Positions 1 through 58,152 of a DNA stretch of 58,152 nt are shown here, one piece after another; position 1 is the first letter of the stretch, and every line of letters starts with the position of its first letter. The notes under the pieces are model-generated. The model was not told where the DNA came from and made no database searches. It saw only the letters and a list, made by a program, of their open reading frames with translations. The position numbers and the translations under genes were made by a program. The DNA comes from a virus (Duplodnaviria; Caudoviricetes): the IMG/VR virus record IMGVR_UViG_3300042988_001268, positions 1-58,152 of that record; one strand, given 5' to 3'.

Positions 1-36
1 GTCCTTAAGCGCTTAATCCCTGCGCACCTGGCAGGT

Positions 37-43
37 AGGACCC
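37..43 (-). other. cosQ-like heptamer GGGTCCT next to palindromes at 5-16 and 26-36; possible cos region
   Basis: Minus strand reads GGGTCCT (lambda cosQ sequence), same strand as the GpA-type terminase; TTAAGCGCTTAA and ACCTG-G-CAGGT palindromes nearby. Confidence 0.35.
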
Positions 44-79
44 ACGATTTTAGCGCCCGCATCTCGAGGCGCTGAATTT

Positions 80-111
80 TTTACTTTACGTCAACGCGCG
101 CCGTATATAAG
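80..111 (+). promoter_or_regulatory. Candidate sigma70-type early promoter
   Basis: T-rich tract, TTTACT/TTTACG (-35-like) and TATATAAG (-10-like) just upstream of the first pseudoknot leader. Confidence 0.45.
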
Positions 112-120
112 GCGAGGGGC

Positions 121-167
121 AGAGGGAACGGCCGCCCCTCTCTAGCATAGGCCAACCGAACGAAAGG
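121..167 (+). ncRNA. Pseudoknot-SD leader copy 1 (weak)
   Basis: AGAGGG/CCCTCT stem, 9-nt loop AACGGCCGC, partner GGCC 150-153, GAAAGG 162-167. Confidence 0.5.
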
Positions 168-174
168 CAAGGCA

Positions 175-402
175 ATGGCCCTTAATCTCTCCACCCTCGC
201 AAATCGCGCAGTCGACTCTATCGGCTATGCCTGCGCGGCGATCCTGTTTGTGGCGGTTATCGGCTGGCTCCCGGCCGGCATGATTGGCGCCGCCCTGGAA
301 TTCGCGGGAACGCCCGAAGGGCCAGCAATGGCTATTGGCTTTGCTGCCGTGGCTGTTTGGGGTTTTGTGAAGGCGCCCGCCGCGCTTGAAGGCCTGCTTT
401 AA
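175..402 (+). CDS. Small membrane protein (2 TM)
   Basis: GAAAGG SD, two hydrophobic segments. Confidence 0.75.
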   Translation: MALNLSTLANRAVDSIGYACAAILFVAVIGWLPAGMIGAALEFAGTPEGPAMAIGFAAVAVWGFVKAPAALEGLL

Positions 403-411
403 TCCCCTACG

Positions 412-461
412 GCGCGCCGCCTGCCAATCGGCGCGCATCTCTCCCCTTGGCAATCGAAAGG
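412..461 (+). ncRNA. Pseudoknot-SD leader copy 2
   Basis: GCGCGCCG/CGGCGCGC stem, loop CCTGCCAAT, partner TTGGCA 447-452, GAAAGG 456-461. Confidence 0.7.
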
Positions 462-469
462 GCCGGATC

Positions 470-763
470 ATGGCTATTCTCGCAAAGGTATATCGCAACG
501 GCATTAGCGCCACGGCGCCCGATGCAATGGGCGCGCGCGCCGTCACGATTGAAGCGGCGCCCGCGCCTTGCTTTACTGGCACGCTAGGCAAAGCGGCCGC
601 CTATCTAGAGCGCCTGCCGATCGGTCAATCGGTTGAGGTGCGCTATTACCGGAACGGGAAGTTTGCCGGTTTGCGCTCTTGTATGAACAAGCCAGCGCTA
701 TGGGATAGCTTGCGCGATGGCGCGCGGCGCCGTTCCATCCCTAGCATTCGGGCGGCCGCCTAA
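470..763 (+). CDS. Hypothetical protein
   Basis: ATG at 470 after SD; TAATG coupling to next gene. Confidence 0.7.
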   Translation: MAILAKVYRNGISATAPDAMGARAVTIEAAPAPCFTGTLGKAAAYLERLPIGQSVEVRYYRNGKFAGLRSCMNKPALWDSLRDGARRRSIPSIRAAA

Positions 764-915
764 TGTCCGCCGCGCTTCACCTTCTCGGCGCTTGCGTCCA
801 GCCCTTTGCCATTGTGCTGGGTGCCTATGCCCTAGCAGGCATCTGCAGGGACTGGCGCCGGGCTATCCCGACAATTCGCGCAATCCGCGCGCAGCTTGAA
901 AGGTTGAATCCATGA
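763..915 (+). CDS. 50-aa hydrophobic protein (not in ORF track)
   Basis: MSAALHLLGACVQPFAIVLGAYALAG...; TAATG overlap at start and ATGA overlap at end. Confidence 0.65.
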   Translation: MSAALHLLGACVQPFAIVLGAYALAGICRDWRRAIPTIRAIRAQLERLNP

Positions 916-1139
916 ACGTCCGGATTTTCATCGGCGCCGCCGCTTATGCCTGTATTGAGGAAAGCGGCCGGAAAACTGATATTCTGCTTTCCCCTGGAAA
1001 GGGCCCGATTGCCTCGCTTCGGGAATATGCGGAAAGCGAAAGGGCTCGAGCGCTTCGGATTCTGGAAATGGCGGCTCTTGCTGATAGGGCGGCCGATTGC
1101 CTGGAAAAGGAAAAGGCCGAATCTCCCATTGCAGCATAG
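912..1139 (+). CDS. Hypothetical protein
   Basis: GAAAGG SD, ATGA overlap. Confidence 0.7.
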   Translation: MNVRIFIGAAAYACIEESGRKTDILLSPGKGPIASLREYAESERARALRILEMAALADRAADCLEKEKAESPIAA

Positions 1140-1211
1140 GCCGAAACGCGCGGCCGATGTGTCGCGCGTCGCAAGGGATTGTGCGCCCCTTGCCTGACGA
1201 TGGCAGCACAA
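1140..1211 (+). ncRNA. Type II hammerhead ribozyme with loop I pseudoknot (HH1; leader copy 3)
   Basis: GCC-GAAA-CGCGCG..CGCGCG-TC^-GCAAGGG-ATTGTGCGC-CCCTTGC-CTGACGA-T-GGC-A-GCACAA; predicted cleavage after C1170. Confidence 0.9.
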
Positions 1212-1226
1212 GCGAAGGAAAGAGCC

Positions 1227-1676
1227 ATGGATAAGATAGGGCAGGCAATCGCCCGCGCGGCAGATGGACTCGAGCGCGGCTTTTGGTGGGAAGATACGCG
1301 CGGCGATAAGCTGGCTTGCGGCTGGCTTGTGGGCGCCTGTTTTTCGCCGGGGCCCGATGGCGGATATACGGCGCGCGCTGCTTTTGGCGAATTCTGGGCG
1401 CCCGCGGAATATCGCAATGATGGCGCGCGCGTATCGGAATCAGCCGATGAAAAGGGGCAGCGCCTAGGGCGCGCGGCCGCCGTTGCTGCAATGCGCGAAT
1501 TCGCCGCTATGGCGCCGATCGATCGCGCCGCGCGCGCCGCCTATGTAGAAGATTGCCGGCGCCATCCGCTTTATAATGACGGCCGGCCGCGCCGCGCTTG
1601 GGAAGCGCTGGGCGAAATTGAGCACGAATCGTGGCGGCGCAATCCATCGCCGCGCGACTGGAGCGCTGCAGCATGA
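1227..1676 (+). CDS. Hypothetical protein
   Basis: GAAGGA SD directly after HH1. Confidence 0.75.
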   Translation: MDKIGQAIARAADGLERGFWWEDTRGDKLACGWLVGACFSPGPDGGYTARAAFGEFWAPAEYRNDGARVSESADEKGQRLGRAAAVAAMREFAAMAPIDRAARAAYVEDCRRHPLYNDGRPRRAWEALGEIEHESWRRNPSPRDWSAAA

Positions 1677-1858
1677 TCGCGCCCGCTTTCATCGCTGGCC
1701 AGCTTGTCACCGTGGCGCCGCCCATGACGCCACATTGCCGGCATAGCGGCCGGATCATCGCCCGCGCCCGCAATGGCCACGGATGGCGCGTCGAATTCGA
1801 TGCTTGGGGGATACGTTGCCGGGAGACCATGCCCGAACGGTGCATTGCACCCGCCTAG
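1673..1858 (+). CDS. Small hypothetical protein (SH3/KOW-like pattern)
   Basis: ATGA overlap; F..GQLVTV...GRII.......RVEFD pattern. Confidence 0.6.
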   Translation: MIAPAFIAGQLVTVAPPMTPHCRHSGRIIARARNGHGWRVEFDAWGIRCRETMPERCIAPA

Positions 1859-1944
1859 GGCCCTATCCCGGTTTACCGTGGCGTGCGCCTGGCTCTTGCC
1901 CGGCGCCGCCTTCCCCTATCCCGGTTTTCCGTCCGGGGAAGCGG

Positions 1945-2010
1945 AAGGCGCAAGCCTTAGCCGATCGGCATTGCCCGCGCCGATCGGACCCTATCAGGGC
2001 AAGCGAAAGG
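1945..2010 (+). ncRNA. AGGC/GCCT hairpin plus pseudoknot-SD leader copy 4
   Basis: AAGGC-GCAA-GCCTT; CCGATCGGC/GCCGATCGG stem, loop ATTGCCCGC, partner GGGCAA 1997-2002, GAAAGG. Confidence 0.75.
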
Positions 2011-2018
2011 ATAGACCA

Positions 2019-2171
2019 ATGCCGATTGACTATGCCGCGCCCATGATGCGCGATCGCTCCCGATTCCCGGCCGCCAAGGGCCGCGCCATGACGCGCCGCG
2101 CCGCGCGCCGGGAAAAGTCCGCCCGCTTGTTTCTTGCGCTGGCTTTCCCGGCCGAATTTGGGGAGCGTTGA
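2019..2171 (+). CDS. Small basic hypothetical protein
   Basis: ATG 2019 after GAAAGGA. Confidence 0.65.
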   Translation: MPIDYAAPMMRDRSRFPAAKGRAMTRRAARREKSARLFLALAFPAEFGER

Positions 2172-2174
2172 GCC

Positions 2175-2444
2175 ATGATCGATCTAGAAAAGAACGTGCC
2201 CGGCGTCGGTTGGATATTTATCCAGCCGCTTAGCCCTATCCCTATTGCAGATCGGGCCGCCTATCTTTCCGCTACCTATGGCAAGCGCGCCGCACAATTC
2301 CGGATTGTCGAGCGCGCCACTATGTCGCCAGCACGAATCCGCGCCATGGATCTAGCCGATTGGAAAGCCATCGGCCGCCCTTCCGCGCCTGTCCCTAGCG
2401 CTGCATCTGCAATCATTGCCAAATTGCGGCGGGAGCGCGGCTAA
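2175..2444 (+). CDS. Hypothetical protein
   Basis: GGGAG SD, operon context. Confidence 0.65.
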   Translation: MIDLEKNVPGVGWIFIQPLSPIPIADRAAYLSATYGKRAAQFRIVERATMSPARIRAMDLADWKAIGRPSAPVPSAASAIIAKLRRERG

Positions 2445-2620
2445 TGGGAGAGGCAACGCATATTCGCTTGCAGTACCTGCCAAGCCCTACCGCGCGCGTG
2501 TGGCGCAATTCGTCCCTGACAATGTGGGCGGCCGGCCGGGACAATATGGCGGCCACGGCCGAACGGCTGAAAGCACAAGAGGGCTGGCACGATTGGCGGA
2601 TTGTCCCGCACAATCCCTAG
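2444..2620 (+). CDS. 58-aa hypothetical protein (not in ORF track)
   Basis: TAATG coupling; MGEATHIRLQYLPSP...WRIVPHNP. Confidence 0.6.
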   Translation: MGEATHIRLQYLPSPTARVWRNSSLTMWAAGRDNMAATAERLKAQEGWHDWRIVPHNP

Positions 2621-2693
2621 CCCCTACCCGCGGCGCGCTGCAGATCGGCGCGCCGCCTATCCTGCCCCCTTCCCGGATTCACGGGGGGCGCGA

Positions 2694-2763
2694 TAGGCGC
2701 TAAGCCTAAACCCTACCGCGCGCGCCCGTCGCGGCCGGGGAACCTACCAGGGCACACGAAAGG
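2694..2763 (+). ncRNA. AGGC/GCCT hairpin plus pseudoknot-SD leader copy 5
   Basis: TAGGC-GCTAA-GCCTA; CCGCG/CGCGG stem, loop CGCGCCCGT, partner GGGCAC 2750-2755, GAAAGG. Confidence 0.7.
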
Positions 2764-2770
2764 TAAACCA

Positions 2771-4105
2771 ATGGTTACGATTACCGCGACTTATAGCCCG
2801 GAAGACAACAAACTTCGCCTTTATGCGAGCTCCCGCCTTGACGCGGAGACATTCGCGCGGGTGAAGGCCGCCGGCTTTGCATGGGCGCCCCGGCAAGAGC
2901 TTTTCGTTTCCCCCAAGTGGACGCCGGAGCGGGAAGACCTGGCAACGGAGCTTGCCGGCGATATCGAGCCGGAGGAAATGACGCTTGCGGAGCGCGCCGC
3001 CCTGAAGGCGGAGCGGCTCGAGGGCCTGGCGCACAAGCGGCACGGTGAGGCAAACGCCTTTGCCCGGCGCGCGGATGAATTGTCGCAGGCGTTCTATATG
3101 GGCCAGCCGATCCTTATCGGGCACCATTCCGAGCGGAAGGCCCGGAAGACGCAAGAGCGCATGCAGGCGGCAAGCGACAAATCCGCGAAGCTGGCCAGCG
3201 CGGCCAATTATTGGCTCTATCGCGCAACCGGGGTTGAGCACTTCGCCAACATGAAAAACAACCCCCGCGTGCGGGCAAACCGGATCAAGACCCTATTAGC
3301 GGAATTGCGGGACCTGCAGCGCACAATTAACGAGGCGCACAAGGGGCTTGAGCTTTGGGAACGGTTCGACACGCCGGAAAAAATCATGTGGGCTATCTGC
3401 AACCTGAACGGGGACGCGCTGGCCATTCCCTGGGGGACCTATAGCAAGCGCGAAGAAGTCAACACGGCCGAGCTCAAGGCGGAATGCATCGCGCGTTTGC
3501 GGGCGCGGATCGATAGCCCAAAGCGCCGCCGCTGGATCGAGCACATTCTAAACCGCCTTGCGTTCGAGCGGTCTTTGCTGGGTCCGGTGGAGCGTTACGA
3601 GGGGGAGCTAACCCCTGTCATCCTGCAGGCCTTCGCCCGGGAGCATGGCGCCGACAAGCCGAAGGCAACCGAGATTGAGCCCGGGAGCTTTGAGCTTGAA
3701 AGCGCCGTGCCGCTTCCCCTTCACCTGGCAAGCGGGCGCTGGCTTGAATTGGACGCGGAAGGCTGGCGCGATCTTATGCAGGGCGTGGGGTACGAGGTGC
3801 CCGAGAAAAAGGCCGCCCTACCGCCGATTTTGAACGTGGAAGCGGAAACGCTTTATTCCCCTTCCCGGGCATTCGGGCAGCGCGGAGAGGCGGAAGCCTG
3901 GCGCGTGGTGAAGGTTACCAAGGCGCAGCTTGACGCGGTGCACAACGACGCCCGCGGGGTCCGGCCTAGCGCTTGCGGTCAATTCCGCTTTCGCGTTGCC
4001 AGCGCCCGGCACCTGAAAATTGAGGGCGCGAATCCCTGGGAATATGTGGCGGTTTTCGTCACTGATTCCAAGGTGCACCCCATGCCGGAAAGCATGGCGG
4101 CATGA
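2771..4105 (+). CDS. DUF3560-family protein
   Basis: N-terminus TATYSPEDNKLRLYAS and GQPILIGHHSERKARK motif typical of this family. Confidence 0.8.
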   Translation: MVTITATYSPEDNKLRLYASSRLDAETFARVKAAGFAWAPRQELFVSPKWTPEREDLATELAGDIEPEEMTLAERAALKAERLEGLAHKRHGEANAFARRADELSQAFYMGQPILIGHHSERKARKTQERMQAASDKSAKLASAANYWLYRATGVEHFANMKNNPRVRANRIKTLLAELRDLQRTINEAHKGLELWERFDTPEKIMWAICNLNGDALAIPWGTYSKREEVNTAELKAECIARLRARIDSPKRRRWIEHILNRLAFERSLLGPVERYEGELTPVILQAFAREHGADKPKATEIEPGSFELESAVPLPLHLASGRWLELDAEGWRDLMQGVGYEVPEKKAALPPILNVEAETLYSPSRAFGQRGEAEAWRVVKVTKAQLDAVHNDARGVRPSACGQFRFRVASARHLKIEGANPWEYVAVFVTDSKVHPMPESMAA

Positions 4106-4704
4106 GGCCAGATTGCTATCGGATGGCCAAGCGGCCCGCGTTCCTCCCGGTCAAGCGCCGGGAGGACTTCGCCCCGGTGGAGGCAAAGGCTCCGCCGGAG
4201 ATTGTGGCAGTCGATCGCGCAACGGAATGCCACGTTACCCCGCCGGAAGTTGCGGCGCGGATGGTGCGTTACCTGGGGGAGACCTGCGACCGCCTGACCC
4301 TCGAGCCAAGCGCGGGGACAGGGAACCTAAGCCGGGCCTTGATCGAGTCCGGGCACTCGCCTTGCGAGCTTGTCCAGGTAGAGCGGCACATTCGCCTAAG
4401 CCACGGTCTCCGCCAATTCGGATCGCTGATAAACGAGTGCTTTCTAGAGTATGCGGAGCGGGCCCGGGGCAAGGTCGAATTTCCCCGCGCGATCATGAAT
4501 CCGCCGTTTTCAGAGGTGCGGAAACATATTGCGGCGGCCCGCTCGCTTATGGGCAGGCACGGGCACCCGGTGCCGCCGGTTCTTGTCGCGCTTGTGCCGG
4601 TGACATTCCAGGCGGACGGAATGGAAACGCTAGAGCATTTGCCGGCGGATACGTTCGCGCATGCCCGGGTGAACACGAAAATAATTCGGATTTACGGGGA
4701 TTGA
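4102..4704 (+). CDS. SAM-dependent (N6-adenine-type) methyltransferase
   Basis: TPPEVA, LEPSAGTGNL (motif I), MNPPF (motif IV); ATGA overlap. Confidence 0.85.
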   Translation: MRPDCYRMAKRPAFLPVKRREDFAPVEAKAPPEIVAVDRATECHVTPPEVAARMVRYLGETCDRLTLEPSAGTGNLSRALIESGHSPCELVQVERHIRLSHGLRQFGSLINECFLEYAERARGKVEFPRAIMNPPFSEVRKHIAAARSLMGRHGHPVPPVLVALVPVTFQADGMETLEHLPADTFAHARVNTKIIRIYGD

Positions 4705-4783
4705 CGGGCGGGCGGGGCTCCGGTCCCGCCTCCTACCGTGGGAGCCTGGCCCCCTACCGTGGGAAACGGGCGGGGCTTCCATG

Positions 4784-4854
4784 ATAGGCAAGAGCCTATG
4801 ACCGGCGCGGCATTGCCCGGGCGCGTCGGGGATGATGAAAGGGCGGAAGAAAGG
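4784..4854 (+). ncRNA. AGGC/GCCT hairpin plus pseudoknot-SD leader copy 6
   Basis: ATAGGC-AAGA-GCCTAT; CCGGCGCG/CGCGTCGG stem, loop ATTGCCCGG, partner GGGCGG 4841-4846, GAAAGG. Confidence 0.7.
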
Positions 4855-4864
4855 AATTGAGACA

Positions 4865-5272
4865 ATGGCAGGACTTACCTTTGCCCGCGCGCTGGAAATT
4901 ACGTGCGAGCTCGCCAGCGATAACGTGATCGATGACCCCGACATGATCGAGGAACAAGAGGAGCAGGAAGCGGCGATTGCCATGATCGAGAGCGAAGCCC
5001 CCGCCATGCTGGCGGCGCTGCGCGATCTGGTCGCCGGCAACTATGGCCAGCCGTCCGGCGTGACGGTCCCCGCGCTTGATCCTGCCCGCGCCATCCTCGC
5101 CCGGATCGACGGCACCCCTAGCGGTGAAGCCGTGGGGGCTATCGGGGATGCGCAAGCGAAGGCCGCCCGGTTGCGCGCCGATGCGCTGGCGCTGGATACC
5201 GGAATGGACCCCGCCCTAGTGCGCGAATTGCACGCGGAAGCCGATAGGATCGAAAGCGGGGGGGAGGGCTGA
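4865..5272 (+). CDS. Acidic hypothetical protein
   Basis: ATG 4865 after GAAAGGA. Confidence 0.7.
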   Translation: MAGLTFARALEITCELASDNVIDDPDMIEEQEEQEAAIAMIESEAPAMLAALRDLVAGNYGQPSGVTVPALDPARAILARIDGTPSGEAVGAIGDAQAKAARLRADALALDTGMDPALVRELHAEADRIESGGEG

Positions 5273-5275
5273 GCA

Positions 5276-5470
5276 ATGGCCGCGCACGTCATGGCGCACC
5301 GTGGCCCCGGTTCCATCTTTGGCCGCGCTTCCGCCCCGTTGAAGGGGCCGGACGGCGGACCGCTGGAATTCCCCACCCTAGCCGAAGCGCAGGCCGAAGC
5401 GGCGCGGCTCAATGCCCGCGCAACTCCGAACGTCCACTATCAGGCAGAGGAGGGCCCCCCTACCGCGTGA
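5276..5470 (+). CDS. Hypothetical protein
   Basis: GGAGG SD, operon context. Confidence 0.7.
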   Translation: MAAHVMAHRGPGSIFGRASAPLKGPDGGPLEFPTLAEAQAEAARLNARATPNVHYQAEEGPPTA

Positions 5471-5474
5471 GACA

Positions 5475-5550
5475 GGCGAAACGCGCCCCTAGCCCCGCTT
5501 GGGGGCGCGTCCGGCGGGCTTGCTCATCCCGCCGCTGATGAGCCGAGCAA
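5475..5550 (+). ncRNA. Type II hammerhead ribozyme with loop I pseudoknot (HH2; leader copy 7)
   Basis: GGC-GAAA-CGCGCCCC..GGGGCGCG-TC^-CGGCGGG-CTTGCTCAT-CCCGCCG-CTGATGA-GCC-GAGCAA; predicted cleavage after C5511. Confidence 0.93.
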
Positions 5551-5564
5551 ATGAAGGAATCGAC

Positions 5565-6161
5565 ATGCTGCAATCTGCATTGACCGCCAAGGGCACCGGC
5601 TACCACGGGAGCCCCGCAACCGCATCCTGGCCGGGGACCGAGCGTTGCACTGCGTTCGACCCGTTCGACATTCTGGCGAACCCGCTGGGCGGTGACACGG
5701 CCGCGGCGAGGGAAAGCCGGGTTTTCGCGTCCAAGTCCGGAGGGGCTGGCACGACATACGTAAGCCATGAATTCTACCTGATGCGGCGCAAGGATGCGCG
5801 GCCGGGCGATGTCGCGTTCTATGTGGCGGTGCATCACGGCGGCGGCCGGCAAGTCTGGGCGCTTTCGTCCTGCTATCACTATTCCGAGGAGACGATTGCG
5901 GCGCTCCTCGCCATGCCGGAGCGGGCGCTTTATTCGCTGCTGCATGGGATCGTGGCGGCGCTCGATGATACCAAGCGCGCCGCCGAGCGCGACACGGCGG
6001 ACGAATGGCGCCGGGCTACCGTGGGCAAGCGCGTTAAGGTTTCGCGCCAGCCGACGAAGGGCCGGGCCTTTGTCTGGATCGAACCGGAGCGGCAAGAGGG
6101 CGAGAGCGAGGCGCAACACAAGCTGCGCTGTAGCCTGGCTAAGCCGTCCGGGGTTCGCTGA
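5565..6161 (+). CDS. Hypothetical protein
   Basis: GAAGGA SD directly after HH2. Confidence 0.75.
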   Translation: MLQSALTAKGTGYHGSPATASWPGTERCTAFDPFDILANPLGGDTAAARESRVFASKSGGAGTTYVSHEFYLMRRKDARPGDVAFYVAVHHGGGRQVWALSSCYHYSEETIAALLAMPERALYSLLHGIVAALDDTKRAAERDTADEWRRATVGKRVKVSRQPTKGRAFVWIEPERQEGESEAQHKLRCSLAKPSGVR

Positions 6162-6220
6162 ACCCTACCCGCATTCACCGGCGCGGCTATCATCGCCGCA
6201 CCGAATCGGAGTGAAACAAC

Positions 6221-6505
6221 ATGACCGGAACAATCGGAATCGAATGGACGAACGGCCGCCCGCACAATGGCGCTGAAGCCGATGAGGAACGCGCGGAAGC
6301 TGCAGCCCTCGCCAGCCTGCAGCGCGCCGGGGTGACTCCTGAAGCGGCGCACGCGGCATATATGGCACAATGGCTTGAATATGACGACGAGGGGGCGATG
6401 CACGGGGACGCGCTGGCATGGATTGCCGCCCGCGATGCAGCGAATCTGGCCGCGACCGAGGGATGGCATAACCCGGACGGGGCGCACGTCTCGATCTACC
6501 TCTAA
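6221..6505 (+). CDS. Acidic hypothetical protein
   Basis: GGAG SD. Confidence 0.7.
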   Translation: MTGTIGIEWTNGRPHNGAEADEERAEAAALASLQRAGVTPEAAHAAYMAQWLEYDDEGAMHGDALAWIAARDAANLAATEGWHNPDGAHVSIYL

Positions 6506-6564
6506 CCGGCGCGGCGGCCTAGTCCGCCCGCCTTCCCTGCACCGGCCCTATCCCGGTTCATGGG

Positions 6565-6627
6565 AGGCGCACCGCCTACCGTTCCGGCTTGCCCGTCCGG
6601 AGCGCGTCAACCTGGGCGAATGAAGGG
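6565..6627 (+). ncRNA. AGGC/GCCT hairpin plus pseudoknot-SD leader copy 8
   Basis: AGGC-GCACC-GCCT; CGTTCCGG/CCGGAGCG stem, loop CTTGCCCGT, partner GGGCGA 6614-6619, GAAGGG. Confidence 0.72.
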
Positions 6628-6634
6628 AATGACC

Positions 6635-8092
6635 ATGCTTTGCGATCTTTTCAGCGTGACAACCGACATCAAGGACAAGCTGGGGAACGGAACCCGGCAG
6701 GCGAACGAAGCCGAGGCGAAAGCCTATGCCGACTTTCTGCGGCGGCGGCGCGATCTGCCCGACCTGGGCCATTGCGACCTGCACATCCTGTCAATCGGCG
6801 CTGGCCGACGCGGCGGGTTCATCTATCAGGGCGCGACGTTCGGGCGCCGGATTGCGGCCCCGCACAACATCAAGCAGCCGGGCGGGGAATTCCGGCATGT
6901 TCCGGCGGAATACGAGAACGGCGCGTTTTCCGTCATCTTCCCCGGCCACGATATGCACCGGGCCCGCGTCAAGTTCGAGGAACTGGACGAAGCCGGCGAG
7001 ACGGTGAAGGCCAGCACCCTACCAGTGGAGCCGAAAAAGGGCGGCGTGATCTGGTCGCGCGAGGACGTGCGCAAGGCCGCCGGCAAGGTGGAGAAGCCGG
7101 GCAAGGTGAAGGCCGCGCCGGCGGCGGACCCTATCCCGGTCGCGTGCGACCCGGCCCCTACCGTGGAAATGGCCACCCAGGAGCCGCAGGAGCGCGCCGA
7201 GGAGCCTCCCGCACCCCATGCCTATCCGGAGCCTGTGAAGGCGCTGAGCGAGGCCGAGGCGGGCGAGAGCGAGGCAATCGAACCTTACGATGCTATCGTA
7301 AAGTTGCCGGAGGTGGACCCCATCGCCGAACTTCTCGCCCGGGTGGAAGCGCTCGAGGCGCGGGTGGAGGCCCTACCGGCGGATATGGTGGCGCCCCCTA
7401 TCGCGGCTGCAGGACGGCCGGCGCGCACGGTGGCGCACGAGCGGGCAATTCGCCGGGCATGGGCAGAGCGGAAGGCGCGGCGGCGCTCCGATGCCATTTC
7501 GGCGGATCGCTTCAGCCAGCTTGTCGAGACGAGCGGGAAGCTGAGCACGGCGGAAAGCAATCTCCGCATGGGCCAGGCCCAGTATGACGGGCTCAAGGCG
7601 GATCTTGCCGAAGCGCGAACCCGGCTGCAGGCCAAGCAGGAATTGCTCGACGCCGAAAACGAGAACTACCGGGCTCTTGCTAGGCTGCTGGACCGGATCG
7701 CCGCCAAGCGCCGCCGCGCCGTGCTGAATGCCCGCATCCTGCAAACGCGGCTTTGGAGCGAATGCGCGCTGGTCGACCGATACCGGGGAGAGGTGAAGGC
7801 CGCCAAGGTGGAGGCGGAAGGCGCGCAGGGACGGGCGGACATGGCCCAGGCCGAGCTCGCCAGGATCAAGCGCGACATGGCGGACCCATCGCAGCCGGAA
7901 CGGGCCAACGACATCGCCCGCTTGATCCAGGAGCGGGACGCGGCGCGAACGGCGGCCGCTGCAACCGATGCCCGCAACCGGGCGCTGCAGAGCGCGGTGG
8001 ATGGGCTGGCCGACAAGTTCGAGGGCATGGTATCCCGCGTGAGCCGTGCCGAGGCGGCGATGCGTGCGGCCGGGCTGACGTTGGCGGCGTAG
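6635..8092 (+). CDS. Large hypothetical protein with Pro/Glu linker and coiled-coil C-terminus
   Basis: Long ORF, SD GAAGGGA, heptad-like C-terminal half. Confidence 0.8.
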   Translation: MLCDLFSVTTDIKDKLGNGTRQANEAEAKAYADFLRRRRDLPDLGHCDLHILSIGAGRRGGFIYQGATFGRRIAAPHNIKQPGGEFRHVPAEYENGAFSVIFPGHDMHRARVKFEELDEAGETVKASTLPVEPKKGGVIWSREDVRKAAGKVEKPGKVKAAPAADPIPVACDPAPTVEMATQEPQERAEEPPAPHAYPEPVKALSEAEAGESEAIEPYDAIVKLPEVDPIAELLARVEALEARVEALPADMVAPPIAAAGRPARTVAHERAIRRAWAERKARRRSDAISADRFSQLVETSGKLSTAESNLRMGQAQYDGLKADLAEARTRLQAKQELLDAENENYRALARLLDRIAAKRRRAVLNARILQTRLWSECALVDRYRGEVKAAKVEAEGAQGRADMAQAELARIKRDMADPSQPERANDIARLIQERDAARTAAAATDARNRALQSAVDGLADKFEGMVSRVSRAEAAMRAAGLTLAA

Positions 8093-8094
8093 GG

Positions 8095-13694: not shown

Positions 13695-16600
13695 TCACCT
13701 CTTGATCCGGTTGATGATCAGCCGGCCTGACATGAAAGAGTGGGTGTCCGTCGAATAGACGCTGCCCCGAAGCAGGATGGTGTACGAGCCGGCGACCACA
13801 ATCGGCAGAACGTACACCGGGTTGAGGTTCGCGCTGTAGCCGATGGTCGCCGAGGGCAGTTGAACGCTGGACGTAGATGCAGTCAGGAATCCTGTCCCGA
13901 CGCCAGCAGGAGCAGATGATAGGCGGAGTTCCGCACCCGTCCGCTTATAGGACATGCTCAAGGGGAGTTCGACTTCCACCGCAGCCTGAATGATCAGGAC
14001 ATCGCCAACGGACAGGGTCCGCGTAATCGACAGCAAATCTTCGTCCAGCCCGTCCGACACAGAGATCGGCGACGAGAACTGCGAGGTATAGACGTCGTGT
14101 ACAGCGCTCGCCTGTATGGCTGCTGTAGCCACCTTGTCGGTCTTCACCGTTCCATCGCTATTGAGGCCACTGTTAGCGGAGTTGGCGCCAGTGGCGACCG
14201 TGGCGGCAGAGGTGCCGTTGATCGTGCCAGTGATGTTGCCGGCGAAGGCGACCGTCGACGAAGGCTGGTAGCGCAACTCCCCGGTATTGGTCGGAGAGAC
14301 GATGGACGAAACCATGATCCCGGCCGCGTTGACGTTCGTGTCGACCCGGCGATAGGCCCGAACCCCGAACGTATAGTAGAGGTCCGCGGACATCCCGGAG
14401 AAAACGATGGCGCGCTTGTTGGCGGAGGTGACATAAACGGTTTCCAGCGTCGGGTTCCCGCCGATGCTGTATGCCCCGTTCGACGTCGACGAATAGATAA
14501 AGACGTGGAATCCGTCGATGTCCGCCTCGGTCCCGGCCCATGCCCATCGAAACACAATATCAACCGAACCATCGGTATTCGGGCTGTGATCGATGCCCGT
14601 CCCATTGGTCGGAACTGTTGGCGCCAGAATGGCATCCCCATTCTGATTGTTCGACGCATTGAAGTCCGCCGATGACTGGGCCACCACTGCGGCAGTCGTT
14701 CCGGCGATTTGCCCGGTATAGTTTGGCGTCGATGCAGGCTGGTAGCGCAACTCCCCGGTATTGGTCGGAGAGACGATGGACGAAACCATGATCCCGGCCG
14801 CGTTGACGTTCGTGTCGACCCGGCGATAGGCCCGAACCCCGAACGTATAGTAGAGGTCCGCGGACATCCCGGAGAAAACGATGGCGCGCTTGTTGGCGGA
14901 GGTGACATAAACGGTTTCCAGCGTCGGGTTCCCGCCGATGCTGTATGCCCCGTTCGACGTCGACGAATAGATAAAGACGTGGAATCCGTCGATGTCCGCC
15001 TCGGTCCCGGCCCATGCCCATCGAAACACAATATCAACCGAACCATCGGTATTCGGGCTGTGATCGATGCCCGTCCCATTGGTCGGAACTGTTGGCGCCA
15101 GAATGGCATCCCCATTCTGATTGTTCGACGCATTGAAGTCCGCCGATGACTGGGCCACCACTGCGGCAGTCGTTCCGGCGATTTGCCCGGTATAGTTTGG
15201 CGTCGATGCAGGACGGTACGGATGCTGGCTCGCTCCCGATGAAAACACAGCGCTGGACCGCATAATCCCAGCCACGTTGATGTCGGTATCGACGATCCGG
15301 AAGGCCCGGACAAAGAACGAATACCAGAGGTTCGACGGAAGGCCATTTATCGTAAAGGCGCGCTTCACTGCGGGCGCGGTAAATATCTGCTCCTCGGCGG
15401 GTGCTGAGTTCAGAACATACGTCGCATTAGAATCGCGAGAGGATCGGATAATGATTTCGAACCCATCGATGTCCGCTTCGGTGCCAGACCAACCCCACTT
15501 GAAGGTGATGTTGACCGACGAGTCCGCATTGCTGACTGCCGTGAATGCAGAACCGTCGCTCGCCACGGTCGGTGTCACCAGCGCCGTCGAGATCCGGTCG
15601 TTCGAGACATTGGTATTGGCGACCGACTTCGACAGCGTGACAGTGCGGCGATAGGAGAACCCGGTGTAGGCCCCACTCCCGGTTGCCACGATGGTCAGCG
15701 TCGCTGAGTCCTCGCCGGTGTCGAAGCCTCCGCTGATGGTGAAGGTCTGCCCGGAATAGGCCACCGTGAGCGTCTGAGGATTGCCGCCCGATGCCGTGGC
15801 GAGCGAGAAGTTCGAGGAGACATCGGTTCCATCAGGCAGGCGTGCGGTGAAGGAACCCGTCGCCAGGGCATAGCTCGTGACCGCATTGGAGCCATCGACC
15901 GGCAGGGTAATCATCGACTTCGTGAGCGCGACATCGAGCGCGTCCAGTCCGTCATCGCCTGGATCCCCGGTTGCCCCCTGCTTCGACTTCGACAGCGAGA
16001 ACGTCTTGTCGACCGTCACCCCCGAATGCGCGCCGCTTCCGGTAGCCCTGATGGCGAGGTTCGCCACATCGGTTCCGCTCGCGAGCCCGCCAGAGACCGT
16101 ATAGGTTCGGCCCGAGTACGAGACTGTCAGGCCGGCCGCGTTCTGCAGCGTCGACAGGGTGAAGCTCGACGAGACATCGGTCGCACCCTTGAAAATCTTG
16201 AAGTCGCCCGTGGCCCCAGAATAGCTGCTGACGACACCAGTCGGTCCTGCGACGACCTGATGGCTCTCATTGGTCAGGAACCCGGTGTAGGCATCCGAGC
16301 CGTCCTGGATCTTGGTGATGGTGATGAGTTCGCGCAGATCGTCGCAGTAGATCGCGACCACCACCCCCTTCGCCGAGCCGATCGCCGCGTCGAAGTTCGC
16401 CCCCGTCATGGTCACGGTGTCGCCGGTCTGGGTGAAGCTGTTCGCGTCGGGCACGTTCTGGGTAACGGTGCCGCTTCCCGTGAGATAGACGCCGGCGTCG
16501 ATCTGGGTGCCTGGGAGCCGGTACATCTTGACGATCAGGTCGGACGTCGTGTTGGTCTTGGTCGCCGTGAAGGTGACGCTCTGCCCGGCGATGATGACCC

Positions 16601-19022
16601 CATCCTTGTCGTAGGAGATCGTCTGTTGGCTGGGCGAGACCTGCAGCAACTTCGCGGGCGTGCCGGAGCGGGCCTTCGTGACCGAGAAATAGACCGTCAC
16701 CGTCGTACCGCGATAGGTGATCGGAATGCCGATGCGGCCATATTCGGCAGCAAGCGCGGTGATCCGGTAGAAGCCCTTCGGCTTGCCTGCGATGGGGGTA
16801 TTCGTGGCGGTGTTGACGGTGCCCGTGGCGTTCAGGCCGGTCGCCGCCGAGATTGTCGCCTCGGTGAGTATTTCGTTCCCGGTGCCATCATAGGCTGACA
16901 ACTGCCCCTCAGCGTTCCCCCAGTCTGATACCGTGCCGGCGGAGTCCGACGGAACAGTGGCATTCTGCGGGGTCATAAACACGTTGAACGACGGAGTTCC
17001 GTCCGAGACCTTGAAAACCGTCGCGCTCTCGGTGACGGATCCGCATGTGACCTGAAGGACTACAGCAACATACCCGCCAGAGATGGCTGAATTAAAGCTC
17101 GATCCGGAGAGGCTGATCGTAGAACCAGTCTGCGTGAATGCGTTAGAATCCGGCACGTTCTGGGTAACGGTCCCGCTGCCTGATAGATAAACTCCGGCGT
17201 CTATCGCAGAGAGTGTTCCTGCTGAATTTACCCGATATATTCTGACAATGAGATTTGCAGTGGTATTCTGCCTTTCGGTATAGAAATCAACAATCTGCCC
17301 GGAGATCAATGTGCCGTACTGGTCGTACTTCACTTGGCTTCTGGTGGCGGACATCCGGAACAGCGTCGCCCCGGCCCCACCAATCGCCTTGGATATGGAA
17401 TAGACCTTGTCGATGGTGACGTCGCCATAGGTCGCCCGGAACACCGCCGTACCCTGGCTGGCACTCATCGAGTTGACGGTATAGACACCAGTGGTCGCGT
17501 TGATGGTAACGTCGACCCCCGTCTCGGACTCAACCGCGAAGTCGCAGAACGCGGTGATGTCGGTCGATCCCTGGATGACACGGAATTCGCCACCGGCGCC
17601 GGTAAAGCTGGACACGGTGCCGGACGAATCCGCGACGACGGTATGGCTCTCGTTGGTGAGGTAGCCGGCGATGGCCGCGCTGAGCGGAGGGGTATGGTTC
17701 GACCAGTAGGCATCGCTGGCAGTCGGCCAATCCGGCGGCGTGTTGCCGGAACTCGGATCGGTCGCGATGTATAGCCAGCGCGAGCCATCCGGCCGGTCGA
17801 CGATGTTGCCCTCGCGATAGGTCTCGGCGACGTCAAAGAGACCGCGGTCGACCATCGTCGCCCCGAAGGCAATCTCGTCGGAGGTGTGCACCCGCCAGCA
17901 CCGCGCCGCGCCCATGGTGGTCTTCGCATAGGGAGGGCTGACATCCACCTCGTCGACTTGCGTCACCTGCGGGAGGGACTGCCCCTGTGCATGGAGGGTG
18001 ATCTGCGACGATCCGGACATCGTCACCGCCGACACGAAGAACTTGCCCGTAAGCGAGATGCCTACCTGCCAGTTGCAGGCCAAAGCGAGGCGCTTGGCGA
18101 AGTCGATGAACTTTTCCTGGTCCGTCACCACGACATTGATCGCCCAGGGGACGGCGGTGTTGAGCGCGTCGAGGGTATCGGTGTCGAGCAGTGAACTGGA
18201 TATGCCGGCGATGTCGGCAACCTGCGCGATGATGTCGGCGGTGGAGCGTGGTTCAACTTCCACGTCGCCGGTGATCACGCCATAGGCCGGAGCCCCAAGC
18301 CGGATGAGGCCAGAGGCGAGGCAGGTCGCCCATTCGCCCGGAGGGATCGTAGCCGCAACCAGCGCGGCATAATTGGCATAGTCGGCGTTGGCCGCAGGGA
18401 AGGCACTCCCGCGCTCGTACAGACCCGCAATCGCGCTCAGCGCATGATAGGCGGTGAACTGATAGACCGAATAGGTCGCATTGATCAGGACCGGCTCGAC
18501 GTTCTTGGCGTGGCCGAGGACGAGCGGCTTCAGCCTGTTCTCAATATCCTCCCCGCCTTCGATGTCCCCTGTCCCCTGATAGGAGAGGTTGAGCACGTTG
18601 ACCGAGAACGGCTCGGAATCCACCTCGGCTTGCAAGAGGATCGTCGGGTAGCGCCCGCCATAGCTTTTCACCCGGCCGGAGAAGATCGTCGTCCACGGCC
18701 AACTGTCGCCCGGCGTGCCGTAGTAGATCTCCATCGGAGCGGCATTCCAGATGAAGGTCGTGACGTTGGGATAGGTGTTTTCCAGAACCTTGAGGTTGAC
18801 CGGCACAGCCGCCGCCGCCGGCGTCACCGCCTCGGCGAAGTCACCATTCCACAGCGCAATGCCGATCGACGGCTGCGTGGTGATGGCCGGCTCCCAGATG
18901 TGGCTGTTGAGGCCGACGACACGACGGTCATCGACCGACGACAGATACACGTCCTCGCGCAGGCCGGTGTTGATGTTGAGCGGAGAGACCTTGACCAAGC
19001 AGACGACAGACATCGGGATCAC
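13695..19022 (-). CDS. Tail tip/host-specificity protein with Ig/FN3-like repeats
   Basis: 1775 aa after tape measure; KPLVLGHAKNVEPVLIN hub-like motif; S/T/G-rich repeats. Confidence 0.85.
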   Translation of the reverse strand: MIPMSVVCLVKVSPLNINTGLREDVYLSSVDDRRVVGLNSHIWEPAITTQPSIGIALWNGDFAEAVTPAAAAVPVNLKVLENTYPNVTTFIWNAAPMEIYYGTPGDSWPWTTIFSGRVKSYGGRYPTILLQAEVDSEPFSVNVLNLSYQGTGDIEGGEDIENRLKPLVLGHAKNVEPVLINATYSVYQFTAYHALSAIAGLYERGSAFPAANADYANYAALVAATIPPGEWATCLASGLIRLGAPAYGVITGDVEVEPRSTADIIAQVADIAGISSSLLDTDTLDALNTAVPWAINVVVTDQEKFIDFAKRLALACNWQVGISLTGKFFVSAVTMSGSSQITLHAQGQSLPQVTQVDEVDVSPPYAKTTMGAARCWRVHTSDEIAFGATMVDRGLFDVAETYREGNIVDRPDGSRWLYIATDPSSGNTPPDWPTASDAYWSNHTPPLSAAIAGYLTNESHTVVADSSGTVSSFTGAGGEFRVIQGSTDITAFCDFAVESETGVDVTINATTGVYTVNSMSASQGTAVFRATYGDVTIDKVYSISKAIGGAGATLFRMSATRSQVKYDQYGTLISGQIVDFYTERQNTTANLIVRIYRVNSAGTLSAIDAGVYLSGSGTVTQNVPDSNAFTQTGSTISLSGSSFNSAISGGYVAVVLQVTCGSVTESATVFKVSDGTPSFNVFMTPQNATVPSDSAGTVSDWGNAEGQLSAYDGTGNEILTEATISAATGLNATGTVNTATNTPIAGKPKGFYRITALAAEYGRIGIPITYRGTTVTVYFSVTKARSGTPAKLLQVSPSQQTISYDKDGVIIAGQSVTFTATKTNTTSDLIVKMYRLPGTQIDAGVYLTGSGTVTQNVPDANSFTQTGDTVTMTGANFDAAIGSAKGVVVAIYCDDLRELITITKIQDGSDAYTGFLTNESHQVVAGPTGVVSSYSGATGDFKIFKGATDVSSSFTLSTLQNAAGLTVSYSGRTYTVSGGLASGTDVANLAIRATGSGAHSGVTVDKTFSLSKSKQGATGDPGDDGLDALDVALTKSMITLPVDGSNAVTSYALATGSFTARLPDGTDVSSNFSLATASGGNPQTLTVAYSGQTFTISGGFDTGEDSATLTIVATGSGAYTGFSYRRTVTLSKSVANTNVSNDRISTALVTPTVASDGSAFTAVSNADSSVNITFKWGWSGTEADIDGFEIIIRSSRDSNATYVLNSAPAEEQIFTAPAVKRAFTINGLPSNLWYSFFVRAFRIVDTDINVAGIMRSSAVFSSGASQHPYRPASTPNYTGQIAGTTAAVVAQSSADFNASNNQNGDAILAPTVPTNGTGIDHSPNTDGSVDIVFRWAWAGTEADIDGFHVFIYSSTSNGAYSIGGNPTLETVYVTSANKRAIVFSGMSADLYYTFGVRAYRRVDTNVNAAGIMVSSIVSPTNTGELRYQPASTPNYTGQIAGTTAAVVAQSSADFNASNNQNGDAILAPTVPTNGTGIDHSPNTDGSVDIVFRWAWAGTEADIDGFHVFIYSSTSNGAYSIGGNPTLETVYVTSANKRAIVFSGMSADLYYTFGVRAYRRVDTNVNAAGIMVSSIVSPTNTGELRYQPSSTVAFAGNITGTINGTSAATVATGANSANSGLNSDGTVKTDKVATAAIQASAVHDVYTSQFSSPISVSDGLDEDLLSITRTLSVGDVLIIQAAVEVELPLSMSYKRTGAELRLSSAPAGVGTGFLTASTSSVQLPSATIGYSANLNPVYVLPIVVAGSYTILLRGSVYSTDTHSFMSGRLIINRIKR
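14262..15212. repeat. Tandem 474-bp duplication (158 aa) inside tail tip gene
   Basis: Units start at 14262 and 14736; translations identical in several frames. Confidence 0.95.
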
Positions 19023-22000
19023 CAGTTATTCGCCGCAAGGGCGAAGTCGGAGAGGAGGGAGTCGTTCGCCGGGGTCTGACCCTGTTGGATCAGCGTCCCG
19101 AGATTGGCGTTCACCGCGGCTAGTTGCGCCACCAGCGCATCGGTCTGGGTGGAGATCGCCGACACCACGGCTGTCGAATCCGTGGAGGCCGCCTGGGTGC
19201 TGGCCGTGAACGGGGAGTCGCTACTCGCCGCCGCGTCGATCATGGCGTAGCTCTGATCCAGCGCCGCTTGGGTGACGGAGGTCAGTTCGGTGAAGCGGTC
19301 GAAGTACGCCTTGCTCGATCCGTACAGTTCCCGCTCGATCTCGAGGAGGGTCTGCCCGGCACTGGCGAAGGGGTCGAAGGCCGTGCTGTCGCCAGCCAAG
19401 ACGCGCTGCTTGAGCGGGTCATAGGCGGCCAGCGCGGCGGAGCGGCGATCGGTCAGGGACAGGCCGTTGTTGCCAACCTTGAGGTCGTCGAGGAAACGCT
19501 TGAGCGTGCTGGTAAGGCGCTCCTTCTCCTGCTCGATCAGCTTCGCGCGCTCGATCCCGTACAGCTTCTCGAGATCGGCGTACTCCGCCGTCGTGGCGCT
19601 TGCCTCAGCGAAGATGACCTTCAGGGCGCTGAACTTCTTGTTCAGTGTGTCGAGCGCGGCGCCAAGCGGGTCGGTGGCTTCCTTGAGGCTGGTGAACACG
19701 CCTTCGAACTGAAGGGCCTTGTCGACCTGAACCTCGATGTCCTTCCCCGCCTTCAGAAGTGCCTGGGTGCTGGCCCGCAGACCGACCAGCGCGCCCTGTT
19801 GCACCGCCACCCCGATCGCCGCCTTGAGCGCTGCCGTGGCGTCGAGGCCGTCATAGACCGCATAGGGGCTCTTGGCGGAATACTGCGAACGGCCGAGGTA
19901 GGGGTCGTTCACATTGGACGAGACCTGATAGTACCCGCCCTTGTAAGCCCCAATGCCCACGGAATACTGCCCGAGGGTGGCGCCGAGCCGCTGGGCGATG
20001 CTGGAAATCCCGGACTGGATGCTCGAGCCCTGCGCGTTGAGTCCTTCGATGATGCTGCCGCGGTTGCCGCTGGCAGAGACAGAATCGTTGGACACGGTGG
20101 CGCGGCCGCGGGGAATTCCGGCGATGAGGTTGCCGATGATGCCCCCGGCGATGGCGCCGATGATCTCACCTCCGGGGATGGGCAGGAATGACCCGATCGC
20201 GGCCCCAATCTGAGACCCGGTCTGGTTCATACTAATGCCGAGGGAATTCGCAACGCCCGCGACAGCGGTCCCAGTCGACGACCCCTTCAGCGCCTTGTCC
20301 AATGCTCCGCTGATTCCTTCCGGAAGGCCCTTGATGTCCTTCAGGGCACCAAGGATCGCACCGGGGGTTCCGCCCACAGCCTGCCCATACAGCGCGCCGC
20401 TCAGCATCCCCCCCAACTGCGAGCCGAGGTTCTTCCCGAGAAGCTGCTGAAGTTCGTCCGTGAGCGGTTGCGTCAACCCCTTGGTCATGCGCTCGAAGAA
20501 CGCTTCCGGGGTCAGCGACATCACCGTTCCGCTGTCGCGCAAGCCGGCGATGGCGGCGCGCGAGGCGGTGACGACAATCTCGTCGGTTCCGGAATTGTCG
20601 TTGGCGGCAATCCGTCCAGCGAATGCCGCGTCGAATGCGGCCTCGAGCGATTGCGTTACCGTTGGTGCGGCGTCGGCTACAACGCCGGTGCCCAACGCAG
20701 TGCCGGGCGACGAAATGCGTGCGGCCGCGCCAGAGAGCGCATCAGCCAGTACCGACGCGGCTTTCCCAGCCCGCTCCGTCTCGGACTTGAGCATGTCCAC
20801 CGCATCATCGACGCCCGTCGAGCGCCGGATGTATTTGTCCATGTCCCGGAGCACGTCGCCGAACAGGTTCTCGACGATGACGCGCGACTTCAACTGCCGG
20901 AAGATCGCACCGAAGTTGACGCTCTCGCCGGAAAACAGCTTTTCCAGTTCGCTGCGGACGGAACGGGTCGCGTCGAGATAGGCGTTCTGGATTTCCTGCC
21001 GCTTGCGCAGGACTTCGTTCACCTGTTCCTCGGCCTGGGCAATGGCATAGATCTGCGCCTTGCGCTCCTCGCTGAGCGGGCCAAGCCGCTCCTCGAACTG
21101 CCAGATGCGCTGCACCGCTTCCGCCTCAGCGTCACGACCAGAGAGAATGAGGCTCTGGACCTGCACCCGGCGGGCCGCATCGCGCTCCATCTCCGCGAAT
21201 GGACGGACCAGCGCTTCCTGGATGACGCCCTTGGCCTTTTCGGCATCGGCGATCATCTGTTCGAAGCCGGCCGGCTTGCGCTCGGACAGGTCGGCGATGA
21301 TGGCGTCGAGCTCGCGAGTCGACTGGGCGGCGCGGTCGACCAGGCGTGGCTGCTCGTCGAAACGCTCGTTTATGCGCTTGATCGCTTCGGCCGCGCTCTC
21401 TCCAAAGCGCTGCAACTGCTGCGCCTGCTTGATCGGACCCGGCCCCTTCGCGCCCCTTTTCGTCGACTGCAGTGCCTCAAGGTCGGAATCCCGCTTCGCC
21501 GTCAATGCGGTGAAGCGACGCTCGTACTCACTCTGCGACATGCGCGGAGCGAGAGGATCAAGGTTATTCTGCTGGCTACGGAAGGTATCGTTCAGTTCAG
21601 CCACGGCGCGATTGTAGCGGCCCGTCGCCGCGGCGCGCTTGTCGAGCGATTCGATCGCTCGGTTCTGGCTGACGGCAATAGAGGAGTCCGTGGCCGTCTG
21701 CTGAGCGATGCGCAGTGATTCCCGATCAGTCTTGATCTGAGCCTGCAACTCACCCATCCGGCGGTAGTTCGGCCCCTGGAATGGCAACAGCGAGGTGAGC
21801 GATTTCCCATCGCTTTGCAGCCTTGCCAGTTCCGATTGAGCGGAAGCGATGCGCCCTTCAAGGTCGGTCACGGACTGTCCTGCGATCAGCGCTTTGCTCC
21901 GCAGGAAATCGCCCTGAACAGCTATCGCGTTGCGCATTTCCTGCTGCAACTGCTGCATCGCGTTGGCCGTCTGGTTGGCCGAGAGGGCAAGGATATTCAG

Positions 22001-23410
22001 GCCCGTGCTGAAGTCGTAGGTCTTCTTGTTGGCCTTGTCCGCTTCGTCACCCGTCTTGAACAGTTCATCGATCAGCGGGCTAAGAGCCACCGTCGCGATC
22101 AGGATCGCGGCCCCCCACGGGCCGGACATGAACGCGCCGAACCGACCGATTCTGTCGAGCGTCTTGTTCGCGTTGCCCTCAAGGCCGGTGAGCGCAAAAC
22201 CCAACTGCGGAAGCTGCTGCGCAAAGATGGTCGATGCCCGCGTCCCCATCTGGAACTGGATCGCCATGTCCTGAATTTGCTGGCCAGCCTGAATGCCCGC
22301 GACGCGCTGGGCGCGCATCGAGTTGACGACCATGTGGTTGGCGTCGGTCCCGCGCTTCGCCGCAGCCGCCTGCGCATCATGCGCTGCGGTTAGGGCGGCC
22401 CATGACGTTTGCAGATTGCTCCGGGCTAGGTTTTGCGCAGCGGCATATTCCTTCGCGGAGATCGCCCCGGCGCGGAGGAGATCATCGGCCCGCGCCATTT
22501 CGGCGTCGAAACGCTGCTGGGCGGCAAGGCTCGGATCAAGTTGGGCGCGCAACTGGGCAGCGGAAGCGGCGTAGCGCTCGCTCTCCTGCGCGACCCGGGC
22601 CAGGGCTGCGGCCTGCTCGTTGCTTGCGCGGGTGGCCTGCTCGGCAGATGCCGCGATGGCGGTGGAAACCTCCTGCCCCTTCACTGCGACCCGGCCGAGA
22701 ACCTGCTCGAGGGTGGTGGCAGCTATAGCCGCACGATCGAGTGAGGCCGAACCAGCAAGCATCCGGTCCAAGCCGGAGCGCGTATCAGCCTTCGGGGCAT
22801 AGGACTGCGATTCGAATACTGATGCGGAATCCCGTGCACTTCTGGGCGTGCGATCGAGACCAGGGGCGTACTTGGAGTTGATCGCGTTCTGGAAGGTGGT
22901 CGCGTAGTTCGCGGCCTTCGCCTGCTCCATGAAGGTATCGCGGTAGGACTGGGCGAGGCGCTGGTTGGCAGAGACAGTCTTGTCGATCTCGCCCTGCAGC
23001 CGAGTGTAGGTCGTGACCTGCTCGTTCGCCGCATTCCGCGCACGCTCGGCTTCAATCACCTGGGCTCGCAGCGCGGCGAGATAGGTCTGAGTCGCAGCCG
23101 AGGTGTCGCCGGTCTTCGCGGCGAGCGACACGGCTGCATCGCGCATGGCCGTTATGCGCTGGGCGGCAAACTCGGCGTCCGCCGCAGTCTTGCGCAAACC
23201 GGGCACGTCAAACGAGAGGTTCAACGAACCAGCCTTGAGGCTCGACAGCGAGCGATCGATGGTGCGGCCGATCTCGTCGAACGACTTCTTGAAGTGCCGC
23301 TCAGCACCGCCGGTCATCGACGCAACCTCAGCAAGAAACGACGCCTTCGCGCTTCCATCGGCCTGATGCTCAAATTTCAGGAATGCGGGAAAGACAGGGC
23401 CAGCAGCCAT
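19019..23410 (-). CDS. Tape measure protein
   Basis: 1463 aa Ala-rich helical; QIQDMAIQFQMG...FAQQLPQ motif. Confidence 0.93.
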   Translation of the reverse strand: MAAGPVFPAFLKFEHQADGSAKASFLAEVASMTGGAERHFKKSFDEIGRTIDRSLSSLKAGSLNLSFDVPGLRKTAADAEFAAQRITAMRDAAVSLAAKTGDTSAATQTYLAALRAQVIEAERARNAANEQVTTYTRLQGEIDKTVSANQRLAQSYRDTFMEQAKAANYATTFQNAINSKYAPGLDRTPRSARDSASVFESQSYAPKADTRSGLDRMLAGSASLDRAAIAATTLEQVLGRVAVKGQEVSTAIAASAEQATRASNEQAAALARVAQESERYAASAAQLRAQLDPSLAAQQRFDAEMARADDLLRAGAISAKEYAAAQNLARSNLQTSWAALTAAHDAQAAAAKRGTDANHMVVNSMRAQRVAGIQAGQQIQDMAIQFQMGTRASTIFAQQLPQLGFALTGLEGNANKTLDRIGRFGAFMSGPWGAAILIATVALSPLIDELFKTGDEADKANKKTYDFSTGLNILALSANQTANAMQQLQQEMRNAIAVQGDFLRSKALIAGQSVTDLEGRIASAQSELARLQSDGKSLTSLLPFQGPNYRRMGELQAQIKTDRESLRIAQQTATDSSIAVSQNRAIESLDKRAAATGRYNRAVAELNDTFRSQQNNLDPLAPRMSQSEYERRFTALTAKRDSDLEALQSTKRGAKGPGPIKQAQQLQRFGESAAEAIKRINERFDEQPRLVDRAAQSTRELDAIIADLSERKPAGFEQMIADAEKAKGVIQEALVRPFAEMERDAARRVQVQSLILSGRDAEAEAVQRIWQFEERLGPLSEERKAQIYAIAQAEEQVNEVLRKRQEIQNAYLDATRSVRSELEKLFSGESVNFGAIFRQLKSRVIVENLFGDVLRDMDKYIRRSTGVDDAVDMLKSETERAGKAASVLADALSGAAARISSPGTALGTGVVADAAPTVTQSLEAAFDAAFAGRIAANDNSGTDEIVVTASRAAIAGLRDSGTVMSLTPEAFFERMTKGLTQPLTDELQQLLGKNLGSQLGGMLSGALYGQAVGGTPGAILGALKDIKGLPEGISGALDKALKGSSTGTAVAGVANSLGISMNQTGSQIGAAIGSFLPIPGGEIIGAIAGGIIGNLIAGIPRGRATVSNDSVSASGNRGSIIEGLNAQGSSIQSGISSIAQRLGATLGQYSVGIGAYKGGYYQVSSNVNDPYLGRSQYSAKSPYAVYDGLDATAALKAAIGVAVQQGALVGLRASTQALLKAGKDIEVQVDKALQFEGVFTSLKEATDPLGAALDTLNKKFSALKVIFAEASATTAEYADLEKLYGIERAKLIEQEKERLTSTLKRFLDDLKVGNNGLSLTDRRSAALAAYDPLKQRVLAGDSTAFDPFASAGQTLLEIERELYGSSKAYFDRFTELTSVTQAALDQSYAMIDAAASSDSPFTASTQAASTDSTAVVSAISTQTDALVAQLAAVNANLGTLIQQGQTPANDSLLSDFALAANNW

Positions 23411-23413
23411 GCG

Positions 23414-24124
23414 TCAGATCCTTCCGAGGGCTTCGTAGAACAGGGCGGGGAGTTCGGCGGCGACCGAACGCATGATGGCGGGGACATCGACACGGGCCGC
23501 GCGAGACGTGCGCGGGATGCCGATGAACAGCACCACCAGTTCGCGCTGGACCTGCCCCTTGCGAGGGTATCCAGCCTTGGTGAGGGACTTCGCGCTACGC
23601 TTCATTCCAGCTTCGCTCACGCCGACATTCTTGACTGCGAGCAGTGGATAGCCGTTAACCGACCTGATCCGGATCAGCGGGCCAATCTTACGGTCGAAGC
23701 CGTTCTTCATGTAGAGCTCCGGGGTCATCCGGAACTTGCCCGTCACGCGGGGCAGGGCATCAGTGGCAATCCACAACCACCGCCCGCGCACCGGCTTGAT
23801 GTCAGCCCCTTGGGTATAGGCTTCGATGGCACCGAGAGTGCGCTCCGACTTGGACCTGACAAAGACCACGCCGGAAGCCGAGAATCCCCCGTTGGGATAA
23901 CGGTGGATGCGACCCTTGTCGGCGTCCGACGTGTCTTTGATGGCATTGCCCAGCCGGCCCAGAGCGGCCGACTGCATTGCCGAGCGGATGTTGTTGACCG
24001 CGATCCGAGCGCCCTTCTTTGTCGCGATCAGGGCAGCGCGTTCGGCGCGTTGCTCGGCGAAGCGGTAATAGTCGGAGAACGCGGCGTCGAAGTTGCCGCG
24101 TTCCACCCGGGCGTTAAGCCGCAT
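23414..24124 (-). CDS. Putative tail completion/minor tail protein
   Basis: Basic protein between chaperone and tape measure. Confidence 0.6.
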   Translation of the reverse strand: MRLNARVERGNFDAAFSDYYRFAEQRAERAALIATKKGARIAVNNIRSAMQSAALGRLGNAIKDTSDADKGRIHRYPNGGFSASGVVFVRSKSERTLGAIEAYTQGADIKPVRGRWLWIATDALPRVTGKFRMTPELYMKNGFDRKIGPLIRIRSVNGYPLLAVKNVGVSEAGMKRSAKSLTKAGYPRKGQVQRELVVLFIGIPRTSRAARVDVPAIMRSVAAELPALFYEALGRI

Positions 24125-24404
24125 CGCGCTTCAACCTGGCCTTTGCATCGCCAATGATGGCGAAGGCATCGAGCAGTACGAGAGGCTGGTCGAGCACAGC
24201 GCCGCCATCAGGAAAGCGCATCCCGGCCATCCCCATGTCGCAGAGCGAATGAAGCCGAAGGACCATCCAGTGCTCATCGGTCAGGCGGTTTCGCGGGTTT
24301 TCTTCGAACGCGCCGACCCCGTCGATTTCCCATCCGGCGCCGAGGTGTTCGTCTCGTTCGAAGCTGGCTGGGTCATCTCTGACGGCGACGGCGATTCGGA
24401 GTTT
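24114..24404 (-). CDS. gpT-like -1 frame extension of tail assembly chaperone
   Basis: Open -1 frame from slippery site to TAA 24116-24114; contains FPDGGAVLDQP. Confidence 0.8.
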   Translation of the reverse strand, partial: KLRIAVAVRDDPASFERDEHLGAGWEIDGVGAFEENPRNRLTDEHWMVLRLHSLCDMGMAGMRFPDGGAVLDQPLVLLDAFAIIGDAKARLKRDAA

Positions 24405-25048
24405 TTTTCCTCGTCCTTGGTGAGGAACATCCGCTTGGAGCAGGCGACCGACAACTCCATCCAGGCCATGCCTTCCTTGAGGCCGTGGCGGCGCTCAAGC
24501 GCGACCAGTTCCTCAGCCACCTTTTCCATCATCGCGAGGGTCAGGTAGCCGCGATCCATATCCTTGCGGACGGGCAGGCCAGTGATGTCCTGCACCACCA
24601 CCGCGGCAATGATCGGGAAGGTCAGTTCGGAATAGTCGGCATTGTCGGCGACCATCTCGCACAGGCGGGGCCACGACTTTGCGATCTTGTCCTCAAGCGC
24701 GTCGACCGCTTCCTCGATCTCGGCGTCATAGGACCATTCGAGGTCGGGATCGTCCTTCTGCTGCAGGGCGAATTCGTCACGCGCTTCCCACAGCGCCTTC
24801 ACCATTGGCGCGTGCGCATCGAAGGCTTCGGGGGTCCACAGGTGGCGGAGCCCGTTCAGCATCTCGGCGCGCATCTTGGCGATGTCGTGGAAGCGAATGC
24901 CGCTCTCGAGGAGCAGGCGGCGATGGAAGCGCTTCTCGCGCATGGTGCAGGCGCGGAGCGTGAATACCGGCGCTCCCTCGATCTTCTCGAGGGAGGCCGG
25001 AGTGAACGAGAGCACGTCGCTCGCGTCGAGGGGAATGTCCTGGGGCAC
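24281..25048 (-). CDS. Tail assembly chaperone (gpG-like)
   Basis: Follows tail tube; in-phase slippery heptamer. Confidence 0.8.
   Translation of the reverse strand: MPQDIPLDASDVLSFTPASLEKIEGAPVFTLRACTMREKRFHRRLLLESGIRFHDIAKMRAEMLNGLRHLWTPEAFDAHAPMVKALWEARDEFALQQKDDPDLEWSYDAEIEEAVDALEDKIAKSWPRLCEMVADNADYSELTFPIIAAVVVQDITGLPVRKDMDRGYLTLAMMEKVAEELVALERRHGLKEGMAWMELSVACSKRMFLTKDEEKNSESPSPSEMTQPASNETNTSAPDGKSTGSARSKKTRETA
24401..24407 (-). promoter_or_regulatory. Programmed -1 ribosomal frameshift site A AAA AAC
   Basis: GAA AAA AAC in frame, X XXY YYZ pattern. Confidence 0.8.
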
Positions 25049-25081
25049 GTCAGGATGTCCTTTCTGTCAGGGTTGAGGGGA

Positions 25082-26272
25082 TCAGGAACCGGGAAAGACG
25101 ATCCCGAGGTTCCGGTCGAGCACGTCGATGAACAGCCCGAGGTTTTCCATGATGGTGCCGCCGCTGAGGTCAGGGTTCGGGAAGTTCAGGCGGGCATCAG
25201 GGATGGTGATCTGCACCGTGTTCCACGCGCCATTGCCCCACTGCATGAAGAAGGGATGGTACGCCTGGGCATCAGCGAGGCTCAGGGTGTCGAGCGTCGC
25301 CTTCAGGTACTTCTGCATGGTGAGCGAGCCGGTAGCCGTACCGCCGGCGATCTCCGGCGCGTCCGTGCCGTCGGGCTGGTTGGCATTGGGCGGGTACTCA
25401 GCCTCGAGGCCCAGTTCGATCGACACGGTCGACGTGCCCACCCGCTGCTGGTTGAGCCAGACATCCGCATCCTTGAGCAGCGGAACCGCGCCGCCGGCCG
25501 GAATGGAGGGCGTGGCCTCATCCGAGGAGCCGTCGATGGTGCAGTCGAGGGTGAACTCGAACTCGGGATAGGCCGCCTGCTGCTTGGTCGAGGTAGGGAT
25601 GACCCAACGGAAGCCGGTGACGCCGCAGTTGACGAGGTCAAGCCGGTAGCCGCCCATCCACAGGATCAGCGAGAGGATTTCCGGGTCCGCCGAGGTGACG
25701 TCGCGGAAGTAGCCGATGAAGGTCGGGATCTGGTAGTTCGCCGCCGGGGCAGCCCCCAGTTCCTCCATCAGTTCGGCCGTCTTGGTCGAGCCGACATAGT
25801 CGCGGATCGCGGTCAGGCGTTCCTTGTAAGTGCTGCCGTTGTCGCTGAGGATCAGCGGGAAGCCCTTGTAGATGTCGTTCGTGGTCGAAGCCGAGGAGCC
25901 GAGCACGGCATGGGTCGCATCCGAACCGACGCCAAGCGCCTCAGCCGAAGCTGGAATGGCCGTGGCAGTGCGGACTTCGGTGAACTTGGCAGCCTGAAGC
26001 AGGCGGCCAGGCACAAAGGCATCGAGAGCGGGCAGCGACGAAGGCGGGCGCATCTTGACGTTGAACGACAGCGTCACGCGCTTGCCGGCGATGTCGTCAG
26101 CGTTCTTGAACGGCGAGCCGGTGTATTCGTCGTTGGCGATGGTCACGCCGTCGATCTGCAGGCGGCAGTTCGAGAAGCGCAGGAGGTCGGTCGTGTCGTT
26201 CGGTTCGTCAAAGACGTCGCGAGCAGACTGGATCTTCACGGCGATAGCCGTGTTGTTCGACTTGAGAGCCAT
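25082..26272 (-). CDS. Major tail tube protein
   Basis: Position and composition; GAAAGGA SD. Confidence 0.75.
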   Translation of the reverse strand: MALKSNNTAIAVKIQSARDVFDEPNDTTDLLRFSNCRLQIDGVTIANDEYTGSPFKNADDIAGKRVTLSFNVKMRPPSSLPALDAFVPGRLLQAAKFTEVRTATAIPASAEALGVGSDATHAVLGSSASTTNDIYKGFPLILSDNGSTYKERLTAIRDYVGSTKTAELMEELGAAPAANYQIPTFIGYFRDVTSADPEILSLILWMGGYRLDLVNCGVTGFRWVIPTSTKQQAAYPEFEFTLDCTIDGSSDEATPSIPAGGAVPLLKDADVWLNQQRVGTSTVSIELGLEAEYPPNANQPDGTDAPEIAGGTATGSLTMQKYLKATLDTLSLADAQAYHPFFMQWGNGAWNTVQITIPDARLNFPNPDLSGGTIMENLGLFIDVLDRNLGIVFPGS

Positions 26273-26298
26273 GAGAGGCGTCCTTTCGTTTCAGGAGA

Positions 26299-26508
26299 TC
26301 AGGTGGAGGGCGGAGTGGCATCCGGCTTCGGTGCCGGCTTGGCCTTGCTCTCTGCCGAGGCGGCAGGGGCAGTTGCGGGAGCAGCGGAGCGGCTTTTGGC
26401 CGCCTCGATCGCCTTGGTGAGATCCTTGCCGGCCGCGTCGGCGGCGTGGACCGCGGAAAAGTCGACGCTGCCGGCCCCGAACGGGGGGCAGGAACGGGAG
26501 TTCTTCAT
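26299..26508 (-). CDS. Small low-complexity protein
   Basis: ATG 26508 with GAGGA SD. Confidence 0.55.
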   Translation of the reverse strand: MKNSRSCPPFGAGSVDFSAVHAADAAGKDLTKAIEAAKSRSAAPATAPAASAESKAKPAPKPDATPPST

Positions 26509-26519
26509 GTCGGAAATCC

Positions 26520-26981
26520 TCACTGTGGGATGAGCGTGAACCAGTCGTCGGGGCTGGTGTAGAAGATCACGGAGACCTGCAGCGAAGCCGTCCCCGCGTC
26601 CTTTCCGTTCGGCGCCACCGGGGCGACGTCGATTTCCTGAATGTCCTCGACCATTCCGCCCAGCGTGCGGTCGGAGGCGATGGCTCCGGCAATGTGGGCG
26701 ATGGTGGTCATATTCTGACGGCTGATCGTGCCGACAGATGGCGTCTCGGAGACGCACTCGAATTCGATGACGGCGGTGTGCTGGACCGTCCAATGCTCCG
26801 GCGGAACGTCGAAACTGTAGGCCGAGGTCTGGATGTTGATGATCGGGAGCGCCGCCTCGTCGAGCGCGACGTCGATCGACTGCTCGGTCTGAACCGTGTG
26901 GGCGGCGAGAGCCGTGTAGCCCTCGAGCAAATCCTTGAGCAGGTCCTCGACCTGCGCAATGGCGGGGACCGGATCAGGCAT
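26520..26981 (-). CDS. Tail terminator-like protein
   Basis: Acidic 153 aa; IASDRTLGG motif; synteny. Confidence 0.7.
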   Translation of the reverse strand: MPDPVPAIAQVEDLLKDLLEGYTALAAHTVQTEQSIDVALDEAALPIINIQTSAYSFDVPPEHWTVQHTAVIEFECVSETPSVGTISRQNMTTIAHIAGAIASDRTLGGMVEDIQEIDVAPVAPNGKDAGTASLQVSVIFYTSPDDWFTLIPQ

Positions 26982-27315
26982 TCACCTTCTCCACTTCGAA
27001 CTGCCAGTGCGTCCCGGCGTTGTCGCGGCGGACGTTAATCGGTCGGAAGGTCAGGCCAGAGAGGCGTGCCAGCGTGAGGCGGCACTGCCCACTGGGTTTC
27101 ACCGGGACATCGGCGATCAGCATGTCGACAGTGATGTCCTGGGCGATCATCTGGCCGGTCTCGATGTCGCGGATGGCGTCGGCGTAGCTCACATAGGCGC
27201 TGAGCGTGCGGTAGGCGCCGCCGACCGGCTTGTAGCGGATCGTGTCGCCGAGGGCGGCCATGCAGGCAGCGTCGAGGTCGTCGTCCTGCATGTCCTCGAG
27301 GCGCGGCCCAGTCAT
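26974..27315 (-). CDS. Head-tail joining (FII-like) protein
   Basis: Synteny; LGDTIRY pattern. Confidence 0.7.
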   Translation of the reverse strand: MTGPRLEDMQDDDLDAACMAALGDTIRYKPVGGAYRTLSAYVSYADAIRDIETGQMIAQDITVDMLIADVPVKPSGQCRLTLARLSGLTFRPINVRRDNAGTHWQFEVEKVNA

Positions 27316-27710
27316 CAGATCGGAGCCTGGTCGTCGTCGGCATCATCGCCTTCCGCAATGGCAGAGGCGGCCTGCTCATTCTGGAATAGAATGATCCGGC
27401 GCGCGATTTCCGGAGCATTCCATCCGGCGAAGGGGCGCTTGCCAATGATCTCGGTGTAGCGCTTGCGGGCTGCGGCGAGGTCATCACCTTCGGCCGCGAT
27501 GCTTCCGCCAGGCGCGCCGTCGCCATCGTGGTCGAGCGGGGAGGCGGCGGCGTCGTGAAGCACGGCATAGCCGCTCTCGATGCGCCGCATGGCGAGGTCG
27601 GTGCGCAGGGGGCCGACGTCGTCCTTGTTGAATACGCAGATCTGCACGCCGTCGAAAACAGTGAAGGTCCGCAGCGAACGGATGGTGATTGTCTCGGTCA
27701 TAGAGGGCAC
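27315..27710 (-). CDS. Virion-associated hypothetical protein
   Basis: After major capsid; LDHDGDG motif. Confidence 0.6.
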   Translation of the reverse strand: MPSMTETITIRSLRTFTVFDGVQICVFNKDDVGPLRTDLAMRRIESGYAVLHDAAASPLDHDGDGAPGGSIAAEGDDLAAARKRYTEIIGKRPFAGWNAPEIARRIILFQNEQAASAIAEGDDADDDQAPI

Positions 27711-27759
27711 TCCGAATGAGACGGGGGCGGGCCCGAAGACCCACCCCCTTCCGTGACGA

Positions 27760-28788
27760 TCAGGCGGTGCGCTTGCCGCGGAGCAGGATCTCCGGGCGGG
27801 TGCACATGTGGAGCGGGTAGGAGAAGATCTCCGGCTGCACCCACTGGTTGCGCTTGGTGTCGCGCACCAGGTTCGAGTAGATCTCGCGACCGATGGTGTT
27901 CACCGTCTCGAAATCTTCACCCGGGCCGTTGATGCGACGGAACAACCCCGGGACGCCGGTGACGACGAACTTCACCTTGTCGACGCCAATGGCGACCGTC
28001 GAGTTGTCGTCGGTGCCCTTGTAGTTGACCCAGTCCACGCCGGCGAAGGTGAACGATTCGAACGCGGTCGAGCCGCGCAGCGAAGCGGCGGCCTCCCAGT
28101 TCTTGTACGTCACCCGGACGTCGTTGTGGTTGACGAAGGCATCGTAGAAGTCATCGCCGCACAGGGCGAGGATGCGGACGCCCGGGTTCCACGCCGCACC
28201 GAGAGCACGGGCAATGGAGCGGACGACGCTGTCGCTGACCAAGGTGCGCAGGACGCCCTCGGCCGGCGACGAGGCGGCGAGATCGAAGTTGATCTCAGAC
28301 GGCTGCGAGATGTTGAACTCGGTGAAGAAGTTGTAGATCGTCGAGCCGTCGGTATCGATCAGGATGCCCTGGGCGGCGCCGAGGCGGTGCAGTTCCATCG
28401 TAAGCTGATAGCGCTGCATGAGCTTCATCTGCTTCTGGGCGATGAGCTTCACCGCCGTCAGCAGTTCACCCTCGGTGCCGAACGCGCGAACGCCCTGCAC
28501 TTCGCGAGCGAAGACCTGATCCGACGCGGCAACGCGGGGGATCGAGAAGCTGCGCAGGTTGGCACGGTCGGTGCCCTGCATCGGCGGCTCGGTGCCACGG
28601 GCCGACGTCAGGATCGGGGTGAGCGTGCTGCTCTTGCCCTCAATCGTGACCGTGTCGGTCGCAACGCCCTCGCCGGATCCGAACAGGCCGATGGAGCCGA
28701 GGTAGCCCGGGATGGTCGGCAGCTTTTCAACCGCCGTGGTCATCGACGACAGCGAGAATGCGTCGTCGTTGAAGATGTCCATGTGCAT
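27760..28788 (-). CDS. Major capsid protein (lambda gpE family)
   Basis: MDIFNDDAFSLSSMT...SYPLHMCTRPEIL typical of the family. Confidence 0.92.
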   Translation of the reverse strand: MHMDIFNDDAFSLSSMTTAVEKLPTIPGYLGSIGLFGSGEGVATDTVTIEGKSSTLTPILTSARGTEPPMQGTDRANLRSFSIPRVAASDQVFAREVQGVRAFGTEGELLTAVKLIAQKQMKLMQRYQLTMELHRLGAAQGILIDTDGSTIYNFFTEFNISQPSEINFDLAASSPAEGVLRTLVSDSVVRSIARALGAAWNPGVRILALCGDDFYDAFVNHNDVRVTYKNWEAAASLRGSTAFESFTFAGVDWVNYKGTDDNSTVAIGVDKVKFVVTGVPGLFRRINGPGEDFETVNTIGREIYSNLVRDTKRNQWVQPEIFSYPLHMCTRPEILLRGKRTA

Positions 28789-28871
28789 GGGAATGGTCCT
28801 TCTAGGATGAGCCGGTCCCTTCCCCGGAGGAGGCTTCCTCCGAGGTCAGGCGGTCAAATTGTGGGGGGAGT

Positions 28872-29546
28872 TCAGACGGCCTTGATGCCGAGGTTCTGAA
28901 GCTGCTCGATGCCCTCGGCCTTCTGGGCCGCGGTCGCGCCGCTGAACCACGAGAGGTCGTTCTTGTTAACGACCGCCGGGCCGCGAACGAGCGCGGTCGT
29001 CGCCGTGGCGCCGCCGCTGGCATCGGTGTTCTTCATCAGGATCGCAGCGACAGTCTGCGAACCGTTGGTGTTGGCGACGTCGTACTCCTCATAGACGAGC
29101 ACGGTGTCATCGCCGTCGTAGGTCACGGTGACGGGGATGATGTCGCCAGCGGTCCAGTCGTTCGAGCCGTCCGCGAGCGTGCCGTTGAGGCCGCCGTTGT
29201 AGGCCGTGCCGACAGTGCCGGTGCCCTCGGTGGTGCCGTCGGGACGAACCACCTTGAACTTGCCGGTGGCGCCGGACGTGGTGATCTCGATCGTCCACTC
29301 GCCTTCCATGATGCCGGCGTCGCCGGTCCAGGTGCCAACGGTGCCGTTACCGACAGTGCCGCCGGTGCCCGAAACGGGGGTTCCGGCCGTGACGGTCGGC
29401 GTGCCGGTCTGGGCAACGCCGAGGACGGCGCCGGCGGAGAGGTTTTCGCCGGACTTCAGGGTGATGGCTTCGACGTGGTAGCCGAGGCCCATGGCCAGTT
29501 CGCCGATGAACTCGCCTTCGCGCATCGGTTCGTTGAGAGTGGTCAT
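28872..29546 (-). CDS. Head decoration protein (gpD-like) with Gly/Thr insert
   Basis: ITLKSGENLSAGAVLG...NGSQTVAAIL...LQNLGI. Confidence 0.8.
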   Translation of the reverse strand: MTTLNEPMREGEFIGELAMGLGYHVEAITLKSGENLSAGAVLGVAQTGTPTVTAGTPVSGTGGTVGNGTVGTWTGDAGIMEGEWTIEITTSGATGKFKVVRPDGTTEGTGTVGTAYNGGLNGTLADGSNDWTAGDIIPVTVTYDGDDTVLVYEEYDVANTNGSQTVAAILMKNTDASGGATATTALVRGPAVVNKNDLSWFSGATAAQKAEGIEQLQNLGIKAV

Positions 29547-29590
29547 CTCAGTGTCCTTTCGATTTCAGGGCGGTCAGTTTCGCGCCTGGT

Positions 29591-30106
29591 TCAGAGGGTG
29601 CCGTAGGCGCTTGCCCAAAGCGCGCCGGCGTCTTCAGCCTTCGACTTTGAGCCACCGGCGCCTGCGTCGATGGTGGAGTTGTTGCTGGCTTCGATTGCCG
29701 AGCGCATCTCGGCGCGAGCGGCTTCCTCGGCCGACTGAGCGCCGGTCGTGGTCGATGCGGCGGGCTGCGCCGGAGCGGCAGCGGCCAGGGCCGTGATGAT
29801 CTCGTCCGCCGAGAGCTTGTCATTGGCGAGCAGTGCCGAAGCAAGCTGCTCACGGCCGGCATAGTGCTCAGAGGCGAGAACGGTGCTGAAGCGCTGGTTG
29901 GCTTCAGCAAACCCTTCAGCCTTCGCCTGGGCGATGGCTGCGTCGTTGCAGTTCGGATCCATAGGTTTCTTGTCCTTGTTCTTGCCCTTCTTTGCCGAGG
30001 TGTCGTCCTCGTCGCTGTCGGGCTCGGTTTCGGTGGGGTCCATTTCCGGGTCCGGGCTGGCGGCACGCGCCGCCATCCGGAGACCAGCGTAGGTTCCGGT
30101 GGTCAT
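29591..30106 (-). CDS. Capsid scaffolding protein (Nu3-like)
   Basis: Ala-rich; GREQLASALL; follows protease; GAAAGGA SD. Confidence 0.7.
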   Translation of the reverse strand: MTTGTYAGLRMAARAASPDPEMDPTETEPDSDEDDTSAKKGKNKDKKPMDPNCNDAAIAQAKAEGFAEANQRFSTVLASEHYAGREQLASALLANDKLSADEIITALAAAAPAQPAASTTTGAQSAEEAARAEMRSAIEASNNSTIDAGAGGSKSKAEDAGALWASAYGTL

Positions 30107-30125
30107 TCGACTTCCTTTCGTCGGC

Positions 30126-31010
30126 TCAGTTGGCGAGCGAGCGAGCTCGTTCGAAGACGGCCTCGAATGGGCCAATCCCGTCGATCAAGCCGTGGGTCAT
30201 GGCCTCATCGCCATGATACCAGTCGCCCTCCTGCGAGAGGACGCTGTCGACGGAAATTCTGCGGTTCGCAGCGACCAGTTCGGCGAACTGCTGGCGGGTC
30301 GATTCCACCCACGTCATCAGCTTCGCAACAGTCGCCTTGTCGGCGTGCTCATAGGGCCCGCCACGCGCCTTGCGTTCACCGGCGCGGATCATGGTGACGT
30401 TGATGCCACCCTGATCCAGCGCCCGGGTCATGTCGACCAGCAGCGTCCAGACGCCGATCGATCCGGCAATCCCGGTCTCCGGCATGTAGGTCTCATCGCA
30501 AGCCGAGAGGATCGCGTAGCCGGCAGAGCACGCCTGCTCATTGGCCACGCCGATGATCGGCTTCCCGCCATTGCGCGCCGAGTATGTCGCAATCTTGCGG
30601 GACAGGTCGAAGCACCCAGCAACCTCACCCCCGGGGGAGTCGACGTCCAGCAGCACGGCGCGAACCCCGCTGTCGTCCATCGCCATTTCGAGCAGCGTGC
30701 CGATCTGGTTGTAGCCGACCATACCGGAGTAGGGCCGCAGCCCCGACACGCGCTGGGCGAGAGAACCCTGCACCGGAATGATGGCGACGCCGTCGATCAC
30801 TTCGAAGCAGCGGTCAGCCGACCGGCCGCCATCCATCGCCTCGCTCGCCTGCTGCCGCAGTTCGACGACGCCAAGGCTCGTCCCGTCGACGCGGTTCAAC
30901 TTTGCCACACCCAGGTGATCGAGCAGCGCCGCGACCACGATCTCGCATTTCTGCGGGTGCAGCATCAGCGGCACGTTGAACAGGCGCTGGCCGATGAGCG
31001 GGTAATTCAT
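30126..31010 (-). CDS. S49 family prohead protease
   Basis: LDVDSPGGEVAG, ACSAGY, GSIGV. Confidence 0.93.
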   Translation of the reverse strand: MNYPLIGQRLFNVPLMLHPQKCEIVVAALLDHLGVAKLNRVDGTSLGVVELRQQASEAMDGGRSADRCFEVIDGVAIIPVQGSLAQRVSGLRPYSGMVGYNQIGTLLEMAMDDSGVRAVLLDVDSPGGEVAGCFDLSRKIATYSARNGGKPIIGVANEQACSAGYAILSACDETYMPETGIAGSIGVWTLLVDMTRALDQGGINVTMIRAGERKARGGPYEHADKATVAKLMTWVESTRQQFAELVAANRRISVDSVLSQEGDWYHGDEAMTHGLIDGIGPFEAVFERARSLAN

Positions 31011-32686
31011 CACTGGGCAGTCCCTCCGTTGGCGCCCTTGCGCTTCGCCTCAAGCGGCTTTCCGTCGCCGTCGTGATCCTGTTCGGTCGCACCACTGTCG
31101 CTGCCAGCCGCACCATCCGCGGCGGCATCGGCTTTGACGTTGTGGTTGACCGGAGAGAGGCCGCGCTTCTCGCGCTCGGCGTTGAACCACTGCTCCTCGG
31201 CCATGACATCGGTCGGGTCGCGGCCTCCTTCGAGGATGCACTCGACCGTCGACTTGCGACCGGCGGCAGTGTCGAGGTTGTTGGCGTTTGCCTCCTTGAG
31301 CGGATCCACCGATCCGCGTCCCGGACCGATCCATTCGGCCATGCAGATGGCCGTCTTGGATCGATAGAAGTTGGCGGGGCCGCCAGGCACCTTCACGTCT
31401 CCGTTCGCCACTTCCATCTCGAGCCAGGCTGCATAGACCGGGGTCAGGAAGTGCTGGGTGAAGAACCGACGGTCCTCAAGGAACGAGCGCCACAGTTCGT
31501 TAAGCAGCGCACGGGCCGATGAATAGTTGATCCCGGCCCAGTCCTGAGAAAGCTGCGGGTAGCTGATCCCCAGCGACCCAGCGACCTTCTGCAGCACGAA
31601 CCGGGCAAAGTCCGGGTAGTTGCTGTTCGGGCTTGACCGATCCGGCGTGACCACGTCCTCGTCAGGCAGGAGGTGCGTGACCTGCGCTCCGTCGACGATC
31701 ACCGGGGACTGCTCCCGCATGGTGACGTACTGGCTCACCCACGGGTCCATCGTCGAGGTGTCGGACGCCGGCGCAAGTGCTGCCTCAAGGTCTTCGGTCG
31801 TCCCCGGGGACTTGATGAAGATCGAGAAGATGGCGGACTTCAGCGCAGCCTGCACTTCGGCCCGGTCGACCCGGTCCAGCATCTTGGCCGGAACCATGAT
31901 CTCGGCAAGGCGGCTGATGCCCCGGTTCTGCTCCACCCGGCGGGGCGAGAAGACATGGATGAACTTCGCGCGCCCCGTGCGCCCACGGGCCGGGATGTAT
32001 TCCCAGCGCTGGTTGCTGAACCCGGCGTAGGGGTCGTTTGGATGCGTCGCCCGGATCCAGTACCCGATAGGGGCGCCGTTCGCGTCGTAGGCGATGCCAT
32101 CACGCAGCCGCGGCCCTTCCATCATCCCGGGCTTCGTCGAGATGCGTTCAGGCTCGATCAGCAGCAGGTTCGTCGTGTTGCGCAGGCCACGACGGTTGTC
32201 GCGCACCTCGGCGCACGCGGAGCCGTCGCGGACGTAACCGAGGTAGGCCAGCTTCGCGAGCGCGCCGAAACTGAATTGCTGCCTGGCATCCGAGCGCCGC
32301 TCGATGTCATTGGCCCAGACGTCGAACCGGGCCTGGACGTCGGCGGTCCACGCCATGCGCCAGTCATAGTCGCGGTTGAGCAGTTCGTGCTTCGGCTGTG
32401 CCGACAGGCGGATGTTGACGCCGATAACCGACTCGACCCGGCGATCGAGCCCGCCGTTGATCCAGCCATTGTTCTCGTCGAGGTCGCGGGCCCGGCCCAT
32501 GATCCGGTCGAGATCGTAGCCCCCCGACATTCCCGCGAAGCGCAGGTTGGGCGACCACCCGGAGAACTCGACAAGGTCATGCCGTGCCGCGTCCCGCTTC
32601 TGGTTGGTGCCGTCGAAGGCCAGCGCCTTGGCGCGCCCGCTGCCGAACTTGCGCTGGTAGTCTGCCGGTAGCATCAGTTCCTCCAC
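31010..32686 (-). CDS. Portal protein (lambda family)
   Basis: RARDLDENN, INYSSARA, WIGPGRGSVDPLKE. Confidence 0.95.
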   Translation of the reverse strand: MEELMLPADYQRKFGSGRAKALAFDGTNQKRDAARHDLVEFSGWSPNLRFAGMSGGYDLDRIMGRARDLDENNGWINGGLDRRVESVIGVNIRLSAQPKHELLNRDYDWRMAWTADVQARFDVWANDIERRSDARQQFSFGALAKLAYLGYVRDGSACAEVRDNRRGLRNTTNLLLIEPERISTKPGMMEGPRLRDGIAYDANGAPIGYWIRATHPNDPYAGFSNQRWEYIPARGRTGRAKFIHVFSPRRVEQNRGISRLAEIMVPAKMLDRVDRAEVQAALKSAIFSIFIKSPGTTEDLEAALAPASDTSTMDPWVSQYVTMREQSPVIVDGAQVTHLLPDEDVVTPDRSSPNSNYPDFARFVLQKVAGSLGISYPQLSQDWAGINYSSARALLNELWRSFLEDRRFFTQHFLTPVYAAWLEMEVANGDVKVPGGPANFYRSKTAICMAEWIGPGRGSVDPLKEANANNLDTAAGRKSTVECILEGGRDPTDVMAEEQWFNAEREKRGLSPVNHNVKADAAADGAAGSDSGATEQDHDGDGKPLEAKRKGANGGTAQ

Positions 32687-33216
32687 GCCAGACTGATCGG
32701 CCGGCGGCGGGCGGTGCCGGCGGCGGTAGCGGACGCCGAGACCAGTTCGCTTTCAAGCACCCGGATGTGCTCGGTCAGTTCGCGCAGGCTCGGCATCTTC
32801 TTCGTGATGCGCCGGCCGTCTCGCCACAGTTCAGTGACGGCGTTTCCGGATGCGATCGTGATGCGCAGCGCCCGCGCCGCAGCAAGTTCGCGTGTGATCC
32901 GCTCGACGTCGGTCTCAGCCGCAGGCCCGATGCTGGTGTCGATGACATCGACGCCGAACGATTCTTCGAGCGTGCGCCCGCCATTGGTCGTGATGGCAAC
33001 GGTAAAGATCACGCGCTGCCCGTGGGTGCCGCCAGTCAGCCATACGCGCGTCACCAGATCCGAATTCGAAGCCGCAGAGGATTGCGAGGCGCCGCCAGCC
33101 TGCACCAGAGATGCGGTTACAGCGGTGATCGTCTCGCCCGAGCCAAGGAAATCGGACCAGTCATAGGCCCAGTCCTTCGTCTCGCTCGGGTCCAGGGTTT
33201 CGGTATAGACCTGCAT
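32674..33216 (-). CDS. Fibre-adaptor domain fused to gpW-like head completion domain
   Basis: LDPSETKDWAYDWSDFL N-domain; C-domain ELTEHIRVLESEL...RRRPI before portal. Confidence 0.65.
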   Translation of the reverse strand: MQVYTETLDPSETKDWAYDWSDFLGSGETITAVTASLVQAGGASQSSAASNSDLVTRVWLTGGTHGQRVIFTVAITTNGGRTLEESFGVDVIDTSIGPAAETDVERITRELAAARALRITIASGNAVTELWRDGRRITKKMPSLRELTEHIRVLESELVSASATAAGTARRRPISLAWRN

Positions 33217-33224
33217 TCAACCTC

Positions 33225-34124
33225 CTAGCCTTCCGGCAGCAGCCGGGCATTGCGGGACGCCTTGATCAGGCGACCGCCCTGCGGAGCGTAAAGCGTGCGA
33301 CCGTTGATGAGCGCGGTCAGGGTTCGTGACGCCGGAGTCGGCGTGTAGATCATCACGATCGGCTCGGTGACGACATGCGCGTGGATGCAGTCGGCCGGGG
33401 AGATCGCGTAGAACGGTTCGATGTCAGGCTCGCCGGCCTGGTGGGCACTGAGCGCGTCGTCGACCAGCAGTGAGTATGTGACCGTCAGAACCGGCCGGGT
33501 GGAGACGTGCTGGTGGTCAACACTCTCCGGCGTTACCGAGACCCCGGCGTAGATCAGTGGCTCTCCGCTCGTGATCTGGTGGCTTGTGTCTGCCGGGACC
33601 AGAGAATTCCACGTTGCCAGCGATGGTTCGCCCGCCTCGTGGTCGTGCGCCCCGTCTCCTGGGATCAAGTTCATACTTGCCGCAAGGTCGACCAGATCAG
33701 CCTCATGGGCGTGCAGCGCCGAATTGACCGACACTGCATAGGCCGTCGAAAGCAGCGGCGAGGTCGCACTGTGATCGTGCAATGCCGATGCCAGCGTCAG
33801 GGTCCATTGCGCCGCCAATGTTGGCGAGGTCGCCTCGTGGTCATGGCTGGCGAAGTTGATCGAGACGCTTGCGCTGAAGGTGATCGTTGGGCTCGACGAG
33901 GCAAGCAGATGGCCCGCCTGATCGATGTAGAGCATCCGCGCCGTGACGTCCGGAGACGTCGAAGCGAGATCATGGAAGGTTGACCCTGGAGAGACCGTGT
34001 AGGCGCTCGACAGGGATGGACTGGTCGAAGTGGACCCCATGACCACACCGTCGACCGAAATAGTCCAGTGCGTGCTCCCAAGTGCCCCCAACGGCGTACT
34101 AGCTATGGGGCAAAAGCCGAGCAC
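33225..34124 (-). CDS. Repetitive Ser/Thr/His-rich fibre-like virion protein
   Basis: About 25-aa periodic H.H.(A/S).SP.L pattern. Confidence 0.6.
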   Translation of the reverse strand: MLGFCPIASTPLGALGSTHWTISVDGVVMGSTSTSPSLSSAYTVSPGSTFHDLASTSPDVTARMLYIDQAGHLLASSSPTITFSASVSINFASHDHEATSPTLAAQWTLTLASALHDHSATSPLLSTAYAVSVNSALHAHEADLVDLAASMNLIPGDGAHDHEAGEPSLATWNSLVPADTSHQITSGEPLIYAGVSVTPESVDHQHVSTRPVLTVTYSLLVDDALSAHQAGEPDIEPFYAISPADCIHAHVVTEPIVMIYTPTPASRTLTALINGRTLYAPQGGRLIKASRNARLLPEG

Positions 34125-34129
34125 TTAAA

Positions 34130-34636
34130 TTACGTCCAGTATTCGTCGTTGGTATAGTCCGACGGAATATCCTCCATCGCTTGAATGGCAAAAGAATGGA
34201 GCCAGATTGGCTGACGAAATTCAGCGGATGCCAGCATTATTTCCTGCCATTCCAAAGCAGTTACGGAAACTGATCCGGTATTGGTAACAATGCTGATCCC
34301 CATTTCGCCGCGACCTATCGCTATGGCGGCCAGAGATGCGCTTGTAACCTCCGACCACCCCTCTAGGTCATCCTTGGTCGTGCCGATGTGGTGGACGCCA
34401 CGAGAGTCTCCGAAATCATAATCGAAGCCCAGGGCCAGGCGGCGTTCACGCTCGGCAACTACGCCATCCACCGTCCCAGGTGCTCTGGCTGACTCCGAGA
34501 ATGTGAGGCCGTCGTACAGCCACCCAATCTGGGCTTCTTCGCTATGGACCCAACCTTGTGATGCCGCGAAGCCACTTTCGGCCAAAGCGATGTTTACAAC
34601 GACCCCATTGTCGACAACCGCAAAGCGCATAGACAT
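34130..34636 (-). CDS. Fibre assembly-like protein (DUF4376-like C-terminus)
   Basis: FAVVDNGVVVNI...AQIGWLYDG N-terminus; AERERRLALGF. Confidence 0.6.
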   Translation of the reverse strand: MSMRFAVVDNGVVVNIALAESGFAASQGWVHSEEAQIGWLYDGLTFSESARAPGTVDGVVAERERRLALGFDYDFGDSRGVHHIGTTKDDLEGWSEVTSASLAAIAIGRGEMGISIVTNTGSVSVTALEWQEIMLASAEFRQPIWLHSFAIQAMEDIPSDYTNDEYWT

Positions 34637-35796
34637 CACCACGAATAGACGCGGCAGAGGCCGCCGCCGCCAGCCCCACCGGCGCCAGAATTGTAGCTAT
34701 TTGTGGATCCAGCTCCGCCACCGCCCCCAGCGGCATAGCCGCCATCGCCACCGGCGTAAGATGCGGCTGCCCCTTCGGCAGACCCGCCACCACCTCCGCA
34801 AAATGCCTGACCATCAGCCCCTACGGAAGATGAGCCAGCCGCACCCCCGCCTCCGGAAATTACACCCTGGGAACCACCGGCAGAAGGAACAAGGATCCCA
34901 TTACTGCTATTGATGCTTCCGCCCATACCTCCGCCGGCGCCGGCGTAGGACGACCCCTTGCCTGCGAATGCGACAAGAGATCCGATACCTCCACCCGCGC
35001 CTCCGCCGAATGCAGAATAGTAGCTTGCCGCATCCGATACTCCGGCGGCGCCGCCGCCGAAATGGCCAGGACCACTACTTACAACGGGATTTCCGCTAGA
35101 GAATGTTCCACCGCCGCTACCCCCGGCGATTGAACTTGATGTCGTGCCAGAGGATCCCCCGGATCCGCCATACGCGGTGAGAAACGACCCAAAAGTCGTA
35201 TTACCCCCGGCAGACCCAGCCGCGCCGCTGGTGTTATCCGAAGATACCGCCGCGCCACCACTTCCACCCGCTCCGATCGTCACAGTCTCGGTAGATGAAA
35301 GTTCTGATGCCTTGAATATCTTGAACTTATATCCCCCTCCCCCGCCTCCGGTGCCGCCTATTCTAGCAGAACCAGCAGAAGTCCCCCGACGCCCTGAGCC
35401 ACCGCCGCCCCCAGCACCCCAAATCTCGACCAAGACGAATGTGACATTGTCTGGCTTCGTCCATGTTCCGGAGGAGGTAAATTCCTGCAGGTCGCCCTTT
35501 ACGATGTCACTCTCGAGTGCGGTTATAGCAACCGTCGCGGATCCACTCAGGTTCAACGCGGCGTTGCTGTTCGAAGATCCGATGACACTGCGCGAGAGGG
35601 TTGTTCCGGAAGATGTGTAAGTCCCGGTTCCGACCTCCCATGCCGTACCATCTTCAATCAGGTAGGAGACGACGTCACCATTGCTGACGCCACCGTCGGC
35701 AAATGACTGGAAGCCGCTAGAGGCGGAGCCAAGGGTTATGGTTCCGGTTCCAGTAGTCGCCGTCGCGACCTTCACCCGGTTAGCTAGTTTTACCAT
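34636..35796 (-). CDS. Glycine-rich fibre protein
   Basis: [20 protein letters not shown]; [21 protein letters not shown] glycine-rich domain. Confidence 0.8.
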
Positions 35797-36170
35797 TACG
35801 ATGGATCTGCGATCTCGATCTTCCACGTCCCGATGTCGACCGTGCCGCCCGCACCGACCGCCTGGCTCGCCGTGGTCGTGACGTACTGCAGCGCAGTACC
35901 GGAGACATCGAGCAGGGCCGCGTGCGTCACCGTCCCGGTCACGTCCACGGTCACGCCGGTCTTCGCCGCGATCGTCGTCTTGCGTCCGGAGGTGTCGCCA
36001 TTGGCGTGGGTGAAGTCGCTCGACGACATGGTCACGTCGGCCAGCGCATAGGTCGCGTTACCCTCGGTGTAGGTCGTCGGCTGAGAACTGCACACCGTCT
36101 GCCGGGTGCAATTATTCTTGATGATGTCGAGCGCGCCGTCGAGAACCGCGTCTGCTACCAGCTTACCCAT
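35796..36170 (-). CDS. Virion structural protein
   Basis: Thr-rich beta protein, coupled ORF. Confidence 0.65.
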
Positions 36171-36477
36171 TGGTCAGAACCTCCCGACCATCCCAGACGT
36201 AAGCCTGGGCTTCCTCAAGCGAAGTGCCGCGGGCAACCGCAGCGCGATCGGGCATGACGAACTTGCCCTTGTTCGATCCGTCGCCCCAGATGGTGCAGGG
36301 ATCGATGTCGAGCTCGTCGATGCCGATGGTCACGGCAGCATCGCCGTCGTGATCGTCGGCCCAGCCACAAGCCTTGAAATACGGCGCGGCATCCGGGTCT
36401 TCGAACCCGTATGCAACGCCCGGGTGCAGGTCGAGGCGACCATGCTTCACCCGCTGGTTGAACATGATGACGTCCAT
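36163..36477 (-). CDS. Hypothetical protein
   Basis: GAAGGAAGGA SD. Confidence 0.7.
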   Translation of the reverse strand: MDVIMFNQRVKHGRLDLHPGVAYGFEDPDAAPYFKACGWADDHDGDAAVTIGIDELDIDPCTIWGDGSNKGKFVMPDRAAVARGTSLEEAQAYVWDGREVLTNG

Positions 36478-36496
36478 CGTCGGAGTTCCTTCCTTC

Positions 36497-38641
36497 TCAG
36501 TTCTTTCGATTGAGCGCGTTGAACCGCTCGATCATGGTCGCCTTCGGCTTGGCGCTTACTGGGGCCCGTGCCGATCCCGCCTCGGTGGGCAGATCACCTC
36601 CTTCCGGATGGAGTGAGATCGGCTTTGCCCAGACCGGCCGCCGTGCCGGATCCGACCAGATAATTTCCTTGCGGTCAGGCTGAAGCATCAGCCGCCCAGC
36701 CTTGGTGTAGCCGAGCAGGTCGAGCGTTTCGTTCGGCCCATTGCGGACGAACGACCTGTCGATCAGCGGCTCGTTGAAGATTTCCTCGTATGCCTTGTCC
36801 GGCATGTTGGTCGGGAACACGACCTGACCCGGCGAGCCGTCATCAATCGCCAGATCCTCGAGCGTTTCCTCTTTCAGCTTGTGGACGCCGAGCATGGTGA
36901 GCGTCACCACCGGCAGGAGTGGCTTGCCCTCGGAGTCCTTCGAAATCTTGGTCGGCGTAGGCGGCAGCGGTTCAGCCTTCGGGTTGGTCGAACCCTTGAT
37001 GCAGCGCACGCGACGAAAATTTATCCAGCGCTTGCCGTCCATCTGCCGCGCGAACTCGTAAGCCTTCCACGTCACGTTGCCGTCGGAGGCGTCGATCGTC
37101 ATCACCGCTACCGGCAGCGCCCGGCCGGGATCGTCGCGCAGCGGGTAGAGCCGGTCGATCTCCGGCTCGAGCACCGCCCAGTCGTCCTGCACCTTGGCCG
37201 GCGCGATGTCGCGCAGCGTGCCATCGGCGTGCATCCGCTGCCGGATCGTGCGGCGGTCGATCACCGCTGAGCGGCCTTCCGCATCCCATCCTCGGGTGAG
37301 GATGTCGAACTTGTTACCGCCGACGTCGACCGCCTTGGTCAGGTAGAGCACCCAGGGCGGGACCGAACCCATCCGGTAATCGAACGGCGAGACCGGAGCA
37401 TCCGCCAGTTCCTTGGTCCGCTCTTTCAGCGCGCGGGCATCGAGCCCGGTCACGTCGCCGGCGCCTTCGAATGCCTCACCGAATGTTCGGACCAGCACCT
37501 GCTTCAACTTGTCGGTCTTGCCGGTGCGCTCCTTGTGCTCGATCGCGCCTTCCAATTCGCGGGCGAGCTCGCTGAGCGCGACCTGCTTGCTCATCAGGAC
37601 GTGGATCCAGAACCCCCAGGTCCGGTTCTTCTCCGGGTCGCCGGTGATCCCGGCGCGGATGTCGAGACCTTGACCGCGGTGCATGTACGCGCCCCCCTCG
37701 ATCATTTCGGCCCGCTGGTCCTCGTCGAGCACCACCCCGCAATGCGGGCAGGCGATGCCGGCCGACCGTTCCGCGAGGCTCAAGCGGCGATCGACCGGCG
37801 TCGCCTCGGCCGACCGGGTGTAGGTCAGCCGAAACCGAGGTACGTCGGGCCAGTGCTTCGTCGGGTAGGGCGAGCCGTGGCCGCCGCATTCCGGGCACCG
37901 GAAGATGAAAATGCCTTGCGTGGAGAGCGTCCACGCCGCGGCGATGCCTCCGCTCCACCCGATGTCAGGGTGCGCGCAGGCGTAGATCTTGCGGTCGTTG
38001 CCCAGCATTCGCTGGCGCTGGCGACCCTGCTCGAGGAAGTTCGAGCGGTAGTCGCGGTGGTAGCTGTCCGGCTCGTCGAACACGATGTAGGCGGCTTGCC
38101 GGTTCGTGGTCGTCTTGCCCGACATCACCATGAGTTCGATCGTCTGTGAGCCGACCCGCTTCATGGTCTTCTTGTTGTCGCTGGCCTTGGGGCCGATCCG
38201 GGACGCGACCCCGGGGTGATCCTCGAAGATCGGCGTGAACACGCGGTCGCCGTATGACCGGACCTCCTCGGGCCCGGCCAAGTACCACATCACGTCGCCA
38301 GATGGACCGAAGTCGAGGCGCTTGAGCGCATGGTTCTCAGCGACCACCGTGCCGCCAGTTCGCCCCGGCTTGGGGACCACGATCTCGAGGACGTCGGGAT
38401 CGTCGTGGGCCTCCATGATGGGGACCAGGTAAGGCGTCAGGTCGCGGGACCAGTTGGTCTTCGTGCCGTCCGGCTTGCGGATGACCCGGTGCTGTTCCGA
38501 GTAGTCGATGGTCGAGATGAACTCGCGCGGCAGCAGTCGGTCGAGCAGGCTTGCGGCAATATCGGCGGGGCGCTGGCAGAACGAATGGCTTGAGAGCAGT
38601 TGCGCCTGCTCAGCCAGTTCCGCCCTGCTGAATACCCGCAC
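36497..38641 (-). CDS. terL: Terminase large subunit (lambda GpA family)
   Basis: GTG start with GAGGAG; PGRTGGT Walker A, VFDE Walker B, CPEC/CPHC, AVDV, NETLD. Confidence 0.93.
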   Translation of the reverse strand: MRVFSRAELAEQAQLLSSHSFCQRPADIAASLLDRLLPREFISTIDYSEQHRVIRKPDGTKTNWSRDLTPYLVPIMEAHDDPDVLEIVVPKPGRTGGTVVAENHALKRLDFGPSGDVMWYLAGPEEVRSYGDRVFTPIFEDHPGVASRIGPKASDNKKTMKRVGSQTIELMVMSGKTTTNRQAAYIVFDEPDSYHRDYRSNFLEQGRQRQRMLGNDRKIYACAHPDIGWSGGIAAAWTLSTQGIFIFRCPECGGHGSPYPTKHWPDVPRFRLTYTRSAEATPVDRRLSLAERSAGIACPHCGVVLDEDQRAEMIEGGAYMHRGQGLDIRAGITGDPEKNRTWGFWIHVLMSKQVALSELARELEGAIEHKERTGKTDKLKQVLVRTFGEAFEGAGDVTGLDARALKERTKELADAPVSPFDYRMGSVPPWVLYLTKAVDVGGNKFDILTRGWDAEGRSAVIDRRTIRQRMHADGTLRDIAPAKVQDDWAVLEPEIDRLYPLRDDPGRALPVAVMTIDASDGNVTWKAYEFARQMDGKRWINFRRVRCIKGSTNPKAEPLPPTPTKISKDSEGKPLLPVVTLTMLGVHKLKEETLEDLAIDDGSPGQVVFPTNMPDKAYEEIFNEPLIDRSFVRNGPNETLDLLGYTKAGRLMLQPDRKEIIWSDPARRPVWAKPISLHPEGGDLPTEAGSARAPVSAKPKATMIERFNALNRKN

Positions 38642-39263
38642 CCGTCCGATGCTCCTCGATGAACTGTGCCGCCTGGGCGTGAACCGATGTTGCGACCGAC
38701 CGCAGATGCTGGTCGATCGATGCCCGGACATGCGCCGGCAGATTTCCGTTCGGGTCGACCTTCGTCCGCACCCCGAGGATGCCGTCGAGCACCTTCTGAT
38801 TGTACCCGGCCACGAAACTGATCACGTCGTCGGCCGGCACATATTGCCGTTGCCGCTCCGCCGCCGAGACGATCGTCACGGTGAGGTTCACCAGATCCTT
38901 GGTCTCGGCCATGCTCGGCGCCGATTCCTCGGCGGGAAGCTGGACGCCCACCGCCTTGGTGATTGCCCGGCTCTTGCGCGCCTGGCCGGCGAGCCTGGCC
39001 CTGAAGTGGGCGATCAGGAAGGCGACGGTCTTGCGTGGCCGGAAGGTCCACTCGATCCCGTTACCGCCGCGATCAAAAGCGCCGGACTGATCGAATCCTT
39101 CGATTTCATTGCACCAGTCCCGGAGGACATTCCACGTCACCCCAAGGATCTCCGCCATCGGCTTGGAGGCCAACGTCACCTTGGGCCCGAGCTTTGCTGC
39201 ACGGGCTTTGGCGGATTCCAGCTTGCGAAGCCGGGCGTCGAGTGAGGTGGTCTGGCGAGCCAT
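38610..39263 (-). CDS. terS: Terminase small subunit (Nu1-like)
   Basis: HTH MAEILGVTWNVLRDW, overlaps terL start. Confidence 0.75.
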   Translation of the reverse strand: MARQTTSLDARLRKLESAKARAAKLGPKVTLASKPMAEILGVTWNVLRDWCNEIEGFDQSGAFDRGGNGIEWTFRPRKTVAFLIAHFRARLAGQARKSRAITKAVGVQLPAEESAPSMAETKDLVNLTVTIVSAAERQRQYVPADDVISFVAGYNQKVLDGILGVRTKVDPNGNLPAHVRASIDQHLRSVATSVHAQAAQFIEEHRTGAGIQQGGTG

Positions 39264-39358
39264 GAAGTCAGCCGGCTCTCTTAGCCGATCTAGATCCCCG
39301 ATTTCCGGAGAGGGAATAATCGACTGTTCCGATTAAATCTCGCGAATTGCTTTGCATG

Positions 39359-40063
39359 TCAATCCATCCTTTTGGCGATGGCATCGAGATCCAGTTTCAG
39401 CTTCGCGCAAAAGTCGACGATCTGCTGGGCTGCGAAGCGGAAGTTCGGAAGCAGCCGGGAGTTGTCTCGCCGCGCCGCCGTCGCCGCCGCGCGCAGGGAC
39501 AGATCTTTGATCACCACGTTCTCGAAAACGGGCAGGAAGCGCGGATTAACGTGCATCCTGGCCTGCCGGTAGAGTTGCCGTGCCTCAGCCTCCCACTCGT
39601 GCGCCGCCATCGGATGCTGGGCCAATCCGCCACCGCCGCCAACATTCCCGGCGAGGGAAAAGTTGGCCGTCTTGTACCGACCTTCCAGCCCGGATGCGTC
39701 GTGGATAACTCGATACCAGCGACACGCGATCAGTTGGTCGTCGGTGATCTTGCCGTCGAAGCAGAGCTTCACGACCATCGACACGCCGCCGCGCCGATAG
39801 CCGCGCACCGTCTTGACCGTGCCGTCCTCCAGCCTGGGCGTGAAGGTCGACACATTGCCCTTGGCCAGCCATTCCGGCGTAGGCTCGAGCACCGCATCGG
39901 TGATGCTCACCGTCTTGCCGCTGGCCACCTCGATCTCGGCCGCGGCGCGGATGATCTCGGCGGAGTGATAGTCCCTGTCCCTCTGAACCACGTCGCGCAC
40001 CCGGTCACGTTCCTGGCGCTCGAGCCGGCGAATGCGGGTCAGTCGGTCGTCTCGGTCGTGCAT
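39359..40063 (-). CDS. Putative late transcription regulator (DUF6456/Q-like)
   Basis: C-terminal sigma4-like helices; position just upstream of terS. Confidence 0.6.
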   Translation of the reverse strand: MHDRDDRLTRIRRLERQERDRVRDVVQRDRDYHSAEIIRAAAEIEVASGKTVSITDAVLEPTPEWLAKGNVSTFTPRLEDGTVKTVRGYRRGGVSMVVKLCFDGKITDDQLIACRWYRVIHDASGLEGRYKTANFSLAGNVGGGGGLAQHPMAAHEWEAEARQLYRQARMHVNPRFLPVFENVVIKDLSLRAAATAARRDNSRLLPNFRFAAQQIVDFCAKLKLDLDAIAKRMD

Positions 40064-40064
40064 G

Positions 40065-40274
40065 TCAGCCCCTCGGTCCGTAAATCTTCGCTGCGATGAT
40101 CTCGATGTATTCGCGGTCGAGCTTGTCGAGCCGCCTCAGGCTGTCCGGGAACAGGATGATGGTCCCGTCTATGCGCCATTGCCGCGCTGCCATCTTGCGG
40201 TGGCCAGCCGGGTCAGGATCCTGCATCGACTCCGCATAAGGGGTCAGGGAGGTGCGGTGGATCCCGTGGCTCAC
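40065..40274 (-). CDS. Hypothetical protein
   Basis: GTGA coupling. Confidence 0.65.
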   Translation of the reverse strand: MSHGIHRTSLTPYAESMQDPDPAGHRKMAARQWRIDGTIILFPDSLRRLDKLDREYIEIIAAKIYGPRG

Positions 40275-40522
40275 AGCATCGGCTCCCTCTGCTCCATCGG
40301 CATCTCCCGTCCATCCATGTCTGCCTGCCCCTGCCGGTACTGGGCCTTGCGCCGCTCCTGCTCAGCGCCGGACTTCATCCGCAGCCCGTTCTCTCGTTCG
40401 AACTGCTGGGTGTGAACCAGCTTCATGTTGTCCCCAGCAACGACCCACTCGATCTCGCCCGACCGTGTGGTCTGGGCGATCCGATCGTTGTATCGCCGGC
40501 AGAGGTCGTGAAGCTGACTCAC
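40271..40522 (-). CDS. Hypothetical protein
   Basis: GTGA coupling. Confidence 0.65.
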   Translation of the reverse strand: MSQLHDLCRRYNDRIAQTTRSGEIEWVVAGDNMKLVHTQQFERENGLRMKSGAEQERRKAQYRQGQADMDGREMPMEQREPML

Positions 40523-41205
40523 ATCAGCCCCGCTTCGATCAGTTCGGCGACCCGGGCCTTGCAGGCCTCGGGATCATCAGGCCGGCGCGTGTAGCTGCCA
40601 TCGGTCAGCGCCCAGATCAGCCCCATCTCGGCGAACATGCCCTTCCACCGATCGGGCAGCGTGCCGATCTGCTCGTCGCTCATCTCGCCCGATTCGATCG
40701 CAGCCATCGCCTCGTGGAATCGGGCATTCCGCTCCCCGTTCAATTTCGACCGGGCCAATTCCCGAACGGCCTTGAACGGGTGCTCTGGCTGGGTGAACCG
40801 CTTGGCGATCTCCAGGCATTCGGCGACCGTCGGGAACCACTTGCAGGTCGCGATGGCCTCCTCGGCGACGAAGCTGATCGCTTCCCGGGTGAGGTGGCCC
40901 AGCATCCGCCTGTAGGCCCGGGCGAGTAGTTCGCCGCTCGTGTCGTCCTGCGAACGCTTCGGCAGGGCCGCGTCGACCAGCGCGAAGCACTGGTTGAAGT
41001 GACGCTCAGAGCATGGTTGCGGGGCGGGGAGCCGGGAGGAGGCGACCACCTCCAGGCTCGTCATCGTCGCGTCGTCCAGCCGAGCCGGCAGGGCCCTCAT
41101 CCGCTCCAAGCTCCAGTCGTCGCTGCCAAGCCTTTGTGGCTCCATCGCGCCGGTCTGGCCGCCCATTTCCGGCAGTGCCTCCCCAACCTGTCGTGCTTCG
41201 CTCAT
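40519..41205 (-). CDS. Putative helicase loader (lambda P position)
   Basis: CKWFPTVAECLE motif; follows initiator. Confidence 0.6.
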   Translation of the reverse strand: MSEARQVGEALPEMGGQTGAMEPQRLGSDDWSLERMRALPARLDDATMTSLEVVASSRLPAPQPCSERHFNQCFALVDAALPKRSQDDTSGELLARAYRRMLGHLTREAISFVAEEAIATCKWFPTVAECLEIAKRFTQPEHPFKAVRELARSKLNGERNARFHEAMAAIESGEMSDEQIGTLPDRWKGMFAEMGLIWALTDGSYTRRPDDPEACKARVAELIEAGLM

Positions 41206-41875
41206 CTTTCTGAACCCACTCTGCCTTGAACCCGCGCCAGCCGCGCAAAATGCTTTCCGAGATCGCTTGCTCAAGAGTCCACCCGACCCGGTCGGCTTCA
41301 CGCCTGAAGCCAGCGAGAGCAGTCGCCGTCAGATCGGCGTCGATGCGCCGACGGTGGATCAGGAAATCCGACCAGACCTGCTCTGAGACTTCCTCGGGGC
41401 GGTCAGGGACGGGTGCGACCGGCATGGTCTTGCGCTTCCGCTTCGGCTTCCACCCCGCAGCCAGCGCCTCGTTCCGGGCGGTGACGTGAGCATCGAACGG
41501 GATCGCCTCTCGCGCGCCCGAAGAATTATCCGGGTGGGTAGGGGCGGGGGGGTTTGAGTTAATATCTTTGGGGGGGAGGGGAAGGGCGGGGGGAGCCTCA
41601 GCCGTTCCGGTGGAATTCCGCTCGTTCTGCGGAATTCCGCTCGTTTCCGGTGGAATTCCGGTGGAATTATCCTTCGCTTCCTTGGCCCGGCGCTTGCGCT
41701 CACGGTCGTAGGCGCGGCGCTTCTCAGCCGCTTGATCGACTGGTCCCCCTTGCCCAGGTGCCGGGATACACGCGAGAAATTCCGCCTCAATCTCAGCGAT
41801 GGCCGTCACCAGCGCCTCGCCGGTCACGCCCGCGGCGACGAGGTGTTTCAGGGCGGTGGTGATGACGCCGCTCAA
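41006..41875 (-). CDS. Replication initiator (lambda O analogue)
   Basis: TTG start with GGGAGG; internal iterons; WSDFLIHRR...GWRGFKAEW C-domain. Confidence 0.75.
   Translation of the reverse strand: MSGVITTALKHLVAAGVTGEALVTAIAEIEAEFLACIPAPGQGGPVDQAAEKRRAYDRERKRRAKEAKDNSTGIPPETSGIPQNERNSTGTAEAPPALPLPPKDINSNPPAPTHPDNSSGAREAIPFDAHVTARNEALAAGWKPKRKRKTMPVAPVPDRPEEVSEQVWSDFLIHRRRIDADLTATALAGFRREADRVGWTLEQAISESILRGWRGFKAEWVQKDERSTTGWGGTAGNGRPDRRDGATKAWQRRLELGADEGPAGSAGRRDDDEPGGGRLLPAPRPATML
41604..41670. repeat. Iteron-like repeats, probable origin
   Basis: GGAATTCCG three times plus GGAATT; AT-rich patch 41553-41569. Confidence 0.7.
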
Positions 41876-42366
41876 ACCCGATACCTCCCGCACCCGAACT
41901 CATCATGCCGATCGCGCCGGACGCCGCACCTCACGCAAGGATCGCGCTGGGCGTAGTTCGCCGCGGCATCGCGATCAGTCCGCTCCTTTTCGGCCATGCG
42001 GTTCAGAGCCCGCTCGACCTCGAATTCCTTCTTGTTGGCGCGGAGGTTCGGCTTCGGCTTCGGCGGGGACTTGTACCGCTCGGCGCATTCCGCCCGCTGC
42101 TCCGGGGTCATCCGGCGCCAGTGGGGGCGGGGGACCTCGCCGGACGTCCGCTTGCCCGTGGCGATGATGGTGACGATGCGGCTATTCTGACCGCGTTCGA
42201 TGGCGATCAGCCCCTCGCTCTCCATCTGGCTCAAGGCGACCGAGGCGGCGGATGTGCTTTGCCACCCAACCAGGGCGCAAAGGGCGTCGTTGGTCGGGCA
42301 TGGCGCGCACCTTTCGGCCACGTCGATCAAGTGGTTGAGGATCACCTCGCGGGCGGCGCGGCTCAC
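41872..42366 (-). CDS. Winged-helix protein with C-terminal Cys/His cluster
   Basis: CPTNDALCALVG...MESEGLIAIERG; CVRC..H...C. Confidence 0.65.
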   Translation of the reverse strand: MSRAAREVILNHLIDVAERCAPCPTNDALCALVGWQSTSAASVALSQMESEGLIAIERGQNSRIVTIIATGKRTSGEVPRPHWRRMTPEQRAECAERYKSPPKPKPNLRANKKEFEVERALNRMAEKERTDRDAAANYAQRDPCVRCGVRRDRHDEFGCGRYRV

Positions 42367-42674
42367 TGGCTTTCCTCCGTGAGGACGCGCCAGACAGCAT
42401 GTCCGAAAGCTGTCAGGTGGCGGGTGGAATAGTCGACCAATCCGAAAGGTCGCAGCGCCCTGGCAAGGCCCTCATTCGGGAGGGTCCAGCACGAATACCT
42501 TCGCTCAGCGCAGAGCAGCGCCTCGACCATATCGTCGGTCATGCAATAGACGTAGTCGTGTGGATCCGGGAGGATGGCGAGGGTGTCGCGCAGTTCCTTC
42601 TTCAATCCGTACTGGGCGGCATGGAGGGCGGACCGATATTCATCTCGGCTGTTGCGGATGCGCTTTTCGGTCAT
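42363..42674 (-). CDS. Hypothetical protein
   Basis: Coupled at both ends. Confidence 0.65.
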   Translation of the reverse strand: MTEKRIRNSRDEYRSALHAAQYGLKKELRDTLAILPDPHDYVYCMTDDMVEALLCAERRYSCWTLPNEGLARALRPFGLVDYSTRHLTAFGHAVWRVLTEESQ

Positions 42675-43324
42675 GCCGGCACCCCCAGCGCCGGGCGGAG
42701 GACTTCTTCAGCGAGCCATGGGGGCGTAAACTTCTCGCGCAGCAGCCATGATGTCAGGACGCCGAGCGCCGCGGCCTCGTCGTTCTTGCGGCAGGTGAAG
42801 CCCAACTGGTAGGCGCGCTCCTCGATCAGTTCGATCAGCGTCTTACGCTTGGTCCCGCGGGGCTGGCGGCCGATCCAGTCCGACTGCCACGAGTTGCGAT
42901 GGACGCCGATCAGGAGGCGCATGTTGGCGCGGAAGTGGAACAGCTTCACCGCGCCGAGCAGTTCGATCAGGATGTCGTTGCTTGGGTTCGAGGCCCCGCC
43001 GCGCTGCTCAGGGGTGAGGGCGCGCTCGTAGATCACGTTCTCGATCCCGAACACGCGCCGCAGCGTGGTGAGATTGGCGATCAGCTTGTCGTGCGGCTCG
43101 CCCTCGCGTGACCACTCGGTCTTGAGACGCCATGCGCCGTGCGCGACGCTCCATTCGCCATCGCCGAACACGCGCCAGTTCTTGCTCACCCGGCTGATGC
43201 CGAGCACGTCGAGCAGTTGCAGCCAGTCCGGCCGGTTGGTTTCGAGCAGCCGGCGAATGTCTCCGGGGACGATGATCGCCCACCCGGTAGATGACGCCGA
43301 CACGTCGAGGCTCATGGTCTTCAA
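42671..43324 (-). CDS. RuvC-like Holliday junction resolvase
   Basis: LDVSASSTGWA, VIYE, NDEAAALG. Confidence 0.7.
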   Translation of the reverse strand: MKTMSLDVSASSTGWAIIVPGDIRRLLETNRPDWLQLLDVLGISRVSKNWRVFGDGEWSVAHGAWRLKTEWSREGEPHDKLIANLTTLRRVFGIENVIYERALTPEQRGGASNPSNDILIELLGAVKLFHFRANMRLLIGVHRNSWQSDWIGRQPRGTKRKTLIELIEERAYQLGFTCRKNDEAAALGVLTSWLLREKFTPPWLAEEVLRPALGVPA

Positions 43325-43391
43325 GGTAATACCCCTTCCGTCATCGAAGGGCTGGCCGACCGAAATCAACCAGCACTTCGGGACGGAAGGA

Positions 43392-43985
43392 TCAGTGGAA
43401 AGGCTGGGCGAAGCCCTCGCCGATCTTCTTCCCGCGCGACTTGCGGCCAGCCTGCTGGGCGAGCTCGGCTTCGCTGGGTTCGAACGAGCCGTCATCGCCG
43501 TCGCTGCCGTCCTTGGGATCACCGTCAGGCAGCGGACCATCGATGGCAGCGATGACCGCGTTGGCGGCCTCCATCAGGTCGGTCTCATCACCATCTGCGA
43601 GCGGGGCGTCGGCGACCACGCTGAGGTTCGGCCGGGCATAGCCATCATCCTTGGGCTGCTGCGCGAGGTCGACCAGATCGACGTAGTGGTGGCTGAGGAT
43701 TTCGTGGCCGAGGAGTTCGTTCAACTGGCCGACGACCGTGCGGATGAACGCCTCGCGCTTGCCGGCTTCCATCTCGTAGATCTTGAGCGCGACCTGATAG
43801 CCGCCAGGCACCATGTTGAGGTGCTTCTTCACATGCTTCATCGACGTCGAGACGGTCTGCATGTGCTCGCTGGCCTGCGAACGGGCCGGCTTAACGTCCT
43901 CGAAATAGACGCGCTTGCCGCCGGCGAAGTCCATCGCCTTCACTTCTTCGACCACGTCGGTCTGCTTCTTCTTCGGTCGTGCCAC
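43392..43985 (-). CDS. Hypothetical protein, possible GapR-like N-domain with acidic tail
   Basis: GTG with GAGGAGG; helix pattern resembling DUF2312. Confidence 0.5.
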   Translation of the reverse strand: MARPKKKQTDVVEEVKAMDFAGGKRVYFEDVKPARSQASEHMQTVSTSMKHVKKHLNMVPGGYQVALKIYEMEAGKREAFIRTVVGQLNELLGHEILSHHYVDLVDLAQQPKDDGYARPNLSVVADAPLADGDETDLMEAANAVIAAIDGPLPDGDPKDGSDGDDGSFEPSEAELAQQAGRKSRGKKIGEGFAQPFH

Positions 43986-44093
43986 GGTGGGCCTCCTCTT
44001 GGTTGAAAGGGTGGGGGGAGGATTCGCCGGGTGAGGCGTGGAAACTCGCCTCACAGCCAGCCGGCGGCCGAGGACAGGAATCCCATCCTCCCC

Positions 44094-44498
44094 TTACGAG
44101 GCCACTGCCCCGCTGGATTTCAGACTGCGGCGGTTCTCCCGGGCGCCGGCAACGACCTCATCGCGCGGCCGCAGATTCGCCGTGGACAGGGATGCTACCG
44201 TGTTGGCACGGGCTTCCTGCTGGCGACGCCGCTTCTCCTCAGCGGCCTGGCGCCGCTTGATGCCAAGCGCGAGACCGCCGGCGCGGGCCATGGCGGACCG
44301 AGTCTTGGCCCACTTCGCCACTTCGCCTTCAAGTTCCGCAATGCGCTGGGCCCGCTGCTTCAAGAGCGATTCAAGGCCTCGGTTCGCCATCTGCTCGATT
44401 GCGAGTTCTCTCTTGGCATTACGGACCAAGTGAAAGGCTGAAAGGACGGCGATCACTCCACCGCCCGATGCCACTAGCCCGATGGTTTCGATGATCAT
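44094..44498 (-). CDS. Membrane-anchored coiled-coil protein
   Basis: N-terminal TM, GAGGGG SD. Confidence 0.65.
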   Translation of the reverse strand: MIIETIGLVASGGGVIAVLSAFHLVRNAKRELAIEQMANRGLESLLKQRAQRIAELEGEVAKWAKTRSAMARAGGLALGIKRRQAAEEKRRRQQEARANTVASLSTANLRPRDEVVAGARENRRSLKSSGAVAS

Positions 44499-44519
44499 GG
44501 TCGTATCCCCTCGTGATGA

Positions 44520-44945
44520 TCAGTGCGTGGCGCCGAGGCCCGCAGCCTTGGCGGAAAGGTCGGTGTTTTCGCCGGGCCCGATGTCGACTCCGGCCTCGCT
44601 GTGCGGATGGCGTGCATGAGCGTAGCTGAGCGCGAACTCGCCGCACTTGGCCGCCAGGGTGTCGTGGTCGACGCCCTCGGGGACGGCGATGATCATCCGG
44701 CCTGTCGGCAGCAGGAGATCGATCAGGTCATCGGGCAGCACGCCGATCAGCCGATAGAGTGCCGAGATTGGCATCACCGCCGGCTGGCGATCCTGCTCGC
44801 CCGGGAAGTACGAGACCAGCGTCGGGTACGGGATGCCGGAATCAGCCGAAACCACCTTGAGGTGGATGTGCCGACGGTCGAGTTCGCGACGGATCGCCAG
44901 TTGGCGGTCTCGAATGACCGATGTGATCGTATCACCGTGCGACAT
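44520..44945 (-). CDS. CII-like HTH regulator
   Basis: LKVVSADSGIPYPTLVSY HTH; downstream of cro. Confidence 0.6.
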   Translation of the reverse strand: MSHGDTITSVIRDRQLAIRRELDRRHIHLKVVSADSGIPYPTLVSYFPGEQDRQPAVMPISALYRLIGVLPDDLIDLLLPTGRMIIAVPEGVDHDTLAAKCGEFALSYAHARHPHSEAGVDIGPGENTDLSAKAAGLGATH

Positions 44946-45264
44946 GATGCTGCTGATTTCCCATCGTATTGGTGTCGGCATGAACAGACGCGACAGAGAG
45001 ATGGCCGGTGGCGCCGTTGTGACGCTCACCGGCCTGCGACCCGCGGACTCCCACGGGGATCAGAACTCTCTCGGCAATTCTCTTGCCTTTGGCGGTCAGG
45101 CGGTAAGTGCGATCGGGGCGCTCCTCGACGACGCCAGCGACAACCATGCGCCGCAGCCAGAAGTCAGGGACATTCACCCGCAGCACGCCGCAGTCGCGCA
45201 GGGCGCGATACCAGCGCAGGATCGCCGCAACGTCCTTGTCGGTGAGGTCCGCTGCCTCGCGCAT
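44932..45264 (-). CDS. Hypothetical winged-helix-like protein
   Basis: TGATG coupling to cro; YRLTAKG. Confidence 0.55.
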   Translation of the reverse strand: MREAADLTDKDVAAILRWYRALRDCGVLRVNVPDFWLRRMVVAGVVEERPDRTYRLTAKGKRIAERVLIPVGVRGSQAGERHNGATGHLSVASVHADTNTMGNQQHHVAR

Positions 45265-45473
45265 CAGGCAGGCTCGCCCAGCGGGAAGATGACATCGCGC
45301 TCTGTGATCTCGATCCCCGCATCGCGCGCAGTCTTGAGGACGTGCGGCTGCTCACTGGACGGAATGCGTCCGGCGGTCTTCCAGCTTTGCACGGTCGACG
45401 GCGGCTTACCGAGGAGATCAGCCGCTCTACGAATGCCGCCGAGGCGGTCGAAAAGGGTGTGTTGGGTGTCCAT
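45264..45473 (-). CDS. cro: Cro-like repressor
   Basis: LGGIRRAADLLGKPPSTVQSWKTAGRIP; divergent from cI. Confidence 0.85.
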   Translation of the reverse strand: MDTQHTLFDRLGGIRRAADLLGKPPSTVQSWKTAGRIPSSEQPHVLKTARDAGIEITERDVIFPLGEPA

Positions 45474-45482
45474 GGGCCATGA

Positions 45483-45548
45483 TGTACGATAACATCGCAC
45501 ACTTGGCAACGAACAAATCGCACAGATTTTGTGCGAGTTATTCGCCAT
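45483..45548. promoter_or_regulatory. Three operators (OR-like) overlapping the cro promoter
   Basis: TGTACGA-N5-TCGCACA 45483, GCAACGA-N5-TCGCACA 45506, TGTGCGA-N5-TCGCCAT 45530; minus-strand TTGCCA-N17-TACATC. Confidence 0.85.
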
Positions 45549-45556
45549 CAAGGGGT

Positions 45557-46297
45557 ATGGGAGTTTTCAATGATCAACTCAGGGCCCTGCGCAAGCAGAG
45601 CAAGCTATCGTCACGCAGGATGGCGGATGCGCTCGGCATGGCGTGGTCAACCTATGCCGCATATGAGGATCCCAAGAAGTTCAAGAAACCGATCATCCCG
45701 ATCGATTTCGCCGAGCGGATTGCATCCGTTGTTGTCCCTCTGGGCGTTAACCGCTCCGAAGTAATGTTGCTCGCAGGTTTGACTGGCGAAAATTCATCAG
45801 TCAGTGCTGTCGGCACTCAGGAGGAATGGTTGACCGTTACGGGTGCAGTTGCAGCAGGTATTTGGCGTGCGCAAACAGAGTGGCCCGCCGCAGAGCAATA
45901 TGACGTCAGGTTCGGTGTGTCGGACTACTCATCAGAGAAGCGCTTCGCCGTCCGCATGGAGGGTCTGTCGATGAACCGGACAATCTTGCCGGGGTCCGAC
46001 CTGGAATGTCTATGGGTGAAGTTCTCCCCGATTGCGCCACAGCCCGGCGATCTCGTGATCGTCGAACGGCGCCAGCATGATCTTGTGGAACTGACCTGTA
46101 AGCGCCTAGCCATGGACGGCGACGAATATATCCTGGTGGCCGAGAGCACGGAGCCTGACTTCCAGGAGCCGATCCGCATCGGCAAGCCCGATCGCGACGA
46201 CCACACCGACAACGAAACTCGTGTCGTTGGCATCGTCTTGTCAGCCAAGCTGGACCTTGCTCCCAAGGGGCTTAGCCAGAGACGGTATCGAAGTTAG
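45557..46297 (+). CDS. cI: CI-like repressor (HTH plus S24 peptidase)
   Basis: HTH N-terminus; VAAG cleavage site, GLSMN, TCKRL. Confidence 0.92.
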   Translation: MGVFNDQLRALRKQSKLSSRRMADALGMAWSTYAAYEDPKKFKKPIIPIDFAERIASVVVPLGVNRSEVMLLAGLTGENSSVSAVGTQEEWLTVTGAVAAGIWRAQTEWPAAEQYDVRFGVSDYSSEKRFAVRMEGLSMNRTILPGSDLECLWVKFSPIAPQPGDLVIVERRQHDLVELTCKRLAMDGDEYILVAESTEPDFQEPIRIGKPDRDDHTDNETRVVGIVLSAKLDLAPKGLSQRRYRS

Positions 46298-46306
46298 GAC
46301 GCAATC

Positions 46307-46882
46307 ATGCTGCAGATGTTCGCCCCGCTCCTGCTCACCTCCTCGTTCATCACGGGAGCGGGGGATCTCGTGATGGGATCGATCGCCCATGGGCCCACGC
46401 GCGACGAGACCGTCTATATCGAGCGGGTGTGGCGGCAGGCGGACAAATGTGCGGACAAGACTTGTCGGGAAGATCTGGCACTAGCGGTTCGGGACGTTGT
46501 CAATCTTCGCCGGAAACTCTCGCTTTACTCCTATCGACAGGGACAATTCGACGAGCTTCGCGCGCCCTGTGAAGCGATGAATGACCGATTGCCGGAGCAA
46601 CGCGCGTGCTTCCAGGCTGCGATCGACAGCATATCCCCTCCAGTTCCTCCCCGGCCCCCTGTCACCTACAAGGGCGTGACCCGCGCCGGCTACTATGCAC
46701 TGCGAATCGGCATGTCACAGAAGGACGTTTTCACGCTGCTCGGCGAGGACGGCGATCAGGTTTCCTACGCGGCATCGGGTGGGTATTCGGCGGCGATGTA
46801 CAAGTGGCAGGCTGGCCGACGCCTGATCATCGTGACCTTTTCGGACGATGAAGTGAGCGGATATTCGAAGTCAGGGTTCTGA
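46307..46882 (+). CDS. Exported protein co-transcribed with cI
   Basis: Hydrophobic N-terminus; C-domain LRIGMSQKDVFTLLG...YKW (BLIP/SmpA-like). Confidence 0.65.
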   Translation: MLQMFAPLLLTSSFITGAGDLVMGSIAHGPTRDETVYIERVWRQADKCADKTCREDLALAVRDVVNLRRKLSLYSYRQGQFDELRAPCEAMNDRLPEQRACFQAAIDSISPPVPPRPPVTYKGVTRAGYYALRIGMSQKDVFTLLGEDGDQVSYAASGGYSAAMYKWQAGRRLIIVTFSDDEVSGYSKSGF

Positions 46883-46898
46883 CGAGAGACATCGCCGC

Positions 46899-46945
46899 TG
46901 TACGAAAATATCGCTTGCACTGTACGACGTAATCGCACATAGGTT
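46899..46945 (+). promoter_or_regulatory. Two operators (OL-like) over early promoter
   Basis: TGTACGA-N5-TCGCTTG 46899 and TGTACGA-N5-TCGCACA 46921; TTGCAC -35-like. Confidence 0.8.
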
Positions 46946-47000
46946 CCCGCATAGCCGGTGAGCCTTAACGCGCAGACCCGGCCCAATTCGGAGGCCGGAC

Positions 47001-47210
47001 ATGCGCTTCATTCTCGAAAACGGCCCTTCGCGCACCGAAGCCGAGGCCCCTGATCTGCCCTCGGCGCTCTACTGGGCGCAGCAGAACTGGGCGCCCGCCC
47101 TCATGCGGGGCTCGGCCAGCAAGACGCTCTCGCCCAACCTGACGATCAACGGCGTTCCGCTGATGGACGCGGTTGCGGCCTATGAGGCCGAGAAGGCGCG
47201 GGCCGCCTGA
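47001..47210 (+). CDS. Hypothetical protein
   Basis: GGAGG SD. Confidence 0.7.
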   Translation: MRFILENGPSRTEAEAPDLPSALYWAQQNWAPALMRGSASKTLSPNLTINGVPLMDAVAAYEAEKARAA

Positions 47211-47211
47211 T

Positions 47212-47475
47212 ATGGCCAGCGCGCACCTCATCACGAAACCCACCCGCGAGGAGCCCGGCGCTGTGCCTGGGCTGGCCGTAGCTACGGAGATTGTCCCCCG
47301 GACAAGGCCACGCGGTTTTCGGACTCCCCGCCGGGAGGAGTGGGAAATCCCGGCTATCATTCCCGAGGATCTGGCCGTGCTTGCCGCGATCGGCGCCGGT
47401 GCGATCCTCCTCAACCTCAGCGAGTGCATCGTGAAGGGCATCGTCGCGTGGCAGTTCGGACTGCTGCCGTCGTGA
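47212..47475 (+). CDS. Hypothetical membrane protein
   Basis: Operon context, C-terminal TM. Confidence 0.55.
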   Translation: MASAHLITKPTREEPGAVPGLAVATEIVPRTRPRGFRTPRREEWEIPAIIPEDLAVLAAIGAGAILLNLSECIVKGIVAWQFGLLPS

Positions 47476-47554
47476 GGCTGCGCCTGCCCCTCTGGCTGCG
47501 CCGGCGCCTCGACGCCTTCGTCGCAAACCTCAACCTCCAATGGAAAGAGTGGCC

Positions 47555-47917
47555 ATGATCGAACAGTTCACTGCGTTTCGCGCCAGCGACGGCACGACGC
47601 ACGACAGCGCCTATGCGGCGTGGAAGCGCGAGCTCCGGTGTTGGCTGCGCACCAATGGGGTCGACAACGACGCTATTGCCGATGCGATCGTCAAGAAGGT
47701 CGACGACGGACGGATGGAGACGCTCAACGGCCTCGAGGTCATCGTCGCTGGTCTGATTGAGCACGCGCCGGAGCCGCCGGCCAAGGCGGATCCGGAGACC
47801 ACTTCTAACTCGGCGGATTGGGCGCCTGAGACGCGGCACGCGCGGGACTGCGCCTACGTCACCACCGACGGCCCGGCGCCATGCACCTGTCACGCGGCCG
47901 AGGCGTTGATCGCATGA
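47555..47917 (+). CDS. Hypothetical protein
   Basis: ATGA coupling. Confidence 0.65.
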   Translation: MIEQFTAFRASDGTTHDSAYAAWKRELRCWLRTNGVDNDAIADAIVKKVDDGRMETLNGLEVIVAGLIEHAPEPPAKADPETTSNSADWAPETRHARDCAYVTTDGPAPCTCHAAEALIA

Positions 47918-48135
47918 GCATACCCTATGCCTTCCCGGTCTCATGGCCGGAGCCCAATGCGCCTGAGCCGGGCATGACCCTGCGCGACTGGTTCGCCGGG
48001 CAAGCGCTACCCGCCCTCATCACAGGGCGCGACTGGTCCGGTATTCCTGACGACCAGAGCAAGGTCGATGCGTGGGCAGCGGCTGCTTACATAGTGGCCG
48101 ACGCCATGCTCGCCGAACGGGAGCGCCGCTCGTGA
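47914..48135 (+). CDS. Conserved small phage protein
   Basis: GMTLRDWFAGQAL...AYIVADAMLAER motif. Confidence 0.8.
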   Translation: MSIPYAFPVSWPEPNAPEPGMTLRDWFAGQALPALITGRDWSGIPDDQSKVDAWAAAAYIVADAMLAERERRS

Positions 48136-48314
48136 GGCCGCGCCCCGTCCGTGAAGGCGACCGAGTCGATTGCGCCACTTGCTACGGCAACGGCTGTGCC
48201 TCCTGCTCTCACCGAGGCTGGTTCGAGAGCGACGAGGCCCGCGCCGATCGCGAGCAGGCCGAAGACGACTGGGCCGACGCCGAGCGTGAGCGCCGCATCC
48301 TCGATCGAGACTGA
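48132..48314 (+). CDS. Small CxxC zinc-binding protein
   Basis: CATCYGNGCASC; GTGA coupling. Confidence 0.6.
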   Translation: MRPRPVREGDRVDCATCYGNGCASCSHRGWFESDEARADREQAEDDWADAERERRILDRD

Positions 48315-48350
48315 CCCCTTTCCACCATCCTGTGCCCAGGAGCCTCTGAC

Positions 48351-49601
48351 ATGCCCGAAGTAGAAGCCGAAGTTCTCCCGCCCGAGACCACCGACATCAT
48401 CACTGTCGTATTCGACGAGCCGCAGATCGTTCTGGTCGACAAGGTCAAGGGTGATGCCTTCCTTGCCGCGGTGCGCGCCGAGACCGAGAAGCTGGTCCCC
48501 GACACCACGACGGACAAGGGTCGCACCGAAATCCGGTCTATGGCCGCGAAGGTGACCCGGTCCAAGACGCTGGTCGAAAAGGCCCGGCTCTCGCTGACCG
48601 CCGGCCTTCGCCAGCAGGTCTCCGACATCAACGAGGCCGGCAAGCGGATCACCGGGAGCCTCGACGCGCTCGCCGACGAGGTGCGCAAGCCGCTCACCGA
48701 CTGGGAAGACCTCGAGAAGCTGCGCGAGGCGCGGGTCGCCGAGACGATCGCCTGGCTGAAGCAGGCTGCTGTCGTCACGATCACCGACACCGCCGAGGTG
48801 GTGCGCGAGCGCGGCGCGGCCGTGTTCAACCGCGAGATCACCAAGGACGAGTTCGGCAAGCGCTACTTCGAAGCGCGCGAACTGCAGGATCTCGCCGTCG
48901 CCACGCTCAAGGCCGCGATGGAGCGGTTGGAGCAGGAGAAGGCGGATCGCGCCGAACTGGCTCGGCTGCGCAAGGCCGACGAGGAGCGGGCGGCCCAAGA
49001 GGCTGAGGCGCGTGCCGCCGTACAGCGCGAGGAGCAGCGCAAGCAATACGCCCGGAACATGATCCAGCACATTCGCAACTGCGGCATGGGCATGATCGAC
49101 GGGAAGACCTATCCCTATGTGATCCTCATCCGCGAGCTTGAGGAGAAGGTCGTTATTGACGACGAGTTCGGCGATCTCCGCGAGGAGGCCGAGCAGGTCC
49201 TCGCTGAGAACCTGCAGAAGCTCCGCGAGGCTTTCGAGAGCAGCCAGGCCGAGGCCGTAGAGCGGGCCGCGCGCGAGGCGGCCGACAATGCCGCCCGCGA
49301 GGCCGACGAGGCCGCCCAGCGCGAGATCGACGCCGCCAACGCCCGCGCCGCCGAGGCGGAACGCGCCGCCCAGGCCGAACGCGAGGAGCGGGAAGCCGAG
49401 GATCGGGCCCGCACCGCAGCCGCCCAGCGCGAGGCCGACGAGAAGGCCAAGCGCGAACGCAACCGCGCCCACCGGGCGCAGGTCATGGGCGAGATCAAGC
49501 TCGCGATCATGGCCGCCGGGAAGATCACCGATGAGCAGGCCATCGCCGTCGTCAAGGCGATGGTGGGCGGATCGATCGCGCGCGTCCGAGTGGAGTTCTG
49601 A
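48351..49601 (+). CDS. Coiled-coil protein of recombination module
   Basis: KGRTEIRSMAAKVTRSKT; E/A/R-rich. Confidence 0.75.
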   Translation: MPEVEAEVLPPETTDIITVVFDEPQIVLVDKVKGDAFLAAVRAETEKLVPDTTTDKGRTEIRSMAAKVTRSKTLVEKARLSLTAGLRQQVSDINEAGKRITGSLDALADEVRKPLTDWEDLEKLREARVAETIAWLKQAAVVTITDTAEVVRERGAAVFNREITKDEFGKRYFEARELQDLAVATLKAAMERLEQEKADRAELARLRKADEERAAQEAEARAAVQREEQRKQYARNMIQHIRNCGMGMIDGKTYPYVILIRELEEKVVIDDEFGDLREEAEQVLAENLQKLREAFESSQAEAVERAAREAADNAAREADEAAQREIDAANARAAEAERAAQAEREEREAEDRARTAAAQREADEKAKRERNRAHRAQVMGEIKLAIMAAGKITDEQAIAVVKAMVGGSIARVRVEF

Positions 49602-49603
49602 GC

Positions 49604-50197
49604 ATGAACATTCTCTTTTTCGACACCGAAACCACCGGACTTCCCGAGTGGCGCTTGCCCTCCGATGATCCCTGCCAGCCGCACCTGATCCAGATCGCCG
49701 CGATCCTGACCGACATCCACGGCAACGAACTCGAGGAGTGGTCCACCATCGTCCAGCCGGAGCCCGGCGCGACGATGGCGCCCGAAGCCTTCAATGCTCA
49801 CGGCATCTCGCTTGAGCGGGCGCGCGAGGAGGGCGTTCCCCTCTCCGCCGCATGGGCGCGATTCACCACGCTCCTGCGCAAGGCCGAGGGCGTAGCCGGG
49901 CACAACGTCAGCTTCGACGTGCGGATCATGCGGATCGCCGGCGCCCGGGTGACCGGCCAGAAGTGGGACTGCGACATCCCGCAGCGCTGCACGATGCGCA
50001 TGGCGACCTCGATCGTGAACCTGCCGCCCACGCCCAAGATGATCGCGGCCGGCTTCAACAAGCCCAAGGCCCCGAACCTGACCGAGTGCGTCCGGCACTT
50101 CTTCAACGAGGATCTGGGCGGCGCGCACGACGCGCTGGTCGACGTTCGCGCGTCGAAGCGCGTCTATTTCGCGATCCGGGAAAGGCTCGCCGCGTGA
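49604..50197 (+). CDS. DEDDh 3'-5' exonuclease
   Basis: DTETTGL, GHNVSFD, AHDALVDV. Confidence 0.92.
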   Translation: MNILFFDTETTGLPEWRLPSDDPCQPHLIQIAAILTDIHGNELEEWSTIVQPEPGATMAPEAFNAHGISLERAREEGVPLSAAWARFTTLLRKAEGVAGHNVSFDVRIMRIAGARVTGQKWDCDIPQRCTMRMATSIVNLPPTPKMIAAGFNKPKAPNLTECVRHFFNEDLGGAHDALVDVRASKRVYFAIRERLAA

Positions 50198-51219
50198 GCC
50201 GGGGCGAGAACCCGTTCGCCGCGCGATCGGACCGCGCGTACCGGCCCGCGCCATCGGCCGAGGCCGCACCGGAGCCGGCAGCCGCCGCCAACGACGAAGA
50301 TGAGTTCGTAAAGATCACCGAGCCTGGTGCCTACCCCGGCATCGACGGTGAACTCTACCACCGCATTGAGATCTGCGATGCGCCGTCCATTTCGTCGACG
50401 GGCTTGAAGACCATCGAGGGCAAGAGCGCCTTCCACTACTGGTACGAGAGCCCGCTCAATCCGAACCGGCCGCCGCAGGAGCAGAAGGCCCACTTCAACG
50501 TCGGCAAGGGGGTCCACGATCTCCTGCTGCTGCAGGGGCTGTTCCCGAAGAACTATTTCATCCTGCCCGAGGGTTTCGACGCCCGGTTGAAGAAGTGGGC
50601 CGACGTCAACGACGAGCGCGACGCGGCGGCAGAGAGCGGCATCCCGATCCTGACCCATCCCCAGCATCAGATGGTGCTGGCGATGGCCGAGCAGGTCGAG
50701 AAGAACGAGCTCGCCAAGGCGCTGATCACCTCCGGCATCCCGGAAATGACGCTTGTCGCCAAGGATCCTGAGACCGGCGTGTGGCTTCGCACGAAGCCGG
50801 ACATCACGCCCGATACGATCGACATCGTGCCGGACATCAAGACCGCGATCTCAGCGCATCCGGCGGCATTCGAGAAGCAGGCGACGGCGGTCGGCTATTT
50901 CCAGTCCGCCGCCCATTATCTCGACGTGATCGACCTTGTGTACGGCACGCCCGCGAGCAAGCGGCGCTTCGTGCTGATCGTGGTCGAGAAGGAGCCGCCG
51001 CACCTCGTCCAGATCTACCAGTTGGATGACGAGTCCATCCAGATGGGCCGGATGCTCAACCGGCGTGCGCTGAACACATTCGCGCGCTGCCTCGAGACCG
51101 GCGTCTGGCCGGGCTACTCCACCGCCGAGCAGCCGATCCTGCAGTTGCAGGCGACCCGCTGGTTCCAATCCGAAATCACCCGCCGCGTCGATGCCGGCGA
51201 ACTCTCATGGGAGAACTGA
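50194..51219 (+). CDS. RecE/exonuclease VIII-like PD-(D/E)XK nuclease
   Basis: ISSTGLK, KPD..DIKT, YFQSAAHY, FVLIVVEK. Confidence 0.85.
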   Translation: MSRGENPFAARSDRAYRPAPSAEAAPEPAAAANDEDEFVKITEPGAYPGIDGELYHRIEICDAPSISSTGLKTIEGKSAFHYWYESPLNPNRPPQEQKAHFNVGKGVHDLLLLQGLFPKNYFILPEGFDARLKKWADVNDERDAAAESGIPILTHPQHQMVLAMAEQVEKNELAKALITSGIPEMTLVAKDPETGVWLRTKPDITPDTIDIVPDIKTAISAHPAAFEKQATAVGYFQSAAHYLDVIDLVYGTPASKRRFVLIVVEKEPPHLVQIYQLDDESIQMGRMLNRRALNTFARCLETGVWPGYSTAEQPILQLQATRWFQSEITRRVDAGELSWEN

Positions 51220-51220
51220 G

Positions 51221-52348
51221 TTGAACGCCGTCACCCCCCAGCAAATCCACCAGCAGAATGCCCGCGTCCCGGCCGCCAGCCAGGCGACGCACATCGAGCA
51301 GGCTCGCGCCATTGCCGAAGTGCAGGCCATGTTCCTCATGGCCAAGCAGGCGCCGCGGAACGAAGGCGAGGCCATCGCCCGCGCGCTGGAAGCCTGCGGC
51401 CAGTACCAACTTGCCGAACGCGCCTTCTACAGCTTCCCGCGGGGCGGGGAGAGCGTGAACGGCCCGTCGATCGGCCTCGCTACCGAACTCGCCCGGTGCT
51501 GGGGGAACATCGACTACGGGATCATGGAACTGACCCGCAACGATGACGCCGGTCATACCGAGATGCTGGCGTTCGCCCGCGACCTTGAGACCAACACCCG
51601 GTCGCACCAAACCTTCATCGTTCCCCATGCCCGCGACACACGCTCCGGCCGCAAGGCCCTTACCGACATGCGCGACATCTACGAGAACAACGCCAACAAC
51701 GGCGCCCGCCGGTTGCGCGAGTGCATCTTCCGCGTCCTGCCGATCTACCTGCGCGCAGCCGCCGAGGACCGCTGCCGGGAGGTGCTGCAGAAGGGCAAGG
51801 GCGACCTGCCTATCGCCCAGCGCACCGCGCAGGCCATCTCTGCATTCAAGGAGATCGGCATCACGCTCGATCGGCTTGAGGCGAAGCAGGGCAATAGCGG
51901 GAACTGGACCGGCGTCGAACTGGCGAACCTCGAGATCGCCTACCGCTCGATCAAGCGCGGTGAGACCACGTCCGACGAAGCCTTCCCGAGGGTGAAGGAA
52001 ACGGCCGAGGACGTCACTGCCGAGGTTCGCGCGCTTGCCGCGGGGAAGGCCGCCCAGACCACTGCCGAAGCCATCGGCGACGACCTCCCCGAGACCCTCA
52101 AGGGCAATCCCTTCGCCAGGGCCGAGGAGGATGAGCAATCAACCGAGCAGACCGACGAGGAACCCATCTGGGTCAAGCACTACGACGCCCTGCGCCAGCG
52201 CATCGCCAAGGCCAGCACCATCGTCGACGTGAACAACCTCGAGACCGAGGTGACTAACATGGCCCAGGCGATCCCCGAGGATGCCGGCGCCACTCTCAGG
52301 AACGACATCGACGCCGCACGTGAGCGGCTGAGCAAGAAGGCGAAGTGA
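51221..52348 (+). CDS. Putative single-strand annealing protein
   Basis: Follows RecE; YSFPRGG..GPSI..ATELARCWGNI. Confidence 0.6.
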   Translation: MNAVTPQQIHQQNARVPAASQATHIEQARAIAEVQAMFLMAKQAPRNEGEAIARALEACGQYQLAERAFYSFPRGGESVNGPSIGLATELARCWGNIDYGIMELTRNDDAGHTEMLAFARDLETNTRSHQTFIVPHARDTRSGRKALTDMRDIYENNANNGARRLRECIFRVLPIYLRAAAEDRCREVLQKGKGDLPIAQRTAQAISAFKEIGITLDRLEAKQGNSGNWTGVELANLEIAYRSIKRGETTSDEAFPRVKETAEDVTAEVRALAAGKAAQTTAEAIGDDLPETLKGNPFARAEEDEQSTEQTDEEPIWVKHYDALRQRIAKASTIVDVNNLETEVTNMAQAIPEDAGATLRNDIDAARERLSKKAK

Positions 52349-52351
52349 ACC

Positions 52352-52744
52352 ATGCAGAATGAACAGCTTATCGGCCTGACGTCGGACATCGTATCGGCCT
52401 TCGTCCAGAACAATGCCATTGCGGCCAACGATGTGCCGGCCATGATCGGCAGCATCCACGCCGCGCTGAAGGATCTTGGCACTGAGGTCATCAAGATTGC
52501 ACCCGGCCCAGAACCGGCCGTCTCGGCGCGCAAGTCCGTCACCCCGGACCACGTCATCTGCATGGTCTGCGGGGAGAAGCAGAAGATGCTGAAGCGGCAC
52601 CTGATGACGGCGCACGATCTCACCCCGGAAGCCTACCGCGCGAAGTTCGGCCTTCCGGCAGATCATCCGCTGGTAGCCCCGAACTATGCCGAGAAGCGGG
52701 CGGCTATCGCCAAGGCAACCGGGCTTGGTCGGAAGCGGGGCTGA
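52352..52744 (+). CDS. mucR: MucR/Ros transcriptional regulator
   Basis: LTSDIVSAFV; CMVCG...LKRHL..H; PLVAPNY. Confidence 0.93.
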   Translation: MQNEQLIGLTSDIVSAFVQNNAIAANDVPAMIGSIHAALKDLGTEVIKIAPGPEPAVSARKSVTPDHVICMVCGEKQKMLKRHLMTAHDLTPEAYRAKFGLPADHPLVAPNYAEKRAAIAKATGLGRKRG

Positions 52745-52747
52745 GCA

Positions 52748-52948
52748 ATGATTGGTGCCCCAGTCCCCTGCCTCACATACGACGAGGCCGAACTGGTCGG
52801 GCTGGCCGTTCGCCGCCGATGGAAGGCGCTCACCGGCAAGAAGAAAACCCCGTTCCTGCGGGACGAGCAGTGGGCAGACGTGATCCAGACTGTGCTGCGG
52901 CATGCCGCCCAGGTGGTCTCTGAGAGGGGCGTCAATGATGAAGCCTGA
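52748..52948 (+). CDS. Hypothetical protein
   Basis: Operon context. Confidence 0.6.
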   Translation: MIGAPVPCLTYDEAELVGLAVRRRWKALTGKKKTPFLRDEQWADVIQTVLRHAAQVVSERGVNDEA

Positions 52949-53183
52949 CACCCTCTCCCGCACCATCGAACTGATCAGCGGTCGGATGCGTGGCGACCCC
53001 ATCGCCCTCTGCGCTGATTCCGAACTCGAGGCCGTGCTCTGCCCGGTCGACCGAGTGGGCGCGCTCCCATTCTGGCTCGAGGAGATGACCGGATCCATCC
53101 CCACCGATGCCGAGCTGATGAACTGGCGCACGGTGGGCGACGTCGCGCGCTGGGTCGAACTGGTTGATCGGAGGGCAGCGTAA
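52935..53183 (+). CDS. Acyl-carrier-protein-like protein lacking canonical DSL serine
   Basis: LEEMTGSIPTDAELMNWRTVGDV matches ACP helix II-IV pattern. Confidence 0.6.
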   Translation: MMKPDTLSRTIELISGRMRGDPIALCADSELEAVLCPVDRVGALPFWLEEMTGSIPTDAELMNWRTVGDVARWVELVDRRAA

Positions 53184-53785
53184 TGGGGCGCGCGGAGGAT
53201 CTTGTGAGATGGGCATCTGCCACACGAACCTGTGAGCAATGCGGTCGTGTGTTCGGTCGTAAGGACAAGCCAGGCATCATCTACAGCAACTTCATGGCAC
53301 TGCGATTTTGCAGTCCTGGATGCAGCGCCGACTCGTTGCGGGTCGATCCGGTGATCTCATTCTGGCAGAAGGTCCAGAAGGGGCTGGGATGCTGGATTTG
53401 GACGGGTGGCATGAGCCCGAAGGGCTATGGGGTCCATTGGGTCGGACGTGGCCATAAGCGGGCGCATCGCTACTCCTTCGAATTGCACACAGGGATAGAC
53501 CCTGGCGGTCTTGTGGTGATGCACACCTGCGACAACCGCGCGTGCGTTAATCCGAACCACTTGGAACTCGGAACGCAGACCGAAAACATAGCCGATATGG
53601 ACCGCAAAGGACGCCGCGGATCGGCCAAGGGAATGGCTCACCCCGCTGCCGCCCTCAACGAAGACCAGGTTCGGGCCATTCGCGCGGACACCAGAAACCA
53701 ACGCGACATCGCTGCCGATTATTCGATCAGCAAGGCTTGCGTGGGCGCCATCAAGGCTGGGAGGACGTGGAAGCATGTTCGTTGA
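53183..53785 (+). CDS. HNH endonuclease
   Basis: CWIWTG, AHRYS, MHTCDNRACVNPNHL; N-terminal CxxC/CxxxC. Confidence 0.92.
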   Translation: MGRAEDLVRWASATRTCEQCGRVFGRKDKPGIIYSNFMALRFCSPGCSADSLRVDPVISFWQKVQKGLGCWIWTGGMSPKGYGVHWVGRGHKRAHRYSFELHTGIDPGGLVVMHTCDNRACVNPNHLELGTQTENIADMDRKGRRGSAKGMAHPAAALNEDQVRAIRADTRNQRDIAADYSISKACVGAIKAGRTWKHVR

Positions 53786-54194
53786 TACACGGTCTCGACG
53801 GAAGAACTCGGCGCGGCCGGCGAGCAAGAGCGCGCCCTCATACTTGGCCTGGCTCCGCGGCCGTCCCTGCTACCTCGCGAACCACCGCGCCGGCGGCTGC
53901 GGCGAGGGCGATCCCCCGCGCAACTCCCCGGTGGAGGCCGCTCACGTCGACCACGGCGGCGACAAGGGCATGAGTACGCGCGCCAGTGACCGTTACGCTC
54001 TGCCCTTGTGCCAGCGCCACCATGACGAGCAGCACGGCAAGATCGGATCTTTCCGCCAGCGCGGCGGGTGGAAGTCGTTCGAACTCAAGTACGGGTTCAG
54101 CGCGACCACCGTGGCTGCTTCGTACTGGGCCAAGTGGCTGGGGACGACGATGGGCAGGAACTGGGCGGCGCGGAATGGAGGGGGTGAGGCATGA
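53775..54194 (+). CDS. DUF968/HNHc-like protein
   Basis: YLAWLRGRPC, EAAHV, LPLCQRHHDEQH. Confidence 0.75.
   Translation: MFVDTRSRRKNSARPASKSAPSYLAWLRGRPCYLANHRAGGCGEGDPPRNSPVEAAHVDHGGDKGMSTRASDRYALPLCQRHHDEQHGKIGSFRQRGGWKSFELKYGFSATTVAASYWAKWLGTTMGRNWAARNGGGEA

Positions 54195-58152: not shown

Follow-up and report, generated by a model that had tools for sequence, protein, structure and literature searches.

The DNA that follows a 75-residue open reading frame (ORF) in a phage early gene block reads like a hammerhead ribozyme with an additional U in its catalytic core. This raises the questions of whether the element is a genuine hammerhead, how the extra U bears on its activity, and what self-cleavage between two cistrons would do. 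The window that we analyzed spans 58,152 bases and is a complete virus record from IMG/VR (CheckV completeness 100), with the following gene content:

0.2-12.2 kb, + strand: small ORFs, DUF3560 protein, methylase-like protein, ATP-dependent DNA ligase
12.5-39 kb, - strand: lysozyme, large tail proteins, major capsid protein E, decoration protein D, S49 protease, lambda-type portal, terminase gpA
45-57 kb, + strand: CI-like repressor, exonuclease, PDDEXK protein, HNH nuclease, DNA methylase, tyrosine integrase

The window is a temperate phage with lambda-like head genes, and both the element in question (HH1) and a second one (HH2) lie in its + strand early gene block.

Two type II hammerheads in the early gene block

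The whole window was searched against the 4227 Rfam families using cmscan. Only two matches reached the gathering cut-off, and both were to Hammerhead_II (RF02276). HH1 scored 40.3 bits against a cut-off of 37 (E 8.5e-5), and thus passes the Rfam check that the initial annotation of this DNA had proposed. The match spans the full model (positions 1-66) and has a per-genome E of 2.0e-8. The elements of HH1 and its surroundings are:

912-1139, +: 75-aa upstream ORF without a known family, ending in the TAG (1137-1139) that abuts HH1
1139-1212, +: HH1, type II hammerhead (Rfam Hammerhead_II match)
1140-1142, +: 5' strand of stem II, GCC, paired base by base with 1202-1204
1143-1145, +: core residues G12 A13 A14 (from the sequence and the Rfam alignment)
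1146-1169, +: stem III hairpin with a 6-nt loop; 7 Watson-Crick pairs and 2 more pairs further in
1170, +: C17, end of the GUC triplet; predicted cleavage C1170/G1171, from the Rfam alignment position
1171-1193, +: stem I hairpin, 7 bp (1171-1177 with 1187-1193), 9-nt loop I at 1178-1186
1179-1184, +: loop I half of the pseudoknot, UUGUGC, complement of 1206-1211
1194-1200, +: core residues C3-A9, CUGACGA (sequence and Rfam), fitting C3 U4 G5 A6 N7 G8 A9
1201, +: extra U between A9 and G10.1, an insert in the Rfam model
1202-1204, +: 3' strand of stem II, GGC; G1202 is G10.1
1206-1211, +: 3' tail half of the pseudoknot, GCACAA, preceded by the linker A1205
1214-1219, +: Shine-Dalgarno (SD)-like GAAGGA, 2 nt after the pseudoknot and 7 nt before ATG 1227
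1227-1676, +: downstream ORF, 149 aa, no family, GC3 0.63
5474-5551, +: HH2, type II hammerhead without the extra U (RF02276, 42.4 bits, cut-off 37)

The topology of HH1 is that of type II, with stems III and I capped by hairpin loops and stem II built by the 5' and 3' ends of the element. Stem III comprises 9 pairs in total, 1146-1152 pairing with 1163-1169 and the first pair being A15.1-U16.1 (A1146-U1169), and residue 17 is C1170, in agreement with the non-G requirement of RF02276. The complete type II core described in the initial annotation (GAAA, GUC and CUGACGA) was found in place with all its bases. The same inspection confirmed, pair by pair, the 3-bp stem II (G1140-C1204, C1141-G1203 and C1142-G1202) and the 6-bp pseudoknot between loop I and the 3' tail that had been claimed with it. 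The pseudoknot consists of 6 Watson-Crick pairs (1179-1184 with 1206-1211), with a duplex estimate of -6.2 kcal/mol, and because it is absent from the Rfam model, it supports HH1 independently. The insertion of U1201 between A9 and G10.1 was also correctly called: the Rfam alignment scores this base as an insert, and the G10.1-C11.1 pair (G1202-C1142) is formed, with U1201 intervening between the pair and A9. Insertion-free registers of HH1 give at most one stem II pair. U1201 is best taken as a variant inside RF02276 and not as a ground for exclusion from it.

HH2 has the same layout as HH1: a stop codon at 5468-5470, the pseudoknot UUGCUC/GAGCAA, an AAGGA and an ATG at 5565. The two elements lie on the same strand, 4.3 kb apart, and each spans from a stop codon to the next ribosome-binding site (RBS). 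For the gene downstream of HH2, 29 relatives were found, ranging from 126 to 329 residues; most have 183-194 residues and align over almost the full length of the query, which fixes the start of this gene at ATG 5565. Clustered phage and prophage hammerheads that punctuate operons (Perreault et al. 2011) occur more than once on the coding strand, in spacers between genes, and HH1 and HH2 together show this arrangement.

Short core words are frequent, and HH1 could in principle be a chance likeness, in which GC-rich hairpins happen to carry core words in a spacer of 64% GC. The fold z-score of the HH1 region is indeed unremarkable (z -1.6, with 20 of 200 shuffles equally stable). However, the Rfam E-value given above was obtained against all families, the 6-bp pseudoknot is in the canonical place, and the second copy has the same layout. 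A relaxed descriptor (CUGANGA, GAAA, at least 3 pairs in stem III, 4 in stem I and 2 in stem II, and an insertion of 0-2 bases) was run on both strands of the window and matched solely at HH1 and at 5474-5551. The same descriptor gave 9 matches in 300 random 58-kb sequences from a first-order Markov model, so that 0.03 matches are expected per window against the 2 found, which have much longer stems (9/7/3 pairs in stems III/I/II of HH1 and 12/7/3 in HH2). Moreover, a pattern made of the 3' half and tail of HH1 occurs once in the window and in 0 of 100 shuffles. On the Rfam score, the descriptor controls and this last result, we rejected chance likeness, the probability of which is practically negligible. 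By its sequence motif, HH1 is a genuine type II hammerhead.

No third hammerhead was present in the window at E<=1, where only two weak YrlA-like matches appeared, near 8.1-8.3 kb. In this region (8097-8281, +), tandem tRNA-like modules lie directly 3' of a 510-aa ORF. At 8168-8232, where the anticodon arm is shortened, the tRNA model scored 28.1 bits (cut-off 29); the two partial YrlA-like matches follow the order T-arm, stem, D-arm, and ARAGORN found no tRNA. These modules could represent tRNA genes in decay, or else processing signals of the same operon that resemble tRNAs. The early block also contains a repeated 8-mer, CCCTACCG, with 12 copies, all on the + strand and all in window 2485-10569 (1.1 expected; 0 of 100 shuffles reach 12). 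Its core, CCTACC, occurs 27 times on the + strand (22 of them in 2485-10569) and 12 times on the - strand. These sites are found in ORFs and spacers alike, and one lies 9 nt before HH2.

The extra U and the route to the active fold

The frequency of the extra U among other hammerheads was analyzed in viral contigs by two scans, each yielding at least 119 stretches. In scan 1, which sought type II hammerheads with a GCC/GGC stem II and the extra U, 113 of the 126 pattern matches had at least 4 pairs in both stems, among the matches listed. In scan 2, the bases following CUGAUGA were left free, which makes the scan insertion-agnostic, and 40 of 123 matches passed a filter of at least 5 pairs per stem, among the matches listed. 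These 40 hammerheads, again among the matches listed, divide into 28 without insertion, 10 with an extra U, 1 with an extra G and 1 unclassified. A GCC/GGC stem II is present in 9 of the 10 with the extra U against 6 of the 28 insertion-free ones (among the matches listed). With a covariance model trained on 16 sequences, we identified 38 hammerheads among 100 of the at least 119 scan 2 loci, and the column after the core is T in 11 of the 38 rows, one of which is a clear misalignment, leaving about 10 of 38 with the extra U among the matches listed. When run on the window at E<=10, this model found HH1 and HH2 alone, HH1 being one of its training sequences. The extra-U frequency was taken from the insertion-agnostic sample and not from the raw counts of the two scans. 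The extra U is thus a common variant, present in about a quarter of viral type II hammerheads among the matches listed, and not a rarity.

In the alignment of the 38 viral hammerheads, 92.7% of the cells form a pair; the average in shuffles is 62.1%, none of 500 shuffles attained the real figure, and sliding the partners lowers pairing to 27-45%, all among the matches listed. The nested helices were fitted to the covariance model, and the pseudoknot lies outside it. In its columns, 79.6% of the cells pair and two-sided changes are seen in 5 of 5 pairs, among the matches listed. A pseudoknot of at least 5 pairs is present in 49 of 103 unique hammerheads with the extra U, against 8.2 with permuted tails (among the matches listed). 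The viral type II hammerhead family is under selection.

That single insertions at the A9/G10.1 position are tolerated in natural hammerheads had been asserted in the initial annotation, and the literature agrees in two cases. In the (+) hammerhead of CChMVd, A9 and G10.1 are separated by an additional A, which moderately lowers the rate of the ribozyme (PMC3705267, citing De la Pena and Flores 2001). In this ribozyme, C or G at the same place is detrimental, and U gives 3-4 fold faster trans-cleavage (PMC3705267). The insertion is at exactly the core position of U1201; the CChMVd (+) hammerhead differs from HH1 in being of type III, in coming from a plant viroid with rolling-circle replication and in having A, not U, as its natural residue. 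The second case is HH3, one of a triple array in a prophage of Agrobacterium tumefaciens C58 (PMC3088659). In supplementary file 10 of that paper, the oligonucleotides JP096 and JP130 read CUGAUGA-U-GGU opposite ACC-GAAA, and the U between the core and GGU shows that HH3 has the same insertion as HH1. Like HH1, HH3 is an alphaproteobacterial, intergenic type II hammerhead; its stem II is ACC/GGU, whereas that of HH1 is GCC/GGC (PMC3088659). The products expected from cleavage by all three ribozymes of the array were obtained in vitro and in E. coli (PMC3088659). Section 8 of the same paper gives other core variants and does not discuss the A9/G10.1 extra U. By analogy with these ribozymes, U1201 can be regarded as a common and probably tolerated bulge with experimental precedent.

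We weighed against this that HH1 might be slow, conditional or dead, with the extra U, or a fold between the tail and the stem III loop, leaving most transcripts uncut; HH1 would then serve mainly as a structured spacer or a regulated switch. The A9 phosphate and the G10.1 N bind a divalent ion (PMC7151607), and U1201 lies between these metal ligands. In addition, when all 74 nt are folded without regard to the pseudoknot, the nested structure of lowest energy is not the hammerhead: it has -32.8 kcal/mol, and the best hammerhead-compatible nested fold has -30.1 kcal/mol. However, the pseudoknot, which is invisible to the folding program, would add about -6.2 kcal/mol to the latter. In folds of the growing transcript, the hammerhead was the minimum-energy structure at ends 1170, 1194 and 1205, stem III was present at every step, and the hammerhead fold was lost only on adding the tail, which the program is unable to pair with loop I. 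These calculations suggest that another structure competes with the active fold after synthesis of the tail, but that the active fold would arise first during transcription. The extra U also occurs together with covarying stems in about a quarter of viral type II hammerheads among the matches listed, which is not expected from decay. Finally, the natural extra-U copy HH3 belongs to an array that is reported to cleave fully (PMC3088659), and a U at the A9/G10.1 site raised the in vitro rate of the CChMVd ribozyme (PMC3705267). A slow or inactive HH1 appears quite improbable.

Placement of HH1 and its turnover among related phages

HH1 begins at the first base after the TAG stop codon at 1137-1139 and its pseudoknot ends 2 nt before the GAAGGA at 1214-1219, exactly as first annotated. 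The upstream ORF has no Pfam or PHROG match, a weak GC3 of 0.53 and a single relative (69% identity) on viral contig L003; at the L003 locus, no hammerhead was found by Rfam at E<=1 or by the relaxed descriptor. For the downstream ORF, there was no Pfam or PHROG match and no relative in viral contigs, and in a set of 5.8 billion proteins it retrieved itself alone among 839 candidates. A comparison of window 700-2200 with public phage genomes by blastn in its distant mode gave no match. Both ORFs are likely to be coding. Since the downstream ORF lacks relatives and both GC3 values are weak, the description of HH1 as lying between two genes is drawn from the ORFs, the SD sequence and one relative.

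The same packing was found in other hammerheads with the extra U. Among the matches listed, 62 of 103 unique ones have an SD and a start codon within 40 nt downstream, against 308 of 2060 controls. The distance from stem II to the RBS has its mode at 8 nt among the matches listed, and is 10 nt in HH1 and 9 nt in HH2. Sufficient upstream DNA was available for 98 of the 103. A long ORF stops 0-10 nt upstream in 59 of these 98, and 19 more overlap the upstream stop by one base, among the matches listed; the controls gave 55 of 980. In 42 of the 98, the stop codon directly precedes or includes the first base of the ribozyme (among the matches listed). The order of stop codon, ribozyme and RBS is a general rule of which HH1 is a typical member; like the HH1 motif and its fit to the family, this placement and its generality are read directly from the DNA. 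In the open-access text searched, no passage describes this stop-ribozyme-SD spacing, and we do not claim that it is unpublished. In viral loci L004-L122, the upstream stop is often TAG, with its G as the first base of stem II.

Relatives of the phage were gathered via its DUF3560 gene and are prophages of Novosphingobium, Sphingobium and Sphingomonas (Sphingomonadales) and of other Alphaproteobacteria. The DUF3560/methylase-like module (window 2771-4823) alone is shared with the related phages, and its flanks are mosaic. Conservation of HH1 in an orthologous slot was considered and failed on account of these mosaic flanks. Among 10 related viral loci, the descriptor found hammerheads in 3, in differing slots (two in L126, one in L127 and one in L129), and only the L129 copy was recovered by Rfam at the gathering cut-off. 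The closest relative by the neighboring module (G002, 98% complete) has no hammerhead. Among 30 related genome loci, 1 has hammerheads, L275, from a Novosphingobium MAG prophage. It contains a homologue of HH2 (5142-5221, 73% identity) and, at 1652-1725, the sole HH1-like homologue found. The latter shares the extra U with HH1, its loop I is almost identical, the changes in its stem I are fully compensated, and one pseudoknot pair is switched from G-C to C-G; at core position 6, where A is invariant, it has G. Its extra U, together with the compensatory change in the pseudoknot, speaks for tolerance of the insertion. A blastn-short search with HH1 and HH2 against all retrieved loci gave no match, and standard blastn against the same loci retrieved the L275 homologue of HH2 and, with HH1 as query, only partial similarity in the core and stem I. 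That the one HH1-like relative is altered in the core, and that other relatives manage without a hammerhead, are points in favor of a slow or inactive HH1.

As the number and slot of hammerheads vary among relatives, those of this phage group appear, from sequence comparison, to come and go as cassettes, and HH1 itself does not appear to be conserved. The genes flanked by phage hammerheads are likewise described as not constant (PMC3088659), in agreement with such turnover.

In window 4705-4831 (+), the spacer after the methylase-like gene, there is no hammerhead; L126, L127 and L129 carry one there. In the window, this stretch has two copies of CCTACCGTGGGA in direct orientation, along with a GC-rich hairpin. 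In an unrelated virus of 112 kb (G001, the record behind L027), 20 Hammerhead_II matches lie at 874-13935 on the + strand, about one per 650 bases, and at least 10 of the 20 have the extra U.

Predicted cleavage and its consequences

We propose that HH1, placed between two cistrons, self-cleaves co-transcriptionally after C1170 and thereby splits a polycistronic message into separate mRNAs, a reading to which we assign, from the sequence, a probability of roughly 0.85. A scan for promoters and terminators gave fewer matches than shuffles and none was placed, so that the message is presumed to be polycistronic. Behind the RNA polymerase, stem III would form first, followed by stem I and stem II, loop I would pair with the 3' tail, and the core is predicted to catalyze an internal transesterification between C1170 and G1171. 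Hammerhead cleavage leaves a 2',3'-cyclic phosphate on the upstream RNA and a 5'-OH on the downstream RNA, and from this family knowledge we infer the ends that HH1 would produce. The upstream RNA would extend 31 nt past its stop codon and carry the 2',3'-cyclic phosphate at a 3' end formed by the GC-rich stem III hairpin. The downstream RNA would begin with a 5'-OH and the stem I hairpin, with the RBS 43 nt and ATG 1227 56 nt 3' of the cut. Given what is known of bacterial RNA decay, such 5'-OH ends would probably be a poor entry for 5'-end-dependent RNases. The cut would uncouple the stability and translation of the two cistrons, and HH2 may act alike 4.3 kb downstream.

Cleavage might also be gated by translation, such that HH1 cuts only while the upstream cistron is unread and the extra-U/GCC-GGC subclass is rate-tuned for this race. 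Given that HH1 starts at the base after the stop codon, a ribosome that terminates there would occlude the 5' strand of stem II, G12-A14 and the 5' strand of stem III. The tight packing against the stop codon is general, being found in 42 of 98 extra-U hammerheads among the matches listed. The extra U of this subclass lies between the two A9/G10.1 metal ligands. We regard this extension of the cleavage proposal as rather doubtful.

Another reading is that HH1 and HH2 act as a pair, releasing a 4.3-kb RNA from G1171 to C17 of HH2 that a host RtcB-type ligase then circularizes or rejoins. RtcB requires the end chemistry of hammerhead products, so that the ends left by HH1 and HH2 would suit it, and the two ribozymes do share a strand, at a distance of 4.3 kb. 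The phage ORFs scanned, however, included no RNA ligase, the sole ligase being the ATP-dependent DNA ligase, and the free variation of hammerhead number and position among relatives fits independent punctuation better than a fixed pair. The possibility of such release was raised by Perreault et al., whose text reports that spliced or circular products were not detected (PMC3088659). We consider paired release very improbable.

Independent cleavage at HH1 and HH2, the best supported of these readings, corresponds to an existing proposal, in which long phage transcripts are cut to single-gene or short mRNAs (Perreault et al. 2011, PMC3088659). The CI-like repressor, the integrase and the lambda-like head genes of the window make up the setting of that proposal, although reviews still call the biological role of phage hammerheads open. 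The RF02276 hammerheads of that study have the same core as HH1 and the same topology, open at stem II, together with a stem II of 2-3 bp and a Watson-Crick pseudoknot between loop I and the 3' tail (PMC3088659). As in this phage, several copies flank single genes or short gene blocks of a phage, near an integrase (PMC3088659). The A. tumefaciens array flanks ardA (PMC3088659), whereas no ardA was found among the ORFs of this phage. Compared with the RF02276 hammerheads, HH1 shows nothing different in kind, its particulars being the one extra U and flanking genes without a known family. Pairs of phage hammerheads and the A9/G10.1 extra U were both already known, and HH1 and HH2 are one more pair among thousands.

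The arrangement also resembles an engineered one. In RiboJ-type synthetic insulators, a self-cleaving hammerhead placed just 5' of the RBS removes the upstream RNA and makes downstream expression independent of the RNA that precedes it, which is how HH1 is proposed to work. RiboJ is engineered and derived from type III, and no kinship to HH1 is claimed.

With a complete core, a textbook pseudoknot and a common extra U, HH1 is a clean test object. HH2, without the extra U, lies in the same genome and allows a direct comparison of both core forms, and the pair lets the effect of cutting on neighboring genes be examined. The packing figures, in which 59 of 98 ribozymes among the matches listed follow a stop codon at a distance of 0-10 nt and the RBS comes about 8 nt after the ribozyme, may aid the question of what role these ribozymes play in phages.

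Follow-up and report, generated by a model that had tools for sequence, protein, structure and literature searches.

We identified a conserved folded RNA cassette in each of four gaps (spacers A-D) between early genes of a sphingomonad-type temperate phage, within a stretch of 58,152 nucleotides that constitutes IMG/VR record IMGVR_UViG_3300042988_001268 and is referred to here as the window. The small AGGC-N4/5-GCCU hairpin found in these spacers represents one of the conformers available to a conserved three-strand element within this modular intergenic cassette. At the same gene boundaries this phage group also uses the type II hammerhead module, to which the cassette is an alternative that contains no hammerhead. 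Our tentative reading, to which we assign a probability of roughly 0.4, is that the cassette is a bistable RNA "punctuation" element which would be cut by a host RNase and then refold. It builds on the observed anatomy of the cassette, its conservation, the covariation of two of its helices, the slot that it has in common with hammerheads and its lack of a hammerhead core.

Architecture and distribution of the cassette

The cassette runs 5′ to 3′ from the stop codon through a G+C-rich hairpin (T), an imperfect hairpin of ~40-45 nt (P0), the strand X′′, stem I, a GGGC pseudoknot strand, the Shine-Dalgarno sequence (SD) and AUG (Table 1). Three strands are central to it: X (CGCCU..., which lies at the 3′ edge of T or overlaps it), X′ (...AGGCG) and X′′ (GCCU). 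X′ has two mutually competing partners, pairing with X to close the base of P0 or with X′′ to form the small hairpin. A search of Rfam found no matching family for the cassette at E ≤ 10.

Table 1 Cassette elements, hammerheads and related modules in the window
Feature	Coordinates	Strand	Details
Stem I/pseudoknot-like module	412..452	+	Loop CCTGCCAAT, TTGGCA; precedes gene at 470
Type II hammerhead 1	1139..1212	+	Rfam Hammerhead_II; TTGTGC with GCACAA; ATG at 1227
Spacer A T hairpin	1885..1906	+	G+C-rich, no U run, abuts 5′ side of P0; constrained and MFE folds
Spacer A P0, lower stem X:X′	1907..1950	+	Contains CCCTATCCCGGTTTT
Spacer A AGGC hairpin (X′:X′′)	1945..1958	+	AAGGC GCAA GCCTT
Spacer A stem I and pseudoknot	1961..2002	+	Stem 1961-1969/1979-1987, loop ATTGCCCGC
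Spacer A pseudoknot strand	1997-2002	+	GGGCAA, then SD; ATG at 2019
Spacer B T hairpin	2632..2654	+	Fold
Spacer B P0, X:X′	2654..2699	+	Fold, covariation
Spacer B AGGC hairpin	2694..2708	+	TAGGC GCTAA GCCTA
Spacer B stem I and pseudoknot	2711..2755	+	Core 2716-2720/2730-2734, extension CCC 2711-2713, loop CGCGCCCGT
Spacer B pseudoknot strand	2750-2755	+	GGGCAC; ATG at 2771
Spacer C T hairpin	4706..4734	+	Fold
Spacer C P0 hairpin	4737..4783	+	Abuts AGGC arm, not overlapping; fold
Spacer C AGGC hairpin	4784..4799	+	ATAGGC AAGA GCCTAT
Spacer C stem I and pseudoknot	4802..4846	+	Stem 4802-4809/4822-4829, loop GCATTGCCCGGG
Spacer C pseudoknot strand	4841-4846	+	GGGCGG; ATG at 4865
Type II hammerhead 2	5474..5551	+	Rfam Hammerhead_II; TTGCTC with GAGCAA; ATG at 5565
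Spacer D T hairpin	6508..6532	+	4-nt overlap with X; fold
Spacer D P0, X:X′	6529..6569	+	Contains CCCTATCCCGGTTC; fold, covariation
Spacer D AGGC hairpin	6565..6577	+	AGGCG CAC CGCCT
Spacer D stem I and pseudoknot	6580..6619	+	Stem 6580-6587/6597-6604, loop CTTGCCCGT
Spacer D pseudoknot strand	6614-6619	+	GGGCGA; ATG at 6635
Module E, stem I and pseudoknot	8778..8811	+	Loop ATTGCCCGA, GGGCAG; ATG at 8824

The hairpin is conserved in relatives, with 13 further copies on seven contigs, comprising three IMG/VR proviruses and four metagenome contigs (two copies on G001, one on G005, three on G161, one on L275, two on L289, three on L276 and one on L261). Together with the four in the window this gives 17 copies on eight contigs, although many are paralogues or close homologues and the counts are therefore not independent events. 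No convincing copy was found in 151 Sphingomonadaceae genomes and 48 prophage loci.

Some of these copies raise the question of whether the conserved feature is one of DNA, either a recombination boundary of phage modules or a palindromic protein site, the RNA folds being incidental to it. In G005 the spacer is chimeric, its left side matching G001_C1 (59/65) and its right side G001_D1 (60/65), and the junction lies inside the 12-nt hairpin. Identical 12-mers are also found in more than one setting, with three occurrences of AGGCAAGAGCCT (spacer C of the window, G161 7862 and G161 11453) and five of AGGCGCAAGCCT. A conserved RNA element would be expected to host recombination anyway, however, and an arm separation that varies from 4 to 5 bases (3-5 counting inner pairs) suits a dimeric DNA site poorly. 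X:X′, stem I and one hairpin include G.U pairs, and each of the 17 copies is on the coding strand directly 5′ of the SD and start codon. We give a DNA-level explanation a very slim chance of being correct.

The small AGGC/GCCU hairpin

All four hairpins originally predicted are present in the sequence at the positions given. Within the window there are 10 matches to the pattern AGGCN{4,5}GCCT, compared with a mean of 2.88 (sd 1.74) in dinucleotide shuffles, none of 100 of which reached 10. Seven of the ten matches fall within positions 1-6725, and three of these (3048, 3888 and 6714) are intragenic, all in frame as GAG GCN NNN GCC. As these three may be codon-driven the bare pattern is only moderately unusual, and it is the position of the four spacer hairpins that is the non-chance part. 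The proposed gap of about 2 nt to the next hairpin, stem I, is exactly 2 nt in spacers A, C and D; in spacer B it is 2 nt when the CCC/GGG extension is counted but 8 nt to the core stem. Across the 17 copies the distance ranges from 1 to 8 nt, with the small hairpin on the 5′ side and preceded by GGA, GAU, GGG, UGA, UCU or GAG.

Of the 17 copies, 15 have an AGGC/GCCU stem, the exceptions being G161_1 (GGGC/GCCU, with a G.U pair) and M7 (AGGC/GCCG, with an A.G mismatch), and loops vary in both sequence and length. No compensatory change was seen in this stem among the 17 copies, three of its four pairs being invariant and one varying on one side only. A possible fifth pair forms in seven copies, about chance level, so the conservation of X′′ could serve something besides pairing with X′.

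A short stem (4-6 bp) with such loops might suggest nut/put-type antitermination, in which the T hairpins would terminate or pause transcription and the AGGC hairpin would act as a boxB-like site bound by a protein or by polymerase. Nine of the 17 loops are GNRA or GNRA-like (five GCAA and one each of GAAA, GCUAA, GCAAA and GUAGA), with GNRA accounting for six of the 13 four-base loops, each closed by a C-G pair, and a strong hairpin precedes the P0/AGGC unit in every copy inspected. The remaining eight loops (AAGA, AACC, GCCA, GCUG, GCACC) are not GNRA-like, however, and no U run follows T. The operons carry three to four sites whereas processive antitermination needs only one (lambda, HK022), and we found no N-like family among 19 early proteins, although N-type proteins are small and diverse. 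We regard antitermination as highly unlikely.

Alternative pairing of X′ with an upstream strand

The AGGC strand also forms the 3′ base of P0, where its closing partner is the upstream CGCCU strand. The original prediction had proposed such upstream pairing at all four spacers. This was confirmed in spacer A, where the helix extends to 8 bp (CGCCTTCC at 1907-1914 with GGAAGGCG at 1943-1950), and in spacer B, where CGCCTATC at 2654-2661 pairs with GATAGGCG at 2692-2699. Spacer D offers a better partner than the one named, CGCCTTCC at 6529-6536 with GGGAGGCG at 6562-6569 including one G.U. Spacer C is weak, with 5 contiguous bp and three of the four AGGC bases paired upstream in the constrained fold; its AGGC arm barely overlaps P0.

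X:X′ pairing covaries. Anchoring the pair counts on AGGC, position -1 is U:A in 5 copies, A:U in 8, U:G in 1 and C:G in 1; position -2 is C:G in 5, U:A in 9, G:C in 1 and U:G in 1; and position -3 is C:G in 12 and A:U in 2. A contiguous X:X′ helix of at least 7 bp is found in 11/17 copies as against 5/80 chance pattern matches in unrelated viral contigs. Segments of 55 nt spanning P0 have a mean folding z of -3.46 relative to dinucleotide shuffles, and constrained folds predict 14-18 pairs with 1x1 or small internal loops, the AGGC bases being paired upstream in all 17. Sense and antisense fold about equally well (sense lower in 6/17, mean difference +0.48 kcal/mol), so that fold energy alone cannot assign the strand.

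The hairpin and P0-closed states are predicted to be near-isoenergetic: the energy of the hairpin state minus that of the P0-closed state ranges from -4.6 to +6.4 kcal/mol and lies within 2.6 in 15 of 17 copies, with P0 much more stable than the hairpin in G001_D1 (+6.4 kcal/mol). Switch-like alternative pairing, backed by these energies and by the upstream compensatory changes, is thus the best-supported feature of the original prediction.

Such a balance could also belong to a regulatory switch that involves no cleavage. Here a chain of overlapping helices (T 5′/3′ arms; T 3′/X:X′; X′:X′′) would sense a signal, which might be temperature, a protein bound to the P0 sequence CCCUAUCCCGGUU or a ribosome that stops 1-25 nt upstream of T, and would set the presentation of the pseudoknot and SD, tuning translation of the next gene. 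Consistent with this, X lies at or overlaps the T hairpin by up to 3-4 nt in spacers A, B and D, T begins 1-3 nt after the stop codon in spacers C and D, several copies have a conserved CCCUAUCCCGGUUY in the apical portion of P0, and in every copy 3-5 nt separate the end of the pseudoknot strand from the SD. However, X′′ has no general complementarity to the SD when compared by eye, X′′:GGGC amounts to only 4 bp with a G.U, and a search of the early genes gave no candidate RNA-binding protein. A switch of this kind would also leave the use of the same slot by hammerheads unexplained, and on balance we think it unlikely.

Stem I, the pseudoknot and the hammerhead slot

All seven modelled pairs of stem I change on both sides, giving a covariation score of 0.489 compared with 0.107 ± 0.026 after shuffling, a score reached by none of 500 shuffles. 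The UGCCC loop can pair with a GGGC strand in the 3′ tail in 17/17 copies, a pseudoknot helix that cannot be scored in a covariance model. The retained stem I and pseudoknot are probably a functional 5′UTR unit in their own right. Module E has neither the AGGC hairpin nor a hammerhead core.

The two type II hammerheads of the window (40.3 and 42.4 bits with the Rfam covariance model) have the same arrangement of stem I, pseudoknot and SD as spacers A-D, and the sequence of stem I, the pseudoknot and the SD-proximal region is common to both hammerheads and spacers A and D. Relatives provide a homologous comparison: in the slot 3′ of one methyltransferase gene, L006, L007 and L009 have a hammerhead (identified by eye), and the window, L003, L004 and L275 have the cassette. 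The hairpins therefore do fill a slot used elsewhere by hammerheads, as first proposed, both within the window and at this position in relatives. The long-standing assumption about type II hammerheads located between prophage genes is that they divide long transcripts into messages the size of a gene. Sister phages that fill the same slot, with the same stem I/pseudoknot/SD unit, using a different structured element devoid of a catalytic core amount to a natural swap experiment, and the job of the hammerhead at this slot can apparently be done by the T/P0/three-strand cassette.

The cassette itself is not a hammerhead, whether of types I-III or of their non-circular permutations. The CUGANGA box (Block C; searched as CTGA.GA) is present in 0/17 copies between -150 and +110 of the hairpin, and the GAAA box expected between stems II and III (Block G) is not in place, most occurrences of GAAA falling at +51 to +63, within the SD region; block definitions follow Eckert et al. 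2023 (PMC10085705). When the four spacers were searched with hammerhead covariance models in small search spaces, no match at E ≤ 10 resulted. The other Rfam ribozymes, among them twister, twister-sister, pistol, hatchet and HDV-like families, were likewise without a match at E ≤ 10, in agreement with the earlier failure to recognise such cores by inspection, and no such family was detected in the relatives' copies at E ≤ 0.01.

New ribozyme classes have previously been found through this kind of association, and the cassette could in principle be a new self-cleaving ribozyme built on the hammerhead stem I and pseudoknot scaffold, with the AGGC/GCCU and UGCCC/GGGC strands as its active site. 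The slot occupied in common with hammerheads, within one genome and at the homologous position in relatives, the unusually invariant paired strands and the absence of an Rfam match would all suit this idea. Against it, linkers and junctions vary in length and sequence and contain no conserved unpaired nucleotides, neither hammerhead box is in place, and the distribution is narrow (8 contigs). The self-cleaving RNA of the original prediction accordingly finds no support, and we consider a new ribozyme very improbable.

Decay of hammerheads into core-less relics, with no function beyond the leftover stem I and pseudoknot, would account for the resemblance of the stem I loop and SD-proximal sequence to those of the window's hammerheads. 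It would also account for an AUGAUGA in spacer C at the place expected for CUGAUGA, and for GCC GAAAC followed by the hairpin in M7, which resembles a hammerhead 5′ half. Relics would be expected to drift, however, whereas the 17 copies retain AGGC, GCCU, X and the architecture of P0 despite complete divergence of their stem I sequences, and P0 and T have no counterpart in hammerhead modules. The likelihood of decay appears minimal.

A proposed model for processing of the early transcript

We infer that the cassette punctuates a long early transcript and is probably cut by a host RNase: P0 would be cleaved either by RNase III on its stem or by RNase E in its U-rich apical loop. The upstream message would then keep the T hairpin at its 3′ end, while the freed X′ would refold onto X′′ as a 5′-terminal hairpin, so that the downstream message would begin with this hairpin beside stem I and the pseudoknot. 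The spacers contain no sigma-70-like promoter and no U-run terminator, which is compatible with one long transcript in need of processing.

The predicted P0 stem falls at the short end of the size range of RNase III stems, which span about 11-22 bp and frequently contain an internal loop, and its lower part covaries. According to Nicholson 2013 (PMC3867540), many cellular RNase III substrates are shorter than about 20 bp, the minimum is about 11 bp, and a cut at an internal loop may leave behind a 3′ hairpin that is stabilising. Type II hammerheads with a loop I-3′ tail pseudoknot were described next to prophage genes by Perreault et al. 2011 (PMC3088659), who propose that these process long transcripts.

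A bolder claim is that the cassette is a self-processing RNA new to science, whether a new ribozyme class on the stem I/pseudoknot scaffold or an X/X′/X′′ strand-exchange processing module, that phages swap with type II hammerheads. We consider this improbable; if true, phages would exchange a self-processing cassette modularly with hammerheads at gene boundaries and, in the processing-module version, strand exchange would be a mechanism for turning one cut into two protected RNA ends. The cassette, with clear covariation in two helices and no entry in Rfam, is small enough for direct tests of self-cleavage, RNase cleavage and conformational switching.

Comparison with known systems

The AGGC hairpin resembles boxB of the lambda nut site in its short stem, GNRA or GNRA-like loop and location in an early phage transcript, but it is the stem rather than the loop that is conserved, about half of the loops are not GNRA-like and no boxA or N homologue was identified. 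Leaders with three or four alternatively pairing strands, such as attenuators and riboswitch platforms, likewise have mutually exclusive overlapping helices of similar stability that are conserved together. The cassette differs from these in having no recognisable ligand domain and in being repeated three to four times per operon; an intrinsic-terminator attenuator was rejected, as no terminator-like hairpin with a U run occurs at any of the four spacers.

Early genes of phage T7 are separated by RNase III processing signals. Like P0, these are imperfect hairpins with small internal loops lying between cistrons of a long early transcript, and in both systems the newly made 3′ end would carry a hairpin. 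With 14-18 bp, P0 is the shorter of the two, its cleavage is putative, and the X′′ recapture strand has no described counterpart in T7.

A further parallel is the type II hammerhead with a loop I-3′ tail pseudoknot (RF02276; Perreault et al. 2011, PMC3088659), which also occupies intergenic slots of prophage early operons, has a hairpin loop that pairs with a strand just downstream and directly before the SD, and carries a second hairpin 1-3 nt 5′ of stem I, at the stem III position. The cassette, unlike the hammerhead, lacks CUGANGA, the GAAA core and stem II; it has in addition T and P0 upstream, and the stem of its 5′ hairpin is invariant and competes with an upstream strand.

Hammerheads and AGGC hairpins share a position ahead of early genes

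Eight genes of the early block in the window are preceded by a common unit, a stem I hairpin and a pseudoknot, which carries a hammerhead core in two cases, an AGGC/GCCU hairpin in four (spacers A-D) and neither in the remaining two. Both window hammerheads combine stem I with a loop I to 3′-tail pseudoknot (UUGUGC with GCACAA; UUGCUC with GAGCAA) of the type II kind described in Perreault et al. 2011 (PMC3088659), the same unit as in the spacers, and between pseudoknot strand and start codon their sequence is similar to spacers A and D. The original prediction, which placed four AGGC hairpins in the slot occupied elsewhere by hammerheads, is therefore correct within the window, and all four were found in the sequence at the positions it gave (see table).

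The pattern AGGCN{4,5}GCCT matches the window 10 times against 2.88 ± 1.74 in shuffles, none of 100 reaching 10. Of the seven matches in the early region, three lie inside genes as in-frame GAG GCN NNN GCC; strong evidence therefore comes not from the bare pattern but from where the spacer copies lie. Each spacer hairpin lies 1-2 nt 5′ of the stem I hairpin (in spacer B, 8 nt from the core stem). The pairing partner of the stem I loop (A)UUGCCCG is GGGCR, located 8-15 nt downstream and 3-5 nt ahead of the SD.

We compared the slot across phages using the spacer that follows the conserved methyltransferase gene in the window and its relatives. It holds the AGGC cassette in the window, two proviruses (L003, L004) and the metagenome contig L275, and in L006, L007 and L009 a type II hammerhead read by eye (GAAAC, CUGAUGA, stem I, pseudoknot), of which only that of L009 passes the Rfam gathering score (L007, 26.4 bits). 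At other loci the spacer is short or contains another hairpin type; L011, L039 and L040 share a further type, a hairpin followed by CCCGTGGGCC; its loop in L011, UUGUC, could pair with GACAA ahead of the SD. No hammerhead was found in the searched regions of cassette-bearing relatives (E ≤ 0.01), and among the contigs examined only the window has hammerhead and cassette together.

The phage is a complete 58,152-bp IMG/VR virus record of ~64 % G+C with lambda-like late genes (portal, gpA-type terminase, capsid E, decoration protein, podophage adaptor, lysozyme). An S24/HTH repressor, a MucR/Ros regulator and an integrase mark it as temperate; no phage RNA polymerase was recognised in the window. 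Its methyltransferase led to relatives that are prophages of Sphingomonas, Sphingobium, Hephaestia and other alphaproteobacteria, and positions 1-8000 gave no match to phage GenBank records (blastn, distant mode). An antitermination element is one rival explanation of the cassette. A consensus scan of the spacers in the early block found neither a sigma-70-like promoter nor a U-run terminator. Positions 1-60 (GTCCTTAAGCGCTTA...GGTAGGACCC) recur at L004 3408-3460, upstream of the early operon of provirus G005; as they adjoin a divergent gene there, the record probably begins at the early control region. Further into the block, the spacer 8093-8339, between a gene end at 8092 and a gene start at 8339, contains tRNA-like pieces including two T-arm-like GGGTTCGAATCCCG sequences (8126-8142, 8208-8224). 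Rfam gave a tRNA match of 28.1 bits at 8168-8232 (cut-off 29) and two partial YrlA (Y RNA-like) matches in this spacer, and ARAGORN called no tRNA; the spacer may hold a processing signal of a different kind.

Coordinates of the early block, hammerheads and AGGC cassette copies
Feature	Location	Strand	Remarks
Small early genes, block	1-10,600	+	Includes DUF3560 protein, NPPF methyltransferase, ATP-dependent ligase
Type II hammerhead 1	1139-1212		Rfam score
Type II hammerhead 2	5474-5551		Rfam score
Spacer A hairpin	1945-1958		AGGC/GCCU
Spacer B hairpin	2694-2708		AGGC/GCCU
Spacer C hairpin	4784-4799		AGGC/GCCU
Spacer D hairpin	6565-6577		AGGC/GCCU
Provirus G001, 2 copies	L003		Loops AACC and GCCA
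Provirus G005, 1 copy	L004		Loop GCAA
Provirus G161, 3 copies	L228/L252		GGGC GCAAA GCCU; AGGC AAGA GCCU; AGGC GUAGA GCCU
Metagenome loci, 7 copies	L275, L289, L276, L261		
G005 recombinant	L004 7090-7223		Compared with L003 3794-3927 and 4227-4360

The cassette is conserved in related phages

Thirteen further, homologous copies of the cassette were found on seven other contigs, giving with the window four a total of 17 copies on 8 contigs. Many of the copies are related, and copy counts overstate independent events. A covariance model of the cassette (R2) was built from seven copies, and true copies score 29-86 bits. Applied to 73 loci (699,385 bases, including 48 GTDB prophage loci) it found nothing convincing beyond its training copies, the only sequences at ≥ 41 bits, with the next best at 21.9. 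Nor did 151 Sphingomonadaceae genomes yield anything convincing; the single match at E ≤ 1e-4 (L103, 34.1 bits) was rejected by eye, and L102 was likewise rejected. On these searches, which sample their collections, the cassette is rare and lineage-restricted within what was searched.

Pattern scans of viral contigs and metagenomes extended the set. CCCTATCCCGG...AGGC..GCCT matched viral contigs 8 times, all by chance judging from context. The looser AGGCN{4,5}GCCTN{6,20}ATTGCCCG matched at least 117 stretches, and the 80 listed are all attributed to chance since none exceeded 22 bits with R2; the known G001 and G005 copies are missing among those listed, so the scan was not exhaustive. A tighter pattern gave 31 stretches, four of them at ≥ 37 bits, namely three known copies and the new L228. 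From the metagenome scan, in which 80 of 87 stretches were examined, we accepted seven copies in four loci (29-75 bits). L322 (32.9 bits), which has AGGC AUCC GCCU and may form stem I and the pseudoknot, was set aside as coding-like sequence with no start codon downstream, and L308, L318, L315, L319 and L256 (24-25 bits) were also set aside.

The AGGC strand has an alternative upstream partner

In every copy the AGGC strand (X′), usually with the next G and 3-8 preceding bases, is complementary to an upstream strand, X, which starts CGCCU and lies at the 3′ edge of T, a G+C-rich hairpin after the stop codon, or overlaps it by 3-4 nt. X:X′ closes P0, a predicted imperfect hairpin of ~40-45 nt with 14-18 pairs and small internal loops, whose predicted outline is nearly identical in most copies. 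The 55-nt segments ending at X′ fold more stably than dinucleotide shuffles (mean z -3.46); in 16/17 copies no more than 11 of 200 shuffles reach so low an energy. Pairs just outside the invariant core covary: counting from AGGC, position -1 is U:A in 5, A:U in 8, U:G in 1 and C:G in 1; position -2 C:G in 5, U:A in 9, G:C in 1 and U:G in 1; position -3 C:G in 12 and A:U in 2 (compare spacer B, CGCCUAUC with GAUAGGCG, and copy M3, CGCCUAGA with UCUAGGCG). A contiguous X:X′ helix of ≥ 7 bp occurs in 11/17 copies versus 5/80 chance pattern matches. Of the helices, the upstream pairing proposed originally is thus the one best supported by sequence comparison.

The competing small hairpin, in which X′ pairs with the downstream strand X″, was assessed in an 18-row alignment fitted to R2, one row lacking the hairpin. 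Its four pairs are 98.6 % paired; three are invariant and the fourth changes in one strand alone (A-U to G.U), so the hairpin is without compensatory support, in contrast to stem I, all seven pairs of which change on both sides in the same test. A fifth pair is present in 7/17 copies, roughly as often as chance would give. That the RNA hairpin is real is favoured by three observations: X″ keeps a fixed 4-5-base distance in 16/17 copies though the flanking stem I sequences have completely diverged, 6 of the 13 loops with four bases are GNRA loops closed by C-G, and one copy preserves pairing through G.U. A boundary acting at the DNA level is a rival to these RNA readings. Sense and antisense strands fold about equally well, and folding energy does not discriminate between them.

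Constrained folding placed the hairpin and P0-closed states within 2.6 kcal/mol of each other in 15/17 copies (range -4.6 to +6.4), spacer C and the G001 copy D1 deviating from this near-isoenergetic pattern, and "switch-like" is accordingly a fair description. A switch operating without cleavage would draw on the same two states, and is a rival to the processing pathway considered below. X″ shows no general complementarity to the SD.

The early region is also rich in the motif CCTAYC (extended, CCCTAYC[G/C]), with 38 plus-strand occurrences in positions 1-10600 versus 9 in the other 47 kb and 32 on the minus strand of the window as a whole. Of the 38, half lie between genes, often directly after stop codons or in hairpin 5′ arms, and the 19 coding copies occupy all three frames. 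Enrichment co-occurs with the AGGC cassette: plus to minus counts of CCCTAYC are 28:8 in the window, 12:2 in L003 and 14:0 in L004, as against 0-4 for the 48 GTDB prophage loci. Both X and X″ appear to belong to this motif, and X′ to its complement. A reading of CCCTATC as a sigma-70 -10 element was rejected given the ~15-nt spacing from TTG-like hexamers and the intragenic location of half the copies.

Cassettes recombine at short conserved strands

The left half of the G005 spacer is of the type of G001 copy C1 (59/65 identical) and the right half of the D1 type (60/65); the halves meet within the 12-nt hairpin, and the gene that separates the two G001 cassettes is lost. Metagenome copy M7 (L276, reverse strand, oriented 1841-1917) has the sequence AGGC GAAA GCC GAAAC, after which comes a hairpin with a loop that pairs with GGGGC. 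It lacks CUGAUGA and looks as if the left half of a P0/AGGC cassette had been joined to a type II hammerhead's 5′ half. These junctions indicate that cassettes and hammerhead modules recombine at short conserved strands, which can explain replacement of one by the other.

Variant arrangements were also seen. In G161, L252 11453-11464 is a third identical AGGCAAGAGCCT 12-mer, at a gene end and followed by CUACC, SD and ATG, without stem I or pseudoknot. A third cassette type with no AGGC hairpin (L003 5556-5689, L004 8452-8606; R2 19-22 bits) reads CCCCUACCG(G/U)GGGAAAC, followed by a variable-loop hairpin (GGGGUGC/GCACCCC), GGAUGAG... and a stem I of CCGGG/CCCGG with loop A(A/G)UGCCUGC.

Known ribozymes and a candidate processing pathway

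No ribozyme family matched the four window spacers at E ≤ 10, in agreement with the original failure to fit them to known cores. The cassette was rejected as a hammerhead, with no Rfam match at E ≤ 10 and CUGANGA in none of 17 copies, an absence that also rules out non-circular hammerhead permutations as defined by Eckert et al. 2023 (PMC10085705). A decayed hammerhead, one that has lost its catalytic core, is a further rival. A new ribozyme, or unrecognised self-cleaving RNA, as originally suggested, is unsupported. The hairpin-stem I linker (1-8 nt) and the 8-15-nt junction after stem I are unconserved, leaving no conserved unpaired core of the self-cleaving kind. Every conserved letter belongs to a strand that pairs and has the form GCCY or RGGC: CGCCU in X, AGGCG in X′, GCCU in X″, UGCCC in loop I and GGGC in the pseudoknot strand. 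An RNase P-type 3′ ACCA after stem I was dismissed by eye as inconsistent across copies. What stands of the earlier interpretation is the switch architecture and the shared slot.

We tentatively favour, at a probability of roughly 0.4, a reading in which a host nuclease would cut in P0 and X′ would refold onto X″. The cut could fall in the P0 stem, RNase III-like; many cellular RNase III substrates are shorter than ~20 bp, with a minimum of ~11 bp (Nicholson 2013, PMC3867540). Alternatively, it could fall in the U-rich apical loop of P0, RNase E-like. Apical loop sequences include GGUUUU, GGUUCA and GGUUUA, which we take to resemble the preference of RNase E. T would be retained as the 3′ hairpin of the upstream RNA, and with X lost X′ would fold onto X″, placing the hairpin at the new 5′ end beside stem I and the pseudoknot. 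Counted against this reading are the small hairpin without covariation, the near-equal folding of sense and antisense strands, the shortness of P0 for RNase III, the deviation of spacer C and of G001 copy D1 from near-equal energies, and the relatedness of many copies.

Hammerhead self-cleavage leaves an upstream RNA ending in stem III and a downstream RNA starting at stem I, and the cassette could arrive at the same end state through a host nuclease. Hammerhead modules, unlike the cassette, are without T and P0. As a structured RNA that had not been catalogued before, the cassette fits best with phage intergenic elements of the RNA-processing or 5′-UTR kind.
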